From an uncultured Thermococci archaeon (GTDB taxonomy: Archaea > CAYQAE01 > CAYVLA01), in assembly GCA_964549615.1 (NCBI GenBank), contig CAZJVP010000088.1, positions 25,868 to 89,867 on the forward strand: a DNA stretch of 64,000 nucleotides. Direction: 5' to 3'. The translations under genes and the position numbers were made by a program. This document shows positions 1-64,000 of the stretch, piece by piece. The notes below the pieces were generated by a model, which searched no databases, was not told where the DNA came from, and saw only the letters and a program-made list of their open reading frames with translations. The first letter of the stretch is position 1; each line of letters starts with the position of its first letter.

Positions 1-108
1 GTTTCGGGATTCAAGGATTCAAGGGAAACCCTTATTTTCCCCTCCGAGACAGGTCAACATCGTCGCGGACGGGAAGCCGATTCCGCAACATCGAGTTGAG
101 GGAATGTC

Positions 109-213
109 ATGGTGAAGCGTAGAAAGGGAAGCGGAAGCAGAAGCGGAAGCGGAAAAGATAAGAGAAAGCTGAACCCGAGGAGCAGACGGCGTCCCGCCAG
201 ATGGAAGGGATAG
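109..213 (+). CDS. Putative small highly basic peptide (34 aa, MVKRRKGSGSRSGSGKDKRKLNPRSRRRPARWKG)
   Basis: ATG 109 to TAG 213, below the ORF-track cutoff; purine-rich GAGGGA just upstream; TATA-like CCTTATTTT near 30-38. Confidence 0.4.
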   Translation: MVKRRKGSGSRSGSGKDKRKLNPRSRRRPARWKG

Positions 214-255
214 CCGGGGAGATCGGCTCGCCGGGCTCGCCCGGGTCCCCACTTT

Positions 256-657
256 CTACCACTTCTCTACCCTAAGCCCGGGTATTCTCTCGAAGTGCCG
301 TGGGTTTCCCGTCAGAAGGGGAAGGTTATTCCGGATGGCGGTGGCTGCCAGATAGACGTCCTGTATGCCGATCTCTTCACCCGACCTTCTCAGCCTTGCA
401 GCCATCTGGGCTGCCAACTTCGCGGCCTCCTGATCAAGGGGCAAGACGACGAATGCACTTAGGAAGTCCTCCACATCGCACACCACCTCAGCCAGGCCCT
501 CATCTTCGTACTTGAGGTGGATCCCGAAGAGGAATTCAAAAAGCGTCACAGCGCTGAGCGCGTGGGGTCCCGACCTATCCAAAACGGAGGCCTTCTTAGC
601 AACTTCGGGACCTCCTTTGTCGAGATCTATCAGAACGGAGGTGTCAAGCAGCTTCAT
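256..657 (-). CDS. vapC: VapC-type PIN-domain ribonuclease toxin
   Basis: MKLLDTSVLID start, TLFE, QDVYLAATA and LLTGNPRHFERIPGL PIN motifs; overlaps the upstream antitoxin. Confidence 0.92.
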   Translation of the reverse strand: MKLLDTSVLIDLDKGGPEVAKKASVLDRSGPHALSAVTLFEFLFGIHLKYEDEGLAEVVCDVEDFLSAFVVLPLDQEAAKLAAQMAARLRRSGEEIGIQDVYLAATAIRNNLPLLTGNPRHFERIPGLRVEKW

Positions 658-874
658 CTTGCATCTTCTCGGCCGATCGTCTCTGCATCTCTGCCAAGTG
701 TTGCCTGATTGTTCTCCAGTCCTCCCGTGTGAGGAGTCCTTTACCCATGACGTCCGATATGGCAGGCCTTGCCTGCATGAGTCTTCTTATTAGATCGGTG
801 AAGGACTCGTTCTGCCTCTTTCTTCTCTTGAGGGCCACGTACACGTCGTCTGCAATGGACACGTTCCTTGCCAC
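644..874 (-). CDS. vapB: Archaeal VapB-like antitoxin (DUF217-like)
   Basis: RNVSIADDVYVALKRRKRQNESFTDLIRRL motif, 76 aa, coupled to vapC. Confidence 0.88.
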   Translation of the reverse strand: MARNVSIADDVYVALKRRKRQNESFTDLIRRLMQARPAISDVMGKGLLTREDWRTIRQHLAEMQRRSAEKMQDEAA

Positions 875-903
875 ATATACATATGTGCACCCATAGAATA
901 AAA
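872..903 (-). promoter_or_regulatory. vapBC promoter with inverted-repeat operator
   Basis: Inverted repeat CACATAT-ac-ATATGTG (872-887) over the start codon; TTTTATT TATA-like box ~25 nt upstream of the start. Confidence 0.55.
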
Positions 904-1054
904 TGCTTTCCTAGCATCACCGCCGTAGATCGGCTACGCTCGTGCGGCCCGAGGAGCCCAAGCCCAAGCCCCATATCATCAAACCAAGGCCCCTCGTGCC
1001 ATGTTGAGATCCGTTCCACCTAGCAGTCCCCTTCGTGGCTCGCGGGCATGGAAG

Positions 1055-1195
1055 CGCTGGGGAGGGGATTTGAACCCCTGATGCCTTGCGGCAACTGACT
1101 AGCCGCTCCAATCCGGATTAGCAGGCCTGCGCTCCAGATCCATCAGCGCCCTAACCAGATTGCCCGTGGATTGCTCCACCCTAGGCGACCCCAGC
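1055..1195 (-). tRNA. tRNA-Ser(GCT) with three introns (15/16, 29/30, 37/38)
   Basis: Acceptor GCTGGGG/CCCCAGC with discriminator G, T-arm AGGGG-TTCAAAT-CCCCT, long variable arm TGCC-GCAA-GGCA, anticodon GCT (plus 1120-1122). Removing 1160-1180, 1127-1143 and 1101-1118 gives an 85-nt class II tRNA. Confidence 0.93.
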
Positions 1196-1220
1196 TTGTC
1201 TCGCACCTCGCCCGGGGTCG

Positions 1221-1234
1221 AAATAAATCTTTCC
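1221..1234 (-). promoter_or_regulatory. BRE/TATA promoter of tRNA-Ser
   Basis: GGAAAGATTTATTT on the minus strand ~26-39 nt upstream of the tRNA 5' end. Confidence 0.6.
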
Positions 1235-1266
1235 GAGTTGAAGCGTGGGTCGGTCGGATCGGTTCA

Positions 1267-1699
1267 TCACATCTCCGAGGGAAACAACAGCGTGTCCTCG
1301 AACCCTTTGGATCGAATGAAAGATCGCAGCTTGGCGTCGACGCTCAGCAGCTTCAACCCCCAAGCTCCTCGAGCTGGCGTAGAGCAAGTTGTCGATCATA
1401 TCCTTGTGGCCGGCCGAGTATACCTGAAGAGCATGCAGGTAGGCCTCAGACTGCTCCTCGGCAATGAGGTACACGCCCCCCTTCAGGATACTGTTCAGCC
1501 CCTGCCCAAACAATCCCAGGTCAAGCCGACCATCGGCCGCGAATCTTGCCCCGGTCCAAAGTGCTTCCAGAATCGAGAAGCGAGAGCACCAGATCTCCGC
1601 TGGGTTGGCTTTCAGCTTCTCCAGTCCTCGTCTGACTTCATCGCCGGCGTCTATCCCCATCGAGGGCAAGATGAACGGGGTATCAAGGAGGACTCTCAG
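1267..1699 (-). pseudogene. vapC: PIN-domain (VapC-like) toxin, frameshifted at a G5 run
   Basis: LRVLLDT...SILE...DMIDNLLYA PIN motifs; the natural C-terminus LKLLSVDAKLRSFIRSKGFEDTLLFPSEM* lies in another frame after TTGGGGGTTG (plus 1357-1361); probable CTG start overlapping the antitoxin stop. Confidence 0.8.
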
Positions 1700-1934
1700 T
1701 GTGTCTTGTTTGCTCTTCAAGGCTGATTGCCTCGACTTCATCGGGGTTGATCTTGGCAAACTTCCTTCCCTCCAGAGCCAGTTTCAACGGATCCCTGATG
1801 ATCTCCATTTTGATGGTGTCGCCATCGACCGTGAGTTGCACCTTCTCGCCTTCCTCAAGTCCGAGCGCTCTGACTATGTTTCTCGGCAGATAGAGGGCGC
1901 TCTTCCTCCCGATTCTCACAGTTTCAGTTACCAT
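1683..1934 (-). CDS. AbrB/MazE/SpoVT-family antitoxin
   Basis: VRIGRKSALYLPRNIVRALGLEEGEKV motif; GGTGA RBS before ATG 1934. Confidence 0.9.
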   Translation of the reverse strand: MVTETVRIGRKSALYLPRNIVRALGLEEGEKVQLTVDGDTIKMEIIRDPLKLALEGRKFAKINPDEVEAISLEEQTRHTESPP

Positions 1935-2076
1935 GCAACTCACCTGACAGAAGCGGTTAGTTCATTCTCATTAGTTTTTCCTGACAGAAAGCGTCATACC
2001 AGAATTTCCACCGTTATTCAGGAGAACGGCTAACCCTGAAGACACCGACCGTCAAGGGCCTTCGAGAAACCCAGGA

Positions 2077-3858
2077 TCAGTAGAACTCGAGCTCGACAAG
2101 CTCGCCCTGCTCGTCGTATACTCCTCTGAAGAGCGCAACCCTGCCGAACAGCTGCTCGCTGTACCGGCCCATCTCGCCCCGGATGATCTTCTGTAGCACG
2201 AGGACCGCCGTCTGCGTGCCCTCGCGCCCGAAGCCACCGACCGCAAGACGGCTGTAGCCGGCATCCACCGTGCTCTCCTCGCAGATGAGGGAAAGAAAGC
2301 CCCACTCCGACAGCGGCCCCGCCAACCTCGGGATCAGGGTGAGCAACTCCTCTTGGGTTGCGTTCCTGAAGAACCCGGGAGCCAGGACCCTGGGGGCGGT
2401 GCGGTTGTCCAGAATCCGGAGCAGGCCCTTCTGCGCAACGTAGCCGCACAGGTAGTTCGAATCTGGGTCCCCGATCCCGATCAAGTTCCTTTGGTTGTAG
2501 GTGTACTGAACCGAGTAATAGGACCCAACCTTCGACGCGACGGTGGTGTGGTTGGTCAGGTTGACCTGCACGCCCATCTCCCAGAAGGCGTTCCGCGTCG
2601 CGTTTGACCAGTTGCCCATCTCTTCGGCGGTGTAGTTCGCCCACCCACCCTCCGATCCCACGGATATGAGGGTCCCATTGCCGAAGATCGCCGGCACGTT
2701 GTACAGGCTATATTGCCTGAGCGTCAGAGTTCGAAGCGTGCTGTACTTTTTCTCCTTTGGGGTGAAGTACTCGTACTGCAGGGCGACGTTCCTGCTGCCG
2801 TTCGCGGAGAACCTGATCTCCAGCTCCTCATCGATCACTTCGCCCGCCCCGATGGTTGCGTGCGTTATGTTCCCGCCCACGATCTCCGCCTTGCCGCTCT
2901 GAAGCCGGAGCGTGAAATTGGTGGCGGGCGCCGTACCCTGGTTCCAGATCCTGATCGGCACTATGGCCGAGTAGTTGCCGTCCTCCCTGAGGGTCGCCGC
3001 GGGCTCCAGCAGAAGCTCGACGACCTTCACCTCCGGCTCCTCAACCCGCCGCGACACCCACCTTAGCATGTTCAGCAGGAGCTTGTTGTTGTCGAATCCG
3101 TCCAAGAACCGGCTGCTCCACAGGTTGTTGTCGCCGATGCACGCAACCTTCCCCTTGCCGTAGGTTGACACCGCCGCAACGACCTTTGCGCCAACCTCCT
3201 CATCCGGATCGAGCGCCTGGTCGCCGTCGACATCGGACCAGGCATCCTCCGAGGTCCACGCGATGGGGGTCGCGTTGCCGGAAATCTTCAGCGAGCATCC
3301 GGAGTGGTAGCTTATGCTCTTTATCCCCTCGGTCACGTTGTGCTCGGCAAACCTGGTTATCATGGGCCAGTGTGGGTAGCGCGGATCCGCCAAGAAGGGT
3401 GAGGCAGGATCGCACACAAGGTCGGCCTGGAACTCGATCCCGAACTTGGATGTGAGCTTGTTCACCGCGGTCCGCGCCCAGGGCTCAAACCTGCGGCTGC
3501 CGGACTGTCCCGCCACTATCAGGCCGTTGCCGGCCGCCACGTAGTCGGCGAACATATCAACGTCGTACTCAAAATCATCTGAGTCCCTAGGCGTTATGAG
3601 CAGGACGGTGACGAAGTCCGTTAGGTTGTCGGGGTGTACGGCACTGACCCCGGTATAAGGGCTTAATAGGTGGGCCGTGAAACCTATCGACCTGAAGGAG
3701 ACGGCCGCGTGCCAGTAGTCGAAAAGGCTCAGCTGCTCTTCCAGGTGCGTCTCAACGAACACGGCCGTCGGACGTTCGACGGAGACCGTTGGCATGGATG
3801 ATGCAGTAAGCAGCCCGACCAAGCAGATGGAGACGAGCCATCTGCGAGCTGCGGCCAG
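2077..3858 (-). CDS. Secreted/surface protein with GIFT/DUF4350-like, CARDB-like and S-layer-like C-terminal domains
   Basis: Hydrophobic N-terminal signal; YVAAGNGLIV, HNVTEGIKSI, YGKGKVACIGD, DNNKLLLNMLRWV; IWNQGTAPATNFTL; many NxS/T sequons; start uncertain (CTG after the ileS stop). Confidence 0.7.
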   Translation of the reverse strand: MAAARRWLVSICLVGLLTASSMPTVSVERPTAVFVETHLEEQLSLFDYWHAAVSFRSIGFTAHLLSPYTGVSAVHPDNLTDFVTVLLITPRDSDDFEYDVDMFADYVAAGNGLIVAGQSGSRRFEPWARTAVNKLTSKFGIEFQADLVCDPASPFLADPRYPHWPMITRFAEHNVTEGIKSISYHSGCSLKISGNATPIAWTSEDAWSDVDGDQALDPDEEVGAKVVAAVSTYGKGKVACIGDNNLWSSRFLDGFDNNKLLLNMLRWVSRRVEEPEVKVVELLLEPAATLREDGNYSAIVPIRIWNQGTAPATNFTLRLQSGKAEIVGGNITHATIGAGEVIDEELEIRFSANGSRNVALQYEYFTPKEKKYSTLRTLTLRQYSLYNVPAIFGNGTLISVGSEGGWANYTAEEMGNWSNATRNAFWEMGVQVNLTNHTTVASKVGSYYSVQYTYNQRNLIGIGDPDSNYLCGYVAQKGLLRILDNRTAPRVLAPGFFRNATQEELLTLIPRLAGPLSEWGFLSLICEESTVDAGYSRLAVGGFGREGTQTAVLVLQKIIRGEMGRYSEQLFGRVALFRGVYDEQGELVELEFY

Positions 3859-3877
3859 CGCTCGTGCAAATGACGCC

Positions 3878-6800
3878 CTACTCCGCCTGCTTGATCGATA
3901 TGACGTAGCTGTCCTCCTCCAGATTCCACGTCTTCTTCCTTGCCCTGCCCCCGAGGGGCTCATCCAGCCTTACCCTCCTAGCTCGGGTCTCCGCCGCTAT
4001 GTAGTCCAGCTTGTCCCTGACCTTCCCAAGCTTGTCGGCTGGCCCCCCGATGGAGACCTCGATGTAGTCGTTAACCTTGAGGTCCATCTCCTTCCTCATC
4101 TCCTGGATGCGCCTCACCAGCTCCTTGGCGAGGCCTTCGGCCACAAGCTCGTCGCTCATGGTGGCATCGACCACCACGACCCCCAGCGGGCACTCCGCCT
4201 CCGCGTGGTTGGGCGGGAGCTTCCTGACGAAGGAGACGTCCTCCCGATCTATCCTGAACTTCCTTCCATCAACGGCCAGCTCGTAGACCCCTTCCGCGTC
4301 AAGCCGAGCTTTGACATCGCCGGCCTTCGCCTCCGCCAGGCTCTTGGCGACGAGGTCAGCATCCGATCTGAACTTCCTTCCGAGGTTCGCCATCCGGGGC
4401 CTCACGGCCATGCCGAGCGCCTCCTCTGAAACCAGCTCGACGGACTTTGCGTTCACCTGTTCCGCGAAGATCCCGCCCAACGACCTGACGGCTTGGCAAA
4501 CCTCCGGGTTCACGGACGACACGAGCACCCTAGCGACCGGATGCCTCAGCCTGACTCCCGCCTTCTGCCTTGCGGCGAGCGCACATTCAACCAGACCATG
4601 GATGGCCTCCATCCCACGCTCCAAGCCGGAGTCGATCAGACCTTCCTCAGCCTCGGGCCAATCCTCCAAGTGCACGCTCTCAAGCGGCGAGCCGTCCCTC
4701 ATCATCCTCTGATAGATGATCTCGGTCAGATGGGGCACGATCGGCGCCATCAGGCGGAGAAGCCGGCCGATGGCGTAGTGAAGGGTGTAGTAACATGCCA
4801 GCTTGTCCGGGTCCTCGGCCTCTACCCATGTCCTCTCCCTCGCCAGCCTGACGTACCACCTGCTCAGCTCTTCCAGGATGAAGCGCTGCAGCCCCCTGGT
4901 GACGTGAAGGAAGTTCATCTCCTCCATGCCCTTGGTGACTTCCCGGACGAGGCTGTTGACCCTCGAGAGCAGCCACCTGTCCTCGGCCCGAAGGCTTGCC
5001 CTCACGTCCTCGATTGAGACCTTGCCGACGAAGCCGTCAAGCTCCATGTAGGTGGACGCAAAGACGCAGACGTTCCAGAACACGTTCAGCATCCTCTGCA
5101 CGGTCGTGAGTTCTGCGAAGCTGAACCTTAAGTCCTCCCATGGCAGCGTGGCCCAGAGCAGGTAGTAACGGAACACGTCCGCGCCGTACTTCGCCACGAC
5201 CTCGTCCGGCTCCACGACGTTGCCCAGCGACTTCGACATCTTCCTGCCCTCGGGATCGAGGGCAAACCCGTGCATGAGCACCTTCTTGTAGCAGGACTTA
5301 CCGAAGGTGATGACGCTCGCAGCCTGCAAGGAGTAGAACCACTTCCCGACCTGGTCGGAGCCCTCTATGATCAGGTCGGCCGGCCAGATCGAAAGGGCCT
5401 TCGGGTCGGACGGATAGCCGAGCGAGCTCCAGGACGCTATGCCCGAGTCGAACCAGACATCCACTATGTCCGGAACCCGGCTCATCGTCCCGCCGCATTT
5501 GCACTTCAGCTTGATCTCGTCGACGTTCGGCCTGTGGGGATCGAAATCGTCGGGATCGATCTTGGTCGTGGCCAGACTTGCCAGCTCGTCGAAGGATCCG
5601 ACGACGGTCATGTTCCGGCAGCTCGGACAGGTCCAGATCGGCATCGGTATGCCCCAGTACCTGTTTCGGGAGAGACACCAATCCCCCACGTACTGGACGC
5701 CGTTCTCGTACCTCTCGGAGATCCAGGCCGGGACCCAGGTGACCTTTGCGTTCTCCTCGATGACCTTGGACTTGATCTTGCTGATCTCAAGGAACCACTG
5801 CTCCCTGGCCATGAAGATGAGCGGGGTCTGGCATCTCCAGCAGTGCGGATAGCTGTGGAGAATCGTCTCGTAGTGGACGTAGTAGCCGTTGCGCTTCAGA
5901 TCCTCGACCACGACGGGATCTGCATCCTTGACGTACATGCCCCTGTATTTCCCACCGTCCTCAGTGAACCTCCCGCTTGCGTCAAGAGGGGAGAAGATGG
6001 GGGCCCCCACCGCCCTCCCGACCTCGAAGTCCTCCTCGCCGTGCCCAGGGGCCGTGTGGACGCAGCCCGTGCCTTCCTCCAGCGTGACGTACTGTGCGGC
6101 AACGACCCGGTGGAACTCGTTCGCCCACTCCCTCTGCTTCGGCACCTGCTCGATGAGCGGATGGATGTACCTGAGGCCCTCGAGCTCTGAGCCGGCCACG
6201 GTCTCGATGATACTGTAGTCCTTGATCCCGACCTTCCGCATGACGGTTTCGACCAGCGCCTCCGCCAAGATCCAGATCTCTCCTCCCACCCTGACGCGCG
6301 CGTAGGTGAACTCCGGCTTGACCATGACCAGCATGTTTGAGGGCAGCGTCCACGGCGTCGTGGTCCAGACAAGAATGTACTCGTCCTTGCGATCCTTAAG
6401 CTTGAACTTCAGGTATATGGATGGGTCTTCCCTTACCTCGTACTCACCGCGAACCTCGTGCTCCGCCAGCGCTGTCTCGCACCGGGGACACCAGTGAACG
6501 ACCCTGAGGTCTTTGACCAAGAGGCCGGCCTCGTGGGCCTTCTTGAGGGAGTGCCACCCGGCCTCCATGTATCGGGGCATGAAGGTTATGTAGGGGTCGT
6601 CCCAGTCCATCCACACCCCGAGGCGCTTGAACTGCCTCGTCATGGTCTCCAGGTGGCGCTTGGCGTAACTGCGGCAGGCCTCTACGAAGTTGCGCACGCC
6701 AATTACGTTCTCGATGTCCTTCTTCGATTTCAGCTTGAGCTCCTTCTCAACCCGGACCTCTATGGGCAGGCCGTGCGAGTCCCACCCAGGCTGCCTGCGG

Positions 6801-7039
6801 ACGTTCTTGCCCCGCATCGAGAGGTAGCGCAGGACGGTGTCCTTCACGATCTTGTTCCAGGCGGTTCCGATGTGAATGGTCCCGCTGCAGTACGGCGGGC
6901 CGTCCAAGAAGTAGTAGACGGGCCGCTGGCGGTTCTTCTCCTTCGACTTTCCATAGATGTCGTGCTCGGCCCACCACGACTGTATCTTTTCCTCAAAGGC
7001 CGGTAGGTCGAGCTTTTTCGGCAATGCTTTCACGGACAT
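3878..7039 (-). CDS. ileS: Isoleucine--tRNA ligase
   Basis: DGPPYCSGTIHIGTA (HIGH), WTTTPWTLP editing domain, KMSKS. Confidence 0.97.
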   Translation of the reverse strand: MSVKALPKKLDLPAFEEKIQSWWAEHDIYGKSKEKNRQRPVYYFLDGPPYCSGTIHIGTAWNKIVKDTVLRYLSMRGKNVRRQPGWDSHGLPIEVRVEKELKLKSKKDIENVIGVRNFVEACRSYAKRHLETMTRQFKRLGVWMDWDDPYITFMPRYMEAGWHSLKKAHEAGLLVKDLRVVHWCPRCETALAEHEVRGEYEVREDPSIYLKFKLKDRKDEYILVWTTTPWTLPSNMLVMVKPEFTYARVRVGGEIWILAEALVETVMRKVGIKDYSIIETVAGSELEGLRYIHPLIEQVPKQREWANEFHRVVAAQYVTLEEGTGCVHTAPGHGEEDFEVGRAVGAPIFSPLDASGRFTEDGGKYRGMYVKDADPVVVEDLKRNGYYVHYETILHSYPHCWRCQTPLIFMAREQWFLEISKIKSKVIEENAKVTWVPAWISERYENGVQYVGDWCLSRNRYWGIPMPIWTCPSCRNMTVVGSFDELASLATTKIDPDDFDPHRPNVDEIKLKCKCGGTMSRVPDIVDVWFDSGIASWSSLGYPSDPKALSIWPADLIIEGSDQVGKWFYSLQAASVITFGKSCYKKVLMHGFALDPEGRKMSKSLGNVVEPDEVVAKYGADVFRYYLLWATLPWEDLRFSFAELTTVQRMLNVFWNVCVFASTYMELDGFVGKVSIEDVRASLRAEDRWLLSRVNSLVREVTKGMEEMNFLHVTRGLQRFILEELSRWYVRLARERTWVEAEDPDKLACYYTLHYAIGRLLRLMAPIVPHLTEIIYQRMMRDGSPLESVHLEDWPEAEEGLIDSGLERGMEAIHGLVECALAARQKAGVRLRHPVARVLVSSVNPEVCQAVRSLGGIFAEQVNAKSVELVSEEALGMAVRPRMANLGRKFRSDADLVAKSLAEAKAGDVKARLDAEGVYELAVDGRKFRIDREDVSFVRKLPPNHAEAECPLGVVVVDATMSDELVAEGLAKELVRRIQEMRKEMDLKVNDYIEVSIGGPADKLGKVRDKLDYIAAETRARRVRLDEPLGGRARKKTWNLEEDSYVISIKQAE

Positions 7040-7217
7040 ACCAACGCCCGGCCGGAACAGCCATCCTCGGCGGAAGCGTTAGTTAAGTGTTTCTCGCTGG
7101 CCGAAATGAGCCGCACCACCGGACGGCGAAGCGGAGGAAAGGATACAGGCCGCGCGTTCACCGGCGCGCGCGAAAGCCTATTTAACTTTCCCCGATCAGC
7201 GGACATTGGAGATCGGC

Positions 7218-7748
7218 ATGAAGGTCCTCTTGTCCGGGCTTCTCGGAGCTGGGTGTACCGAGGTCGCCCAAATTCTCGCAAAGCAGAAGAACGCCAAGGT
7301 TGTTAACAGCGTCGAGGCGATAAAGGACATCATAGGCGAGAGGGGGCAGTCCTTCCAGCTCTTCGAGAGGGAGAGCCGCTCCGGCGAGTTCGACCTTGAC
7401 GCGCTCCTACGCAACAAGGCTCTGGAGTACTTAGAAGAGTTCGACAACCTGATCATCGAGGGGCGGCTCGCCCTGCTGGTCTTGGACCGAACCTTTGATC
7501 TGAAGGCTTTCCTGACCGCGACCCTGGAGGACAGGATAGCCCACGTCGCATCGCGCCGGAACATCGCCAAGGAGCAGGCTGCCAAGATCGTCCATCACAG
7601 CGACAGGGAGCGCGAGCGAGTGGTCGAGAAGCTCTACGACCAGCCGCTTGATCTCTGCCGCTTCGATGTTGTGCTCAACACTTCCACCTACGGATTCGAT
7701 CGCGCCGCCCGCACCCTGGCAGAGTTCCTTGAGATAGCCAAGCACTGA
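7218..7748 (+). CDS. cmk: Cytidylate kinase family protein (archaeal Cmk-like)
   Basis: P-loop-like SGLLGAGCT, IIEGRLA, LTATLEDRI, FDVVLNTS. Confidence 0.75.
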   Translation: MKVLLSGLLGAGCTEVAQILAKQKNAKVVNSVEAIKDIIGERGQSFQLFERESRSGEFDLDALLRNKALEYLEEFDNLIIEGRLALLVLDRTFDLKAFLTATLEDRIAHVASRRNIAKEQAAKIVHHSDRERERVVEKLYDQPLDLCRFDVVLNTSTYGFDRAARTLAEFLEIAKH

Positions 7749-7890
7749 GTCCGGGCGACATCCATATTCTGCAAAACTGCTTCACCAAGCTCCGAGGCCT
7801 CGGCTCTAGGGTCCCTTGCGGCGGCGCAAGCTCTGCGCCGGCAACATTTAAGATGATCGCGAGGCGCCGCATGAGAGCCCTGGTGTTTCA

Positions 7891-9345
7891 TTGGAGCCCG
7901 CCAAGCTCACCGCCTGCAAGGCCCTGATCGCCATCAGGTCCGGGCACCTCTCCTCATCCGAGCTGACCGCCTCCGTCTTCCGCAGGATTCGCCGCGTTGA
8001 GAAGAAGGTTCACTCCTACATAACCCTGGACGAGGAGCGAGCCATGAAGAGGGCGGAGGAGATCGATGAGAGGCTCCAGAAGAAGGAAGACGTGGGGCGG
8101 CTGGCGGGCCTGCCGGTAGCGGTGAAGGACAGCATAGTAACGAAGGGGCTGCGCACCACCTGCGGCAGCAAGATGCTCCACAACTTCATACCGCCCTACT
8201 CGGCGACGGCGGTGGAAAAGATTCTCGCCGAGGGTGCAGTGATCATCGGGAAGACCAACTGTGATGAGTTCTGCATGGGCACGACCACTGAGACCAGCCA
8301 CTTCGGGCCCACCTACAACCCCTGGGACCTGGAAAGGGTGCCGGGTGGATCGTCGGGCGGAAGCGCGGCCTCCGTGGCAGCGGATGAGACGACCCTGGCG
8401 CTCGGCACCGACACCGGAGGCTCCATCCGCTGTCCGGCCGCCTTCTGCGGGGTGGTGGGCCTTAAGCCCACCTACGGACGGGTCAGCCGTTACGGCCTGA
8501 TCGCCTACGCAAGCAGCCTCGACCAGATAGGGACCCTCACCAAGGACGTAGCGGACTCCGCACTGCTGCTCTCGACGCTGGCCGGCAAGGACCCGATGGA
8601 CTCCACGTCCGTGGACCGCCCTCCAGAGGACTACCTGCTTTCCGTGGGAAGAAGCGTGGAGGGCGAAAGATTCGCCGTTCCGGACGAGTTCCTAGCCGAG
8701 GGCGTGCACGAGGACGCGGTGAAGGCAACCTGGAGGGTCGCAGACGCCCTCGAGGCGCTTGGAGCGGAGAGGCGGGAGATCCACCTTCCGTCCCTTGAGT
8801 ACTCACTTGCCACGTACTACATCATAGCGATGTGCGAGGCGAGCTCCAACCTGGCCAGGTACGATGGCGTGCGCTACGGCTTCTCCATACCGTCGAAGGC
8901 GGACTGGATCACGGCCTTCTCGGAGGTGAGGGGTGCTGGCTTCGGCCCGGAGGTCCGCAGAAGGATCATCCTAGGCACGTACGCCCTCTCAGCCGGCTAC
9001 TACAACGCTTACTACATGAAGGCTTTGAAGATACGCACCGTCCTCATGAGGGAATTCCAGAAAGGTTTCGAGCAGGTCGATCTGCTCGTCACCCCCACCA
9101 TGCCAGGCCCCGCCTTCAGGATAGGGGAGATGGCCGACCCGCTTACGATGTACCTTCAAGACATCGATACCGTGCCCGTGAACCTCATCGGCGCCCCGGC
9201 CATATCGTATCCAGCCGGGCTCACCGGCGGCCTGCCCCTTGGGGTCCAGATCATCGGCAGACACTTCGAGGAGGACAGGCTCATACGCGTGGCCAGCGCA
9301 CTTGAGGCCCGGCTGCCTCACAGGCGGCGACCGCGCCTGCTGTAG
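7891..9345 (+). CDS. gatA: Asp/Glu-tRNA amidotransferase subunit A
   Basis: Amidase signature GGSSGGS...GTDTGGSIR, SSNLARYDGVRYG, EVRRRIILGTYALSAGYY. Confidence 0.95.
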   Translation: MEPAKLTACKALIAIRSGHLSSSELTASVFRRIRRVEKKVHSYITLDEERAMKRAEEIDERLQKKEDVGRLAGLPVAVKDSIVTKGLRTTCGSKMLHNFIPPYSATAVEKILAEGAVIIGKTNCDEFCMGTTTETSHFGPTYNPWDLERVPGGSSGGSAASVAADETTLALGTDTGGSIRCPAAFCGVVGLKPTYGRVSRYGLIAYASSLDQIGTLTKDVADSALLLSTLAGKDPMDSTSVDRPPEDYLLSVGRSVEGERFAVPDEFLAEGVHEDAVKATWRVADALEALGAERREIHLPSLEYSLATYYIIAMCEASSNLARYDGVRYGFSIPSKADWITAFSEVRGAGFGPEVRRRIILGTYALSAGYYNAYYMKALKIRTVLMREFQKGFEQVDLLVTPTMPGPAFRIGEMADPLTMYLQDIDTVPVNLIGAPAISYPAGLTGGLPLGVQIIGRHFEEDRLIRVASALEARLPHRRRPRLL

Positions 9346-9385
9346 CCATTTTTCAAAGGCCCCGAAAACGAGGTGAGGACCGGAC

Positions 9386-9613
9386 TTGGCCCTCAACTGG
9401 GTTAGGATCGCATGGACCCTTGCATTCGCGGTGTTGGGACTTCTCGCCTTCTTCGTCTACATCGATTACTCAAATCAGGCCCGCCAGCGAGAGGCCGAGA
9501 TCGAAGCTGCCCTTGGAATGAAAGCCGGGCCAGGCGCGGGCAAGCCGACGGCGAAGGCGGCGACGACCCGCCCGCTGCCCCGCAGAAGCCGGAAGTACCG
9601 GATGAAGAGATGA
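9386..9613 (+). CDS. Small single-TM membrane protein with basic tail
   Basis: GAGGTGA RBS, one hydrophobic helix, K/R-rich C-terminus; fills the gap before the convergent gene. Confidence 0.6.
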   Translation: MALNWVRIAWTLAFAVLGLLAFFVYIDYSNQARQREAEIEAALGMKAGPGAGKPTAKAATTRPLPRRSRKYRMKR

Positions 9614-9616
9614 AGG

Positions 9617-11785
9617 TCAAGAAGACCGCTCGCCCGCTCCCTTTCTACTGCTCAGCGCCAACGCCGTTGCCGCGTCCACCAACCGTTGGCCAGCCTGTAC
9701 GTCCAGCAACGTTGCGCCGGCCTCGTAACCCCCCTCCTCGAAGGCCTCAGGCGTGACCACGTAGCCGACCATGTCGTCGCAGTATCCCACCACCATGGTT
9801 CGGCCGCGGCCCAGCCGCCTCTTCATCTCCAGCCCATACTCCGCGAAGAGTTCCGCCGGGACGCCCACCAATAGCTTGTCGTTGATCTTTACGACCTGGA
9901 CCTGAGTGCTCACCTCACTGCCCAACCACGCCCTGATGTAGCCGGCCCTCTCGGCCAGGAAGGCGGTTCCGGCCGCCCTCGCCATCTTCCTCTTGACGTC
10001 CCTCCTCTCAGTTGGAGATGAGGGTTTTGCGCTTCTCAATGCCTCAAGCTCCTCCCTTGCCTTCTCAACGCTAGGTAGCTCCCTTAGGCCTAGGGAGACG
10101 CTTGCGCACGACGAGCCGATCGCCACCTCCTCGGTCGTGTCGACGCCGCCGAGGGCGCGCAGGGCATGCCCCGCGAGGACCCCGCCAACTCTTTCCACCT
10201 CGGCAAAGCTTGAGCCGCGGCGCCTCACCGTCAGGTTGCCGCACGCACCGTTGGCGAACAGGCAGACCGCCTGGGGGCCCAGCACCCTCTCTAGGGCTTC
10301 CATGGCGTGGCCGGGATACTCTGAGCAGAAAAGCAGGTTCTTGGAGTCCATTATGACGGGGTGGGCCCCGAAGTTCACAAGGGCACCGATCAACCGCCCC
10401 GTCGAGGACTCGATTTTCATTACGGCAAGTTCATCGTCGATCGGGCCTTCCTCTTTCTGCCTGTTGGTCGATAGATCAGAAACCGTCGTCCAGCCAAACC
10501 CGAGCCTGCCATCGGCTGCCCCGTTCACTGCCGTCACCGCACAGCAGGAAATCCTTTCGACTAGGAACCTGCGCAGAGCCGGGTTGGAGGGGAAGCCCAT
10601 GAGCGGGGCTATATCGTGGTGTCCCTCAGGGCCGGAGTGCGTGTGGGTTGCGAATACCATCACGCCGTCCTCAGCTATGCCGGTCATGCGGGAGACCTCC
10701 CTCCTCACTTCGCTGACCAGCTTGGCGTCGACGTAGAGCAGATCCACCGAGACGAGAACGACGGTCTTCCGCCCGTCGCTTAGCGAGATCGCGCGCGCAT
10801 GAAGATCGTCGTGCGCTCCCCTAGACAGATCGTGCCTGTCCGAGAAGCCCGCCAGCTGCGTTGGAAATGGGGGCGTGATGGGGATCTTGGCACTGCCTGC
10901 CTTCAGCCTTCTGACCCCCCTGCGGCGCATGTCGCGCTGTCTGTCCCTGATCTCCCGGAAGCTCAGAAGCTGTATGCCGCGTTCCCTGATCTCCGCCGCC
11001 ACCTCGGGATCGGTGAGGAGCCTCATCTCCGCCTCGCGCTTTTCCCAAGCGGTCAGCGACCGGGTCTCCGCATCCCCAACCGCCGGGTGAAATATGAACT
11101 CGGTTATGCCCGGCCTCAGGCCGTCCAGGATCTGCAGGAACCTGCGCTTCTTGGCCTCGGGGCTGACGCCGTAGAAGGTGTAGTTGAGATCGTCCGTCGT
11201 CAGAATCCCGTCCGCCCTCAACCAGTCAAGGTGAACCGGGCTTGGCCAACGGATGGGCAGGTCACGTTCCCGGGCCACGGCCAGGACGATCTTCAGGATC
11301 TCCGGGTAGTAATTGTGCACGCCCTCGTTGCTGTCGATGTGGGTCAGGTCGAGTCCCCACTCCACTGCCTGGTCTACCTGCCGACGTATCTCCCTCTCCG
11401 CCTCGCCCAGGTCGATCTTGCCGGACAGCATCCTCTCCATGAACCTCTCCGAACTCAGGAAGAGGCCCTGCTCGTCCGTGAGGGAGGGCACCTCATCGCC
11501 CAGGAGCGGGCGGCCCACATCCTTCTGGCAGGTGAGGTCTATGTGAACGCCCACGTTGAGGCCCTTTTCCCTGGCGATCCGGGCGGCGCGCGCGGAGTCC
11601 GGCATGGTCTGTATCATGCTTATGTCCGTCGCCAGCCCCTCTTCGTAGGCCCTCACGATGCCGTCCGTTATGCCGGTGCTCATGCCCATGTCGTCCGCGT
11701 TCAGGATGAGGAACCTCGTCCCTCTCTTCACCGCGGATTCGATCTGACGGTAGTCGTACGTTTTTGTGATCTCCATGTCTGGCAT
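9617..11785 (-). CDS. Fusion of a YdjC/ChbG-family deacetylase and a neutral/alkaline ceramidase-like domain
   Basis: N-term LNADDMG, GVHID, THIDSN, EFIFHP; C-term HDDLHARA, ATHTHSGP, FGAHP, NGACGN, PAELF, GYE. Confidence 0.85.
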   Translation of the reverse strand: MPDMEITKTYDYRQIESAVKRGTRFLILNADDMGMSTGITDGIVRAYEEGLATDISMIQTMPDSARAARIAREKGLNVGVHIDLTCQKDVGRPLLGDEVPSLTDEQGLFLSSERFMERMLSGKIDLGEAEREIRRQVDQAVEWGLDLTHIDSNEGVHNYYPEILKIVLAVARERDLPIRWPSPVHLDWLRADGILTTDDLNYTFYGVSPEAKKRRFLQILDGLRPGITEFIFHPAVGDAETRSLTAWEKREAEMRLLTDPEVAAEIRERGIQLLSFREIRDRQRDMRRRGVRRLKAGSAKIPITPPFPTQLAGFSDRHDLSRGAHDDLHARAISLSDGRKTVVLVSVDLLYVDAKLVSEVRREVSRMTGIAEDGVMVFATHTHSGPEGHHDIAPLMGFPSNPALRRFLVERISCCAVTAVNGAADGRLGFGWTTVSDLSTNRQKEEGPIDDELAVMKIESSTGRLIGALVNFGAHPVIMDSKNLLFCSEYPGHAMEALERVLGPQAVCLFANGACGNLTVRRRGSSFAEVERVGGVLAGHALRALGGVDTTEEVAIGSSCASVSLGLRELPSVEKAREELEALRSAKPSSPTERRDVKRKMARAAGTAFLAERAGYIRAWLGSEVSTQVQVVKINDKLLVGVPAELFAEYGLEMKRRLGRGRTMVVGYCDDMVGYVVTPEAFEEGGYEAGATLLDVQAGQRLVDAATALALSSRKGAGERSS

Positions 11786-11812
11786 CACCCATCCATAACG
11801 TGAGACACAGGG

Positions 11813-12784
11813 CTAGTCGGTGATCCCGCCCTCCTCAATGGAGAAGACGGTTTCGCCCTCGGGCAGGTACGGGCTGTCCACGAGCCTTGCGATCCGCTTG
11901 TTGGCCTTGGCCTTCCTCAAGAAGACCCTGTGGGTGCACTGGTGGGCGATTATGTTTCCTCCAGCCGGCGCAACCTGGTCGCCGAAGATCATGTCCACCC
12001 TGGCCAGCACCTGGTTGGTGACCACGACGGCCATATCGTGCAGGTCCGCCAGTTTCTGGAGCTCGTGGACGTGTCTGTTCAGCTTCTGTTGTCTCTCGGC
12101 AAGGAGCGCCCTTCCAGTATACTCGGATCTGAAGTAGGAGGTGAGCGAATCCACTACCAAGAGCCTGACGTTCCACTCCTTAGCCATCTCGCCCACCTTC
12201 CCGGCAAGCTCCATCTGGTGGTCGGAGTTCCTCGCCCTGCCAACCCAGATGTTCCGCAGGATCTGCGATGCATCCTTGCCGAGGTGCTCTGAGATCTGGA
12301 TTATCCTCTCGGGCCTGAAGGTGTGCTCCGTGTCGATGTAGGCCACCCTGCCCTCCAGCCCGCCCTCCTCCCTTGGGAGCTGCACCATGACCGCCACCTG
12401 GTGGGCGATCTGCGTCTTCCCGGTCGCGAACTCCCCGTAGAACTCGGTTATGGCCTGCGTCTCGATGCCGCCTCCCAGAAGGTCGTCAAGCCTCTTGCTG
12501 CCCGTGGATATCCTCTGGATCTGGCTGCGCTTGTGAAGCACTACATCCGCAGTCTCAAACCCCATGTTCAGCACAGACCTTGCGGACCTGACGATGGCCG
12601 TTGCCGTATCCTCGGGTATCCCCAGTTCACCCGACAGTATCAGCGGGGATGCGACGGCCAGGCTTTCCAGCGAACGGTAGCCTGCCTCGCGCAACCTCTT
12701 GCCCGTGGAGGGCCCCACGAGGGGCAAGTCCTCTATCTCGCGGACCTCCGAACCAGCTCCCTGACCGTCCGCAGAACCCCCCAT
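11813..12784 (-). CDS. radA: DNA repair and recombination protein RadA
   Basis: HhH N-domain, [41 protein letters not shown]. Confidence 0.97.
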
Positions 12785-14634
12785 CAGCTCGCCTCCTTCA
12801 GTTCCTTAATCAGCTCCTCCGCCTCCCGCCTGGGATCCGGGACCTCGATGCCGCTGACCCTGAGACGTCCGTCCACGACGACCCCTATGAACACCATATC
12901 GACGCCCTTGCGGAAACCGGACCTCAGCTCCTCGATGCTCCTTCCGGTCCCATCCTTGAGAAGCTTCGCACACCGGTCTCCAAAAATGATTGCAGGAATC
13001 AGCCCGGACCCATCATCGAGCACGCAGGTGCACAGCAAGCTGTCGGGTCCGAATGAATTCGTGTAGCGAAGGTCGGTCAGCGCCACCGGGCAGGCCCTTA
13101 TCCTGCAGAGCCTCCCAGCCTGCAAGGCCGAGATCAAACCCATCTTCGGCTCGTCCTCATTGAGGACCTCAACCTTCTTGTCGAGCACCTCAAGGGAACT
13201 CTCCGGGAGAACCTGGATCTCCCCAAGGTCGTTCACCTTGGCATTCCTTATCCTCAGCCCCCTCCCGGCCTCAAGCTCCTGAACCGGGTCCACATGGCCG
13301 TCCCAGAAGACCGCCGGGACCCTTCCGGTTGCGTCTCCAACGACGGCTGAAATGAGCTTGGCGTCGTTGAACTCTTCGGGGAGGCCGACCTCGACGATGC
13401 CCACCTCCAGGGTCAGGCCCTGCATGCCCCGGACCAGGTCGCAGACCATGGGGATGAACTCCTCCTCCTCCACCAAGAGGCGACCGCGCCAGCCGACGTG
13501 GACCTCCAACTCCTGGTTCATCCCAAACTTGGTATAAGCATTCTCGACGGTGACCCTCGATCCCTCCTCAAGGGCGGCCGCCGCGTCAGCGGCATTGCCC
13601 CAGAGGACGACCCTCACCTGTCCCGACCCGTCGCTGACGATGACGTTCGCGACCTTGCCCTCCTGGCCGTTAAGGCGGGTGAAGCTCCTTCGCCCGAGGA
13701 CGCGTTCGACCCGCCCCCTGATGTCCACGCTCGGCATGTTGTCGGTGAGCTCGGAGATCCGCACGACGGACTGGACTGACCCAAACTGAAGATCCTTTGA
13801 GGGTTCGATCAAGACGATCTGGGAGGACGACGAGCAGTGAAGCTCAGGCCTTTCGTTCAGCCCGCCCTTCACGTAAGCTCCGACAATTCGAACCAAGCTG
13901 CCCTTGGGAATCCTCTCAAGGCCTTCAGCCTTTTCGTTCCACAGCGAAACCCTGGTCTCCCCGGTGTCGTCCTTCAAGAACACCGTCGCGACCTTCCCGC
14001 CAGCGCCGTCCGGCCGGTTGAAGGTCCGTACGTTCGAGATCGCGGAGATCACTCCCTCCACGGTGACATCCCGCATGCCGACCTGGATGTCCTTGATCTT
14101 GACCTTGGTCTCCTGCAGCTCGGGCATGGGCTCCGAGATCGCGGGGTTGACAAGGATTCTCCCGCGACGGCCGACGTGCACCTCGACCTCGCCCGATAGC
14201 CCGGTCCTCGTGTAGCCTGACCTGATCTGGACTATATCGCCCCTGTTGATCGTTCCCCTTTCCACTGGCTCTGCTTTCTCCCCCCAGAGAACCACCCGGA
14301 CGCTCCCCGTCTCGTCCATGACCAGGATGTTAGAAACCTTTCCGGAGAAGCTCTCACGGTTGAAGCTCCTGACCCCGTATATGCTCACCACCCGCCCCGC
14401 AACATCCACGCTCTCCATGCCCGGAACAAGGTTCTTGATCTTCAAGCTCATCTGCGGTGGGGCCTCGAAGGTCGCGCCCATCTCCCTCGCAAGCAGCTTG
14501 GCTGCCCCTATCTCGCTGAGCAGCCCGTAGTGTTCCTTGATCTTTCCGTCGATCCTCGACTTGAACTCCTCCAGGCTGACCTTGTCCTTGACTTTATCGT
14601 GAATCTGCTTTATCGCCTGGAGGTCTTCCGACAT
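12784..14634 (-). CDS. rpa: Replication protein A / ssDNA-binding protein with ~5 OB folds
   Basis: Repeated KIK(N/D)...V...[21 protein letters not shown] units; own TATA (TCTATATAAG, plus 14681-14690). Confidence 0.88.
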
Positions 14635-14748
14635 TCCCGTCCCCGCCGGCCCGCCCTCACACGCCGAACCCCTACCGGACCTTATATAGATTATCCGCGT
14701 CCCCAGAGTCCTGTCGCGCATCGCTTGACCTAGGAACAACTTCCACCG

Positions 14749-15060
14749 CTACTTCTGGAAGGCGAGATCCGTCCCGCAGCTGGGGCACTTACCCGCGTAG
14801 GATCCGAAGCATATCTTGCAGAGGGTCTTGCCGCATTTGGGACACTTGAAGTGCCCTCGCTTCATTGCGGTGGTCCCGCAGACCGCGCACGAGAGGGTCT
14901 CCTCCTTGAAGTGCTCCAGTTCGATCTTGCAGTCGGGGCACTTAAAGCCTGACTTCTCGGCGCACTTCTGATCAAGCATCTTACGACAGTAAGGACATCT
15001 ATAGTAGCCCACCTCGGGCAGGGGAGATTCGCATACTGCGCAGATCATCCTTTCGGGCAA
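14749..15060 (-). CDS. Small Cys-rich protein with two tandem zinc-finger repeats
   Basis: Two copies of CAVC-x11-CPxC-x4-[D/C]xxC-x7-CPxC. Confidence 0.8.
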   Translation of the reverse strand: MPERMICAVCESPLPEVGYYRCPYCRKMLDQKCAEKSGFKCPDCKIELEHFKEETLSCAVCGTTAMKRGHFKCPKCGKTLCKICFGSYAGKCPSCGTDLAFQK

Positions 15061-15206
15061 GGAACGTGCACCTCAGGTTGGGGCTGCGCCCGTCTGGCGG
15101 TGCAAGGCCTGATAAATATTGGCGCCGCGCAGCCGAGGAATCGGATGTCGTAATGTTGGGACGTGCCCAAAAGTCTTTATCAAGAGGTCCCCAACACGCG
15201 CATCTG

Positions 15207-15938
15207 ATGTCGAAGGGCTTCAAGGTGATTCCCGCCGTTGACCTGAAGGATGGCAAGTGCGTGACCCTGGTAGGCGGAGATCCCTCCAAGAGGGTGGTAG
15301 AACTTGAGGATCCCCTAGAGGCGGCGAAGAGATGGGAGAGCTGCGGCGCAAGCATCCTCCACCTCATAGACCTGGACGGAGCAATCCAAGGAATGCCGGC
15401 TAACATGCCCATCGTCAGGCGGATAGTCAGTGCGCTTGGCATACCGGTGCAGTTCGGAGGCGGGATCAGATCCCTTGAGGCAGCCCGTACCCTGCTGGAA
15501 GCCGGGATTTGGAGGATCATACTCGGGACCCTTGCGTTCGCGGAGCCGAAGGCGGTATCCATTCTTTCCGCCGAGTACGGCCCATCCCGAATCATGGTGG
15601 CCCTGGACTTTAGGGCGGGGAAGGTCCTTACCCATGGCTGGCGCTCCTTTACGGGGACCGACCCGCTCTCGGCGGCTAGAACCTACGAGGGGCTTGGGGC
15701 AGGGAGCCTCCTTGTAACGAACGTTGAGGTCGAGGGAAGGCTCGGGGGCATGCCGCTGGAACCGATCAGGGAGCTGGTTGGCGCGGTGGCCATCGACGTG
15801 GTCGCGAGCGGGGGCGTGGCCTCGCTGGACGATATCATATCGATCAGATCTACGGGCGCGGCCGGCGTCGTGGTCGGGGCGGCCATCTACACGGGAAGGA
15901 TTAATCTGAGAGAGGCGATAGAGAGAGCGGAAAGGTAG
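15207..15938 (+). CDS. hisA: ProFAR isomerase (histidine biosynthesis)
   Basis: VIPAVDLKDGKCV, LHLIDLDGA, QFGGGIRS, ASGGVASLDD. Confidence 0.95.
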   Translation: MSKGFKVIPAVDLKDGKCVTLVGGDPSKRVVELEDPLEAAKRWESCGASILHLIDLDGAIQGMPANMPIVRRIVSALGIPVQFGGGIRSLEAARTLLEAGIWRIILGTLAFAEPKAVSILSAEYGPSRIMVALDFRAGKVLTHGWRSFTGTDPLSAARTYEGLGAGSLLVTNVEVEGRLGGMPLEPIRELVGAVAIDVVASGGVASLDDIISIRSTGAAGVVVGAAIYTGRINLREAIERAER

Positions 15939-15946
15939 GTGTCGGG

Positions 15947-16534
15947 GTGCTCAGGATCGAGAAGAGAAGGAAGACCAAGGAGACGGACATCTCTTTGTCC
16001 ATCGATTTCGAAGGGTCAGGTGCCTCAAACATTGCAACCGGCCTGCCCTTCTTCGACCACCTCCTTGATTCGTTCGCCAGGCACGCAAGGTTTGACCTGG
16101 AGCTCAAGGTTTCGGGCGACCTCGACGTGGATGACCACCACCTCGTCGAGGACGTCGCGATCACGCTCGGATCGGCGATCGCCGAGGCTCAGGCGCGCAG
16201 ACAATCGCTCAGGCGTTTCGGAAGCTGCGTGCTTCCGATGGATGACGCACTCGTCCTCGCCGCCGTCGATCTCGGGGGCAGGGCCTTCGCCGACGCACCT
16301 ATACGGTTCAAGAAGAGGATGGTCGGCAGCTTCACCCTAGCAAACATCAGGCACTTCATCCGCTCGCTCGCGGACGGCGCCAAGCTCAACCTCCACGTGA
16401 GGGTTCTCTCCGGAACCGACGAGCATCACATTGCCGAGGCAATCTTCAAGGCCATCGGCGTCAGCTTGCGACAGGCTATGGAGGAGGATCCAAGGCTGTT
16501 GGGCTCGGTTCCAAGCACCAAGGGTACGATCTAG
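15947..16534 (+). CDS. hisB: Imidazoleglycerol-phosphate dehydratase
   Basis: RKTKETDI, GDLDVDDHHLVED, HHIAEAIFKA, PSTKG. Confidence 0.96.
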   Translation: MLRIEKRRKTKETDISLSIDFEGSGASNIATGLPFFDHLLDSFARHARFDLELKVSGDLDVDDHHLVEDVAITLGSAIAEAQARRQSLRRFGSCVLPMDDALVLAAVDLGGRAFADAPIRFKKRMVGSFTLANIRHFIRSLADGAKLNLHVRVLSGTDEHHIAEAIFKAIGVSLRQAMEEDPRLLGSVPSTKGTI

Positions 16535-17205
16535 GCCCGCTGGCGCTTGCGCAGGGCCTTCAGGATCATGAATATGCCCACCCTAAGGCCGCACCAGACC
16601 GTAACCCCCGGGACGTACTTATCGTACTTGACGGGCACCTCCTTCAGGCGTAGGCCCCTGCGCATCGCCTCGAGGATGATCTCGCTTTCGATCTCGTAGC
16701 GGTTCGCAGTCAGGTCGAAGCCCTCGAGGGCAGATGTCCGGATGGCCTTGAGGCCGGTCTGGCTGTCGTGAACACGGGCACCCGTCAGGGCGTTGGTGAG
16801 CTTCGTCAGCCCCCAGTTGCCAAGCCGCATGATCCAAGAGGAGGAGGCGAAATAGTTCACCCTGTGGCCCAGAACGATGTCGGCCTCGTTCTTCAGTATC
16901 GGCTCGATGAGGTTTGGGATGTCGCTCGGGTAGTGCTGCCCATCCCCGTCCAATCGAAGGATTATCTCCGCCCCATGTTGCTTTGCGATCTCCAGGCCCT
17001 TCCTGTAGGCCGCGCCCACGCCCTGGTTTCGGTCTATCCTGAAGACCTTCGCACCGCCGGCAGAGGCCTCCTGGGACGAATGATCGGTACTGCCATCGTC
17101 TATGACTATGACGTTGTCGACGTACTGCCGGGTCTCCCTCACGATCCCCTGTATGGTCTTCTCCTCGTTGTGGACTGGTATCACGCAGATCGTTCTCAAG
17201 CCCAA
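16531..17205 (-). CDS. GT2 polyprenyl-phosphate glycosyltransferase (DPM1/ArnC-like)
   Basis: IPVHNEE, IDDGSTD, LDGDGQH, DSQTGLK. Confidence 0.9.
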   Translation of the reverse strand: MGLRTICVIPVHNEEKTIQGIVRETRQYVDNVIVIDDGSTDHSSQEASAGGAKVFRIDRNQGVGAAYRKGLEIAKQHGAEIILRLDGDGQHYPSDIPNLIEPILKNEADIVLGHRVNYFASSSWIMRLGNWGLTKLTNALTGARVHDSQTGLKAIRTSALEGFDLTANRYEIESEIILEAMRRGLRLKEVPVKYDKYVPGVTVWCGLRVGIFMILKALRKRQRA

Positions 17206-17238
17206 CCGCCCCGGTGTCGCCTCCTCCGCCCCACCAGC

Positions 17239-17946
17239 TTATGAATGATTCCCAGTCCACTTCGCCGCCGGTCCATCGTCGACCACCCTGCCGTCCACGA
17301 TCACGACGCCCCTCCTGCAGTGCCGAAGGAAGTTGAGGTCGTGGCTCACGGCCACGACGGTGACCCCCAGCTCGTCGTTAACCTTCCTCAGAAGTTCGAA
17401 TACCTTGCCCGAGGATTGCGAGTCAAGATTGCCCGTCGGCTCGTCCGCGAGTATCATCTTTGGGTCATTGGCCAGGGCCCTGGCCACCGCGATGCGTTGC
17501 TGCTCGCCGCCCGATAGCTGGTCAGGCTTGTTGTTCGCCCGCTTCTCAAGATCGACCAGCCTAAGCAGCTCCCTTGCCCTTCTCGTCCTGCTCGCCCGAT
17601 CCTTGTTGGAGAGCACCATGGGGAACTCGATGTTCTCCTCCGCCGTGAGGGTGGGAATCAGGTTGTAGGCTTGGAACACGAAACCTATGGTGTGGAGCCT
17701 CAGGTCGGACAGCTCGTCATCCGACAGCGCCGAGACGTCGCTGCCAAAGATCTTGATGGACCCCGAGGTAGGGCGATCCAGGCAGCCTAAGAGGTTGAGC
17801 AGGGTCGTCTTGCCCGAACCAGACGGGCCCGAAACGAGAACGAAATCGCCGCTCTCGACATCCAAATTGACGCCGTTGAGCGCCTCCACCTGTATTTCGC
17901 CCGATTTGTACAGCTTTCGGAGATTGCGGGTCTCTATGGCCTTCAA
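17239..17946 (-). CDS. ABC ATP-binding protein (LolD/MacB/FtsE family)
   Basis: GPSGSGKT, GFVFQAYNL, LSGGEQQRIAVARAL, ADEPTGNLD. Confidence 0.95.
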   Translation of the reverse strand: MKAIETRNLRKLYKSGEIQVEALNGVNLDVESGDFVLVSGPSGSGKTTLLNLLGCLDRPTSGSIKIFGSDVSALSDDELSDLRLHTIGFVFQAYNLIPTLTAEENIEFPMVLSNKDRASRTRRARELLRLVDLEKRANNKPDQLSGGEQQRIAVARALANDPKMILADEPTGNLDSQSSGKVFELLRKVNDELGVTVVAVSHDLNFLRHCRRGVVIVDGRVVDDGPAAKWTGNHS

Positions 17947-17998
17947 TTTTCTCTCTCGAGGAAGCCCAGGAAAGCCTTTAAAGGTATTCTATTAAATT

Positions 17999-19156
17999 TT
18001 GTCCATGGCCGCAGCGCGGTCCATCTGGAAGATCGCTTTCAGAAACCTGTCGGCCCAGAACACGACCACGATCCTGACCGTGGCGGCCATCGCAGTCTGC
18101 GTGATGACCTTCGTATCGATCTTCTCGATACTCGACGGCCTACAGCTCACCATCGAGAGCGTGATGAACAGATCCTACCAGCGCAGCGCCTTCGTCATCA
18201 CGAGCTCGCACACGACGCTCTTCCACGAGAGCGCGATCCCGAGATCGGTCGCAGCCCGGTACAGGCAGATACCCCAGGTCTACGCCCTCTCGGAAGAGGA
18301 CCTCGTGATGGGAACATGCAATGACGCGAACGTGCTACTGGCAGGCGTTGATCTGGAGGATCTCCGAGCGCTATACACCCTTCAGGGATTGGAAAGCGCA
18401 GCGGCCATCGGTCCCGGCGACTGCCTCGTCGGAGATACCCTTTCCGGAACCATCGGGGCCTCCGTGGGCACGAACCTGTCCGTAAGCACCGAACACGGCA
18501 TGTTCGACCTCCGGGTGGCCGGGATATTCCGAACGAGCACTCCGCTTGACGCGCAGATATTGGTCGACCGCAGTTACCTCTCCACCAGGATCCCCAAATT
18601 CGTCGTCAACTCTTCGATCCTGAGGATCCGAGTTCTAGACCCGTCCGACATATCCACGATCGCGGATTTCACCCGATCAAATTACCCCGAGCTTGCGATA
18701 AGGGAGGGAAAACAGGTGAGCAAGTTCTTCGAGAAATCGATCATCAACATCTCACGTCTGCTCAGCACGATCATCGTCTTCGTCGTGCTCCTCATGGTTC
18801 TCGGGATCTACAACTCCATGAACATGGTCGTGTCCGAGCGGAAATGGGAGATAGGAGTCATCAGGGCCATGGGAGCGAGGAGGTCATTCATCCACAGGCT
18901 CTTCATCCTCGAGAGCGCCATGCTCTCGGTTCTCGGCGGCCTCTTCGGCACTGCCTTGGGCATAGCATCTTCCCATGCAATAACCTCCTTCTTCTCGATC
19001 TTCGTGGCGGGCTCGTCAAGCGTGGTGCCGCTCACCAAGATCAGCACGATCGGGTGGGCGATGGCTGCATCGCTTGCGATCGGGCTGGTGGGGGGAATGT
19101 TGCCCGCAAGCCGTGCCTCTAGAGTCGAGATCTCGGAGGCATTGTCGGAGGGATAG
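17999..19156 (+). CDS. ABC permease (MacB/FtsX family)
   Basis: AFRNL plus TM1, extracytoplasmic domain, NSMNMVVSERKWEIGVIRAMGA, PASRASRVE. Confidence 0.92.
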   Translation: MSMAAARSIWKIAFRNLSAQNTTTILTVAAIAVCVMTFVSIFSILDGLQLTIESVMNRSYQRSAFVITSSHTTLFHESAIPRSVAARYRQIPQVYALSEEDLVMGTCNDANVLLAGVDLEDLRALYTLQGLESAAAIGPGDCLVGDTLSGTIGASVGTNLSVSTEHGMFDLRVAGIFRTSTPLDAQILVDRSYLSTRIPKFVVNSSILRIRVLDPSDISTIADFTRSNYPELAIREGKQVSKFFEKSIINISRLLSTIIVFVVLLMVLGIYNSMNMVVSERKWEIGVIRAMGARRSFIHRLFILESAMLSVLGGLFGTALGIASSHAITSFFSIFVAGSSSVVPLTKISTIGWAMAASLAIGLVGGMLPASRASRVEISEALSEG

Positions 19157-19182
19157 GGATCGGCGCCAAGCTAGGCTTCGGC

Positions 19183-22100
19183 ATGAGGGTCTTCCCGAGG
19201 CGGAGGATGTGGCTGTCGCTGGTCGGCATCCTCGTCTGCGCCGTCCTCTTCTTCGGCATTCTCTCGGTGATATACTGGCTCAGGTTCTCCTCGAGCGCCT
19301 ACTTCGGCGAGGCTCGCGACATATACGTCCTGGCGCGAAACAGATCTGCCACAGTGAAACAGTCCCAGATCCCGCTCGCCCTCGCACCCGCCCTTGCCAA
19401 GATGCCCGGAATAGAGGTCGTAAGCCCCGAGCTCTTCATCTACGGCGTCTTGAACGACAAGGCGGTCATAGTCCGGGGCATCTACCCCTACGACTTCCAA
19501 CGCCTCGAGAGCCTTAGGGTGATCCAGGGCCGCTGGCTCAACGAAAAGGACATCATGGGGGCGGTGGCCGGCTACAACCTCGCCCGCAAATTGGGCCTTC
19601 GGGTGAACGACATCTACGTCCTATCCGGATCCGAGGTGGACGACTTCCTGACCATACAGATCGTGGGCATATTCCGGACAGGAGGAATGATAGATGACGA
19701 TCTGCTGCTGAACATGAAATATGCCCGATTCCTCCAGCAGGAAACCCCCGAGGGCTATGCCTCGATCATACGCGTGAAGGCCAACACGACGATCTGGCCC
19801 ACCGTGGACAGCATCTGGAAGGCCATCAGCGGCCCGCCGGCCGTCTCTTCCCTAAGATACCTTCCGGAGCGTCCAAACAACACCGAAAGGCTGGTGATAG
19901 CTTGCGAGGCGAAGGCCTATAGCGAGATAGGGTCCGTCATCCTCCAATACAACAAGTCCGGCAGCAAGACCGTCAACCAGAAGACCATGGAGATGGTCGG
20001 GCCCGCCACCTACCGAACCGAGATCGGTCCGGTGAAGGACTCATCCTGGATCCTGATGTGGGCCAAGGCCGTCGACGTCCTAGGACATGAGTCTTGCACC
20101 GATCCGGTGAACGTCTCGGTCACGGACGCCCTAGGCCCTGACATCTTCGACGTGGACGTTCAGCCGCCGCCCCCACAGACCAAGGACGACGACCTGACCG
20201 TCTCCTTCAAGGCCATCGACTCAAGCGAGCTCGTCAAGAACGTTACCGTCTACGCCTACAGCGCGGGGAGAAACATCTCAGTGGCACTGCCCGACTCAAG
20301 CGGCGGTCCGTACGTCGCACAGATCGGCAGGTTCGAGCCGGGCCAGCTTCTTGTCTGGATCTCGGCCAAGGACAGATTCGATAATCCCAGCCTGACGGGC
20401 TTCTATACCTACCGCATACTCAACAGAACCGATCAATCCGCACCCGAGATCTCCGACATCCTCTACGTGCCAATGCCCCCGTACGACAACTCCACCGTCA
20501 ACATCACGGTGCGGATAAGGGACGATTCCAACATCACGATCGCGAGGATCATGTACGACTTCCAGCTCAGGGGGACGCACTTCAACGCGACGCTTGCGCT
20601 GAACCGGAGCGCAGAGAAGGACCTGTGGACCGCCACGCTGGGTCCATTCCCGGGCGCAACCAACGTGCACCTCAAGGTATATGCGCAGGACGAGTTCGGC
20701 AATGCAGGCTACTCCCAACCTAAGGAGCTCTCCATACGGTACTCGGAACCTCCGGAGGAGTTCTTCGTCTACAGGTTCCCCTTCGCCTCCATCCCGGGCA
20801 TCAACAACCTGCTGTTCATGTATCTTTACGACGCATCCGAGATAGCTAGGGTGGACGTAACCTTCTACGACAGGGGCATGTGGAGGAACCTCTCGATACC
20901 TGTGAACGTCACGACATTCAGGGACCCTCTCCTGCTGGGCAGGCTGATCGCGGGAACCAAGCTGTATTCGGTGGCCATGACGGACGCAAAGAACCAGACC
21001 ACCAGGACCCCCGTCGCGGGGCAGAACAGCTTCCTCGTCTCAAAGCAACCGCCGTCTGCGTACAGCATCGTCTATCCCGCGAGGGTGCTTCCGGGCGAGT
21101 ACGTGGCTGTGTCCTTCAACGTGTCCTCTCTTTTCCCGATCTCGCGCGTGTACGTGACCGACTCCAGGGACGTGATCGTCCCCGGCAACTGGACGGGCTC
21201 GAAATACGTCAGCAGACTGGGACCATACTGGCGGCCCGGCCAGTACAGCTTCGTCGTAACGGTCGAGGACTTCGCCGGGAACGTGTACCGATCGCCCCAG
21301 ATGCAGCTTACGGTCCTTGAGAGCGCGATACAGGACATCGACTTTTCTCCTAATCCCCCAATTCTGGGGGAGAACCTGACCGTCACGTGCAGAATCGTTG
21401 GCGATTCTCCGGGGGCAAGCGTCGACCTCATCGCCCCCATGGGAGCAAAGAACCCTCGAACCCCCATGTCGATGCAAGGCAGCTTGAGGAGCGCAACCAT
21501 CACCATCGATCAGCCCGGAGTGATCGCCTTCTCGATCGAGGCAAGGATCGGGAACGAGATCTACAGATCGGAAACCCAACGCATCGTCGTCGCCTCCTTC
21601 GAGACTTCCCTCTTTACTGCACACCGCCCCTCATATCCTACCTCCACCGACGGCGTCGTGATTCAGATCCGTTGCCGGGACGCAGAGCAGATCTACGCCG
21701 TCATCCTCAACTGGACGAACGGAACCTACGGCAAGAGGGAGATCTGGACCCCTAGGACCCCTTATTTCGCGGTCGACTTTCGCCCCGGGACTCAGACCTC
21801 GGACGTACTCTACCGGCTGGAGATCCACGGATCGAAGGGCGTGATCAGGTACCCTGACGCGATGAACGAGTGGATCACGGTCCCGATCGCGCGCAACCTC
21901 TTCGACCCACCCGAGATCAAGGGCTACGCGCTCGCCCCGCAGACCTACATCAACCTGGCTGGAGCGAGGCCCAGCGACTTCCTGATCGCCGCCTCTTGCG
22001 ACGTGGCCGACGTGGAGGGCTTGTCCAAGGTCTGGATCGAGTACAAGGTCGGCGAGACTTCCTATGCGGACCCGCTCTTTCCTTCCGCGGACCCGTACGC

Positions 22101-25100
22101 GGCGTTCGCCGGCAGGTACGTGGCCTACCTCGGGCCCTTCCCCTTGAACACCACGATAACGGCGCGGATGCTAGCCACCGATATCGCAGGGAAGACCTCG
22201 TCAACTCCCTACTTCGAATACACCCTCACGGACAACCAACCTCCAGACATCACCCAGGTCTACCACGATCCCCTCAACCCCAACCCAAGCCAGGAGGTCA
22301 CGATCGGCTGCGAGGTCACGGACGACTCGGGGGTGAAGGAGGTGCTCCTCGTTGTGAACGAAACTAGGGGCGAGTATTCGGAGAGAATGAACAAGTATGG
22401 GAACAAGTACACCTTGCGGATCGTTTCCCCCTCGGCCGGGCAGACCATCTCGTACAGCATACGGGCAACGGACAACTACGGCAATTCGAACCAGACCGCC
22501 TGGCTCAGCATTCGCTCGGTCGACATCAACCCGCCCGAGATCAGCGAAGTCATCCAGGTACCAGCCCAACCCACCGACAAGCAGACCGTGAACATCACCG
22601 TCGTCCTGATCGACTGGGAGGACGCCATCCAGAACGTCACCCTGCTCTGGTACCAGTACACCTGGAAGCAGAAGACCCAGGAGGGAGGGAAGGGCTGGCT
22701 CACCCGCACCTTCACCATCAACGCATCGGAGTTGGAGCCCGGCATCGACGTGCGCTACAAGATCGAGGCCTACGACCGGTCCGGCAACAAGGCCGTGTAC
22801 CCCAAGATACTGCAGCCCGAGTCCGTCGCCCGGACCCTAGCTCATCTCGGTCAACGGGGTCTGGAACCCTACCTCACGTTCAGGGTGATCGACCGCACGC
22901 CTCCCAGCCTTCACCTGGAGTTCTCTCCCTCGGAGCCCAACGAACTGCAGACCGTGACCTTCTCCATCCGTGCCTCCGATAACCATCTGCTGAGGAACGT
23001 CACCCTCGTTCTCTTCGTCGATGAGGATGACCGCGGTTATCGTTGGGTCATGGGACGCCCAAGCTTCGAGGAAGAGGTATCGTCCGGCCCGCTTCGCGCA
23101 GGAGGGACGGTGGTCTGCTATCTTGAGGCATACGATCATTCCGGCAACCACGCTCGCTACCCGGACTCCTGGAACCTCAGCATTCCGGTCAAGATCCTGC
23201 AATGGGGCGGACTCATTGCCAGGATAGACCCGACCGTCAACGTCGAGGTTTCGGGCCCGGCCAGCTTCTCGGAGGACATGGCTAGACAGGGTGCCGGAAA
23301 GATAGTCGCCAGCATAAACGGGATCTTGTTCATGACCTTTCTGGCGACGATCGCGGGGATAGGCAACATAATCTACAGCTCGATCTACAAGTCCAAGCGA
23401 GAGATCGGGATCGTACGCACCCTGGGCGGGAGCAAGAAGTTCGTAACCCTCTTGGTCACATGCGTCACCGTCCTCATCGGATTTTTCGCCGGCCTTATGG
23501 GTTGCGGGATCGCCTACCTACTGATGGTCGTCCTGTCAAGGCTCGGCGCAAGCCTCGCATGGGTAACCCTGAGGCCTACCTTCGACCTGCTGGTGTTTGG
23601 GGCTACCGTGGCGGCGTCGGTCACCATCAGCGTCTTCGGCGGACTGGTGGCCCTCGGGAGGCTTTTCTCCTACACCCCGATCGAATCGATCAGAAAGCTC
23701 GTGCCTCCTGCGCCGAAAGAAAGGGAACCGACATACATCGAGAACACCAAGGCCTTCTCCACCAAGACCATCGCCGTCCTCCTGCTGCTGATCGTCCCGG
23801 CAGCCGCTATGATCCGGCTGTATCCCACCCGGATCTCGGGAATGCCCTTTGACCCCGACTCATGGCTACACCTCCAAGCCGCCAAGGACATGGCAATCTC
23901 GCACCAGATCCGCCTAGACTACGACTCGCGCGAGCTGCAGGCCGTGAGCGCGCTGCCCGGCCTGAACATCCTCCTTCTGTTCGCCCAACAACTCACCGGT
24001 ACCCAGCTGCTCCCGGCTAGGCTGCTGACCCCTCTGGCGAGCTCTCTCGGCCTCCTATTCGCATTCGCGCTGGCCAGGAGAGTCTCTCGAAGCGCGTTGG
24101 CCGGCGCCGTAGCCTGCCTTGTCCTCGCCTTCGCTGGCTTCTATTCAAACCGGACGGCGGCCCTCACGAAGGAGGCCTTGGGGCTCCAGCTCCTTCTATT
24201 CTGCCTGCTCCTGCTGTACGTCGGGCGACAGCTTCGAAGCGCCAAGCTCAAGGGTCTGACTTTCCTCGCGTCGGTTGCGCTGGCCCTGACCCATCATCTC
24301 ACGGCCATCTACTTCCTGCTCATCCTGGTCGGATACCTTGCCCTGGTCAACCTCCTCAGCTACTCCAGGGGCACCCTTGATCGCCAGGAGGCCCGGCAGG
24401 ATGTGCTCCTGTTCACGGCCGTCCTGATCAGCTTCATGATCATAACTCTCACGCTGGGAAAGTACGAAACGAAGATGCCGTTGCAGGATGCGCTCCTGAT
24501 CATCTCCCTTTTCTACGTCGTCATAGGCTTCGGCAGGCTCCTTCTATCGTCAGCCTTCATGAATCGGCATCGGCGAATGATCACGCTGATGTCTGCAGGC
24601 GCGATGGTCGCCTTCCCCATCCTCGCCCACCGCGCAGGCCTCTTCTCATACGCTCCGTGGGAGCAGTTCATGCCCATGCTGGCCCCCCACCTCGTGCTCC
24701 TGGCCATTGCCGTGCTCGGCTTATTCCCTGTGTCGATTCTTTCCGAGGAGCAGAAGGCCTTCCTCCTGGCCTGGATATCGGCGGTTCTGCCGTTCGTCTT
24801 GTTCGGGGTGGTAAAGAGGGACATCTTGGGCTACATCCTTCTGTTCCGGAACATCGCCTATGGCTACCAACTGGCGGCCCTCATGCTTGCGATAGCGGTC
24901 GTCTACGCATACAAGCGGTTTGAATCAGGTCGGCCGACCCGCCTGAGAAGGCTCGCCATCGCCATTGGAATCATTCTCCTCATTTGCGATATGGGTCTGG
25001 CCTCCTACATGGGATTCCTGTCCCAAGACTACGAGCTAAAGGATCTCTACTATCCGCGGGAGATGAGCGCCGCCCTGAAGGTGAATGCATCGACCCTGCG

Positions 25101-25422
25101 CGGGCAGCTGGTGGGCGCGGACGAGCGTGGCCGGAGGCTGCTCCTGTACGTCACCGGCGAAGACGGCGACCAGGTGACCACATACGTGTACCTGGTTCGG
25201 GTCGAGAAATACATCATAAACCAGTACTACCGCAGGTACTTTGAGATGACGGACAGGCCGCTCACCCACATCTTCCTGTATTCGGACATGTACAGGGTCG
25301 GATTCATCGACTCGGTCATCTTCAGGGATATCCCGAGGCTGCGTCTCAACAGGTTTGAGGATGTCGTCTTCGACAACGGCGACGATAAGCTGATCTACGT
25401 GGCAAGAAAGGACTGGCCATAG
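19183..25422 (+). CDS. Giant fusion: MacB/FtsX permease with ~11 Ig-like repeats plus a GT-C-fold membrane glycosyltransferase
   Basis: MacB core (aa 1-~215); repeats PP.I...P..P...A.D..GN (~19830-23200); SKREIGIVRTLGG FtsX TMs (~23300-23670); PFDPDSWLH loop followed by ~11-13 TMs and a soluble tail. Confidence 0.8.
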   Translation: MRVFPRRRMWLSLVGILVCAVLFFGILSVIYWLRFSSSAYFGEARDIYVLARNRSATVKQSQIPLALAPALAKMPGIEVVSPELFIYGVLNDKAVIVRGIYPYDFQRLESLRVIQGRWLNEKDIMGAVAGYNLARKLGLRVNDIYVLSGSEVDDFLTIQIVGIFRTGGMIDDDLLLNMKYARFLQQETPEGYASIIRVKANTTIWPTVDSIWKAISGPPAVSSLRYLPERPNNTERLVIACEAKAYSEIGSVILQYNKSGSKTVNQKTMEMVGPATYRTEIGPVKDSSWILMWAKAVDVLGHESCTDPVNVSVTDALGPDIFDVDVQPPPPQTKDDDLTVSFKAIDSSELVKNVTVYAYSAGRNISVALPDSSGGPYVAQIGRFEPGQLLVWISAKDRFDNPSLTGFYTYRILNRTDQSAPEISDILYVPMPPYDNSTVNITVRIRDDSNITIARIMYDFQLRGTHFNATLALNRSAEKDLWTATLGPFPGATNVHLKVYAQDEFGNAGYSQPKELSIRYSEPPEEFFVYRFPFASIPGINNLLFMYLYDASEIARVDVTFYDRGMWRNLSIPVNVTTFRDPLLLGRLIAGTKLYSVAMTDAKNQTTRTPVAGQNSFLVSKQPPSAYSIVYPARVLPGEYVAVSFNVSSLFPISRVYVTDSRDVIVPGNWTGSKYVSRLGPYWRPGQYSFVVTVEDFAGNVYRSPQMQLTVLESAIQDIDFSPNPPILGENLTVTCRIVGDSPGASVDLIAPMGAKNPRTPMSMQGSLRSATITIDQPGVIAFSIEARIGNEIYRSETQRIVVASFETSLFTAHRPSYPTSTDGVVIQIRCRDAEQIYAVILNWTNGTYGKREIWTPRTPYFAVDFRPGTQTSDVLYRLEIHGSKGVIRYPDAMNEWITVPIARNLFDPPEIKGYALAPQTYINLAGARPSDFLIAASCDVADVEGLSKVWIEYKVGETSYADPLFPSADPYAAFAGRYVAYLGPFPLNTTITARMLATDIAGKTSSTPYFEYTLTDNQPPDITQVYHDPLNPNPSQEVTIGCEVTDDSGVKEVLLVVNETRGEYSERMNKYGNKYTLRIVSPSAGQTISYSIRATDNYGNSNQTAWLSIRSVDINPPEISEVIQVPAQPTDKQTVNITVVLIDWEDAIQNVTLLWYQYTWKQKTQEGGKGWLTRTFTINASELEPGIDVRYKIEAYDRSGNKAVYPKILQPESVARTLAHLGQRGLEPYLTFRVIDRTPPSLHLEFSPSEPNELQTVTFSIRASDNHLLRNVTLVLFVDEDDRGYRWVMGRPSFEEEVSSGPLRAGGTVVCYLEAYDHSGNHARYPDSWNLSIPVKILQWGGLIARIDPTVNVEVSGPASFSEDMARQGAGKIVASINGILFMTFLATIAGIGNIIYSSIYKSKREIGIVRTLGGSKKFVTLLVTCVTVLIGFFAGLMGCGIAYLLMVVLSRLGASLAWVTLRPTFDLLVFGATVAASVTISVFGGLVALGRLFSYTPIESIRKLVPPAPKEREPTYIENTKAFSTKTIAVLLLLIVPAAAMIRLYPTRISGMPFDPDSWLHLQAAKDMAISHQIRLDYDSRELQAVSALPGLNILLLFAQQLTGTQLLPARLLTPLASSLGLLFAFALARRVSRSALAGAVACLVLAFAGFYSNRTAALTKEALGLQLLLFCLLLLYVGRQLRSAKLKGLTFLASVALALTHHLTAIYFLLILVGYLALVNLLSYSRGTLDRQEARQDVLLFTAVLISFMIITLTLGKYETKMPLQDALLIISLFYVVIGFGRLLLSSAFMNRHRRMITLMSAGAMVAFPILAHRAGLFSYAPWEQFMPMLAPHLVLLAIAVLGLFPVSILSEEQKAFLLAWISAVLPFVLFGVVKRDILGYILLFRNIAYGYQLAALMLAIAVVYAYKRFESGRPTRLRRLAIAIGIILLICDMGLASYMGFLSQDYELKDLYYPREMSAALKVNASTLRGQLVGADERGRRLLLYVTGEDGDQVTTYVYLVRVEKYIINQYYRRYFEMTDRPLTHIFLYSDMYRVGFIDSVIFRDIPRLRLNRFEDVVFDNGDDKLIYVARKDWP

Positions 25423-25433
25423 GGGGCCTGCGG

Positions 25434-26234
25434 GTGAGCAAGAGATTCGCTCTGAGGGTTGACATCGACACCGTCCGCGGGCTTTTGGACGGAGTCCCCC
25501 CGCTGCTCAGAATCTGCGAGGACCTCGACATCAGGGCGACATTCTTCGCGACGGTGGGAACCGACACGACGGCAAGAGCCTTCCTCGTCGCCCCTCGGCT
25601 TCGCAGGCATAAGGTGATCAACCCGCTGTCGAAGTACGGGCTGCGCGAGTTGCTGGGATCTACGGTCGGACGAAGATTCTCGCCTCATGCCGAGAGAATC
25701 CGGGCCATCGAGAAGCAAGGACACGAGGTCCAGCTCCACTGCTACAACCATCTCGAGTGGGTCAGGAAGATCGGGCATGCCGATGTGCCGACGGCCCTAT
25801 CCATGATCAAACGGGGCGCGACAGCCTTTGAGACCATCATGGGCAGACGCCCGGAGGGGTTCGCATCACCCTCGTTCAAGGTGACCGACGCGGTCTTGGA
25901 TGCGGAGGAAAAGCTCGCCTTCAAGTACGCAAGCGATTACAAGACGGAGGGCCACGGGCGCCCCTTCAGGCAGAACGGGCGATCCGTGCTCCAGATACCC
26001 GTGAACACGCCCTTGATCGAGGACCGGGTCGCCGAGGGCGTGCCCGACGATCGCATACTCTCCGAGTTGGTGGGGATCATCAAGAACAGCTCCCTCACCG
26101 TAATGTATATCCACGCCTGCTACGAGCCGCTCCTGAAACCACAACTCCTGCGCTCAGTGCTCCAAGGCGCCTTGGGACTCGCGGAGAGCGTCACCTTCAC
26201 GGAGATCTGGCGGGATTGGAATCCATCAGAATAG
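25434..26234 (+). CDS. Polysaccharide deacetylase, ArnD-like
   Basis: ALRVDIDTVRG, ATFF, HEVQLHCYNH, YASD, LQIPVN, YIHA. Confidence 0.85.
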   Translation: MSKRFALRVDIDTVRGLLDGVPPLLRICEDLDIRATFFATVGTDTTARAFLVAPRLRRHKVINPLSKYGLRELLGSTVGRRFSPHAERIRAIEKQGHEVQLHCYNHLEWVRKIGHADVPTALSMIKRGATAFETIMGRRPEGFASPSFKVTDAVLDAEEKLAFKYASDYKTEGHGRPFRQNGRSVLQIPVNTPLIEDRVAEGVPDDRILSELVGIIKNSSLTVMYIHACYEPLLKPQLLRSVLQGALGLAESVTFTEIWRDWNPSE

Positions 26235-27388
26235 CCCTGATATACGAGCTCGGACCGACCGACGACGGGTCCTTCCTCGGCGGAATAGAGTCGCACATCC
26301 TAGGGCTTGCCAGGGAGCTTGCCAGAGAGCATGAAGTAACCCTGCTGACCGGAATGATCCCCGGAGCGAGGCGCAGGACGCGGATGGATGGTTTCACCAT
26401 CGTAAGGTGCGACGCGCTCGGGCTTTTGGCGCGGACCTGGAACCCGACAAACCTGACGAATGCACGCCAGCTATTCTCGATCCCCACATTCTCTGCGGGC
26501 GGGCTCAATGTAGATGCGGACATCTACCATGGCCACGTGTATGCGTCAGGCCTCGTCGCCCTCGTTCTAGCGAGGCTGCGGCGAGCACGCGCCATCAACA
26601 CGATTCACGGATCCTACTATGAACACTGGCATGAGATCACCAGCTCAACGCTCAAGTCGACGGCATACAGGGTATCCGAAAGGGTCCTTGCGACCTTCCT
26701 TGCTAAACGATGCCATCGGCAGATTCATACCGCAACGGATTTTGCGGAGAAGGTTAGGATCTGGAGCGGCGCGCATGAGAAGATCAAGGTCATCCTGAAT
26801 GGCGTTGACGCCGACAGGTTCTCGCCGGACGTTGAGCCCCTGCAGCGCTATGAGCGGCCAGTCGTCATGACCGTTCGGAGGCTGGTGCCCAAAAACGGCG
26901 TGCGCTACTTCGTCGAGGCCCGGCGGCACCTAGCAACAGATGCCCAGTTCGTGGTCGTCGGCGACGGCCCTGAGAGGCCGGCCCTCGAGAAGCAGGCACG
27001 GGACCTCGGACTGTCGGGCAAGGTAAGCTTCCTTGGAGCAGTTCCCAACGATCGGCTTCCCCGCGTGCTGGCTTCAGCGGACGTCGTTGTCGTGCCGAGC
27101 ATCGTGGAGGCATCCAGCATCTCGCTATTGGAGGCCATGGCCATGGAGAAGCCGTGCGTCGTGACCAACATCCCGGGCATCGACGAGGTGGCCAGTCCCG
27201 ATAGGACCCTAATGGTGCCTGTGGCGGATCCCCGGGCGATAGCTGGGGCCGTCGACATCCTGTTGACCGACCCCTCGGCCCGGGCTTCATTGGGCAGAAA
27301 GGCAAGACAGTACGTCGTGTCCGAACGGTCCCAGAGAATCGTTGCCCGGCAGACCCTGGCAGTCTATAAAGAGGCCCTCGGGTGCTAG
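26216..27388 (+). CDS. GT4 family glycosyltransferase
   Basis: GGIESH, NGVD, RRLVPKNG, VGDGP, PSIVEASSISLLEAMA. Confidence 0.92.
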   Translation: MESIRIALIYELGPTDDGSFLGGIESHILGLARELAREHEVTLLTGMIPGARRRTRMDGFTIVRCDALGLLARTWNPTNLTNARQLFSIPTFSAGGLNVDADIYHGHVYASGLVALVLARLRRARAINTIHGSYYEHWHEITSSTLKSTAYRVSERVLATFLAKRCHRQIHTATDFAEKVRIWSGAHEKIKVILNGVDADRFSPDVEPLQRYERPVVMTVRRLVPKNGVRYFVEARRHLATDAQFVVVGDGPERPALEKQARDLGLSGKVSFLGAVPNDRLPRVLASADVVVVPSIVEASSISLLEAMAMEKPCVVTNIPGIDEVASPDRTLMVPVADPRAIAGAVDILLTDPSARASLGRKARQYVVSERSQRIVARQTLAVYKEALGC

Positions 27389-27761
27389 GCCCGCGAAAGC
27401 AGCAGTGCCGCGAGTATGCCGAGCGCTATGCCCGCTGAGACCCTGATGCTCAGCCTTCCGCCCAACGCCTACAGGCACAGCGCCGCAAACACCACGTTCC
27501 CCAGCACCATCACGAGGTTGAGCCCAACAATCCCGGCACATCGTTGGAGAGAAGCGCCAGATCGAATGCCAGGACGAGCAACCCCATGGCCAGAACGCTC
27601 TAGACGTACGGGTTTCTCGCCAGAGAGGCGATGTAGGACCCCTCGAAAAACCCGGGCAGGTCGGTCCTCTCCAGCCGCGAGGCTGCCACCTTGTGAAGGA
27701 AGGGGTTCGCACCGCTGAGCAGCCCCGCCGCGATCGCAAAGAGCAGTATCCTCGTTTCCAA
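27385..27761 (-). pseudogene. Disrupted EamA/SMR (ArnE/ArnF-like) 4-TM flippase
   Basis: Four hydrophobic segments across two frames, with in-frame TAGs at 27600-27602 and 27469-27471 and a frameshift near 27540. Confidence 0.65.
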
Positions 27762-27766
27762 GATGC

Positions 27767-28537
27767 CTACCCCGCAGCAGGGATCGGAGCGCCGGCCTCG
27801 GCCACTCGGACCTTGCGATAGACAAGGAACCAAAATATGAAGATCCAGCCTATGAAGAACACGAAGCCGAAGTAGTCGTGGAAGGTCTTCATCGCGTCGA
27901 ATCCGACATGGACGGTTATGAGGCACAGAACCACGATTCGTACTATGTTCGCCGAGTAGGTGCCTATCGCCCCCACGGCGAAGTACACAGCACCCATCCG
28001 CCTGCTCACCCGTTTCCGCAGGTCCACAAGCATCATGGCGAAGAAGGCCAAGAAGAGGAACGAGGAGTGTATGCCCGAGCATGCCTCGGTCACCTGAAGC
28101 GTCACCGGGGTCGAGTAGTCCGGGGCGGAGAGCACTATCTCGTTTCCAGTGCCCGAGAAGGGCAGCCCTATGAGTTTGAGGACGGACCTTGAAAGGTACA
28201 TGACATTGCCGAGCCACACCTTTCCAAAGGGGGTCTCCAGGATGTATTTATCGAAGCCGATCGTTATGAGGAAATAGAACACCAGGACGGGCGTCACGAA
28301 AAAGTAGAGGAGTTCCTTGTACCGTAGCAGCGCTTCGTATTCCGAAGACAGGTAACGATAGGCCAGGAAGAGCGATGCGATACCCGTGAAGACAAGCCCG
28401 GTTGCGATCGTGAGGCTGACGGACCGGAGCCTCTGGAACAGCAGGTAGGCTGCAAGTGCCACGCCCACGTACACGTAGCCCAGGATCGCTCTCGGCGCTA
28501 AGGAGAAACTGGACCTGAGGCGGGAGGAATACTTCAT
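27767..28537 (-). CDS. Exosortase/archaeosortase family transpeptidase
   Basis: Multi-TM; VTEACSGIHS (Cys), ANIVRIVV (Arg), FHDYFG (His). Confidence 0.88.
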   Translation of the reverse strand: MKYSSRLRSSFSLAPRAILGYVYVGVALAAYLLFQRLRSVSLTIATGLVFTGIASLFLAYRYLSSEYEALLRYKELLYFFVTPVLVFYFLITIGFDKYILETPFGKVWLGNVMYLSRSVLKLIGLPFSGTGNEIVLSAPDYSTPVTLQVTEACSGIHSSFLFLAFFAMMLVDLRKRVSRRMGAVYFAVGAIGTYSANIVRIVVLCLITVHVGFDAMKTFHDYFGFVFFIGWIFIFWFLVYRKVRVAEAGAPIPAAG

Positions 28538-28586
28538 CCTGCGCGGATGGCATAGGGATGGCTGATAAATGGCTCGAGAATCCTCG

Positions 28587-29474
28587 TCAGTCCCCAAGGG
28601 GCAGAGCCGGATAGAGCAAGGCCGCGCAGAAGCTCAGTGCGATTGCGGGGAAACCCAGGCATACCACTAGGGGGATGTCGGTTCTCGGCAGCGTCCCGGC
28701 GGAGACGATCTTGGCGATCTGGTGCTGGGGGGCCGGGCCGGGCGCCTGGCTTAGATAGGAGAGCATGGAGACCATGGAGTCGTACTCGAGGGGATAGGGT
28801 AGATAGCCAGGCCCGCCCTGGAGGAAGACCCTCACAGGCTCCGGCATGGACCCAAACCAACTCGTCGAATTGACGGCATCGCGGCAGTCCCTGATGCTGA
28901 TCGCCTGATCGCGCACCCTTCCTGCAACTGGCTTCCATTGGCGTGAGAATACCATGTCGTCCACCACGATGTAGAGCTCGGAATGGATGTGCACGTACGT
29001 TTTCGGCATGTAGACGTAGCTTGATGCCGAAACGACCGATCTGATTGCTATCAGGCAGGCCACGATGACGCAGAAATAAGTTAGATCCCGCCACAGGATG
29101 TGCCACCCGGAAGATGGTTCTGAGCGAAGATAGACTATCATAACGATCGTCAGGCCCAGCCCGAGCGCAAGGACGGTTACTGGGGGATCCAGAATTCCGT
29201 CGCCCAGACGGAACCTTTGGCTCGCGAGGTTGAGCGCATCGTGAAAGAGGAAGAGGTTGAAGATCGGCCCGGTGTCCAACTTCCGGTCGCCGAAGAACCT
29301 GGAGGCCTGCGGAAGGACGGCCAAGATTCCCATGACGAACATGAGCGTAGCGATCTCGAGGCCAGTCACGCTCGATTTGGGCAGCCCCCGCCTCCGCCTG
29401 GGCATTTCGATTCCAAAGGCGACGATGCAGCCTGCCAGCAGAGCGCCGAAGAGAAAATGCCCGGCAGGGTGCAT
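28587..29474 (-). CDS. Membrane protein with a metal-hydrolase-like N-terminus and a C-terminal TM
   Basis: MHPAGHFLFG, GILAVLPQ, FLFHDAL, several TMs; directly upstream of the sortase. Confidence 0.6.
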   Translation of the reverse strand: MHPAGHFLFGALLAGCIVAFGIEMPRRRRGLPKSSVTGLEIATLMFVMGILAVLPQASRFFGDRKLDTGPIFNLFLFHDALNLASQRFRLGDGILDPPVTVLALGLGLTIVMIVYLRSEPSSGWHILWRDLTYFCVIVACLIAIRSVVSASSYVYMPKTYVHIHSELYIVVDDMVFSRQWKPVAGRVRDQAISIRDCRDAVNSTSWFGSMPEPVRVFLQGGPGYLPYPLEYDSMVSMLSYLSQAPGPAPQHQIAKIVSAGTLPRTDIPLVVCLGFPAIALSFCAALLYPALPLGD

Positions 29475-29580
29475 CGCCAAGAACCCCCTCGATCAACTCA
29501 TTAATCTTTCACCCGCCCAGGAGGCAGCCGCACAGGCGTCTGGCCTGCCGCTTCCCCTGTAGGTACGGTCACCGACTGGC

Positions 29581-31341
29581 TCACACGACGCGATAGCAGT
29601 AGTTGAAACGTCCGTTTGGGGCCGCATCGCCGTTCAGGGTGAAGTCCTCGATGCTGTCCTCCTCTTGGAAGTTGTCGGCCCACTTGAACTCGAACTCCAG
29701 CGGCACGTCTCCGTCGGGCAGCCCGAGCGCCCGGCGAGGAACGGCGAGCATGAGCTCATTGTCCCTCGCCCGAAAAGCGACCTCTGAGGCAACTTGCCAG
29801 TTCCACCCATGTTTGGTGACCTCCAGGAAGCTTGTGGTTGCATCCTTGATTCGACGGTTCACCGCAAAGTCGTATCCCTCCCAACCGGTCCTGTGGTTGC
29901 GGTCGATGTCCAGGAAAAGCACCATCCAGTTTGGGTCGGTATGCGGCGTAATGGCCTGCTTCGTCCGCGCGTAGAAATAGAGGAAATGATCGTCCCGCGC
30001 CACCTTGAGTGCGACGAAGTCGTTGCGGCCCGTCTCGTTCACGTACCGGGTCACCGTGTTGTAGCCCGGATGGTCTCGGTGGAATGTGTCCCCAATATCG
30101 TCCCGATACTCCGGCCCCACCTCGTCCCACTGCGAGAAGTCTCCGTCGAGGTCGATCGTCTTCGGAGCAGAGGCCGTGGGGATGGGCCGGACGCCCTTGA
30201 AACGGCGGACGTAGCTGACCATCTGGTAGTAGTAGTTGTCGCCATGCCCACCCCTCATCGGCTCTATGTCCCGGCTGTTCTCCTGGTTGAAGGTATCCAC
30301 GAACATAACCGGCATCCTCACCCCCAAGAACTCGTTGAACCTTCCCCCAAACCACTCGTTCCAGCCCGTCACGAAGACGAACTTCGGATCCTGCTCAAGC
30401 GCCCTTTCCCACTGCTCAGCGAAGTTGAGCCCATGGAGCACGGAGTCGGGGTCGGTTGAATGCTGGCCGCGGTGGAAGCTGCGACCCAGCGCACCGGGCT
30501 CGCTGAAGGTACCCAGTCTCAGTCCCTTCGAGTCCTTCACCGCGTTCTGGGCAACGCCGACCGTCATCTCTTCCCGCTCACCTCGGTCGTTGTAGAACAC
30601 GTGCTGCGGATAGACCTCAAGCCACCCCCACATGTTGGGCTCGGTCGGCCCGGCAAAGTAGTCCGGCTGCGGCCGGCGGAAGGTGAAGAAATCCAAGAGC
30701 TCCGGGTTCACCTGCTTCGGGTTGGCCAGAATCAGCGGCTTTCCCTCCCACCGGAACCATAGCTCCTCGTAGAGACCCCTGGAATAGAGCTCGTCATAGA
30801 GTTGCTGCACCGTGCTTGCCGGATCCCAGAAGGGTGCAAGGAACGCAGCATAGGGCGTCCTGTTTCCCTCCCGCCGGACCTCAGTCAGGACGTCAAAGAG
30901 TGCCGTGTAGTTTTGCTTGTAGGTGATCTTGTTGCTCGTGTCGAAGATGAGCGTGTCGACGCGAGCATCGGCAAGCATCTGGGCATGTTTGCGCAAGACC
31001 CACTTGTCATCCCCGAGGTAATAGCCAAAGAGCGGCTCGCCCCAGTGGTGTGGGGCATGCAAAGGGCCCCACAGGGGGCTGTCGCCCTTCTTCATCGCCT
31101 CCGGGTCCTGGCGAAGAATCCTAGTGATGTCATAAGGGCCGCCGGCGACATGCGCGCCGTGCCAGAGGAAGTAGAAGATGCCCACCCAGCGATCGGGCCG
31201 GGGCGGCCCCACTTCCTCGAATGTCGGGATCCTTCGCCCCAGGCCATCCGTACCAACCCAGGTGTCGCTGAAATTGTCCCAACTAGCACCGCATTGGCTC
31301 ACTTGAATTCCTCTTTCATCCGATCCACATGTGCGGGTCAT
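29581..31341 (-). CDS. Uncharacterised glycoside hydrolase-like protein (GH99/GH71-like TIM barrel plus beta domain)
   Basis: VGIFYFLWHG, HHWGEPLFGYY, KHAQMLADARVD, VTGWNEW, SRDIEP; start uncertain. Confidence 0.7.
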   Translation of the reverse strand: MTRTCGSDERGIQVSQCGASWDNFSDTWVGTDGLGRRIPTFEEVGPPRPDRWVGIFYFLWHGAHVAGGPYDITRILRQDPEAMKKGDSPLWGPLHAPHHWGEPLFGYYLGDDKWVLRKHAQMLADARVDTLIFDTSNKITYKQNYTALFDVLTEVRREGNRTPYAAFLAPFWDPASTVQQLYDELYSRGLYEELWFRWEGKPLILANPKQVNPELLDFFTFRRPQPDYFAGPTEPNMWGWLEVYPQHVFYNDRGEREEMTVGVAQNAVKDSKGLRLGTFSEPGALGRSFHRGQHSTDPDSVLHGLNFAEQWERALEQDPKFVFVTGWNEWFGGRFNEFLGVRMPVMFVDTFNQENSRDIEPMRGGHGDNYYYQMVSYVRRFKGVRPIPTASAPKTIDLDGDFSQWDEVGPEYRDDIGDTFHRDHPGYNTVTRYVNETGRNDFVALKVARDDHFLYFYARTKQAITPHTDPNWMVLFLDIDRNHRTGWEGYDFAVNRRIKDATTSFLEVTKHGWNWQVASEVAFRARDNELMLAVPRRALGLPDGDVPLEFEFKWADNFQEEDSIEDFTLNGDAAPNGRFNYCYRVV

Positions 31342-31576
31342 CGCCCCATGGCCGCATATCGCCCAAAGGCGGAATGATTCTTCTTTCTTGCCTTACGCCC
31401 TCGCCAACCGTCAATCCGAGTCTGGTTCGGCAACGAGGAACGTTCGCACCGCCCCCAGTCGATCAGGGATACCGGCCCCTCCGTTGGGGCCCTGACCTGC
31501 CGAGCGCGGACCGCTCTGATCCAAGAAGGTGACTCCAGACACATTTAAGAGAATTTCCGGCCGAGCGCCACGGGGA

Positions 31577-32827
31577 ATGGATTCCAACAAGGTCGTTGTG
31601 ATCGGGCTGGGAAGGATAGGGCTTCCGAGTGCTGTCTGCTTTGCCCAAGCTGGTTTGGACGTCGTCGGTGTCGATGTGGACGAGGCCAGACTGAGAAGCA
31701 TACAGGCTGGAGAGGTCCATCCCCTAGAGCCCGGTCTCAAGGACGCTGTCGCAAGTTCCATCAGTTCGGGTAGGCTTCGGCTCTCCACCGCCCCCGAGCC
31801 AGCTGACGCGTTCGTCCTCTGCCTGCCCACTCCTCTGGACGAGGACCAGCACTGTGACCTCACCTACCTGGGCAAGGGGCTCGATGAAATTGCCAAGGTG
31901 ATCCGACCGGGAAATCTCATCGTCATCGAAAGCACGGTTCCGGTCCATACGACGCGCGACTTCGCGCTACCCCGGCTGAGGTCGGCGGGCGTCGACATCG
32001 ACTCCGTGCTAGTTGCCTACGCCCCAGAGCGGATCACGTCCGGAAACATGCTTGAGGAAATGCGCAAGGGCGACAGAATCATCGGCGGCATCACCAAGGC
32101 GGCCGCAGAGGCGGCGAGGGACCTGTACAGGGCCTTCGTATTAGGCGAAATCCTGCTGACCGACGCCTCCACCGCCGAGCTTGTGAAGTTGATCGAGAAT
32201 ACCTACAGGGACGTGAACATAGCCCTGGCCAACGAGATCGCCCTGTTCTGCGACAAAGAAGGACTGAACGTCTGGGAGGCGATCGCCCTCGCAAACCGGC
32301 ACCCGAGGGTGAACATACATACCCCAGGCCCTGGGGTTGGAGGCCACTGCATCCCCGTTGTGCCCCACTTCCTTGCCCAGGCAACAAAGCATAGCACGCT
32401 CATCCTTGCAGCCCGCCAGGTCAACGACTCGATGCCTAGGTACATCGCGAACCTCATCCTGAGGGAGGTCGCCGATCTGGAGAAGCCCAAGGTCGCGCTC
32501 ATGGGCGTCGCATACAAAGCGAATGCGTACGATCCCGTTAACAGCCCAGCCCTTCAGGTACGCGCATTCTTGGAGAAGGAAAAGCTGGAGCTTGTCCTCT
32601 GCGATCCACTGGTCCGCCAGACCGACCTTCATCTGGTCGACATTCCGGAGGCAATCGCCTCGGACTGCGTGGTATTCCTCGTGCCCCATAACGTGTTTAG
32701 ACAGATCAAGCCGGGCAAGCCAGTCAGGGGCAGGGGCACCGTCATAGATGCCGGAAACTGCATAGAGGCCGAGCAATGGGCGTCCCGGGGCTGGACGGTC
32801 AGGGGCTTTGCCAGGGGCAGGCACTAG
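31577..32827 (+). CDS. wecC: UDP-N-acetyl-mannosamine dehydrogenase (nucleotide-sugar dehydrogenase)
   Basis: GLGRIGLP, ESTV, PER, KLIENTYRDVNIALANE, PGPGVGGHCIP. Confidence 0.88.
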   Translation: MDSNKVVVIGLGRIGLPSAVCFAQAGLDVVGVDVDEARLRSIQAGEVHPLEPGLKDAVASSISSGRLRLSTAPEPADAFVLCLPTPLDEDQHCDLTYLGKGLDEIAKVIRPGNLIVIESTVPVHTTRDFALPRLRSAGVDIDSVLVAYAPERITSGNMLEEMRKGDRIIGGITKAAAEAARDLYRAFVLGEILLTDASTAELVKLIENTYRDVNIALANEIALFCDKEGLNVWEAIALANRHPRVNIHTPGPGVGGHCIPVVPHFLAQATKHSTLILAARQVNDSMPRYIANLILREVADLEKPKVALMGVAYKANAYDPVNSPALQVRAFLEKEKLELVLCDPLVRQTDLHLVDIPEAIASDCVVFLVPHNVFRQIKPGKPVRGRGTVIDAGNCIEAEQWASRGWTVRGFARGRH

Positions 32828-34005
32828 GGTTTCGCTCTGGCAAAGCTGATCATCCTAACCCTCCCCCGCTGGGCATCGACCTGAGCTATCACGAACTTCT
32901 TCTTCACGCTCGCCGCCAACCGGCCCGCCCTCACGATCTCGGTAGGGGTGATGCTGGAGGTGCTGGGGTAGACATGTATGAGGAAGGGGGCGTGGTCAAG
33001 CCCGGGCCCGTACTCATAGACCGCGAAGTCAACTCCGAATTTCATCCCGGACTTCACGACCAATCCGGAGTCCTTGAGCTTCTGGTACACTATGTACCTC
33101 TCACGGAAGTGAGGTTCGCTCAGCGCAGCCTTGGCCAGCTGGTCGACGCTCACTCCCGCTTCCCCGTCCTCAAGCCTTACCCGCCCTAGGCCTGCCAGGT
33201 AGAGAAGCTCGGTGAATGAGAGCATGATCGGCTTCTCAAAGTCCATGGAACGGGGCTTCCTTATCCCTATCGGCTTGCCGAAATAGCCCTCCCTGTAAAG
33301 GCTCAAGGCGCCAAGGGGGTCCCAAACCACGGCCATGGGGCCGACGATCTGCGCCGCGTCCTTGCGATCGGGCGAGTAGCGCACAGCAGGCCTCGTTGTG
33401 AATCTCTTCATCTCGTAGTAGGAGACCTCTCCCTCCTCGTCGACGAGTGCAAGATAGACCGCCTTCTTGAAGCGCCCTGCAATCGTGAGGACCCGTTCGA
33501 GCTCATCCAGCGCGATGCTCTGGTTTCTAGAGTACACCGCGACGAGGTGGGTGCAGGGCTTTCCGGGCTTCTCGAAAAACCAAAGGTAAGGCATCTCAGC
33601 CGTCCCCGCTTTCAGCCTGCGCCCCTTGCTCCTCATGTCTCGGTAGACCAGGTACTTGAGGAAGAACGATGCATCCGAGGCCAATCCCCTCTTCAGAATC
33701 GCTTGGAAAGGAATCTCCCTTCCGTCATCAACTATCCGCAGCACGCCGCGGCGTTGGAGGTAGAAAGCGGCGACGTCCGGCAGAAGCAACCCACCGTCCT
33801 CGGGAAATCCGTGATCCAACTCCACCAACGATCCCGGGCTCTCGACGAGGACCCCTTCCTCGACCAACTTCCCGGTGTAGGTTTCGACGATCTCCTCGGC
33901 CGCCTCTTCGCCCTCTTGGGACTCATCCAAGTCCGTCGGCTTTTCGAGCTCCTCCTCCAACTCTTCGTCAGAATCCTCAGGCAGGATCGACACCTGCATC
34001 ACCAC
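32824..34005 (-). CDS. endA: tRNA-splicing endonuclease, two-unit fusion (structural plus catalytic) with a CSL-like loop
   Basis: Unit 1 YLVYRDMRSKG...LVDEEGEVSYY lacks the triad; unit 2 GMKFGVDFAVY, DHAP, VKKK (Y/H/K); GYFGKPIGIRKP loop. Confidence 0.9.
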   Translation of the reverse strand: MVMQVSILPEDSDEELEEELEKPTDLDESQEGEEAAEEIVETYTGKLVEEGVLVESPGSLVELDHGFPEDGGLLLPDVAAFYLQRRGVLRIVDDGREIPFQAILKRGLASDASFFLKYLVYRDMRSKGRRLKAGTAEMPYLWFFEKPGKPCTHLVAVYSRNQSIALDELERVLTIAGRFKKAVYLALVDEEGEVSYYEMKRFTTRPAVRYSPDRKDAAQIVGPMAVVWDPLGALSLYREGYFGKPIGIRKPRSMDFEKPIMLSFTELLYLAGLGRVRLEDGEAGVSVDQLAKAALSEPHFRERYIVYQKLKDSGLVVKSGMKFGVDFAVYEYGPGLDHAPFLIHVYPSTSSITPTEIVRAGRLAASVKKKFVIAQVDAQRGRVRMISFARAKP

Positions 34006-34209
34006 GCGACCAGAGGTAGAAGCAACGCCGCAGGGGTCCCTACTCCCCCCGATCGATCGTACGGGTCCCTAACAATCATTTTAAATCTTTCCGGCTCCTG
34101 CCGCCCTTCGCCTGGGATCGCGCTCGTGCGGATCGAGCCCGGCAACGCATGCGCGCCCTTCCCGGCATAAGGAAAGACATATTTCCGGCATTTCCTGCTT
34201 CCCGCGCGA

Positions 34210-36006
34210 ATGAGGATAGCGATACTCGATCGAGACCGGTGCAAGGGCGGGAAAGACTGTCCCTACATCTGCGTCAGGTTCTGCCCCGGCGTGCGCATGG
34301 GAGACGAGACCATTCTGATAGACCAGGGCACAGCCAAGCCGGTCATCAGCGAGTCCCTATGCTCCGGTTGCGGAATTTGCGTGAACAAGTGCCAGTTCGG
34401 TGCGCTCACAATAATCAACCTCTTGGAGCCGCCAAAGGAGCCACCCGTGCATCGCTACGGCGAGAACGCTTTCCGCCTCTTCGGCCTGCCCATACCGCGG
34501 GCGGGCAAGGTCGTAGGGATAATCGGCCAGAACGGCGTTGGGAAGACGACGGCGATGAAGATACTCTCAGGGGAGATGAAGCCCAACCTGGGAGACCTGA
34601 AGGGCGGCAGCAAGAGCTGGGAAGAAGTTGCAGACTTCTTCAGGGGGTCGGAACTGCAACCCTACTTTCAAGAGATCTCGGCTGGGACGCTGCGGGCAGT
34701 GATGAAGCCGCAGAGCATCGGCCAGCTACCCAAGATCGCCAAGGGGACCGCGGGAGCGCTCCTGGATAGGGCCGACGAGCGCGGCGTCTTTGAGCACGTC
34801 GTCAAGGGACTGGACTTCGAGGAGGCGCTGGAAAAGGAGGTGTCGAGCTTGAGCGGCGGGGAGCTTCAGCGCCTAACCATAGGCGCGGTGCTGGCGAAGG
34901 ACGCTGACGTGTACTTCTTCGACGAGCCCACGTCCTATCTGGACATCTACCAACGTCTCAACGCCTCGAAGATGATCCGCGAGCTCGCGGAGCAAGGCAA
35001 GTCGGTCGTATTGATCGAGCACGATATGACCTCGCTAGACTACATGAGCGACTACGTGCATCTCCTCGTGGGCGTCCCCGGCGCGTACGGTCGGGTCTCG
35101 GCCATAAGGTCGGTAGGGGCGGGGATAAACGCATATCTGGATGGTTTCTTGCCCCAGGAGAACTTGAGAATTCGCGATTATCCTGTTCGCTTCAAGATCC
35201 ACAGCCCGCTGGCAACGCAGGAGGGAAGCGAACTGACGAGCTTCACCACCCTCAGGAAGTCGTTTGGCTCCGAGTTTTCGCTGGTCGTTGATGGGGCTCA
35301 GATCCTCCAGAACGCGGTCGTCGGCATCTTCGGATCAAACGCGACCGGCAAGTCCACGTTCGTGAGGATGATCGCCGGTGAGATAGAGCCGGACGAGGGC
35401 AGGATCACCAAGAAGGTCACTGTTAGCTACAAGCCGCAGTACGTCACGGTGCAGAACGACGAACCTGTTTGCGAGCTGCTGCGCAGGGTTGCACAGGACA
35501 AGTTCGAGACATCGATCTACAGGACGCAGATTCTGAAGCCGTTGGGCATCACGAGGCTCATGGACCTCAACTTGTCGACGCTGAGCGGAGGCGAGATCCA
35601 GAAGGTTGCTGTGACCGAGGCCCTGTCCAGGGATGCACAGTTGATAGTCCTGGACGAGCCCACGGCTCACATCGACGTCGAGGACAGGCTCATCCTCTCA
35701 GGCGTGATCAGGGACGTGGTCGAGAAGGGAAACAAGGGATGTCTCGTGGTCGATCACGACACGCAGTTCCTCGATGTGGTGTCAGACGCGCTCATGATCT
35801 TCGAGGGCAGGCCGGGCGTCGAGGGACACGGCATGGGGCCATTCGATAAGAGGGCCGGCATGAACAGGTTCCTCAGCAAGATGCAGATCACATACAGGCG
35901 CGACCTTCACACGGGAAGGCCGAGGATAAACAAGGAAGGAAGTAAGCTAGACAAGGAGCAGAAAAGGAAAGGAGAGTACTACTATGTGCCACTCACAGGC
36001 TCCTAA
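34210..36006 (+). CDS. rli: Ribosome recycling ATPase ABCE1/RLI
   Basis: N-terminal FeS cysteines, HRYGENAF, two ABC cassettes, RPRINK, GEYYY. Confidence 0.96.
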   Translation: MRIAILDRDRCKGGKDCPYICVRFCPGVRMGDETILIDQGTAKPVISESLCSGCGICVNKCQFGALTIINLLEPPKEPPVHRYGENAFRLFGLPIPRAGKVVGIIGQNGVGKTTAMKILSGEMKPNLGDLKGGSKSWEEVADFFRGSELQPYFQEISAGTLRAVMKPQSIGQLPKIAKGTAGALLDRADERGVFEHVVKGLDFEEALEKEVSSLSGGELQRLTIGAVLAKDADVYFFDEPTSYLDIYQRLNASKMIRELAEQGKSVVLIEHDMTSLDYMSDYVHLLVGVPGAYGRVSAIRSVGAGINAYLDGFLPQENLRIRDYPVRFKIHSPLATQEGSELTSFTTLRKSFGSEFSLVVDGAQILQNAVVGIFGSNATGKSTFVRMIAGEIEPDEGRITKKVTVSYKPQYVTVQNDEPVCELLRRVAQDKFETSIYRTQILKPLGITRLMDLNLSTLSGGEIQKVAVTEALSRDAQLIVLDEPTAHIDVEDRLILSGVIRDVVEKGNKGCLVVDHDTQFLDVVSDALMIFEGRPGVEGHGMGPFDKRAGMNRFLSKMQITYRRDLHTGRPRINKEGSKLDKEQKRKGEYYYVPLTGS

Positions 36007-36536
36007 CCGAGCCCGAGCAGGGCGGTGATCTCCGACAGCGACAAGAGGTAGTTGGAGTCCTTGTTGAGGTTGTAGTCCGTCCTCAGCAGGTAGGCATCGA
36101 TGCCAAGCTGCCTGCTCGGAAGTATGTCCCTCTCGTAGCTATCGCCGACGACTATGACGTCCTTCTTCCCGACGCCGAGCTGAAACATGGCGTACTTGAA
36201 GGGCACGAGCTCCTCCTTTTTCGCCTGAACCAGGGACGAGGTGACGACGACGTCGAAGTACTGCCTGATGCCGAAGTGTTCCAACAACGCGACCAAGCAT
36301 TCTTGGATGTGGTTGGAAACCAGCGCGACCTTCACCCCATTGTTCCTCAGAGTCTTGAGCACCGGTATGAGCTTAGGATCGAGCTTCAGTTCCTGGTCCA
36401 CATACTGGGTGACCAGCTTCATATCGTTGTTCAGAAGGTACAGGTCGATTATCTTGTTCCTAACGATCTCGGGATGCAGACCGCTGACCGATCCCCAGAG
36501 AACCCCATCCGCGTCGAGGAAAACCGCCTTGGCCAT
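36003..36536 (-). CDS. HAD-family hydrolase
   Basis: FLDADGVL, VSN, K, VGDSYERD. Confidence 0.88.
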   Translation of the reverse strand: MAKAVFLDADGVLWGSVSGLHPEIVRNKIIDLYLLNNDMKLVTQYVDQELKLDPKLIPVLKTLRNNGVKVALVSNHIQECLVALLEHFGIRQYFDVVVTSSLVQAKKEELVPFKYAMFQLGVGKKDVIVVGDSYERDILPSRQLGIDAYLLRTDYNLNKDSNYLLSLSEITALLGLG

Positions 36537-36586
36537 TTCGCAACACGTTCGCGATGGCCCGTAAAAGTCTTTCGATGGGCGGGCGA

Positions 36587-37009
36587 TCACTCGACAGCGA
36601 ACTCCACCTCTCTTCCCCATCTATCGTAGCCCTTGACCGACGCCCTCGAATACGGACTGGCAACGATGAAGTGAACCAGGCCGTTTCTGCCGAAGAAACG
36701 GATGTCGGCCTCGGACGGCGTCGGGCTTCCCATGGGATGGCTGTGGATGGAGCCGACGGTCTGCGTCGTCATGGGCAGCAACCCGATATCCATGAGCACG
36801 CTGCCCTCACCAGAAAGGAAGTGGGGCATCACATAGCCCGTTATGCGGAGCGTGTTTCCCTGGATATCGCCCTCCAGGAGGGCGCCGAACTCTCGAGGGC
36901 TCGAGCTACTGGCGGCCCCGAGCACGTCGTCGAGCACCTCGGAGTCCATCACCACGCGGATCGGACGCCTCTTTCGTACTCCGAAGATCCTGTCAAAGAT
37001 CCCGGGCAC
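36587..37009 (-). CDS. JAMM/MPN+ metalloprotease (desampylase-like)
   Basis: PREFGALL...SIHSHP...PSEAD intact; probable GTG start at 37009 although the frame is open to 37267. Confidence 0.88.
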   Translation of the reverse strand: MPGIFDRIFGVRKRRPIRVVMDSEVLDDVLGAASSSSPREFGALLEGDIQGNTLRITGYVMPHFLSGEGSVLMDIGLLPMTTQTVGSIHSHPMGSPTPSEADIRFFGRNGLVHFIVASPYSRASVKGYDRWGREVEFAVE

Positions 37010-37317
37010 GAAACCCGGATAGGACGGGAGAAGAAAAACCCTTTTCCTCCCCAAACTCGTAATCCGGCGGGAAGCCTCAAACCCCCGCCGCCGTTCCGGA
37101 CAACGCGCAAGTTGACGGGCTGGGACCTGGAAGGCCCTCGAGACTCTGTCAACCACAGGACGAGGCGCGATTCTTCCAGTGTAGGAGGGCCAGCTCGCCT
37201 CCAGGCCGGTCACGCGAACCAGCCCCCTCACCGCATTCGGCCCGGTCTCCCGGACGCGGTTCTCCAACTCGAGGACGACCTTAGTGAGCTTTCAACGTCA
37301 TGACAACGGAGCTGGGC

Positions 37318-37596
37318 CTAACCACCAGCGGAGGCGGGCAGGATGCTCACCACATCGCCCTCGGATAGGACCGTGCGCGATCCAGCTGAGAGTTGGACGC
37401 TCAGCCCATTTAGAAGAACGGAGAGGCCAGGGGGTATCGCACCACCTGAGGAGATGAGCTTGGACCGACCTTTGATCCTGCCCTGCAGGAGCCGGAGCAG
37501 ATCGCCGACGTCTGAGCCTGACCGCAGTCTGACGTCGAACTCATGGCCCAGGGCTCTTCCGAGCTGCGCGAATGCCCTCACCCTCACCCTAATCAT
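37318..37596 (-). CDS. MoaD/ThiS/SAMP ubiquitin-like protein
   Basis: VRAFAQL, VLLNG, LSEGDVVSILPASAGG ending in Gly-Gly; overlaps the AOR stop. Confidence 0.9.
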   Translation of the reverse strand: MIRVRVRAFAQLGRALGHEFDVRLRSGSDVGDLLRLLQGRIKGRSKLISSGGAIPPGLSVLLNGLSVQLSAGSRTVLSEGDVVSILPASAGG

Positions 37597-39499
37597 GCTG
37601 ACCACCTTTGCCGTGGATCTGCTCGGAGACAAAATCCAACCCGAGGCTGGCAAGCTTCTCCCTAGTCGGAACGCCGTCCTTGGTCCACCCGCAGAGGGCG
37701 TAGTATTCGTCCAGCATCTCGTCCAAGCGAACCACCAAGCCCCTGCAAGGACCCACATCGTGGGGCTCTTTCAAACAACGATCAGGCAGCGAGTCGTCCT
37801 TTCTGCGGAAGCCTTCCCTGACGTTGAAAGCCCTCGTCAGATTGTCGATCCTTTCACCGATCCTGAGGAACTCGTCCAGATCCTTGAACTCGAAGCCAGT
37901 CGCGGCCGTCACCATCTTCTGCACCAGCGCCTCGTCGAAGGCGAAGGATGCGAATAGGCAAAGGCCGCTGGAATCCCACGCGACGGCTATGTTCTGTGTG
38001 CCCCTTTTGACCTCGGATGCCTTGCCCTCGATCGTCCTTGGGTCCATCGCATTCCAGCCAAGCATCTCCTTCCCAGCCGTCCAGGGCCTAAGGTGGCAGG
38101 CCCCTCTGTCGGACCGCGCGTAGGCGAGTCCCATACCCTGCGCGGCCCTGGGCTCGTATGCCGGGAATTCCAGACCTTTGGTATGCATGGCAAATGCCTC
38201 CGAGCCCTTCCCGATCTTCTTGGAAGCTCGCATCACCCCATTTCCGACCAAAGACCCGAGATTGCCACGCAGGGTTCCTGCCCTCTCCACGGCATCCACC
38301 ATCGCCTCCGCATTGCCGAACCTCAGGTCAACGCCATCGGTCTCCGTCTTGGAGATCAAGCCTTTCTCGAAGCATTCCATCAGGAATCCGATGGTGTTTC
38401 CCACGGAAATCGTATCTATGCCGAAGTAGTCGCACAGGTAGTCGGCTCTCGCTATTGCGGTCCGATCGCTAACGCCGCACTGAGGTCCGAAAGCCCATAC
38501 CGTCTCATACTCGGGCCCCTCGGTCACCGTTCCGGCCCACCTACCCCTGTCAACGATTGCGACATGCGCACACTTTATCGGGCAGTTCCAACAGGGGCGC
38601 GTGCCGGCGCTTTGCCTCGGAACCCATAAGTCTTCCGCAAACGCATCCCCATCCACATCCAGGATTCTGTCGAATGAGCCACTCTGGAAGTTCCTCGTCG
38701 GCCACCCGCCAGCCTCGTTTATCCCGTCTGCTATGTTGCAGCTTCCCCTAATGACAAGCCCACCCCTCTTTGCCCTGCTCGTTCGGAAGTCGTCGGCAAT
38801 CTTCCTGTGAGCCTCCCGCACGGCGGCCCTCATGCTGGCTGAGTCCTTCACTAGGTCATCCGGCTTTCCGGATCCGCAGACCACGATCGCCTTTAGGTTC
38901 TTTGAACCCATCACTGCCCCTGGGCCGCCCCTTCCAACTGCTCTCACCTCGGAAATGATGCTTGCGAGAAGCGCCTTGCGCTCGCCGGCCGGACCTATCT
39001 CAGCAACCCTCGGGACCCCGTCGCCGGCGTGCTCATCCTTCAGCAACCTTTCAGTTGTGAAGGTGTCGCTTCCCCAAAGCCAGGAAGCGTCCTTGAGAGA
39101 GGCGTCCGAGTCGTGGACGTAGAGATAGGTCGGTTTCTTGGCGCAGCCCTCGACCACGATCCCGTCGTAACCCGCCCATTTCAAAGCCGGGCCCCAAGAG
39201 CCCCCGCAGTGGCAGTCCAACCAGGCCCCGGTGAGGGGCGACTTCGTGCAGACGCAGAAACGGTTGCCCGTGGGAGCGGTGGTGCCCGTCAGGGGGCCCG
39301 TCATGAAGACCAGCTTGTTGTATCTCCCCAAGGGGTCGACGCCCTTCTTGAGCTCCCTGAACAGGACGTATGCACCGTATCCCTTCCCACCTAGAAACAT
39401 CTTCGAGGCTTCGACATCGAGTGGCTCTTCCTCGACGCTGCGTTTGGAGAGGTTAACCCTCAGCAACCTGCCCGTGAAACCGAAATAGCTGCCCTTCAT
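37589..39499 (-). CDS. aor: Aldehyde:ferredoxin oxidoreductase family (W/Mo-pterin)
   Basis: KSPLTG, IGPAGE, GAVMGSKNLKAI, CWNCPIKC, GPEYET, RGACH. Confidence 0.93.
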   Translation of the reverse strand: MKGSYFGFTGRLLRVNLSKRSVEEEPLDVEASKMFLGGKGYGAYVLFRELKKGVDPLGRYNKLVFMTGPLTGTTAPTGNRFCVCTKSPLTGAWLDCHCGGSWGPALKWAGYDGIVVEGCAKKPTYLYVHDSDASLKDASWLWGSDTFTTERLLKDEHAGDGVPRVAEIGPAGERKALLASIISEVRAVGRGGPGAVMGSKNLKAIVVCGSGKPDDLVKDSASMRAAVREAHRKIADDFRTSRAKRGGLVIRGSCNIADGINEAGGWPTRNFQSGSFDRILDVDGDAFAEDLWVPRQSAGTRPCWNCPIKCAHVAIVDRGRWAGTVTEGPEYETVWAFGPQCGVSDRTAIARADYLCDYFGIDTISVGNTIGFLMECFEKGLISKTETDGVDLRFGNAEAMVDAVERAGTLRGNLGSLVGNGVMRASKKIGKGSEAFAMHTKGLEFPAYEPRAAQGMGLAYARSDRGACHLRPWTAGKEMLGWNAMDPRTIEGKASEVKRGTQNIAVAWDSSGLCLFASFAFDEALVQKMVTAATGFEFKDLDEFLRIGERIDNLTRAFNVREGFRRKDDSLPDRCLKEPHDVGPCRGLVVRLDEMLDEYYALCGWTKDGVPTREKLASLGLDFVSEQIHGKGGQHD

Positions 39500-39553
39500 C
39501 TCGCACCCTGCCAACGCGGCAGCCCTAGAGCTCTTAACTATTTGGCCTTTCTC

Positions 39554-40315
39554 TCAGTACACCACCGACTCCTCGTAAAGCGTCAGCGCCGCCTTGAAAG
39601 CGGCAAGAACGACCCCGAGCACACATAGGACTATGATCAGCACCATCAGGCCACCCATCCTACCCTGAGGCCCGAACCCGACGTAGACCCTCGCCTCGTT
39701 TGCTCCCTCTCCGCCGAAGCTCCAGAAGATGGAGGATCCTTCTATCCTGGGGAGGACGGTCACGTTCTGCGTGGGAAGGCAATTCGTGACCCTTTGGCCG
39801 TCTGGAAGATGCAGGGCCACTCTCGTTCGGGCAATCTCAAGATTGGAGCGCGGGGTAACCATGGAGAATCTCTTAGACTTCCCTCCCACCATCAGCAACG
39901 GGAGCGAGGAGTGCGTCCGGACCATCTCCACCATATTGATCAGGTGCATCCGGATCACTGCGTCCACCTCTGCCATCGCGCCAAGCACATCGATCGTGAC
40001 GACGGTTCTGCCCTGGGCGAAATCGAATGACGAGACGGTTTGGGCGCCCTGGGTCTTCACCTCGACCTTCTTCTCCCACTCCAAAAGCTCCTGGGGATTC
40101 TCGAAGAGATGCTCCAAGCTGAAGGCGTATGTGAAGTTGACCTGCCCGGACCAACCCTCCTCGCCCGAAATAGTGACCGTGTGAACGAGATCCACCCCCT
40201 CGTGTTCGTCGAACTTGATCTCGAGTACCTGCATGGTGATGCAGGGTTGGGCCCAGACAGGCTGGCTGATTGCCAAGAACGCCGCGGTCGCCACGGCGAC
40301 GGGTATGCTCCTCAC
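39554..40315 (-). CDS. Secreted, C-terminally membrane-anchored protein
   Basis: Signal peptide, beta-rich ectodomain, C-terminal TM. Confidence 0.65.
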   Translation of the reverse strand: MRSIPVAVATAAFLAISQPVWAQPCITMQVLEIKFDEHEGVDLVHTVTISGEEGWSGQVNFTYAFSLEHLFENPQELLEWEKKVEVKTQGAQTVSSFDFAQGRTVVTIDVLGAMAEVDAVIRMHLINMVEMVRTHSSLPLLMVGGKSKRFSMVTPRSNLEIARTRVALHLPDGQRVTNCLPTQNVTVLPRIEGSSIFWSFGGEGANEARVYVGFGPQGRMGGLMVLIIVLCVLGVVLAAFKAALTLYEESVVY

Positions 40316-40381
40316 GGCTCGTCACCGCGCTCCATCCCAGGGCATTCGGCGATCGTTGGCGGCGCCTCCTTCGTCAAGTCC

Positions 40382-40903
40382 CTAGAACTTCCTCGACAAC
40401 TTGGAGATCGCCTTCAATACTGCTTCCTCCTCGAACTGGAGCGCCGTCACCGGTATCCGAACCACCTTCTCCAAGGTGTTTGCCGCAATCGGCCCGCAGA
40501 CTATGCCCCTCATCCTCTCCCGCTCGGCCCTAATGCCCTGGATGATCTCCTCCTCTATGGTCATGGCTGGGTACTCGCGGATGAGGATCGGCTTGGCCCT
40601 TCCCTCAACCCTCACCTCTCTCCTCAGCGTATCGAGAGCGCCCCTAGCTGTTATGACTCCGATTCGTTCCTCACCATCCGCCTCGTCGACCCTGCGCATG
40701 GCTTGTATGAGCCTTCTGAGATTGGAGATCATGAAATCCTCTCGCTTCTTGGACATTATCTTGTAGAGGGTGTTCGCAGGCATCCCGGATTTTTCGCAGA
40801 ACTCCTTCGTTGTCAGGTTCCTCTCGGCGAGGAAGGCCCTGACTGCCAGGACCAGCTTCTCCGTCGATTCCATCGATGCCAAGAGAACATCTTGGGCGTC
40901 CAT
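40382..40903 (-). CDS. Archaeal HTH transcriptional regulator with a C-terminal ligand domain
   Basis: Xre-like HTH (TTKEFCEKSGMPANTLYKI) plus IGVITARGALD...GIVCGPI; divergent from the ABC importer. Confidence 0.85.
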   Translation of the reverse strand: MDAQDVLLASMESTEKLVLAVRAFLAERNLTTKEFCEKSGMPANTLYKIMSKKREDFMISNLRRLIQAMRRVDEADGEERIGVITARGALDTLRREVRVEGRAKPILIREYPAMTIEEEIIQGIRAERERMRGIVCGPIAANTLEKVVRIPVTALQFEEEAVLKAISKLSRKF

Positions 40904-41015
40904 ATTTCCTCCAAGGGAAAATGAATGCGGAGTCCGCTTAAAAGCGTTATCCAGAGATGGAAATTATGTTTCCGCGATAGGCCACGCTTTTAAGCTTGGA
41001 GCGCGACTCGCACCG

Positions 41016-42047
41016 ATGGTTGGTCGTATGAGGTCAGGGCTGATTGCAGTTGTCGTGGCCGTGGTGGTCGTGGGCATCGCGGTGGCGGCGTTTCTCATGC
41101 TGAGGGAGAAGCCCGAGACCACTCCGCCCGAGATAACCAATGTGACGATACGCTACGGCGGGCAGTACTACGCCGGAGAGTTCCTTCTGTACGGTTTGGG
41201 CCCCCAGTTCTGGTACAAGTATGGAATCTTCGTCAGCCACTACATATTCCCCTCGGCCGGGCCTGCCAACGACGCATTGATCGCAGGATCCATAGATATC
41301 AACTGTGGGGCTGACACCAGGACGGTAACCCTCTTCACGGCCATACCCGACCAGGCCCTCATCATCGGCACCGTGGAACGCGGGAACCGCTACTCCACGG
41401 TCGTCAGCGTCAACAGCACCTACCAGGATTGGAAGGACCTGAAGGGGAAGAAGATAGGGATAAAGCTAGGGACCGGCGCAGAGTCCGTCCTGCGGAAGTA
41501 CTTCGACCAACAGGGAATCAAATGGGAGGACTACCAGTGGGTGAACATGGAAGTCACCGACATGGTGGCTTACCTCCAACAGGGCAAGATAGATGCCTTC
41601 CACGCATGGGAGTTCACCCCCTCCATTGCTGAGGCAAAAGGCGTCGGTAGGGTAATACGGACCTACGGCGACGTTGCGCTCACGCCGGCCTGCATACACA
41701 CGACGAAGAAGTTCGTACAGGAGAACCGCGAGGCCGTGGTAAGATTTCTGGCGGCCCAGATGGAGAAGGCCGACTTGATCAAGAATAATCCGGACGAGGC
41801 CGCCCGGATAGCGCACGAGGCAGCCGCCCAGATCGGGGTCGATGTTCCCGTGGAGGCCTTCAAGAGGTCGTTCCAGCGGGCCGACTACCGGATCGACTTC
41901 AACCAGACGATCATCGACGCCATAATTGAGACGGCCGAGTTCCTCAAGAACCAAAAGAAGATCCAGGAGATACCGACGTTCGCTTGGGACGATACGCTCC
42001 TCAAGGACGCCAGGGAGTACTACGAAAAGGTCAAGCAAAAGGGCTAG
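41016..42047 (+). CDS. ABC substrate-binding protein (SsuA/TauA/NMT1 family)
   Basis: N-terminal TM anchor, DALIAGSID, DLKGKKIG, GKIDAFHAWE; TTTTAAG TATA ~25 nt upstream. Confidence 0.9.
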   Translation: MVGRMRSGLIAVVVAVVVVGIAVAAFLMLREKPETTPPEITNVTIRYGGQYYAGEFLLYGLGPQFWYKYGIFVSHYIFPSAGPANDALIAGSIDINCGADTRTVTLFTAIPDQALIIGTVERGNRYSTVVSVNSTYQDWKDLKGKKIGIKLGTGAESVLRKYFDQQGIKWEDYQWVNMEVTDMVAYLQQGKIDAFHAWEFTPSIAEAKGVGRVIRTYGDVALTPACIHTTKKFVQENREAVVRFLAAQMEKADLIKNNPDEAARIAHEAAAQIGVDVPVEAFKRSFQRADYRIDFNQTIIDAIIETAEFLKNQKKIQEIPTFAWDDTLLKDAREYYEKVKQKG

Positions 42048-42050
42048 GAC

Positions 42051-42866
42051 TTGAGGAGGTCGGGCCGAACCTACAGAGCGCTCTCGAGCTTGGGCTCCTT
42101 CGTGCTCCCACTTCTCCTATTCTGCTTGCTCTGGGAGCTCGTGAGCCGCACCGGCCTGGTGAAGGCTGTCCTCTTGCCCCCGCCGTCCAAGGTCTTCCCA
42201 AGGCTCGTCGCGCTAGCAACGTCCCCGACCGAGTCCGGGCATTCGCTCCTGCTGAAGCATGTCCTGACCAGCCTCTACAGGTTAGGCCTCGGATTCCTCG
42301 CAGCAGGGATGTTCGGCGTCGCGCTCGGCCTCGCCATGGGGTCCAACAGGTTCATCAACGCTTACTTTAACCCCGTAATCACCATCCTCATGCCTGTCCC
42401 GGGGATCACTTGGGCCCCCATCCTGGTGCTCGTGCTGGGATTCGGGGATCCCACGCTGATCGTGGTCACCTTCATCGCCTCCTTCTTCCCCGTCGTGTGC
42501 AATACGGCGTCGGGGGTCAGGAGCGTGAAGAAGGAGCTGCTCTGGGCGGCAAGGATCATGGGCGCCAACAGGATCTCTCTCTTCTTGAAGGTCCTCTTGC
42601 CGTCTAGCGCGCCGCACATCCTGACCGGCCTGAAGCTGGGGTTGGCCGCGGGCTGGAGGACGCTGATAGCGGTTGAGATGATTGCTTCGGCACTGTGGGG
42701 GCTCGGATACATGATCTTCGATGCCAAGGAGTACCTCAGGACCGACATAATATACGCCGGCATAATACTGATGGCCGTCATATATGCCGTGATCGAAAGA
42801 GCCGCATTCGGGCTCGTGGAGAGAAAGACTGTGCAGAGATGGGGGGTGGTGTCGGAGATTGCATAA
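42051..42866 (+). CDS. ABC permease (SsuC/TauC family)
   Basis: LLPPPSKV, SLYRL, NTASGVRSV, AARIMGA, LIAVEM. Confidence 0.93.
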   Translation: MRRSGRTYRALSSLGSFVLPLLLFCLLWELVSRTGLVKAVLLPPPSKVFPRLVALATSPTESGHSLLLKHVLTSLYRLGLGFLAAGMFGVALGLAMGSNRFINAYFNPVITILMPVPGITWAPILVLVLGFGDPTLIVVTFIASFFPVVCNTASGVRSVKKELLWAARIMGANRISLFLKVLLPSSAPHILTGLKLGLAAGWRTLIAVEMIASALWGLGYMIFDAKEYLRTDIIYAGIILMAVIYAVIERAAFGLVERKTVQRWGVVSEIA

Positions 42867-43656
42867 GAAGGAGGTGTATCTGCGGGCGCGCGAGGCGGCC
42901 TTCTTCGCCGCCCCGCTTGTGAGCTTGCTGCTCATGTGGCAGGTCGTGGCATCCCTCGGCTTCATTCGCATATTGCCCACGCCGGTCGATGTCGGAAGGA
43001 CGATCCTAAACCTCTGCGAACAGACCAGGAATGGAAGCCCGTTGCTTCTGACCCACCTCGCAGCCAGCCTCTTCAGGGTCGGCATCGGGTTCTGCTTGGC
43101 CATGGCCATAGGGATTCCCGTGGGCTTACTCATAGGCATCAGCAAGCACGCAAGTTACCTAGCCCGCCCAATCCTCTCCTTGCTGATGCCCGTGCCCACG
43201 ATCGCCTGGGTTCCGATGCTTCTCATCGTGTGGGGGCTCGGAGACCGGACGATAGTGGCGGCCATATTCCTTGGCGCCTTCTTCAGCATCGCTTATAATA
43301 CTGCAAGCGGAGTGAGAAGCATCGATAAGAACTTGATCTGGGCGGCCTATACGATGGGGGCTTCCAAACGGACCATCTTTTGCCGAGTGCTCCTTCCGGG
43401 TTCGATGGTCTCCGTGCTCACCGGATTAAGGCTGGCAGTGGGCTACTCGTGGAGAGCGCTCGTCGGCGCGGAGATGCTGGCCGGAACGGGATGGGGCTTG
43501 GGCTACCTCGTTTTCGCTGCCAGGGCGCTCGCGGCCGCCGACGTGATGTTTGCCGGGCTCCTCGTCATCATGGCAGCCGGACATCTCATGGAGAGATGTA
43601 TCATCGGCCCGCTTGAGAGAAGGACGGTGCAGAAATGGGGAGTGATCAGGGCATAG
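42859..43656 (+). CDS. ABC permease (SsuC/TauC family), paralog
   Basis: LPTPVDV, NTASGVRSI, WRALVGAEM. Confidence 0.93.
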   Translation: MHKKEVYLRAREAAFFAAPLVSLLLMWQVVASLGFIRILPTPVDVGRTILNLCEQTRNGSPLLLTHLAASLFRVGIGFCLAMAIGIPVGLLIGISKHASYLARPILSLLMPVPTIAWVPMLLIVWGLGDRTIVAAIFLGAFFSIAYNTASGVRSIDKNLIWAAYTMGASKRTIFCRVLLPGSMVSVLTGLRLAVGYSWRALVGAEMLAGTGWGLGYLVFAARALAAADVMFAGLLVIMAAGHLMERCIIGPLERRTVQKWGVIRA

Positions 43657-44477
43657 ACACATCAAGGCGGCCCAAGCTTGAGGCCCGGCATTTGCGGAAG
43701 GAGTTCGGGACGGGCGAGGAGAAGGTCTTGGCGATCCAGGACATCAATTTCACCGTCCGGGACAACGAATTCTGCGTCATCGTCGGGCCGTCGGGGTGCG
43801 GAAAGTCCACGCTACTTTATCTCGTGGCTGGTTTCGAGAAGCCGACCGCCGGCGAGATCCTGCTCGATGGGAAGCGCATAGAGGGCCCGGGACCGGACCG
43901 GGGATTCGTCTTCCAAGAATTCGCACTTTATCCTTGGAAGACCGTCCTGGCCAACGTTAGCTTTGGACTCGAGATCCAAGGGGTCGACAAGAAGGAGGCA
44001 AGGCGGAGGGCACAGGAGTACGTCAAGATCATAGGCCTATCCGGATTCGAGAACGCCTACCCGCACACCCTCTCAGGCGGCATGAAACAGCGGGTCGGCA
44101 TCGCAAGGGCGCTCGCCTACGACCCGGAGATACTGCTGATGGACGAGCCCTTCGGATCCCTCGATGCACAGACGAAGAAGCTGATGCAGACCGAACTGCT
44201 GAGGGTCTGGGCCAAGACGAGGAAGACGGTTCTCTACGTCACCCACAGCGTCGTGGAGGCAACGTACCTAGCGGACAGAGTCATCGTCCTCACCGCCCGG
44301 CCCTCCAAGGTGAAGGGGATAGTGGAGGTGGACCTTCCGCGGCCAAGAAGTTACACGGATGACGATTACCTCGATGTTCGAGAGAGGATCCTCCGCCTCC
44401 TCGACGAGGAAGTCGCCAAGGCATTCGAGAGCGAAACCACGCAGCCGGGGCGGGCTCAAGGCGGCCCGCCTACTTGA
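43635..44477 (+). CDS. ABC ATP-binding protein (SsuB/TauB/NrtD family)
   Basis: GPSGCGKST, YPHTLSGGMKQR, MDEPFGSLD. Confidence 0.95.
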   Translation: MGSDQGIDTSRRPKLEARHLRKEFGTGEEKVLAIQDINFTVRDNEFCVIVGPSGCGKSTLLYLVAGFEKPTAGEILLDGKRIEGPGPDRGFVFQEFALYPWKTVLANVSFGLEIQGVDKKEARRRAQEYVKIIGLSGFENAYPHTLSGGMKQRVGIARALAYDPEILLMDEPFGSLDAQTKKLMQTELLRVWAKTRKTVLYVTHSVVEATYLADRVIVLTARPSKVKGIVEVDLPRPRSYTDDDYLDVRERILRLLDEEVAKAFESETTQPGRAQGGPPT

Positions 44478-45219
44478 AGAGGAAGGAAAGCTCCCTCTCC
44501 ACAACGGAGTTTTCGAGCTTTTCGTACCGTTCCAGGCTCCCAACGTCGTACCAGAAGGAGTCGGTAAGATACCCCTTGACCTTCTCGCCGCTCGATATGA
44601 GGGCGGGTATGACATCTCCGGTGAGATCGATGCTGACCTTCTCCCCCTTGCGGATCTTCTCCTCCCGGATTCTTTCGATCATCCTGACCGCTGACTTGTT
44701 CAGGCAGAAGATGCCCACGGCAACGGGCCTGCCCAGCATTGGCTTCTCCACGAAGCCCTTCAGGTCGCCGTCCGGCCCCATCTCGGCAACGCCCACCCTG
44801 ACGGGAAAGTCCCTGGCAAGCGCGACGGTGCAGGCCGCCTTGGACTCGAGGTGCTTCTTCCACATATCCGTCAGATCCACCGAGCTCAGGATGTCGCCGT
44901 AGTAGACGATGAAGTTGTCCGCGAGCTGGCCGCGTGCGTGCAGCAGCGCCCCCGCAGTCCCCGTCATCTCCTTGGTGTCTTCGACGAATCGGAAGGTTGC
45001 GTTGAACCTCGGCCCCTCGTTGAAGTAGTTGATTATCTGATTTGCCCTATAGTTGATCAGCATGATGATGTCGTTGAAGCCGTGGTACGTGAGGAGCTTC
45101 ACGACGTACTCCAACAGCGGCTTCTCCCTCGTGCCGACGGGAACCATGGTTTTCTGGAAGTAGAAGGTCAAGGGACGAAGCCTAACCCCCTCGCCTCCCG
45201 CCAACACGACTGCTTGCAT
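44470..45219 (-). CDS. Sugar-phosphate nucleotidyltransferase
   Basis: AVVLAGGEGVRLRPLT, GTAGAL, YGD, FVEKP, WYDVG. Confidence 0.92.
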   Translation of the reverse strand: MQAVVLAGGEGVRLRPLTFYFQKTMVPVGTREKPLLEYVVKLLTYHGFNDIIMLINYRANQIINYFNEGPRFNATFRFVEDTKEMTGTAGALLHARGQLADNFIVYYGDILSSVDLTDMWKKHLESKAACTVALARDFPVRVGVAEMGPDGDLKGFVEKPMLGRPVAVGIFCLNKSAVRMIERIREEKIRKGEKVSIDLTGDVIPALISSGEKVKGYLTDSFWYDVGSLERYEKLENSVVERELSFLFK

Positions 45220-45329
45220 CACCGCTCCTCGTGCGGATGCCTTAAAATCTGTTCCCAGCCCCCCGATCAAAGCCAATCTAACCATTTCAATGAGCAAGAT
45301 TTTTCCGGTATGCCCTTGCGTGGCCCCCT

Positions 45330-45983
45330 GTGGAGTTGGGACGGGAGCGCGACCTCCTAGCTGGAGCCAGAGCCTTCATGCGCGATGCCCTCGGGTTCGA
45401 CCAAAACATGCTGCTCGAAGAGATCCCATCTCCTTGGGGCAGGCCTGACCTTCTGGGCGTCCGATTCCCGCCCCGATGCCGTGCCTGGCAAAGACCGATC
45501 GGCAGAGGAGCTCTCTGCCTCATCTCCTTCCTAGAGGCGCAGGGCCGGGCCGGCGTAAACGAGATAGGAAATCGGTTCGGGGTGACCGGACGGAGCGTGG
45601 CCAACCTCGCATCTGGGCCCCTCGCCGAGTCCCTGCTGACTTTTGACGGACGCACCCTCGGCCTCGGACCTCGCCCCCTGAGGCGATTCGAACATATCTG
45701 CGCAGTCGAGATCAAGCTCCGCGACTGGAAGGCTGGGCTTGCACAAGCCGTGAGGTACAAGACATTCTCGGATGAGGTCTACGTTTTCCTCGGACGGATC
45801 CCCAAGGCGCCACCTCGCCACGCTTTCACCCGGTCGGGAGTAGGGCTCGTCCAGCTCGGCCCCGAGCCGGCGGTTGTGGTCGCACCAACGGACACCTCGA
45901 ACGAGAACGTCACCATGTGTCGAAGGATCGTCGAGGAAAACATCAACCGGGCGATGCGCGCCGCTAGGCGAAGGCCTTTCTGA
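45330..45983 (+). CDS. PD-(D/E)XK nuclease-like protein with an inserted winged HTH
   Basis: EE...GRPDLL, HTH-like VNEIGNRFGVTGRSV, AVEIKLRDWKAGLAQAVRY, GVGL. Confidence 0.65.
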   Translation: MELGRERDLLAGARAFMRDALGFDQNMLLEEIPSPWGRPDLLGVRFPPRCRAWQRPIGRGALCLISFLEAQGRAGVNEIGNRFGVTGRSVANLASGPLAESLLTFDGRTLGLGPRPLRRFEHICAVEIKLRDWKAGLAQAVRYKTFSDEVYVFLGRIPKAPPRHAFTRSGVGLVQLGPEPAVVVAPTDTSNENVTMCRRIVEENINRAMRAARRRPF

Positions 45984-46776
45984 GGTAGGCAATGCTCTTG
46001 CTCGCGATGGTTTGGGGATCGGGCGAGAAGTCGAAAACCTCCACGGAAACGTAGCCCTCATAGGCTATCTCGCGCAAAGCGCGAGCTATTGGAACGAAAT
46101 CCGTACTCCCGAAGCCTGGACCCCTTCTGTTTGCGTCGTTTGCGTGAACGTGGGCCAGCTTGCCGCGCGCAGACCGGATGATGCCCGGGATGTCCCTGCC
46201 CTCGCTACTCATTGCCTTGACGTCGAGTATCAACTTGAAATTGGGACTGTCCATCTCCTCAACCATCCTGAGGGCCTCCGCGGCCGTCGTTATGAAGTTC
46301 GTCTCGGCTGCGGACAGCGGCTCGATGCAAAGGGTTACGCCTCCATCCGCCGCGACCGGAAGGCACTCGGAGAATACCTCCTTGGCCAGCGCCCATGCCT
46401 TTTCATAGCTCAGCCCGGGCATGACGGCCCGCTGCTTGGGTGAGCCGATCACCATGACCTTGCCGCCGATCTCGCTGCAGAACCTGACCAGCTCTTGCAG
46501 ATAGGCGGAAGTCTTTCTCCTGATCGAATCATCGGGATGGTTGATGTAGAGCCCCTCCGGTTTGACCAGCAGCCAATGAAGCCCGACGACCTCAAGCCCC
46601 AGCGACTTGGCATAGCCCTTGATGGACTCCCGTTGTCTCGAAGAGAGCTCCTTAACATGGTTGCACAGCGTGAAGGGCGCGATCTCAACCCCGTCGTACC
46701 CCACCGACTTGGCATACTTGAACACCTCCCGGATATTCCAGCCCTCGAACATCTCGTTGCATATGGAGAACTTCAT
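45964..46776 (-). CDS. Sugar phosphate isomerase/epimerase (psicose/tagatose 3-epimerase-like)
   Basis: GYDGVEIAP, IEPL...ETNF, LDVK, HVHANDANRRGPG, SVEVF. Confidence 0.9.
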   Translation of the reverse strand: MKFSICNEMFEGWNIREVFKYAKSVGYDGVEIAPFTLCNHVKELSSRQRESIKGYAKSLGLEVVGLHWLLVKPEGLYINHPDDSIRRKTSAYLQELVRFCSEIGGKVMVIGSPKQRAVMPGLSYEKAWALAKEVFSECLPVAADGGVTLCIEPLSAAETNFITTAAEALRMVEEMDSPNFKLILDVKAMSSEGRDIPGIIRSARGKLAHVHANDANRRGPGFGSTDFVPIARALREIAYEGYVSVEVFDFSPDPQTIASKSIAYLRKAFA

Positions 46777-46809
46777 CCGCTCACCCACCTGTCGCAACTC
46801 TTCCGGATC

Positions 46810-47844
46810 TTATATCTTGCCCAGGGATATCCAAGCCTCCCTTGCGGACGCAACCATCGTGGCTATGGACTCGTGAGGCGTGTCGCGGGGAACCTCGCAG
46901 CCCGTGGAAAAGATGAAGCCCCGCCTCCTTCCCGCCTTCTTGACGGCACCGACGATCATCCTCGTTCTCTGGGCAACCTCCTGCACCGGCGCAAATCTCA
47001 CAAGCGAGGGATCCATGTTTCCCTTCATCGTAGCATTGCCCAGACACCTCATGGATTCCTCAACGCCCACCTTGTGGTCCACATCCACGATGTCCACCAT
47101 GCGGTCAAGCTCCCCGAGGATGGGCAAGGTGTTGCCGCATATGTGCATCTGCACCAGCGCGCCTTTCCTTCGTATGGCTTCGGATAGCCTGCGGTCATAC
47201 TCTGCAAGATTGTCCAAGTATGCCCTAGGCGAGAGGATGTCCATCGAGGAGGAGGCGTTGCCGATCGCGATGACGTCGGCACCTTCCTCGGCCAAAACCG
47301 CGGCGAACTCCCTGCTCACTCCAAGACACTTCTCCAGAAGCGGCTTGACCTTGGGGTCGTGCTTCATGAGATCCACGACCATCTGCTTGAAACCTCGAAG
47401 TTGGGCTGCCAGCTGGTAGGCGCTCATCACCCACGCGATCACGGCATATTCCGCGTCTGAAAGGCGCCTCACCGCCTCGATCTTCACCGGGAACCTCCCC
47501 TCAGCCGTAACATCCGGCGAAGGTATCTCATCTACCCCCATACGGTCCAAGGCAGGCGTCTCCAACCTGGGGAAATCGTTCTCGGGATGGATCGAGATGC
47601 TGCCCATGGTCTCCGCTTCGATGAGAACATCGCTCGCCACATTGACCGAGTCCACCGAGAACTTCCTAGCGCACTTCAGCTGGGCCTCCGCCAGGTCTTG
47701 CCCGTTCTCGCAATACCTTCTGATCGAGATGCCCGAAACCTCGCAGGCGGTGGCCTTAAGGAAAGGAGCGACGGACAGCTCTTCGATGCTCTCGCCCAAG
47801 CAGCCTTCTAGGAACCTGTCCCTCGGGGTCAAGGTGTTCACCAA
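46810..47844 (-). CDS. UroD/MtaA-CmuA family Zn-dependent methyltransferase
   Basis: EAETMG, MHICG, GNMDP, STGCEVP. Confidence 0.85.
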   Translation of the reverse strand: MVNTLTPRDRFLEGCLGESIEELSVAPFLKATACEVSGISIRRYCENGQDLAEAQLKCARKFSVDSVNVASDVLIEAETMGSISIHPENDFPRLETPALDRMGVDEIPSPDVTAEGRFPVKIEAVRRLSDAEYAVIAWVMSAYQLAAQLRGFKQMVVDLMKHDPKVKPLLEKCLGVSREFAAVLAEEGADVIAIGNASSSMDILSPRAYLDNLAEYDRRLSEAIRRKGALVQMHICGNTLPILGELDRMVDIVDVDHKVGVEESMRCLGNATMKGNMDPSLVRFAPVQEVAQRTRMIVGAVKKAGRRRGFIFSTGCEVPRDTPHESIATMVASAREAWISLGKI

Positions 47845-47948
47845 GCTTGCCGATCGAGGCAGGTTTCCGCAACGCTAAACCCAGACTTATGTATTTTCAC
47901 TTCTCCACCGAAGATGTTGTTGTGGACTTGCGTGCTTTCGGGTAGCGT

Positions 47949-49151
47949 GTGAAGGAACTGGACAATTCGCTTCGGTGGTTCGTGAGGCCCACGTTCAGCA
48001 TGCTTTCCGGGGAGGCGAAACTCTACAACAGGTATGCGACCGGCATGGTGATAGAAGCGGGCCATTTCCTCCTAAGGAGACGTAGCATCTTGCGGAGGTT
48101 TCGCGGCCGAATCTTCGCCGTGGATCCAAGAACGCCCGCTTTTCAGTGCAGACCCGACATGGCAGTCGATCCCCGAACCGACAAGATACGCACCAGCTAC
48201 CTCAAGCTTGCCGCAAGACACGGCGGCCCGATATGGCAGAGATTTTCCCACCTGGAACCGGCCAGGCCCAGCGATATGTGCAAGTCCTCCTGCGAGTCAA
48301 CCGCCATCAGCCTCATTGACCTCCAGAAATCCGCACGCCCATCAGTAATCCTCGCCCCCTACTTCGTCGTCGAGGGGCCGGACGACCCGTGGGTTCAGGT
48401 GAACAGATGCATGTTTGAAGCGGCACGCCGCGCCGAAGACGGAACCGTATACATGCCGCTCGCCTTCCAGAGTTCCCTTCTTGCCGATCTGGGACGCCTA
48501 GATCGCCTTTGCGAAATGTACATGGAGTCATGCGCGCCGGGATACGCCGTCTGGCCGGTCGGCCTCAACGAGATGAACGCCTCGGCAGAAGAGCTCGTCG
48601 GGCTTGCACACGTCTTGGGCAAGCTACCCAGTGGCTCCCTCGCCTTGTACGGAGGCTATTTCACCATGCTGCTGTGCGCCCTGAACCGACAGTCGTTCAG
48701 CAGCGGCCCATGCTTCTATGAGAGGCGAGACATGAAGATAGCGCCTCCGCTGGAGTTCAGACCGAGGTGTCGCTACTATCTTCCTCCGCTCTACCAGAAG
48801 GTCGACCCAGTGTCGGCCGTGGTCTTCTACCGCCTCATCTCCGAGATGGGGCTGGATCCTCGGCTGTGTCCGGCATGTTTGCGGAACGTGACCGATGAAG
48901 ACTTCGACGGGATCGCTGGCATGCCCGAGCTGGACGTGTTCGAGCATAATCTGATCGCGAGAAAGGACGAAATAGAAGCACTGAGAGCTTCCCCTGACCC
49001 GGCACTCAAGGCGGAGGAAGGATTTCGGTGGGCCGTTTCGCATAGATCATCGTTCCCGCACTTCCGATCGCTTAGGTACCTCAAGACGTGGACCATGGCC
49101 CTCGAAAGGATCCGTTCCCTGGCCGGTCGCCCGTCACGCAAGAGATATTAG
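47949..49151 (+). CDS. Uncharacterised TIM-barrel protein (TGT/beta-protein-like)
   Basis: AVDPRT, LAPYF, LYGGYF, FSSG, YYLPPL, CPAC...HN possible Zn site. Confidence 0.55.
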   Translation: MKELDNSLRWFVRPTFSMLSGEAKLYNRYATGMVIEAGHFLLRRRSILRRFRGRIFAVDPRTPAFQCRPDMAVDPRTDKIRTSYLKLAARHGGPIWQRFSHLEPARPSDMCKSSCESTAISLIDLQKSARPSVILAPYFVVEGPDDPWVQVNRCMFEAARRAEDGTVYMPLAFQSSLLADLGRLDRLCEMYMESCAPGYAVWPVGLNEMNASAEELVGLAHVLGKLPSGSLALYGGYFTMLLCALNRQSFSSGPCFYERRDMKIAPPLEFRPRCRYYLPPLYQKVDPVSAVVFYRLISEMGLDPRLCPACLRNVTDEDFDGIAGMPELDVFEHNLIARKDEIEALRASPDPALKAEEGFRWAVSHRSSFPHFRSLRYLKTWTMALERIRSLAGRPSRKRY

Positions 49152-49178
49152 ACTGCCGCCCTCGCACTGAACGATCAG

Positions 49179-50264
49179 ATGCCCCCGATGGTCGTCGTGG
49201 GCACAAGGCCCGAGATCATCAAGATGGCCCCAGTCATCTTGGAGCTCGAGCGCCGGGCGGTACAGTTCGTGCTGGTCCACACCGACCAGCACTATGACGA
49301 GTCCCTCTCCGGCAGCTTCTTCCGTCAACTCCAACTGCCGAAGCCGGACTACCATTTGAACGTGCGATCCGGCACGCAGGCCGAGCAAACGGCCAAGATA
49401 CTGCTGGCCCTCGAACCTTTGATGACCAAGCTTCGCCCCAGTCCAGTGCTCGTTCAGGGGGACACCAACACGGTTCTCGGAACCGGCATCGCCGCGGTCA
49501 AACTTGGGATCGAGGTCGGCCACGTTGAAGCTGGCCTCAGAAGCCGGGACCTCCGCATGCCCGAGGAGCACAACAGGCGGGTGGTGGACCACCTCTCAAG
49601 CCACCTCTTTGCCCCGACGCAGAGAAGCGCCGAGAACCTCAAGAGGGAGGATGTCTGGGGCCGGGTGTATGTGACGGGCAACACCATCATCGACGCTCTG
49701 GACAGGTTCATTGACAGGGCGCTCGAAAGCTCCAAGATCATGGAGCGCATACCTTTCGACCGCTATGCCCTAGTCACGCTGCACCGAGCCGAGAACGTGG
49801 ACGATCCCGAGACGCTGAAGAAGATAGCTCAGATCCTTCGAGACATCATCAAAGTCCCGGTAGTTTTCCCGATACACCCCAGGACCGTCGCAAGGCTGCA
49901 GGCAATGGGGCTTTACCAGATCATCAAGTCCAAGCCGGAGATAATGCTCACCGATCCTCTTCCGTACTTCGATTTCTTGGCCGCTATGGCTCGCTGTGAG
50001 TTCATCCTCACCGACTCAGGAGGCGTCCAGGAAGAGGCCACCCACCCGCGGATCCGGAAGCCCGTCATCGTCGCCAGATTGTCCACCGAGAGGCCCGAGG
50101 CCGTAGATGCTGGTTTTGCCAAGGTCGTTGGGTTCGACATAGAGCGGTTGGCCCAGGCGATCGAGGAGATCGACGCGGCATCGCTCCCCCGAAAATCCCC
50201 CTTCGGGGACGGAAGGGCAGCAACCAGGATAGTGGATGTCGTGCAGGAACGCCAGACCTGCTGA
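49179..50264 (+). CDS. wecB: UDP-N-acetylglucosamine 2-epimerase (non-hydrolysing)
   Basis: GTRPEIIKMAP, VQGDT, HVEAGLRS, PEEHNR, TDSGGVQEEA, PFGDG. Confidence 0.96.
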   Translation: MPPMVVVGTRPEIIKMAPVILELERRAVQFVLVHTDQHYDESLSGSFFRQLQLPKPDYHLNVRSGTQAEQTAKILLALEPLMTKLRPSPVLVQGDTNTVLGTGIAAVKLGIEVGHVEAGLRSRDLRMPEEHNRRVVDHLSSHLFAPTQRSAENLKREDVWGRVYVTGNTIIDALDRFIDRALESSKIMERIPFDRYALVTLHRAENVDDPETLKKIAQILRDIIKVPVVFPIHPRTVARLQAMGLYQIIKSKPEIMLTDPLPYFDFLAAMARCEFILTDSGGVQEEATHPRIRKPVIVARLSTERPEAVDAGFAKVVGFDIERLAQAIEEIDAASLPRKSPFGDGRAATRIVDVVQERQTC

Positions 50265-50356
50265 TAGCCTTCAGAACGCATGGGACGGTTGCGCAAAAGA
50301 TTTTAATCTGCGCGAAACCCCTCTAGGGAGGCCGCGCCCCGAAGGGGTAGAGGAAT

Positions 50357-51094
50357 ATGGGATTTCTTGATTCGTTGAAGTCGCCTGAAGCTCTGGAAAA
50401 AGAAGGGAAGCTCAAGGAAGCCGCACACAAGTACTGGAGAAAGAAGAAGTACGAGGGGGCGGCTAGGTGTTACGAGAGCCTTGGCTGGTTTGACTCAGCC
50501 GCCTGGGCCTGGGAGGAGCTACAGTCCTGGGAGAAGGTCGCTGAGAACAAGGAAAAAGCAGCCAAGGAGGACAGCATGTACTGGAAGGATGCCGCAGAAG
50601 CGTGGGAGAAGGCGAACAGGTTCGACGAGGCCGCGAGGTGCTACGAGCAGTATGCCAAGGAGGAGCCTTGGTACTGGGAGAATGCCGCAGAGAGTTGGAA
50701 GAAGGCCGGGAATATCGAGAGAAGCAAGGCTGCGTGGCTTGAGTCAGCCAAGTACTATGCCAAGGAGGCCGTGGACGACGAAGGGATCTGGTGGGAGGAT
50801 GCGGCCAAGGGCTTCCAGAACGCCGGGCAAACGGAGAACTACGTCAAGTGCATGAAGTACTATCTCCAGTATTGCGTCGAGCAGTCCAAGAAGGAGAAAT
50901 GGTACTACAAGGAAATCGCCGAAGTCCTTACGAAGTTTGGGCACAAGGAAGAAGCGGCAAAGTACATGAAGCTGTACGAAGAATACGAGAAGGAACGCAA
51001 GGAGAGGGCGCTCAAGCGTCTCGAGGAGGAGAGGAAGGCTAGGGAAGCTGGGGCAGCTGCTGGGGCCGCCACCGCTCAGCCCAAGAAGGCCTAG
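50357..51094 (+). CDS. Trp-rich helical-repeat protein (TPR/alpha-SNAP-like)
   Basis: 13-aa repeats [WYF]xxAAxx[WY]ExxG; upstream AAAAGATTTTAAT promoter (~50295-50307). Confidence 0.75.
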   Translation: MGFLDSLKSPEALEKEGKLKEAAHKYWRKKKYEGAARCYESLGWFDSAAWAWEELQSWEKVAENKEKAAKEDSMYWKDAAEAWEKANRFDEAARCYEQYAKEEPWYWENAAESWKKAGNIERSKAAWLESAKYYAKEAVDDEGIWWEDAAKGFQNAGQTENYVKCMKYYLQYCVEQSKKEKWYYKEIAEVLTKFGHKEEAAKYMKLYEEYEKERKERALKRLEEERKAREAGAAAGAATAQPKKA

Positions 51095-51116
51095 GACTCG
51101 GATCTTCGTCCGGCGC

Positions 51117-51128
51117 TTTTCTTCTTTT
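51117..51128 (+). terminator. T-rich archaeal terminator
   Basis: TTTTCTTCTTTT about 22 nt after the stop of 50357-51094. Confidence 0.5.
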
Positions 51129-51180
51129 CGCCAAAGGCCGCGATAAAGTGAAGTATCCTTTCATCTTCGCCTAGTCAACG

Positions 51181-51708
51181 GTGTGTCTAATGCAGCTCCA
51201 TGATCCCGATGGCTTTGAGCTCAACCAAGCACTCCAGGCCTTTGAGAAAGGCAATCTCATGCTACACGAGATATGCAATGACCTGGGCATCCGCCCGGGC
51301 CCCGTATACGACGAGTACGTCAAGAGGCTCAAGGAAAGCAGGGGGCCTCCCAGAACCAGTCTGGTGCGGGTCGATGTGGAGAAGCATGCCGGCTTCGACC
51401 GCATCTACAACGACCTCCCCCTCATGGTCAAGACGATCCTGTCGCTGTACCCCCAGTGCTACATCTACGAGCTAGCCGACTACGAGCCGCTTCCTGACAC
51501 GGAATGGGTGATCTTTCTCGTCCCGAGGCTCGGCTTCGTGAAGCTCTACACCTCCCTATTCTACGACCTCGGCTGCTACGTCGAGGTTGCCTTCCCGGAG
51601 CCCAATCGTGGCCGCAGAGCCAAGGAACTGGCAACCCTACTGGCTAAGCAGCTAAACGAGTTCTACGGCACGAGGATGCAGAAGGCCTCCTCGCTGTCCC
51701 ACGGTTGA
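51181..51708 (+). CDS. Hypothetical protein
   Basis: 175-aa ORF with genome-typical codon usage; no family recognised. Confidence 0.6.
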   Translation: MCLMQLHDPDGFELNQALQAFEKGNLMLHEICNDLGIRPGPVYDEYVKRLKESRGPPRTSLVRVDVEKHAGFDRIYNDLPLMVKTILSLYPQCYIYELADYEPLPDTEWVIFLVPRLGFVKLYTSLFYDLGCYVEVAFPEPNRGRRAKELATLLAKQLNEFYGTRMQKASSLSHG

Positions 51709-51895
51709 CGGATGGGGCCGCCCGGATTTTCATGGCCTCTTCGGCCACTTTGAACCGGAGTCACGAGGTCCCGAACCTCGAAGGATGCCCTCAAAAGGAA
51801 TGGACCAGGCTACCCCACGGCCCCTTTTTTCTGCCCAATGGAACCTTGGCGGTGTATAAATCTTTCGAGATAGGGAAGGGCAAGCCCGTCTGACG

Positions 51896-52759
51896 CTAGA
51901 TGTACATGTTGCTGTCCGGAAGCTCGGGCCCCTCGTCAAAGCTGAACCTTCTGGCCAGCTCGTAGATGGCCCTCTGCTGGGCCTGCTCCCGGGAGGTCTC
52001 ACGGGTCGTCTCCCTACTTATGCTCTCCTCGATCTCCTTGCCGTCGAGATTGAATCCGACGAGCTCGGAGATCTTGAGCATGACATGCCGGACGGCCTGC
52101 GGGTCCATCCGGACGACGAAGTGCTCGGGCATCAGTGCAGTGCCCAGGAAAAAGACGGCAGGAACCTTGCGCCGTATGGCCAGCATCGGCAGAGCCGCTT
52201 GGAATCCCTGGCCTGCATTCAAGATCTTGCCGATCCCTTCGGCCTTCTGGATCTCGTCGATCTTCGGGATCTTGTTTGCCCGCATGAACTCCTCCGCCAC
52301 GGCACAGTTGGGGCGTCCCACAACGTCGGGCATCTTCTCCTTGCTCGGGACCCCGTACCCGCCAACGGACAGAATGATCGGCCTTCTCGAAATCTTCAGA
52401 ATCACGTCAAAGAGAGCCGAACCCGCAAAATGTGCCTCCCATGCCGCAGGCTGCCTCGGACCGAAGGCAAGAAGCATCGGCACACGGCCGCTAGTGGTGA
52501 ACCTGAGCTTCACTCCCGGAGTATCGAAGTAGCCCGTCTCCTCATCCACGATCGGGTCGGACAACATGGTCAGCGAGCAAATCTCGCCCAGATCCCTGTA
52601 GTTCAGTGGCTGCTTCTGAAGGTAATAGCCGGTCATGAACGCGACCAAGCCGATCCCAGTACCCGTGCAGACCACGGCTAGCATCTCGTCGACCTTAGGA
52701 AGGTCCTCCACGACATCGACTATCGCGTAGGGGACTTCCTGCCCGTAAATCCTAGTCAT
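51896..52759 (-). CDS. Proteasome assembly chaperone (PAC2 family) with a C-terminal HbYX motif
   Basis: GIGLVA, ILSVGGY, DPQAVR, ends in MYI. Confidence 0.78.
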   Translation of the reverse strand: MTRIYGQEVPYAIVDVVEDLPKVDEMLAVVCTGTGIGLVAFMTGYYLQKQPLNYRDLGEICSLTMLSDPIVDEETGYFDTPGVKLRFTTSGRVPMLLAFGPRQPAAWEAHFAGSALFDVILKISRRPIILSVGGYGVPSKEKMPDVVGRPNCAVAEEFMRANKIPKIDEIQKAEGIGKILNAGQGFQAALPMLAIRRKVPAVFFLGTALMPEHFVVRMDPQAVRHVMLKISELVGFNLDGKEIEESISRETTRETSREQAQQRAIYELARRFSFDEGPELPDSNMYI

Positions 52760-52934
52760 TACCCAGCCCAGCTACAAACAATTAGGCGACCGGCATATAA
52801 TATGCTTTCGCGGCATCCCTGCGTTGTTCCCAGATCAATAGGCCTACTCCCCAAATGGAATGGCCTAGCATGGAGGTGCGCGGAGGCCGCAAGCCGGTAA
52901 GATATTAGAGCGTTCCGCGGGTGCCTGGAGCCGG

Positions 52935-53768
52935 ATGGAAATGGATCTCCTCATAAGGCAAAAGACGTCCTCCGGTTTTCTACCCATCCTCGACGACCCA
53001 AGCCTATCCAGATTCATCAGGTTCGGCCTCCTCAACCTGCCGCGGGGGGGAACGTACAAAGATGAAACGCGCAATGATGAGGCATGCCTGGTCTTGCTCG
53101 GCGGCCGCTGCAGCATCGCCGCGGATGAGCATAGATGGAATGATATGGAGAGAAGCAGCGTCTTCGACGCCCGGGCCTACTCGGTCTACGTCCCTAGGCA
53201 AAGTTCCTTTGAGGTGAGCACTCAAGACGGCTGCAGTTTGGCCATATGCCGCGCGCCAGCGAAGACGAAGAGGGCGCCCGCCATCATCCCGCCGGAAGAG
53301 GTCAAGGTGAGGAGCGTGGGCAAGTGGAACTGGAGAAGGGAGGTCCGGGACATAATGGGCAACGACTCTGCGATCCCCGACACGCTCATAGTGGGGGAGA
53401 CCATCAACCCCCCGGGCAACTGGTCCAGCGTCCCGCCTCACAAACACGACACCGATAGCCTTCCTCAGGAGTCGAAGCTGGAGGAGGTCTACTTCTACAA
53501 GCTGAAGCCATCCCAGGGATTCGCGCTCCAGAGGCTGTACACTCACGAAAGGGATATCGACCAAGCATACGTGATTAGAGACGGGGACACGCTTGTCATT
53601 CCTAGGGGTTACCACCCGGTGGCAGCCGCGCCGGGCTACTCGCTGTACTACCTCTGGGTTCTTGCCGGCGAGAAAAGGGTGATGAAGCCCAACGATGACC
53701 CGGATCACTCATGGTTGAAGAACTGCGAGCCCATCATCTCCGAACTCCAGGCACCCGCCCCGCGATGA
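52935..53768 (+). CDS. iolB: 5-deoxy-glucuronate isomerase
   Basis: GNWSSVPPHKHD, LEEVYFY, PRGYHPV, YYLWVLAG. Confidence 0.93.
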   Translation: MEMDLLIRQKTSSGFLPILDDPSLSRFIRFGLLNLPRGGTYKDETRNDEACLVLLGGRCSIAADEHRWNDMERSSVFDARAYSVYVPRQSSFEVSTQDGCSLAICRAPAKTKRAPAIIPPEEVKVRSVGKWNWRREVRDIMGNDSAIPDTLIVGETINPPGNWSSVPPHKHDTDSLPQESKLEEVYFYKLKPSQGFALQRLYTHERDIDQAYVIRDGDTLVIPRGYHPVAAAPGYSLYYLWVLAGEKRVMKPNDDPDHSWLKNCEPIISELQAPAPR

Positions 53769-53808
53769 AGCATCTTCATCAGCCCGCGAGCACCGCACCC
53801 CCGGCCCC

Positions 53809-54894
53809 CTAACGAAGCCTGCGAACCGCATCCTCGAAAGCGTCCATGGTCCGAACCACGTCCTGCATAGTCGTCGATCCAAAATGGGCGATTCTGATCA
53901 TCTTTTCCTTGTACTCGTCATGGCCGGTTGCGACGACGACGTCGTGGTCACGGTCCATGATTGCCTGAATCCCGGACGCTGCCAAAGACCGGGGCATCCT
54001 TATCGCGGTCAGCGTGTTCGAGCAGATGCTCTCCGACGCAGGGAAAAGCCTGAATCCGAGCGACGCTGCGCGGCTCCTCACCAAACTCGCCATCTGCCTG
54101 TGCCGTTCGAATCTCTTCTTGAGCCCTTCGGAAAGGATCTCATCTACGGACGCCCTGAGTCCGAACAAAAGCGTCTCCGACTGGGTGAAGGGGGTCTGGC
54201 CCTTCTTCCTGCGGTCGCTGGATCGGTACCTCCTCAGATCCAGGTAAAAGCACCTCGGCTTGGTGCTGTCGAGAACCGACCAGGCCTTGTCGCTGACCGA
54301 TACGATCGCTAGCCCAGGCGGACAGGCCAGCGCCTTCTGCGTGCCGGCCACGCACATGTCGATGCACCATTCATCGGTGGGGACATCGTCTCCACCCATG
54401 GAGGATACCGCATCGACAATGAAGAGCGCCTCCTTGTCCGCAAGGAACCTTCCAATCTCGCCAAGGTCCACCCTAACGCCGGTGGAGGTCTCGTTCTGCA
54501 CCACCACGACAGCCTTCACGCTGCGATCATAGACGGACTGGATCTGTCTCAGGATGGGTGCCTGACCCCAGGGAAGCTGAATGTCAATGACACTCCCGCC
54601 GTAGACCTCAACTATCTGCCTGAAGCGGGCGCTGAACTTCCCGTATGTGGGTACTATCACCCTGTCGCCAGGCGAGATCCATGAGGAGATCACCGCATCC
54701 ATCCCCGCGGTTGAGGAGCCCGAGATGATGTGCAGGTCATTCTTGGTCTGGAAGATCCGTTTCAGGTCATCCCTGAGGTCGAAAAGGAACTCTCCGTACT
54801 CGTCGGTCCTATGCGGCTTCATCTGAGTCCGAAGCGCATTCAAGACGGACGCTGAGAGCATCGTCGGGCCGGGGATCATCAGCAGCTTTTCCAT
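53809..54894 (-). CDS. Class V PLP aminotransferase (serine-pyruvate/alanine-glyoxylate type)
   Basis: LMIPGPT, QNETSTG, VDAVSS, GTQKAL, TPFT, RIAH. Confidence 0.92.
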   Translation of the reverse strand: MEKLLMIPGPTMLSASVLNALRTQMKPHRTDEYGEFLFDLRDDLKRIFQTKNDLHIISGSSTAGMDAVISSWISPGDRVIVPTYGKFSARFRQIVEVYGGSVIDIQLPWGQAPILRQIQSVYDRSVKAVVVVQNETSTGVRVDLGEIGRFLADKEALFIVDAVSSMGGDDVPTDEWCIDMCVAGTQKALACPPGLAIVSVSDKAWSVLDSTKPRCFYLDLRRYRSSDRRKKGQTPFTQSETLLFGLRASVDEILSEGLKKRFERHRQMASLVRSRAASLGFRLFPASESICSNTLTAIRMPRSLAASGIQAIMDRDHDVVVATGHDEYKEKMIRIAHFGSTTMQDVVRTMDAFEDAVRRLR

Positions 54895-54968
54895 GCCAGA
54901 CCGCGCTCTCCCCACCTAAGCACTTCTTTTAAATATTCACGCACAAGTCGCAACGGCGTCGTGCGCGA

Positions 54969-55658
54969 ATGCCCAAGCTAGCGACTCAAACCAGGCTTGA
55001 GACGGCCGCCGTAGTTGCGTCGGCGTACCTCGTCGTGGGCCTACTGCAGACCTCAGCCCTCCTGAAAATGGATCCTGATGCTACCCCCCTGGATGCTTTG
55101 CTTGCCTCCGTGCTCTTCGCGGCCCTGCTTTTTCCGACCACCTACCTTGCGAGCGGAATCGACCCCGAGCGGCTACCCATGCTCTCCCGGGTCCTTCGAG
55201 ATCGGCGATCTATCTTGAAACTTGCGCGTATCCTTCCATATGCGCTTGGTCTGGGCGTCCTCGCATTCGCGGTCAACGTGGCCCTCTCTGGGCTGTTGAG
55301 TCGGGTCTGGATGCCTCCGACCACCCAGGAATACGTTCGGGACCTCTCCATACTCGAAAAGTTCCTGACCGCCCTGTCCTCCGGCATCTGGGAGGAAACT
55401 ATTTTCCGCCTTTTCCTGGTCTCAGCCATCTTCGCAGCCCTGGGCCGAAGGACGATCTCCTACCTCGTGCCAAACCTCATGTTTGCATTGATGCACCTAG
55501 TCTTCCAGAACCCGCCCTATAACCCGCCCGCGCTCCTAGTGGTATTCGCAATCGGCTTGGTCTACACGAAGTCCTACCTTGACAGAGGTCTGGAGACGGC
55601 AATCGTATGCCACGCCACGATGAACTTTCTCACGATGACCGTTGGAATGCTGGCATGA
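54969..55658 (+). CDS. CPBP (CAAX/Abi) intramembrane metalloprotease
   Basis: EETIFR, FALMH, HATMN. Confidence 0.88.
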   Translation: MPKLATQTRLETAAVVASAYLVVGLLQTSALLKMDPDATPLDALLASVLFAALLFPTTYLASGIDPERLPMLSRVLRDRRSILKLARILPYALGLGVLAFAVNVALSGLLSRVWMPPTTQEYVRDLSILEKFLTALSSGIWEETIFRLFLVSAIFAALGRRTISYLVPNLMFALMHLVFQNPPYNPPALLVVFAIGLVYTKSYLDRGLETAIVCHATMNFLTMTVGMLA

Positions 55659-55662
55659 CGGT

Positions 55663-56433
55663 CTATGTCAGGAGTATCAGGGCGTCGAAGAGAGCCGAGC
55701 CAACGGCGTGGGTGACCCAGCTCGGAATAACCGAACCGCAGCGCAGGTTGGCCCAGCCGAAGGCGATGCCTGCCAAGAAGGAGTATGGGACTTCGATGTC
55801 CGGCTTCCCCAGATGCAGAAATGCGTACGGAAGGGTTTGCAGGACGATGGCGCCCCAGAACGATCTCCGGGCGAGTACAAACAGCACGATGCCCCTGTAG
55901 AAGAACTCGCACGCGAACATGAAAACCGAGACGACCGCCTCATTGTAAACGAAAGCCTGCAGCGTGACCCTGCCTGTCCGCCATACGGGATAGTACCGCG
56001 TCATGGAGGGGACTGCAAGACCGACCACCGAAAGGCAGAAAGCAGCAAGCAAGAAGATGGCCGTAATCCGAGCCGTCTTCCTCCGAACCCCGGTAGAAAG
56101 CCCCACGTCGGAGAGACGCAGGCGCCGGCAGGTTAGCCAAAGCAGGCACAAGGGAAAGAAAACGTACAACGACAACTGCTCCAAGACCCCGCCTTGGGGA
56201 ATGCGAAGAGTGATCAGCTGATCGGCCATGGGAACTGCAAACAGAAGCCCGACCGCAAGCATCTCATGGGCATCCCACCTTCGGTAGCCCGCGATCGCGA
56301 CCCCGGCCACGAGCCCCACCAGTAGACAACGGTCCACAAAGTACATGTGCGCAAATCCGGTCTGCCAGAGGTAGATGGCCGCGAAGCATGCAAATCCCGC
56401 TACGACGAGTCGCCGACTCAAACCAACGGACAT
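55663..56433 (-). CDS. CPBP (CAAX/Abi) intramembrane metalloprotease
   Basis: CEFFYRG, YAFLHLGKP, SWVTH. Confidence 0.85.
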   Translation of the reverse strand: MSVGLSRRLVVAGFACFAAIYLWQTGFAHMYFVDRCLLVGLVAGVAIAGYRRWDAHEMLAVGLLFAVPMADQLITLRIPQGGVLEQLSLYVFFPLCLLWLTCRRLRLSDVGLSTGVRRKTARITAIFLLAAFCLSVVGLAVPSMTRYYPVWRTGRVTLQAFVYNEAVVSVFMFACEFFYRGIVLFVLARRSFWGAIVLQTLPYAFLHLGKPDIEVPYSFLAGIAFGWANLRCGSVIPSWVTHAVGSALFDALILLT

Positions 56434-56491
56434 CACGGGGTGGACGGGCCCTGGGCAGAGATATGTCTTCCTGCAGTGCGGCCTCGTTGCT

Positions 56492-56818
56492 CTAGGTCCT
56501 GCTGCCGCAGAAGGGGCAGAACGCGGCCTCCTTGGGCAGCCTGTTCCCACAATTTACACACAGGTCCTCGGTCATCTTTGCCATCCTATACATCTGGGCG
56601 TAGAAGAACAGAAACGCGCTCACGGCGCCCGCAACCATGCCGAACATGACTGAGAGGAAGATGAGCGCAAGGGTTCCCAGAATGCCGGGCTTCACCGCAG
56701 CATAGAGGTAGTATCCGAAGAAGATGCCCGACGCAACGCCCGCGATGAGCCCGGTGATGAGCGGCCTCAGGTAATACCTCCGCTCGATATACCTACGCAT
56801 GTACTGCCCGAAACCCAT
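56492..56818 (-). CDS. Two-TM membrane protein with a C-terminal zinc ribbon
   Basis: Two hydrophobic helices then CVNCG...CPFCG. Confidence 0.75.
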   Translation of the reverse strand: MGFGQYMRRYIERRYYLRPLITGLIAGVASGIFFGYYLYAAVKPGILGTLALIFLSVMFGMVAGAVSAFLFFYAQMYRMAKMTEDLCVNCGNRLPKEAAFCPFCGSRT

Positions 56819-56858
56819 CTCCCCAAACACCCAAGCCACCCCGCGCGCCAAGCCGGCC

Positions 56859-57269
56859 CTACGCCTTTTCCTTGGATTCCTTCGGCTTGGGTTCCTTCTC
56901 TCCTGGGCCCTTTGCCGCCTTGCTGGGCTTCTTAGGCTCCTTGGCCTCCTTCGGCTCCTGCGCCTCGCCCTCGGCTCTCTTTTCCTCCGGGGCACCGAAG
57001 TTCTTCTTGATGACCTTCTTGGCCTCGATGCTCCTCAGCCTGGAGGGATCCTTGTAGACCCTCGCGAAGCCGCGGCTTGTGGGGCTACCGTAGTGGCTGT
57101 ATATCCCCTCTATCACGACCAGCTCAGGTTTGGCGTTCAGCTTGGCACAGAGCACGCGCCGGGCTTCCGCAAGATTCGGCGTGGCCCCTCCTTCGTGGGA
57201 TATCTCGAACCTGATCTCATCCCTCTCCAGAAGGGGGTTGTGCTTCCTCTCGACTATCTCCATATCCAT
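56859..57269 (-). CDS. rps24e: 30S ribosomal protein S24e
   Basis: NPLLERDE, ATP, GFARVY; K/E/P-rich tail. Confidence 0.93.
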   Translation of the reverse strand: MDMEIVERKHNPLLERDEIRFEISHEGGATPNLAEARRVLCAKLNAKPELVVIEGIYSHYGSPTSRGFARVYKDPSRLRSIEAKKVIKKNFGAPEEKRAEGEAQEPKEAKEPKKPSKAAKGPGEKEPKPKESKEKA

Positions 57270-57270
57270 C

Positions 57271-57783
57271 TCAGGGCACCTTCGACCTTTCCAGGATCGA
57301 CCTCGCCACCGCCTTGGTTTCTGCGTTAACCGTCACGGCGACGATCCCGGCATCCGGTTGACCGTAAAGAACCAAGGACCCGACTGGCGCCATATCTATG
57401 GCGGGCAGTCCTAAGAGATCTTCCTCTCCAAGAATCTTGAGCGCGGACTTCCGCTTAGGCCTAATTAATCTTTTCAGGACCTTCAGGGCCTCCTCAGTTA
57501 TCGTGCCGGCAGGATTCTCGACCTCGAATTGATCATATCCGGTGAGCAAGACGGGCGAAAGGCCCTTGAAGCCCGCCCTGCGGCTTCTCTCGTCGAAGAT
57601 GACGATGTCGGGATGCACCCCCCTTGCGAGGAGCGTGACGGAGACCATGTCTCCGACGGCGATGACCAGGCCCGACGATGATTGGGCTCGCTTTACCGCT
57701 TCGTCCTCGCCTATAACCTCGCCTAGGGGACGAGCCAGCGTCCTCCTTATCTCCGGATCGGCGAAGATGTGCCGGGCTGACAA
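57271..57783 (-). CDS. GTP-dependent dephospho-CoA kinase (DUF359)
   Basis: VGDMV, NPAGTIT, GEEDL, YGQP; conserved position after spt4. Confidence 0.9.
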   Translation of the reverse strand: MSARHIFADPEIRRTLARPLGEVIGEDEAVKRAQSSSGLVIAVGDMVSVTLLARGVHPDIVIFDERSRRAGFKGLSPVLLTGYDQFEVENPAGTITEEALKVLKRLIRPKRKSALKILGEEDLLGLPAIDMAPVGSLVLYGQPDAGIVAVTVNAETKAVARSILERSKVP

Positions 57784-57792
57784 GCAATAGCC

Positions 57793-57981
57793 TCAGGAGA
57801 CGCTCAGTGCATATCTTCCTTTCTTTCGGATCTTGAGCTTCTCCGCCAGGATCGACTTCGTGGGATCCACGATCACGAGCAGGCCGCTCCATCGAGGGGA
57901 GAATGAGCTCCCCTTACAGTTGGGGCACACGGTCCCCTTCGGCAATATGTAGAAACAGTTCCTGCACGCCCTGCCCCGCAT
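57793..57981 (-). CDS. spt4: Transcription elongation factor Spt4 (RpoE'')
   Basis: ACRNC...CPNC, WSG, SILA, GRYAL. Confidence 0.93.
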   Translation of the reverse strand: MRGRACRNCFYILPKGTVCPNCKGSSFSPRWSGLLVIVDPTKSILAEKLKIRKKGRYALSVS

Positions 57982-58535
57982 CACGCAGCCTCCTTCTTGT
58001 CCTCCTCTATCCATTCCAGTTTCCCAAGTCCCGGCTGTCTCATCGTCAAGGCGATCTTGCCGCTGATGGTTGGCCCACCCTTGATGCTTATGGCAACGAT
58101 CCTCGCCCTGACTTGATCGCCCTCCCTCAGGACTCGATTGCTCTCCTTTCCTATGAACCTTGCGTTCTTCTTGTCGTGTATTATGAAATCGTCAGTGATC
58201 TGCGACACGTGCACGAGGCCGTCCAGCGGTCCGAGCCTGACGAAGGCCCCGAAGTCCACGATCTCGACGACCTGTCCCATGGTTATCTCCTGCATCTCCG
58301 GTTTGTAGGTCAGAACCTCGAACTCGGTGTCGTGATAGGTCGCCCCGTCGCCCGGGGTGATGAGTCCTCTACCTACCTTCAGCACGCCCGTGACGCAGAT
58401 GATCAGCCCAAGATCCTTGTCCAGCACCCCTTCGTAGTCCTCCCTCAGAAGTTTCTCCACCACGCTCATCCTGTCTTGTCCGAAGAGGTTCGGTGGGATT
58501 CGCACCGTGTCCCTAAGCGTTACCAGCTTGTACAT
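57981..58535 (-). CDS. rpo7: RNA polymerase subunit Rpo7 (E')
   Basis: VRIPP, PGDGATY, FGAFVRLGPLDGLVHVSQI, LTMRQPGLGKLEW. Confidence 0.96.
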   Translation of the reverse strand: MYKLVTLRDTVRIPPNLFGQDRMSVVEKLLREDYEGVLDKDLGLIICVTGVLKVGRGLITPGDGATYHDTEFEVLTYKPEMQEITMGQVVEIVDFGAFVRLGPLDGLVHVSQITDDFIIHDKKNARFIGKESNRVLREGDQVRARIVAISIKGGPTISGKIALTMRQPGLGKLEWIEEDKKEAA

Positions 58536-58573
58536 CCATCCACCTCACGAGGCCGAGTGTGAAAGCTTGAGAT

Positions 58574-58962
58574 CTACAAGAAGTCGAGGTGAGAGTAGTC
58601 CCGCACCCCGATAACCCGTGTCCCACGCTCTTTTAATATGTTTTTAAGATGACCGTCGTTCGTACAAACGACCGCCTTGTCCCCGTACCGCTCGGCCAAC
58701 TCCAGTATCGCAGCGTCCGCATCGGAGGCCCGAATCGGCACCAATTCGCATCGAGCAGCCAACCCAAGCCCGAGGCGAGCTGCGGCGGCCGCCCTTCCAT
58801 GCCCCCTGGAGATCAGCTGGAGCTCTTCGATCACCATGCTCGGCACCAGGAGCCTGTGGAATTGCGGAAGCAGCCTGTCCAAATCCTCAAACAGCCTGAG
58901 CGAAGACCGATAGGCGCTCATAAAAAACTCGAGTCCAGGATCACGAAAGCCTCGTCATTCAA
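58574..58962 (-). CDS. Fcf1/Utp24-like PIN-domain protein, split by a -1 frameshift near the 5' end
   Basis: Frame 0 TTG..FVILDSSFL*; frame -1 MSAY...VIEEL...DADAAIL...CTNDGHL; junction AGT TTT TTA TGA; conserved position between aIF2g and rpo7. Confidence 0.8.
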
Positions 58963-60196
58963 CCGTTCCATGCCCGATCAGCCTCCACCTGTAGCCTATC
59001 CTCCTGCTTATGGCCGCCCGCGACCCTACCATCGTGCAGACGGGCAGGTGAAGTCTCACCTTCACCCTGGAGCCGGACATCTCCCTGACGACCCCTGCAG
59101 TTCGAGCTGTGCCCACGTTAAGCATCAACAGTTCGTTGGTCTTGATCGGCGCCACGTCCAACTCCTCCTCCGTCCCAACCACCTTCTCCATGAGCTCCAC
59201 CCGCAGGCTGAGTTCGTCCCACACCTCGGGCAACTGCCCGGGATGTCCCACAATATGGCCCACAAGGTTGTCTGACTTGGTAAGGGAGGGATCCAGCATC
59301 GTGCCGATCCCAATCAAGCCGCCTGGCCCCGCTTCATCTACGCGCATCGTGCCCCTCATTATCGACTCTATCGTCGTCCTCATTGGCGTCCAGACAGTCT
59401 TTCCTTCAACCTCCCTTCGCCTACCGGGACGAATCTCGATCTCATCCCCCTTCTTCAGTCGCCCCTGCGACAGCGTGCCGCCGACGACCCCTCCCACCAG
59501 CCTTTCTGGCGGGCCTCCGGGCCTGTTGACATCGAACGATCGAGCCACCATCATTAGCGGCGGCTTGTCCGCAGATCTGGGGGGAGGGTTAAACCGCTGG
59601 TTCATGGCCATGATCAAGACGTCGATGTTCGCCTTCTGCTGGGCAGAGACCGGGATGATGAGCGGGTTGGCAATCTTGGAGGACGAAAGGAAGTTCGCTA
59701 TCTCCCGGTAGTTCCGCTTGGCCTGCTCCACATCGACCAGGTCGATCTTGTTCTGGACGACTATGAGATCCTTGACCCCCAGAATCTCCAAGCCCCTCAG
59801 GTGCTCTTTGGTCTGGGGCTGCGGGCACGGCTCGTTTGCGGCAATGACCAGGATGGCGCCGTCCATTATCGCTGCTCCTGAGAGCATCGTCGCCATCAGC
59901 GTCTCGTGTCCCGGGGAGTCCACGAAGGAGACCTTCTTCACGGGCTCCGCCTCCCCTCCGCAGGCCCTGCACGTCGGCTCCGTCGTGTAGCATTCCGGCT
60001 CGCCGCACTTCGGGCACTTCCTAATGACCGTGTCTGCGTATCCGAGCCTGATCGTGATGCCCTTCTTCAACTCCTCCGAGTGCCTATCGGTCCAGACCCC
60101 GGACAGGGCGGCCGTGAGCGTCGTCTTCCCGTGATCCACGTGGCCAACCATTCCCACGTTGACATGGGGAAGCTGTGGCGAACCATCTCCCGTTAT
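58955..60196 (-). CDS. eif2g: Translation initiation factor 2 subunit gamma
   Basis: GHVDHGKTT, DRHSEE, DSPGHE, PQPQT, NKID, RWRLIG; start placed at ATA 60196 (first standard in-frame start is GTG 60157). Confidence 0.95.
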   Translation of the reverse strand: MTGDGSPQLPHVNVGMVGHVDHGKTTLTAALSGVWTDRHSEELKKGITIRLGYADTVIRKCPKCGEPECYTTEPTCRACGGEAEPVKKVSFVDSPGHETLMATMLSGAAIMDGAILVIAANEPCPQPQTKEHLRGLEILGVKDLIVVQNKIDLVDVEQAKRNYREIANFLSSSKIANPLIIPVSAQQKANIDVLIMAMNQRFNPPPRSADKPPLMMVARSFDVNRPGGPPERLVGGVVGGTLSQGRLKKGDEIEIRPGRRREVEGKTVWTPMRTTIESIMRGTMRVDEAGPGGLIGIGTMLDPSLTKSDNLVGHIVGHPGQLPEVWDELSLRVELMEKVVGTEEELDVAPIKTNELLMLNVGTARTAGVVREMSGSRVKVRLHLPVCTMVGSRAAISRRIGYRWRLIGHGTVE

Positions 60197-60207
60197 GCAG
60201 AGACCTC

Positions 60208-60591
60208 CTAGGAGCCTTCCTTCTTGAGGATGTTCTCAAGAGGCGTCTTGCCCTCCTGGACGACGACCATGTTGATCTGCTCTATCTCCTCGGACAGGAT
60301 CTCGCCCACCACCGTCTTCCGGCGTCGAACGCAGTTACCCCCACGCCCTGATCCAGCGCCTCGGGCAAGGAGGGGAGCCGCCCTGCCAGCCTTGTGGATT
60401 CCGCGCCTCATCGGAAATCCTTGCTTGTCGGTCCCGCCAGTCAACCTAAGCCTGTATCCCGGCAGACCCACTAGGCCCCCATCCACTTCTTCCCCCAGCC
60501 GCCTCCCCAGCAGATCCCCCATCTTGGACTGTTCGAGTTCGAGCTGATAGCTTCTACCGTTCTTGGGATTGCTGATAACGATCTTGGGCAA
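60208..60591 (-). CDS. rps6e: 30S ribosomal protein S6e
   Basis: LTGGTDKQGFPMR, RRRKTV. Confidence 0.95.
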   Translation of the reverse strand: MPKIVISNPKNGRSYQLELEQSKMGDLLGRRLGEEVDGGLVGLPGYRLRLTGGTDKQGFPMRRGIHKAGRAAPLLARGAGSGRGGNCVRRRKTVVGEILSEEIEQINMVVVQEGKTPLENILKKEGS

Positions 60592-60629
60592 AGAAACCCT
60601 CCGAGCGCCCCGTTATCTATTCCAAGGCC

Positions 60630-62408
60630 CTAAAGACCCCAGAATAGGTCTTTCTTCCTCCTCAGAGCCAAGAATTCTTTAAATGTTTCCATTTCTGAAC
60701 TGCTCATGGTCGGGGCCAACTTCGCGTTTATCAGCTTCGCGTCCTCCTGCGGAATGTCAACCAGGAGCTCCTCTCCCTCCTTGACGTTCCTTCCGATGAC
60801 GGCACCGTCGATGGAGACCGCGACCTCCATGCCCTCCGTTGCCTTATCTATGTTCTTGGACTCCTGCTGTATCTGCTTCACCCGGCCGATCTTCGTGCCC
60901 TCGGTGTTGACAAGTTCCCTCCGAGGCCTTATCTCCCCGGACAGGACGCGTATCCCACAGATGGCAGGTTTGGACTGCCGGAACACGAAGCCGGGCATAA
61001 CGAGGATCTTGCACGGCATAACGACCCTCTCTCGCAGGAGCTCCAGCTGCCGCTCCTGCCACTGCTTCTTCCACGCCTCGTACTCATCAAACATCTGGAA
61101 GATTATCTTGCTCTCGATCAGCTTGATCCTTTTCTCATCGGAGTACTCCCGCGCATCGGGTGCGACGCCGACGTTGAACGCAAGCACGGCGCCGAGAAGA
61201 GGGTCCTTCCTGCCGACGATCTCGGCGTCGATCACATCCCTCTTTGACACCTCCCCGATGTCGGCCACCCGAACGCCAACGGATCGGTTCTTGAGGTGAG
61301 CGACGATCGCCTCCAGACTGCCTAGGGCATCGGCCTTCACCACCACGCCGATGTTGTCCGTACGCACCCTTATGGCCCCGACCTCCTCGGCTATCGATCT
61401 CTCGATCTCCTCCCTCTTTCCCGGTGGGACAACGTAGAGAGGCGAACCTGCGATCGCGTCCTCAAGCCCAGGCGCAACGACCCTCGCCCCAGCTGCTGCA
61501 ACTACTTCATCCGTTTGCACGAACCGCTCCCTGGGATCCCGCATCTCGTCAAGAGGCTTAGGCAGCAGCAGGGCTCTCACATTGGTATGTATGATCCCTC
61601 GCCTCCCCGCGAGAGCAATGTTGTCGTCCTTCCGAATGATGCCATCGTAGATTATCGCGTCCACCGTCATCCCGATGCCCTTCGTCTCTTTGACCTCTAG
61701 GACGGTGGCCTTCCCGGGGCCTTTAACCTCAACCTTCAGCGAGCTTTCCAGGTACCTCTGGGTGATTCCCGTTATGAAGAGTAGAAGCTCCGGGATGCCC
61801 TCCCCCGTCTTCGCCGAGATGGGTATGATGCAGACCTCCTTGGTGAAGTCTTTGACCCTGTCGTACCTCTCCGATCTGTAACCGAGGTCATGGAGCTTCC
61901 CTATCAGGGCATAGACCTTCTCGTCAAGCTCAGCAAGCTGCCGACTTCCCTGAACCTTGAAGGACTCGGAAAGGCTTGCTCCCGGCGCGGGACGCCAACC
62001 CGTGATCTTGTCGATCTTGTTGAGGGCGATGAGGAATGGGGTCTTGAAGATCCTCAGTATCTCCATCGCCTCCCTCGTCTGCGCCATCACTCCCTCGTTG
62101 ATGTCGATGACCAGGACGGCGAAGTCTGCTATCGAGCCTCCCCGTCGCCTGAGATTCGTGAACGCCTCATGCCCAGGGGTGTCGATGAAAAGGAGGCCGG
62201 GAATTGCGATCTCGAACCGACGCTCCGCCAAGAGGGATCCGCTGACCTGCTTTATCACGTCCAGGGGCACGTACGATGCGCCTATGGCCTGGGTTATGGC
62301 TCCCGCCTCCCGCGCCGCCACCGTAGTCCCGCGGATCTTGTCGAGAAGGGTCGTTTTCCCATGATCCACGTGGCCGAGTACCGATATCACGGGTTGCCTG
62401 AGAACCAT
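60630..62408 (-). CDS. infB: Translation initiation factor aIF5B (IF-2)
   Basis: LRQPVISVLGHVDHGKT, DTPGHEAFTNLRRRGG, NKID, DALGSLEA. Confidence 0.97.
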   Translation of the reverse strand: MVLRQPVISVLGHVDHGKTTLLDKIRGTTVAAREAGAITQAIGASYVPLDVIKQVSGSLLAERRFEIAIPGLLFIDTPGHEAFTNLRRRGGSIADFAVLVIDINEGVMAQTREAMEILRIFKTPFLIALNKIDKITGWRPAPGASLSESFKVQGSRQLAELDEKVYALIGKLHDLGYRSERYDRVKDFTKEVCIIPISAKTGEGIPELLLFITGITQRYLESSLKVEVKGPGKATVLEVKETKGIGMTVDAIIYDGIIRKDDNIALAGRRGIIHTNVRALLLPKPLDEMRDPRERFVQTDEVVAAAGARVVAPGLEDAIAGSPLYVVPPGKREEIERSIAEEVGAIRVRTDNIGVVVKADALGSLEAIVAHLKNRSVGVRVADIGEVSKRDVIDAEIVGRKDPLLGAVLAFNVGVAPDAREYSDEKRIKLIESKIIFQMFDEYEAWKKQWQERQLELLRERVVMPCKILVMPGFVFRQSKPAICGIRVLSGEIRPRRELVNTEGTKIGRVKQIQQESKNIDKATEGMEVAVSIDGAVIGRNVKEGEELLVDIPQEDAKLINAKLAPTMSSSEMETFKEFLALRRKKDLFWGL

Positions 62409-62438
62409 TCACACATGCCCCCGAAACACGATGGACTG

Positions 62439-62906
62439 TCAGACCCGGTGGATCGACGACGAAGCTAGGTCGTAGTCGAAGATCTCTCCATCGGCGAAGA
62501 AGAGGCCGATCTCCCTGCTTGCCGATTCGGGCGAATCCGATGCATGCACGAGATTGAAGATGACGTTCGTTCTCTCGATCGCTAGGTCGCCCCGAATCGT
62601 TCCGGGCTCCGCCTCGGACGGATCGGTTGCCCCTACCATCTTCCTCACGACTTCAACGGCCTTTCGACCTTCCACGACCATTGCGACGCTCGGCGATGAC
62701 GTAACGTAATCGATGAGAGGTTCGTAGAATGGCTTCCCAGCATGCTGCCCGTAGTGGGACCGGGCCTTCTCCTTGTCCACCCACACTAGCTTGAGCCCAA
62801 CGATCTTTAGACCCTTTCTCTCAAGTCTGCCGATGATCTCCCCGATGAGCCCCCTCCGGACTCCATCCGGCTTGATCATGAGCAAGGTTCTCTCAGGTCG
62901 CGTCAT
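62439..62906 (-). CDS. ndk: Nucleoside diphosphate kinase
   Basis: [27 protein letters not shown]. Confidence 0.96.
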
Positions 62907-62919
62907 CTCCCGCCCCATG

Positions 62920-63282
62920 CTACTCGCCCTCTGCCTTTGCCTCATCCTTCAGATCTGGCGCGCTGGAAGGCTGCTCCTTCCCTTCGGTCGGCTTCTCTTC
63001 GCCCGGCTTTGACTTCCCCGCTCGTGCGCGCCTCTTTCTCTCCTTCTTGGGCGCTACCTCGGCCTCTGGCGCCTTAGCTCTCTCTTGGGGCGGAGGCGAG
63101 AGGCCTCTCTCGAAGTGCGCTGTCCACTTCAACTTCCGGGCCTTTCTTCCCAGACGGATAAGACTCCGCTCGCACTTGCGGCTGCAGAAATAGAATCTCT
63201 GGTTATCGTTGCTTACGAACATCAACCCCGTTCCGGGCTCAACGGGGTTGCCGCAGAAAGAGCAGACAACGCGCAGAGGCAA
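62920..63282 (-). CDS. rpl24e: 50S ribosomal protein L24e
   Basis: CSFCG...PGTG...FCSRKC...LKWT; long charged tail. Confidence 0.94.
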
Positions 63283-63294
63283 GCGACCATCCCC

Positions 63295-63510
63295 TCAAGG
63301 AGCTGATATCTCTCTGGCCTCCCTTTCGGTCTCACGAAGCATCAGGATGTCGCCCAGACGAACCGGACCTTTCGTGTTCCGCCTGATTATCCTGCCCTTG
63401 TCGCGGCCAGCCAGCACTCGGCACCTCACCTGAAGTACCTCGCCGTATACGCCAGTTCTGCCACGGATCTCGATCACTTCCGCTGGGATCGCGTCAAGCT
63501 TCTCCTCCAA
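63295..63510 (-). CDS. rps28e: 30S ribosomal protein S28e
   Basis: [24 protein letters not shown]. Confidence 0.96.
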
Positions 63511-63556
63511 TTCCCCGAACCTCCGGCGTTCCGGCTAGCTTCTCCAGGCTCAAGAC

Positions 63557-64000
63557 CTACGCCTGATCCGCCTCCCCCGCCTTCCTAGATGGGGACTTCT
63601 TGGGCGCCTTCTTGGCCTGAACCCGCTTCTTCGGCTGCTTCTTTTCTGCCTCTTCCTTCTCTGCCCCGGCAGGTTCCTCCTTCGAGACCTCCTCAGCCTC
63701 AGCTACTGCCTCCGCCTCTTCCTCCTTGGCCTCCTCCTCAGCCTCGGCAGCGGCCTTCTCCGCCTTGGCTTCCTTCTTCGGAAGCTCCTCGCCCCTCATC
63801 AGGGCCTCGATGTTGTCGACGATCTCCTTCAGCTTCGCAGCCGCCTTTCCTGGCTTGACCACCGCCACCGAGGCCGTCGGGACTTCCAGCCCGGCCGATA
63901 CGCCAAGTTCGTCCTTGCTGGGAACCACGATGAACGGAACCCCTTTCTCCTTGCAGAGCAGGGGAAGGTGGGCTATGACCTCCTCGGGTTCAACGTCCCT
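63557..64000 (-). CDS. rpl7ae: 50S ribosomal protein L7Ae (5'-partial)
   Basis: DVEPEEVIAHLPLLCKEKGVPF..SKDELG..AGLEV; frame runs off the window end; long acidic then basic tail. Confidence 0.92.
   Translation of the reverse strand, partial: RDVEPEEVIAHLPLLCKEKGVPFIVVPSKDELGVSAGLEVPTASVAVVKPGKAAAKLKEIVDNIEALMRGEELPKKEAKAEKAAAEAEEEAKEEEAEAVAEAEEVSKEEPAGAEKEEAEKKQPKKRVQAKKAPKKSPSRKAGEADQA

Follow-up and report, generated by a model that had tools for sequence, protein, structure and literature searches.

Archaeal tRNA genes are stated to have three introns at most, and genes with this maximum have been described mostly from Pyrobaculum and Thermofilum (PMC4033280, PMC3218864). Among these is the tRNA-Pro(UGG) gene of Pyrobaculum islandicum, whose introns lie at 25/26, 37/38, and 56/57 (cited from Sugahara et al. 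2007/2008 in PMC4090602 and PMC4033280), and 29/30 appears as a listed non-canonical intron site (PMC4090602). Multi-intron tRNAs are abundant in some Asgard genomes, too, and introns there that had been missed by tRNAscan-SE were added from structure drawings (PMC11291895). Moreover, a tri-split tRNA of Caldivirga maquilingensis is named in one of these sources (PMC4033280), and stepwise processing was shown for the multi-intron precursors of C. merolae (PMC3728597).

As for the splicing enzymes, PDB entry 3P1Z is the (alpha-beta)2 EndA of A. pernix (PMC6379350, Table 1), in which the loop lysine K44 confers broad specificity (PMC3488258, PMC6379350). Residue numbers for the ARMAN-2 enzyme, including that of the loop lysine for relaxed-motif cleavage, are likewise on record (PMC3488258), and the three-unit type of EndA was, according to PMC5829648, known only from ARMAN-1, ARMAN-2, and Mancarchaeum. 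For a Hadesarchaea genome, the same paper notes increased tRNA gene disruption and a different endonuclease type (PMC5829648).

Here, we report on a tRNA-Ser(GCU) gene with three introns in a stretch of archaeal DNA of 64,000 nucleotides, the whole of which is called the window below. A preliminary description of this DNA had already read the locus as such a gene, and had remarked that triple-intron tRNAs are rare and mostly reported from Thermoproteales-like archaea, which agrees with the literature (PMC4033280, PMC3218864).

Gene architecture and mature tRNA

We consider it highly probable that positions 1195 to 1055 of the minus strand hold the functional tRNA-Ser(GCU) gene of this genome (G000), with endonuclease-type introns at 15/16, 29/30, and 37/38 (Table 1). 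The exons, introns, coordinates, and motif strings of the preliminary description all matched the sequence, and when the exons were joined by their coordinates with a script, the product was a cloverleaf of 85 nt, for which ARAGORN gives tRNA-Ser(gct). Also borne out is the earlier placement of the anticodon on an 8-nt micro-exon between introns 2 and 3, which reads GCCTGCTA (1126-1119).

In the spliced product, all stems are paired. These include a 7-bp acceptor stem, the D stem GCCU/GGGC, the T arm AGGGG-UUCAAAU-CCCCU, and the anticodon stem CUGGC/GUCAG, whose one wobble pair is G30.U40, and the anticodon loop is CUGCUAA. Moreover, U8, A14, G18 G19, U33, and the T-loop UUCAAAU are all present, the discriminator is the G at 1055, and CCA is not encoded. 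A long variable arm, G73, and a serine anticodon are identity features of tRNA-Ser, and here we found the class II set of a 15-nt variable arm with a stem, G73, and the anticodon GCU; the same class II Ser features are seen in the other solved Ser genes. The mature tRNA decodes AGC and AGU, codons that make up 147 of the 465 serine codons in 16 ORFs of the window. As judged from its sequence and position, the A/T-rich element upstream of the gene is likely the promoter, and its ATTT core is invariant across the four-genome alignment described below.

Table 1. Features of the tRNA-Ser(GCU) locus, with the endonuclease genes and the other tRNA-Ser genes of the same genome. Positions are those of the window unless a contig is given.
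Feature	Position	Strand	Description
tRNA-Ser(GCU) gene	1055..1195	minus	141 nt unspliced, 85 nt without the three introns; ARAGORN and own covariance model (170.6 bits)
Exon 1	1181..1195	minus	15 nt; tRNA 1-15: acceptor 5' strand, D-stem 5' strand GCCU, A14 G15
Intron 1	1160..1180	minus	21 nt, 15/16; relaxed HBh'; helix GCCU(10-13)/GGGC
Exon 2	1144..1159	minus	16 nt; tRNA 16-29: remainder of D-loop, D-stem 3' strand GGGC, G26, C27 U28 G29
Intron 2	1127..1143	minus	17 nt, 29/30; relaxed hBH-loop; helix GCGC/GCGC
Exon 3 (micro-exon) GCCUGCUA	1119..1126	minus	8 nt; tRNA 30-37, anticodon GCU at 1122-1120
Intron 3	1101..1118	minus	18 nt, canonical 37/38; strict hBHBh'; helix CUGC/GCGG
Exon 4	1055..1100	minus	46 nt; A38, anticodon-stem 3' strand GUCAG, 15-nt variable arm, T arm, acceptor 3' strand, G73
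TATA-like A/T-rich element AGATTTATTT	1221..1230	minus	26-35 nt upstream of mature 5' end; found by eye
Overlapping ORF	917..1111	minus	
Overlapping ORF	1160..1726	plus	
Overlapping ORF	1171..1467	plus	
Overlapping ORF	1181..1759	minus	
Window EndA, fused beta-alpha	32824..34005	minus	393 aa; beta-like about 65-200, catalytic alpha 216-393
Second EndA, three-unit	G000:C90:41466-42674	minus	403 aa; outside the window
tRNA-Ser(CGA), G000			No intron
tRNA-Ser(UGA), G000			One intron, 30/31
tRNA-Ser(GGA), G000	C81:55576-55695		Two introns, read by eye
tRNA-Ser(GCU), G000	As above		Three introns

Intron motifs and choice of junctions

For all three introns, four of the four central pairs form at the exact junctions under the bulge-helix-bulge (BHB) rule, in which cuts fall 2 nt into 3-nt bulges. 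Intron 1 has the bulges AG^G and AA^U and a 5-bp inner hairpin (GUGGA-GCAA-UCCAC) with no outer helix (h = 0), and its GGGC pairs with GCCU (10-13) as a copy of the D-stem 3' strand. Intron 2 has the outer helix AGG/CCU and a central helix GCGC/GCGC that is extendable by one U-A pair; its 3' bulge AG^G is clean, while the 5' site UG^A lies at the edge of a loop of about 10 nt, no inner hairpin is formed (h' at most 1), and the extra U-A pair can close the 5' bulge, thereby putting the site in the loop. Intron 3 has the bulges UA^A and CU^A, the inner hairpin UCC-GGAUU-GGA, and an outer helix from the anticodon stem (h 3, h' 3), and is the only one of the three to be a strict hBHBh' motif (h and h' of at least 2 bp), a form that all EndA types take as substrate, introns 1 and 2 being relaxed. 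Since intron 1 is without an outer helix and intron 2 without an inner hairpin, both would need a broad-specificity enzyme. In local minimum-energy folds, the motifs of introns 1 and 2 appear at 37 and 70 C, and that of intron 3 in a closely similar form. When the 141-nt precursor was folded as a whole (z-score -2.5), the minimum-energy structure did not show the three BHB motifs and retained only the intron-1 hairpin, the T arm, and the acceptor.

The bulges and helices, along with the comparative data, favour the intron positions that had been proposed beforehand over the alternatives, of which we weighed two. The first places intron 2 at 30/31 rather than 29/30, and here the preliminary description had pointed to a perfect anticodon stem at the price of a BHB. 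Both halves of this remark stand. A cut at 30/31 abolishes the G.U wobble pair, as the stem becomes CUGAC/GUCAG with a Watson-Crick A30-U40 pair, and the shift is open in five genomes, in that intron 2 starts with A and the micro-exon with G in all four genomes of the family and in the orthologue from the sister family, both readings yielding 85 nt. Against this, the 3' cut would fall at the border of bulge and helix instead of 2 nt into a 3-nt bulge, and no register is left with two 3-nt bulges four base pairs apart. In the Ser(GCU) orthologue of G004, the genome from the sister family, the motif is a strict hBHBh' one and fixes the cuts at 29/30, which again yields G30.U40. G30 is moreover found in all seven other archaeal Ser(GCU) genes that we solved (G004, G021, G034, G011, G007, G039, and G029), two intron-free Ser(GCU) genes read CUGGC, just as the 29/30 cut predicts, and the Leu(UAG) gene of the same genome has G30.U40 as well. 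On account of the bulge geometry, the strict motif in G004, and the G30 of the seven other genes, we therefore prefer 29/30 and regard a junction at 30/31 as improbable.

The second alternative, which we think very unlikely, moves intron 1 five bases further 3' (21 nt, GGGU/AUCU, with the outer helix CUA/UAG), so that the D-loop becomes AGGGUGGUUA. It came up as an alternative in the relaxed scan of G000, where all four central pairs form along with an outer helix of 3 bp. However, two of these four are G.U pairs, the second central pair would be A.C in G001 and U.C in G002, and the shift splits the conserved 5-bp hairpin GUGGA/UCCAC, whose loop varies on a constant stem. The analogous intron in the Arg(UCU) gene of G004, which ends in GGGCAA, likewise sits at 15/16, the position that we retain for intron 1.

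Tests against chance and detection by tRNA callers

To the 3.2-Mb genome, we applied a BHB-aware scan that takes an intact T arm with the acceptor 3' strand as its anchor and walks the cloverleaf from there with up to three intron jumps, each intron being held to a 4-bp central helix, 3-nt bulges cut after the second bulge nucleotide, and an outer or inner helix of at least 2 bp. Of 456 T-arm anchors, 147 had any solution, and 28 reached a score of at least 19.5, every one of which was confirmed by ARAGORN on the spliced product. The Ser(GCU) locus scored 21.0 to 22.0, with the three introns of Table 1 as its top solution. Next in score, at 16.0, was a tRNA-Asp (GTC) locus with doubtful introns, though ARAGORN calls its spliced product Asp, and none of the 46 further printed solutions (all at 14 or below) was ARAGORN-confirmed. 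The separation was weaker in a looser first scan that admitted introns of up to 130 nt, where the locus stood at 21.0 vs 19.0 for the best non-tRNA solution with three introns. In a second control, the exons were kept fixed and each intron was shuffled 20000 times. Here, the BHB rule was passed by 59 (intron 1), 835 (intron 2), and 1563 (intron 3) of the 20000 shuffles, with a motif as good as the real one in 7, 149, and 63 of them, respectively.

In line with the earlier warning that standard callers may miss the gene, ARAGORN and Rfam either missed or miscalled its unspliced form. ARAGORN at default settings called nothing on the unspliced locus, and its intron option (aragorn -i) reported Thr(agt) with a 67-nt intron, a miscall in view of the Ser(gct) obtained from the spliced exons. 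With Rfam at gathering thresholds, there was no match in the whole window, and at E<=10 the sole match was tRNA-Sec with 15.1 bits vs a 47-bit cut-off. Over the genome, RF00005 found 35 tRNAs, the Ser(GCU) locus not among them. As for the spurious ORF that had been noted to cover part of the gene, several ORFs overlap it (Table 1), and the one tested in a Pfam search, 1181-1759 on the minus strand, gave no match.

Conservation within the family

In a BLAST search of the region against 41 genomes, full-length matches were confined to the genome itself and three others of the same family (G001, G002, and G003). The family matches are 88-92% identical and keep all three introns in register. Variable columns amount to 4 of 85 in the exons and 23 of 58 in the introns (Fisher 2.9e-7, a figure that is overstated by the kinship of the four genomes). 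More specifically, the D-loop and the variable arm (exon 4) each account for two of the four variable exon columns, exons 1 and 3 are invariant in the four genomes, and exon 2 differs only in D-loop length and in one D-loop base. Among the 23 variable intron columns, 15 belong to hairpins or loops, 5 to intron-side bulge nucleotides, and 3 to the intron strand of a central helix, with no variable column in the inner hairpin stems of the four genomes. Two of the three helix-strand changes preserve pairing (G-C to G.U in intron 2 and U.G to U-A in intron 3), and the third makes the outermost pair of the intron-1 helix G.A in G003. Such a pattern is what one expects of BHB introns, and it argues against a decaying locus. 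When three sets of DNA contigs were aligned over positions 800-1500, the best-matching one showed the same gene, with neither a joint nor an intron-free form; a search for RNA runs that contain window positions 1-5000 listed none.

Supply of Ser(GCU) and the tRNA set of the genome

Another intact tRNA-Ser(GCT) elsewhere in the genome had been named beforehand as part of an outcome that would speak against the locus, and genome searches turned up none: in the 104-contig assembly, no second tRNA with a GCU anticodon was found among the 35 RF00005 hits, the 456 T-arm anchors, or the matches of a covariance-model search. With the covariance model, the locus reached its 170.6 bits, and the next listed match in this genome was the Leu(UAG) gene with 47.6 bits. 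A 'Ser(gct)' call by aragorn -i at C55:28852-28971 is in fact a tRNA-Leu(UAG) with discriminator A and two introns.

That the locus is decaying or otherwise non-functional, with the true Ser(GCU) on unassembled DNA or present as, for instance, a split tRNA, might draw on the fragmentation of the assembly, whose 104 contigs leave room for a second copy on unassembled DNA, and on the 9 of 38 tRNA regions that our script left unsolved, yet it is hardly credible beside strongly constrained exons and drifting introns in four genomes, wholly intact cloverleaf pairs and serine identity features, nine unsolved regions none of which reads by eye as a GCU tRNA, and a marker-gene completeness of 99.46%.

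The Ser(GCU) gene belongs to an intron-rich tRNA set. In the 29 of 38 tRNA regions that were solved, we counted 9 genes without introns, 15 with one, 4 with two, and only the Ser(GCU) gene with three; its standing as the sole three-intron gene of the genome holds for these 29 regions, and the intron counts are lower bounds, with nine regions unsolved and six solutions doubtful for their over-long variable regions. The introns are found in the D-loop, at 22/23, 29/30, 30/31, 32/33, and 37/38, and in the variable/T region. Judged by length, just two other regions have at least 45 extra nt: Ala(CGC), which resolves into two introns of 28 nt each, and Tyr(GUA), solved with two introns and 7 surplus nt in the variable region. 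A blastn-short search for copies of the three introns with their contexts found none elsewhere in the genome, the locus being matched alone; the best off-target match (E 0.05, contig C85) is not a tRNA.

The orthologue and a second triple set in the sister family

The phylum-level group to which this genome belongs is represented by five species genomes in the collection searched. For the RadA encoded in the window, the nearest named records (75-77% identity) carry the title Candidatus Hadarchaeota archaeon, and the next stand at 60%. A literature search on tRNA introns in Hadarchaeota gave nothing on point.

In the sister family (G004), the Ser(GCU) orthologue was located with a covariance model built from the four family genes, and has a single 16-nt intron at 29/30 with a strict hBHBh' motif. 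All five genomes of the lineage have the 29/30 intron in Ser(GCU), and those at 15/16 and 37/38 are confined to the four genomes of the one family. More conspicuously, the tRNA-Arg(UCU) gene of G004 (G004:C6:6221-6370) has introns at 15/16, 29/30, and 37/38 around an 8-nt micro-exon, GCCUUCUA; its exons measure 15, 16, 8, and 36 nt and its introns 26, 17, and 32 nt, and the spliced product is called Arg(tct) by ARAGORN. The triple set thus sits in Ser(GCU) in one family, where Arg(UCU) has the 29/30 intron only (as read in G000), and in Arg(UCU) in the other, where Ser(GCU) has the 29/30 intron only. As a separate observation, the D-arms of Ser(GCU) and Arg(UCU) are almost identical, and their micro-exons begin alike.

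Splicing endonucleases and ligase

Two endonuclease genes are found in the genome, with PF01974 at two loci. The one in the window is the EndA that the preliminary description had placed at 32824; it is indeed a real ORF (32824-34005), with the refinement that it is one of two such genes. Its product has two PF01974 stretches and one PF02778, and the first unit, which is structural and beta-like, matches NF007085 at 110-200 (E 1e-8). The catalytic unit is closest to the alpha subunit of A. pernix (216-376 vs 10-171 of 3p1z_B, E 2.4e-43), and its K250, a loop lysine of the crenarchaeal type, falls on the specificity-loop lysine K44 of that enzyme within a stretch aligned without gaps. In the A. 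pernix EndA family, the beta subunit is separate, whereas here a beta-like unit is fused in the same chain. On this sequence evidence, the window EndA is a candidate enzyme for the Ser(GCU) introns.

The second EndA is of the three-unit type. Residues 29-403 align to 22-387 of the ARMAN-2 epsilon2 EndA (4fz2_A, E 2e-73) in a collinear alphaN-alpha-betaC order, and, by eye on the alignment, the catalytic triad Y251, H264, and K295 corresponds to Y236, H251, and K282 of 4fz2_A and K168 to the loop lysine K161. This gene is full length in G002 and G003, and in G001 it is split over two contigs (66-76% identity), with further matches at 35-40% in two small genomes (G037 and G014); none was found in G004 with the G000 sequence as query. 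RtcB is also present (PF01139 at G000:C30:11741-13048, 607 bits). As both EndA proteins have hallmarks of broad specificity, the enzyme repertoire, so far as it can be read from sequence, fits the relaxed introns 1 and 2. In the literature consulted, there was no mention of a fused beta-alpha endonuclease paired with a three-unit ARMAN-type one.

A proposed splicing pathway

Transcription would start from the A/T-rich element about 30 nt upstream and give a precursor that presents three BHB-like motifs, HBh' at intron 1, hBH-loop at intron 2, and strict hBHBh' at intron 3. At intron 1, the intron GGGC would stand in for the D-stem 3' strand, and at intron 2, the intron GCGC would pair with nucleotides 24-27. 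The splicing endonuclease is then envisaged to cut 2 nt into each 3-nt bulge, at six sites in all, and RtcB to join the exons.

Two nucleotides of the micro-exon are claimed both by CCU (31-33) in the outer helix of intron 2 and by CUGC (32-35) in the central helix of intron 3, and with this overlap, the intron-2 and intron-3 motifs are mutually exclusive. In the primary transcript, intron 3 could form its full motif, with an outer helix made up of C31, G30, and the last base of intron 2, whereas intron 2 would gain an outer helix of its own only once CUGC is free. Because the two motifs cannot form together, we infer sequential rounds of cutting and joining with intron 3 ahead of intron 2. 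The most likely order, as predicted from these pairings, is thus intron 3 and then intron 2, with intron 1 independent of both, and with intron 3 removed first, the 8-mer would not be set free on its own. Stepwise processing has reportedly been described for archaeal substrates as well, by Tocchini-Valentini et al. in 2009, and the C. merolae intermediates, with their order of removal, support stepwise processing of multi-intron precursors.

A more far-reaching scenario would have the introns at 15/16, 29/30, and 37/38 form a unit that spread between tRNA genes of the five-genome phylum, the overlapping BHBs impose an obligatory order, and the two endonucleases divide the work. We put this forward tentatively, as a combination that is rather unlikely to hold in full.

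Comparison with known systems

The three-intron tRNA layout is rare but already known, and what the present locus adds to it is the lineage, the occurrence of the triple layout in two tRNA genes, and the pair of endonucleases. A conserved three-intron tRNA gene is now on record from a deep-branching and little-studied archaeal lineage for which we found no report of tRNA introns. Moreover, neither ARAGORN nor the Rfam tRNA model, in the settings used, recognizes the sole Ser(GCU) gene found in the genome, and annotation by such callers would wrongly make AGY codons look unreadable. The 8-nt anticodon exon with its overlapping BHBs provides a compact natural substrate for the question of how splicing order is set, and the presence of two broad-specificity endonuclease types together offers a direct way to test whether intron motifs and endonuclease architecture have co-evolved, as has been proposed.

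Like the multi-intron genes of Thermoproteales, which carry up to three short BHB introns at one canonical and two non-canonical sites, the Ser(GCU) gene has relaxed motifs (hBH and HBh') and a genome that encodes an endonuclease with a specificity loop. In contrast, the lineage is another one, with nearest named records titled Candidatus Hadarchaeota, the enzymes are fused beta-alpha and three-unit chains instead of separate alpha and beta subunits, and, unlike in the intron transposition of Thermoproteales, no intron copies common to several tRNA genes are found in G000. An intron-rich tRNA set outside Thermoproteales, with non-canonical sites and several introns per gene, is something that this genome shares with the Asgard Atabeyarchaeia and Freyarchaeia (PMC11291895), though the phylum is a different one.

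In the eukaryotic case of C. merolae, three BHB introns lie in the D-arm, at 37/38, and in the T-loop, and their ordered removal is seen in intermediates. There, the BHBs fold independently and the anticodon-arm intron is the last to leave, whereas in the Ser(GCU) precursor the motifs overlap and the canonical intron would probably be removed first. The second EndA resembles the epsilon2 enzyme of ARMAN-2 (PDB 4FZ2/9W2K; PMC3488258, PMC12397907) in its end-to-end alignment, its Tyr/His/Lys residues, and the loop lysine, but the genomes that encode it measure 3-4 Mb, belong to a non-DPANN-like lineage, and have another endonuclease gene besides.

Several short pieces and BHB motifs are also what the gene has in common with the tri-split tRNA of Caldivirga, a parallel that ends with the arrangement of these pieces. 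The pieces of the tri-split tRNA are separate genes joined in trans via BHB motifs, whereas the four exons of the Ser(GCU) tRNA are laid out in one gene of 141 nt.

tRNA genes with several introns

In the sister-family genome G004, the three introns of tRNA-Arg(UCU) interrupt the gene at 15/16, 29/30 and 37/38, which is the layout of tRNA-Ser(GCU) in the window, and here the 8-nt micro-exon reads GCCUUCUA. By contrast, tRNA-Arg(UCU) in the window's own genome (G000) has only the intron at 29/30. In tRNA-Leu(UAG) of G000, the anticodon is found on a 7-nt micro-exon (GCUUAGG), and the outer helix of the canonical intron can form only once the other intron has been removed. At this locus, the Ser(gct) call returned by aragorn -i is a miscall.

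Within the window, the tRNA-Gln(ttg) reported by ARAGORN at 51756-51824 is probably a miscall as well, and the gene is probably tRNA-Pro(CGG). Removal of both introns from the 112-nt gene (15 and 22 nt) leaves a 75-nt product that ARAGORN calls tRNA-Pro(cgg), with 67 of 75 positions identical to the Pro(GGG) tRNA of the genome. For the D-arm intron, all four central pairs are present (4/4), while the flanking helices are nearly absent.

Coordinates and strands of the features (G000, the window's genome; G004, the sister-family genome; C, contig; L, locus)
Feature	Position	Strand	Remarks
Probable tRNA-Pro(CGG) gene	window 51713-51824	-	112 nt unspliced; ARAGORN on spliced product
its D-arm intron	window 51799-51785	-	15 nt
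its T-loop intron	window 51748-51727	-	22 nt; perfect bulge-helix-bulge (BHB)
tRNA-Thr(GGU)	G000:C51:111395-111468	-	T-loop UCCGAAU
tRNA-Met(CAU), one of them	G000:C79:44442-44537	-	T-loop UCCGAAU
tRNA-Asp(GUC)-like region	G000:C78:980-1074	-	adjoins 16S rRNA gene fragment
tRNA-Leu(UAG)	G000:C55:28852-28969	+	introns 2 x 17 nt, at 30/31 and 37/38
tRNA-Arg(UCU)	G004:C6:6221-6370 (L148)	-	three introns: 26, 17, 32 nt
PIN-domain ORF	window 256-657	-	downstream of tRNA-Ser(GCU) gene
Isoleucyl-tRNA synthetase	window 3878-7039	-	farther upstream of tRNA-Ser(GCU) gene
Three-unit endonuclease, ARMAN-2 (epsilon) type	G000:C90:41466-42674 (L122:467-1675)	-

Other tRNA regions and the genomic surroundings

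Read by eye, the T-loops of tRNA-Thr(GGU) and one tRNA-Met(CAU) depart from the usual UUCRAAU and place a C at the expected U55. In the tRNA-Asp(GUC)-like region, an inserted stretch interrupts the D-arm and the apparent 5' end is unpaired with the acceptor 3' strand; our BHB-aware solver did not resolve it. Around the tRNA-Ser(GCU) gene, the tested ORFs that overlap (1181-1759, minus strand) or abut it had no match in Pfam.

A second splicing endonuclease

Along with the fused beta-alpha enzyme encoded in the window, G000 carries a three-unit splicing endonuclease, and both types are retained in all three other genomes of its family. A search of the sister family with the G000 three-unit query gave no match. 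PMC5829648 describes the epsilon type as known solely from ARMAN-1/-2 and Mancarchaeum.
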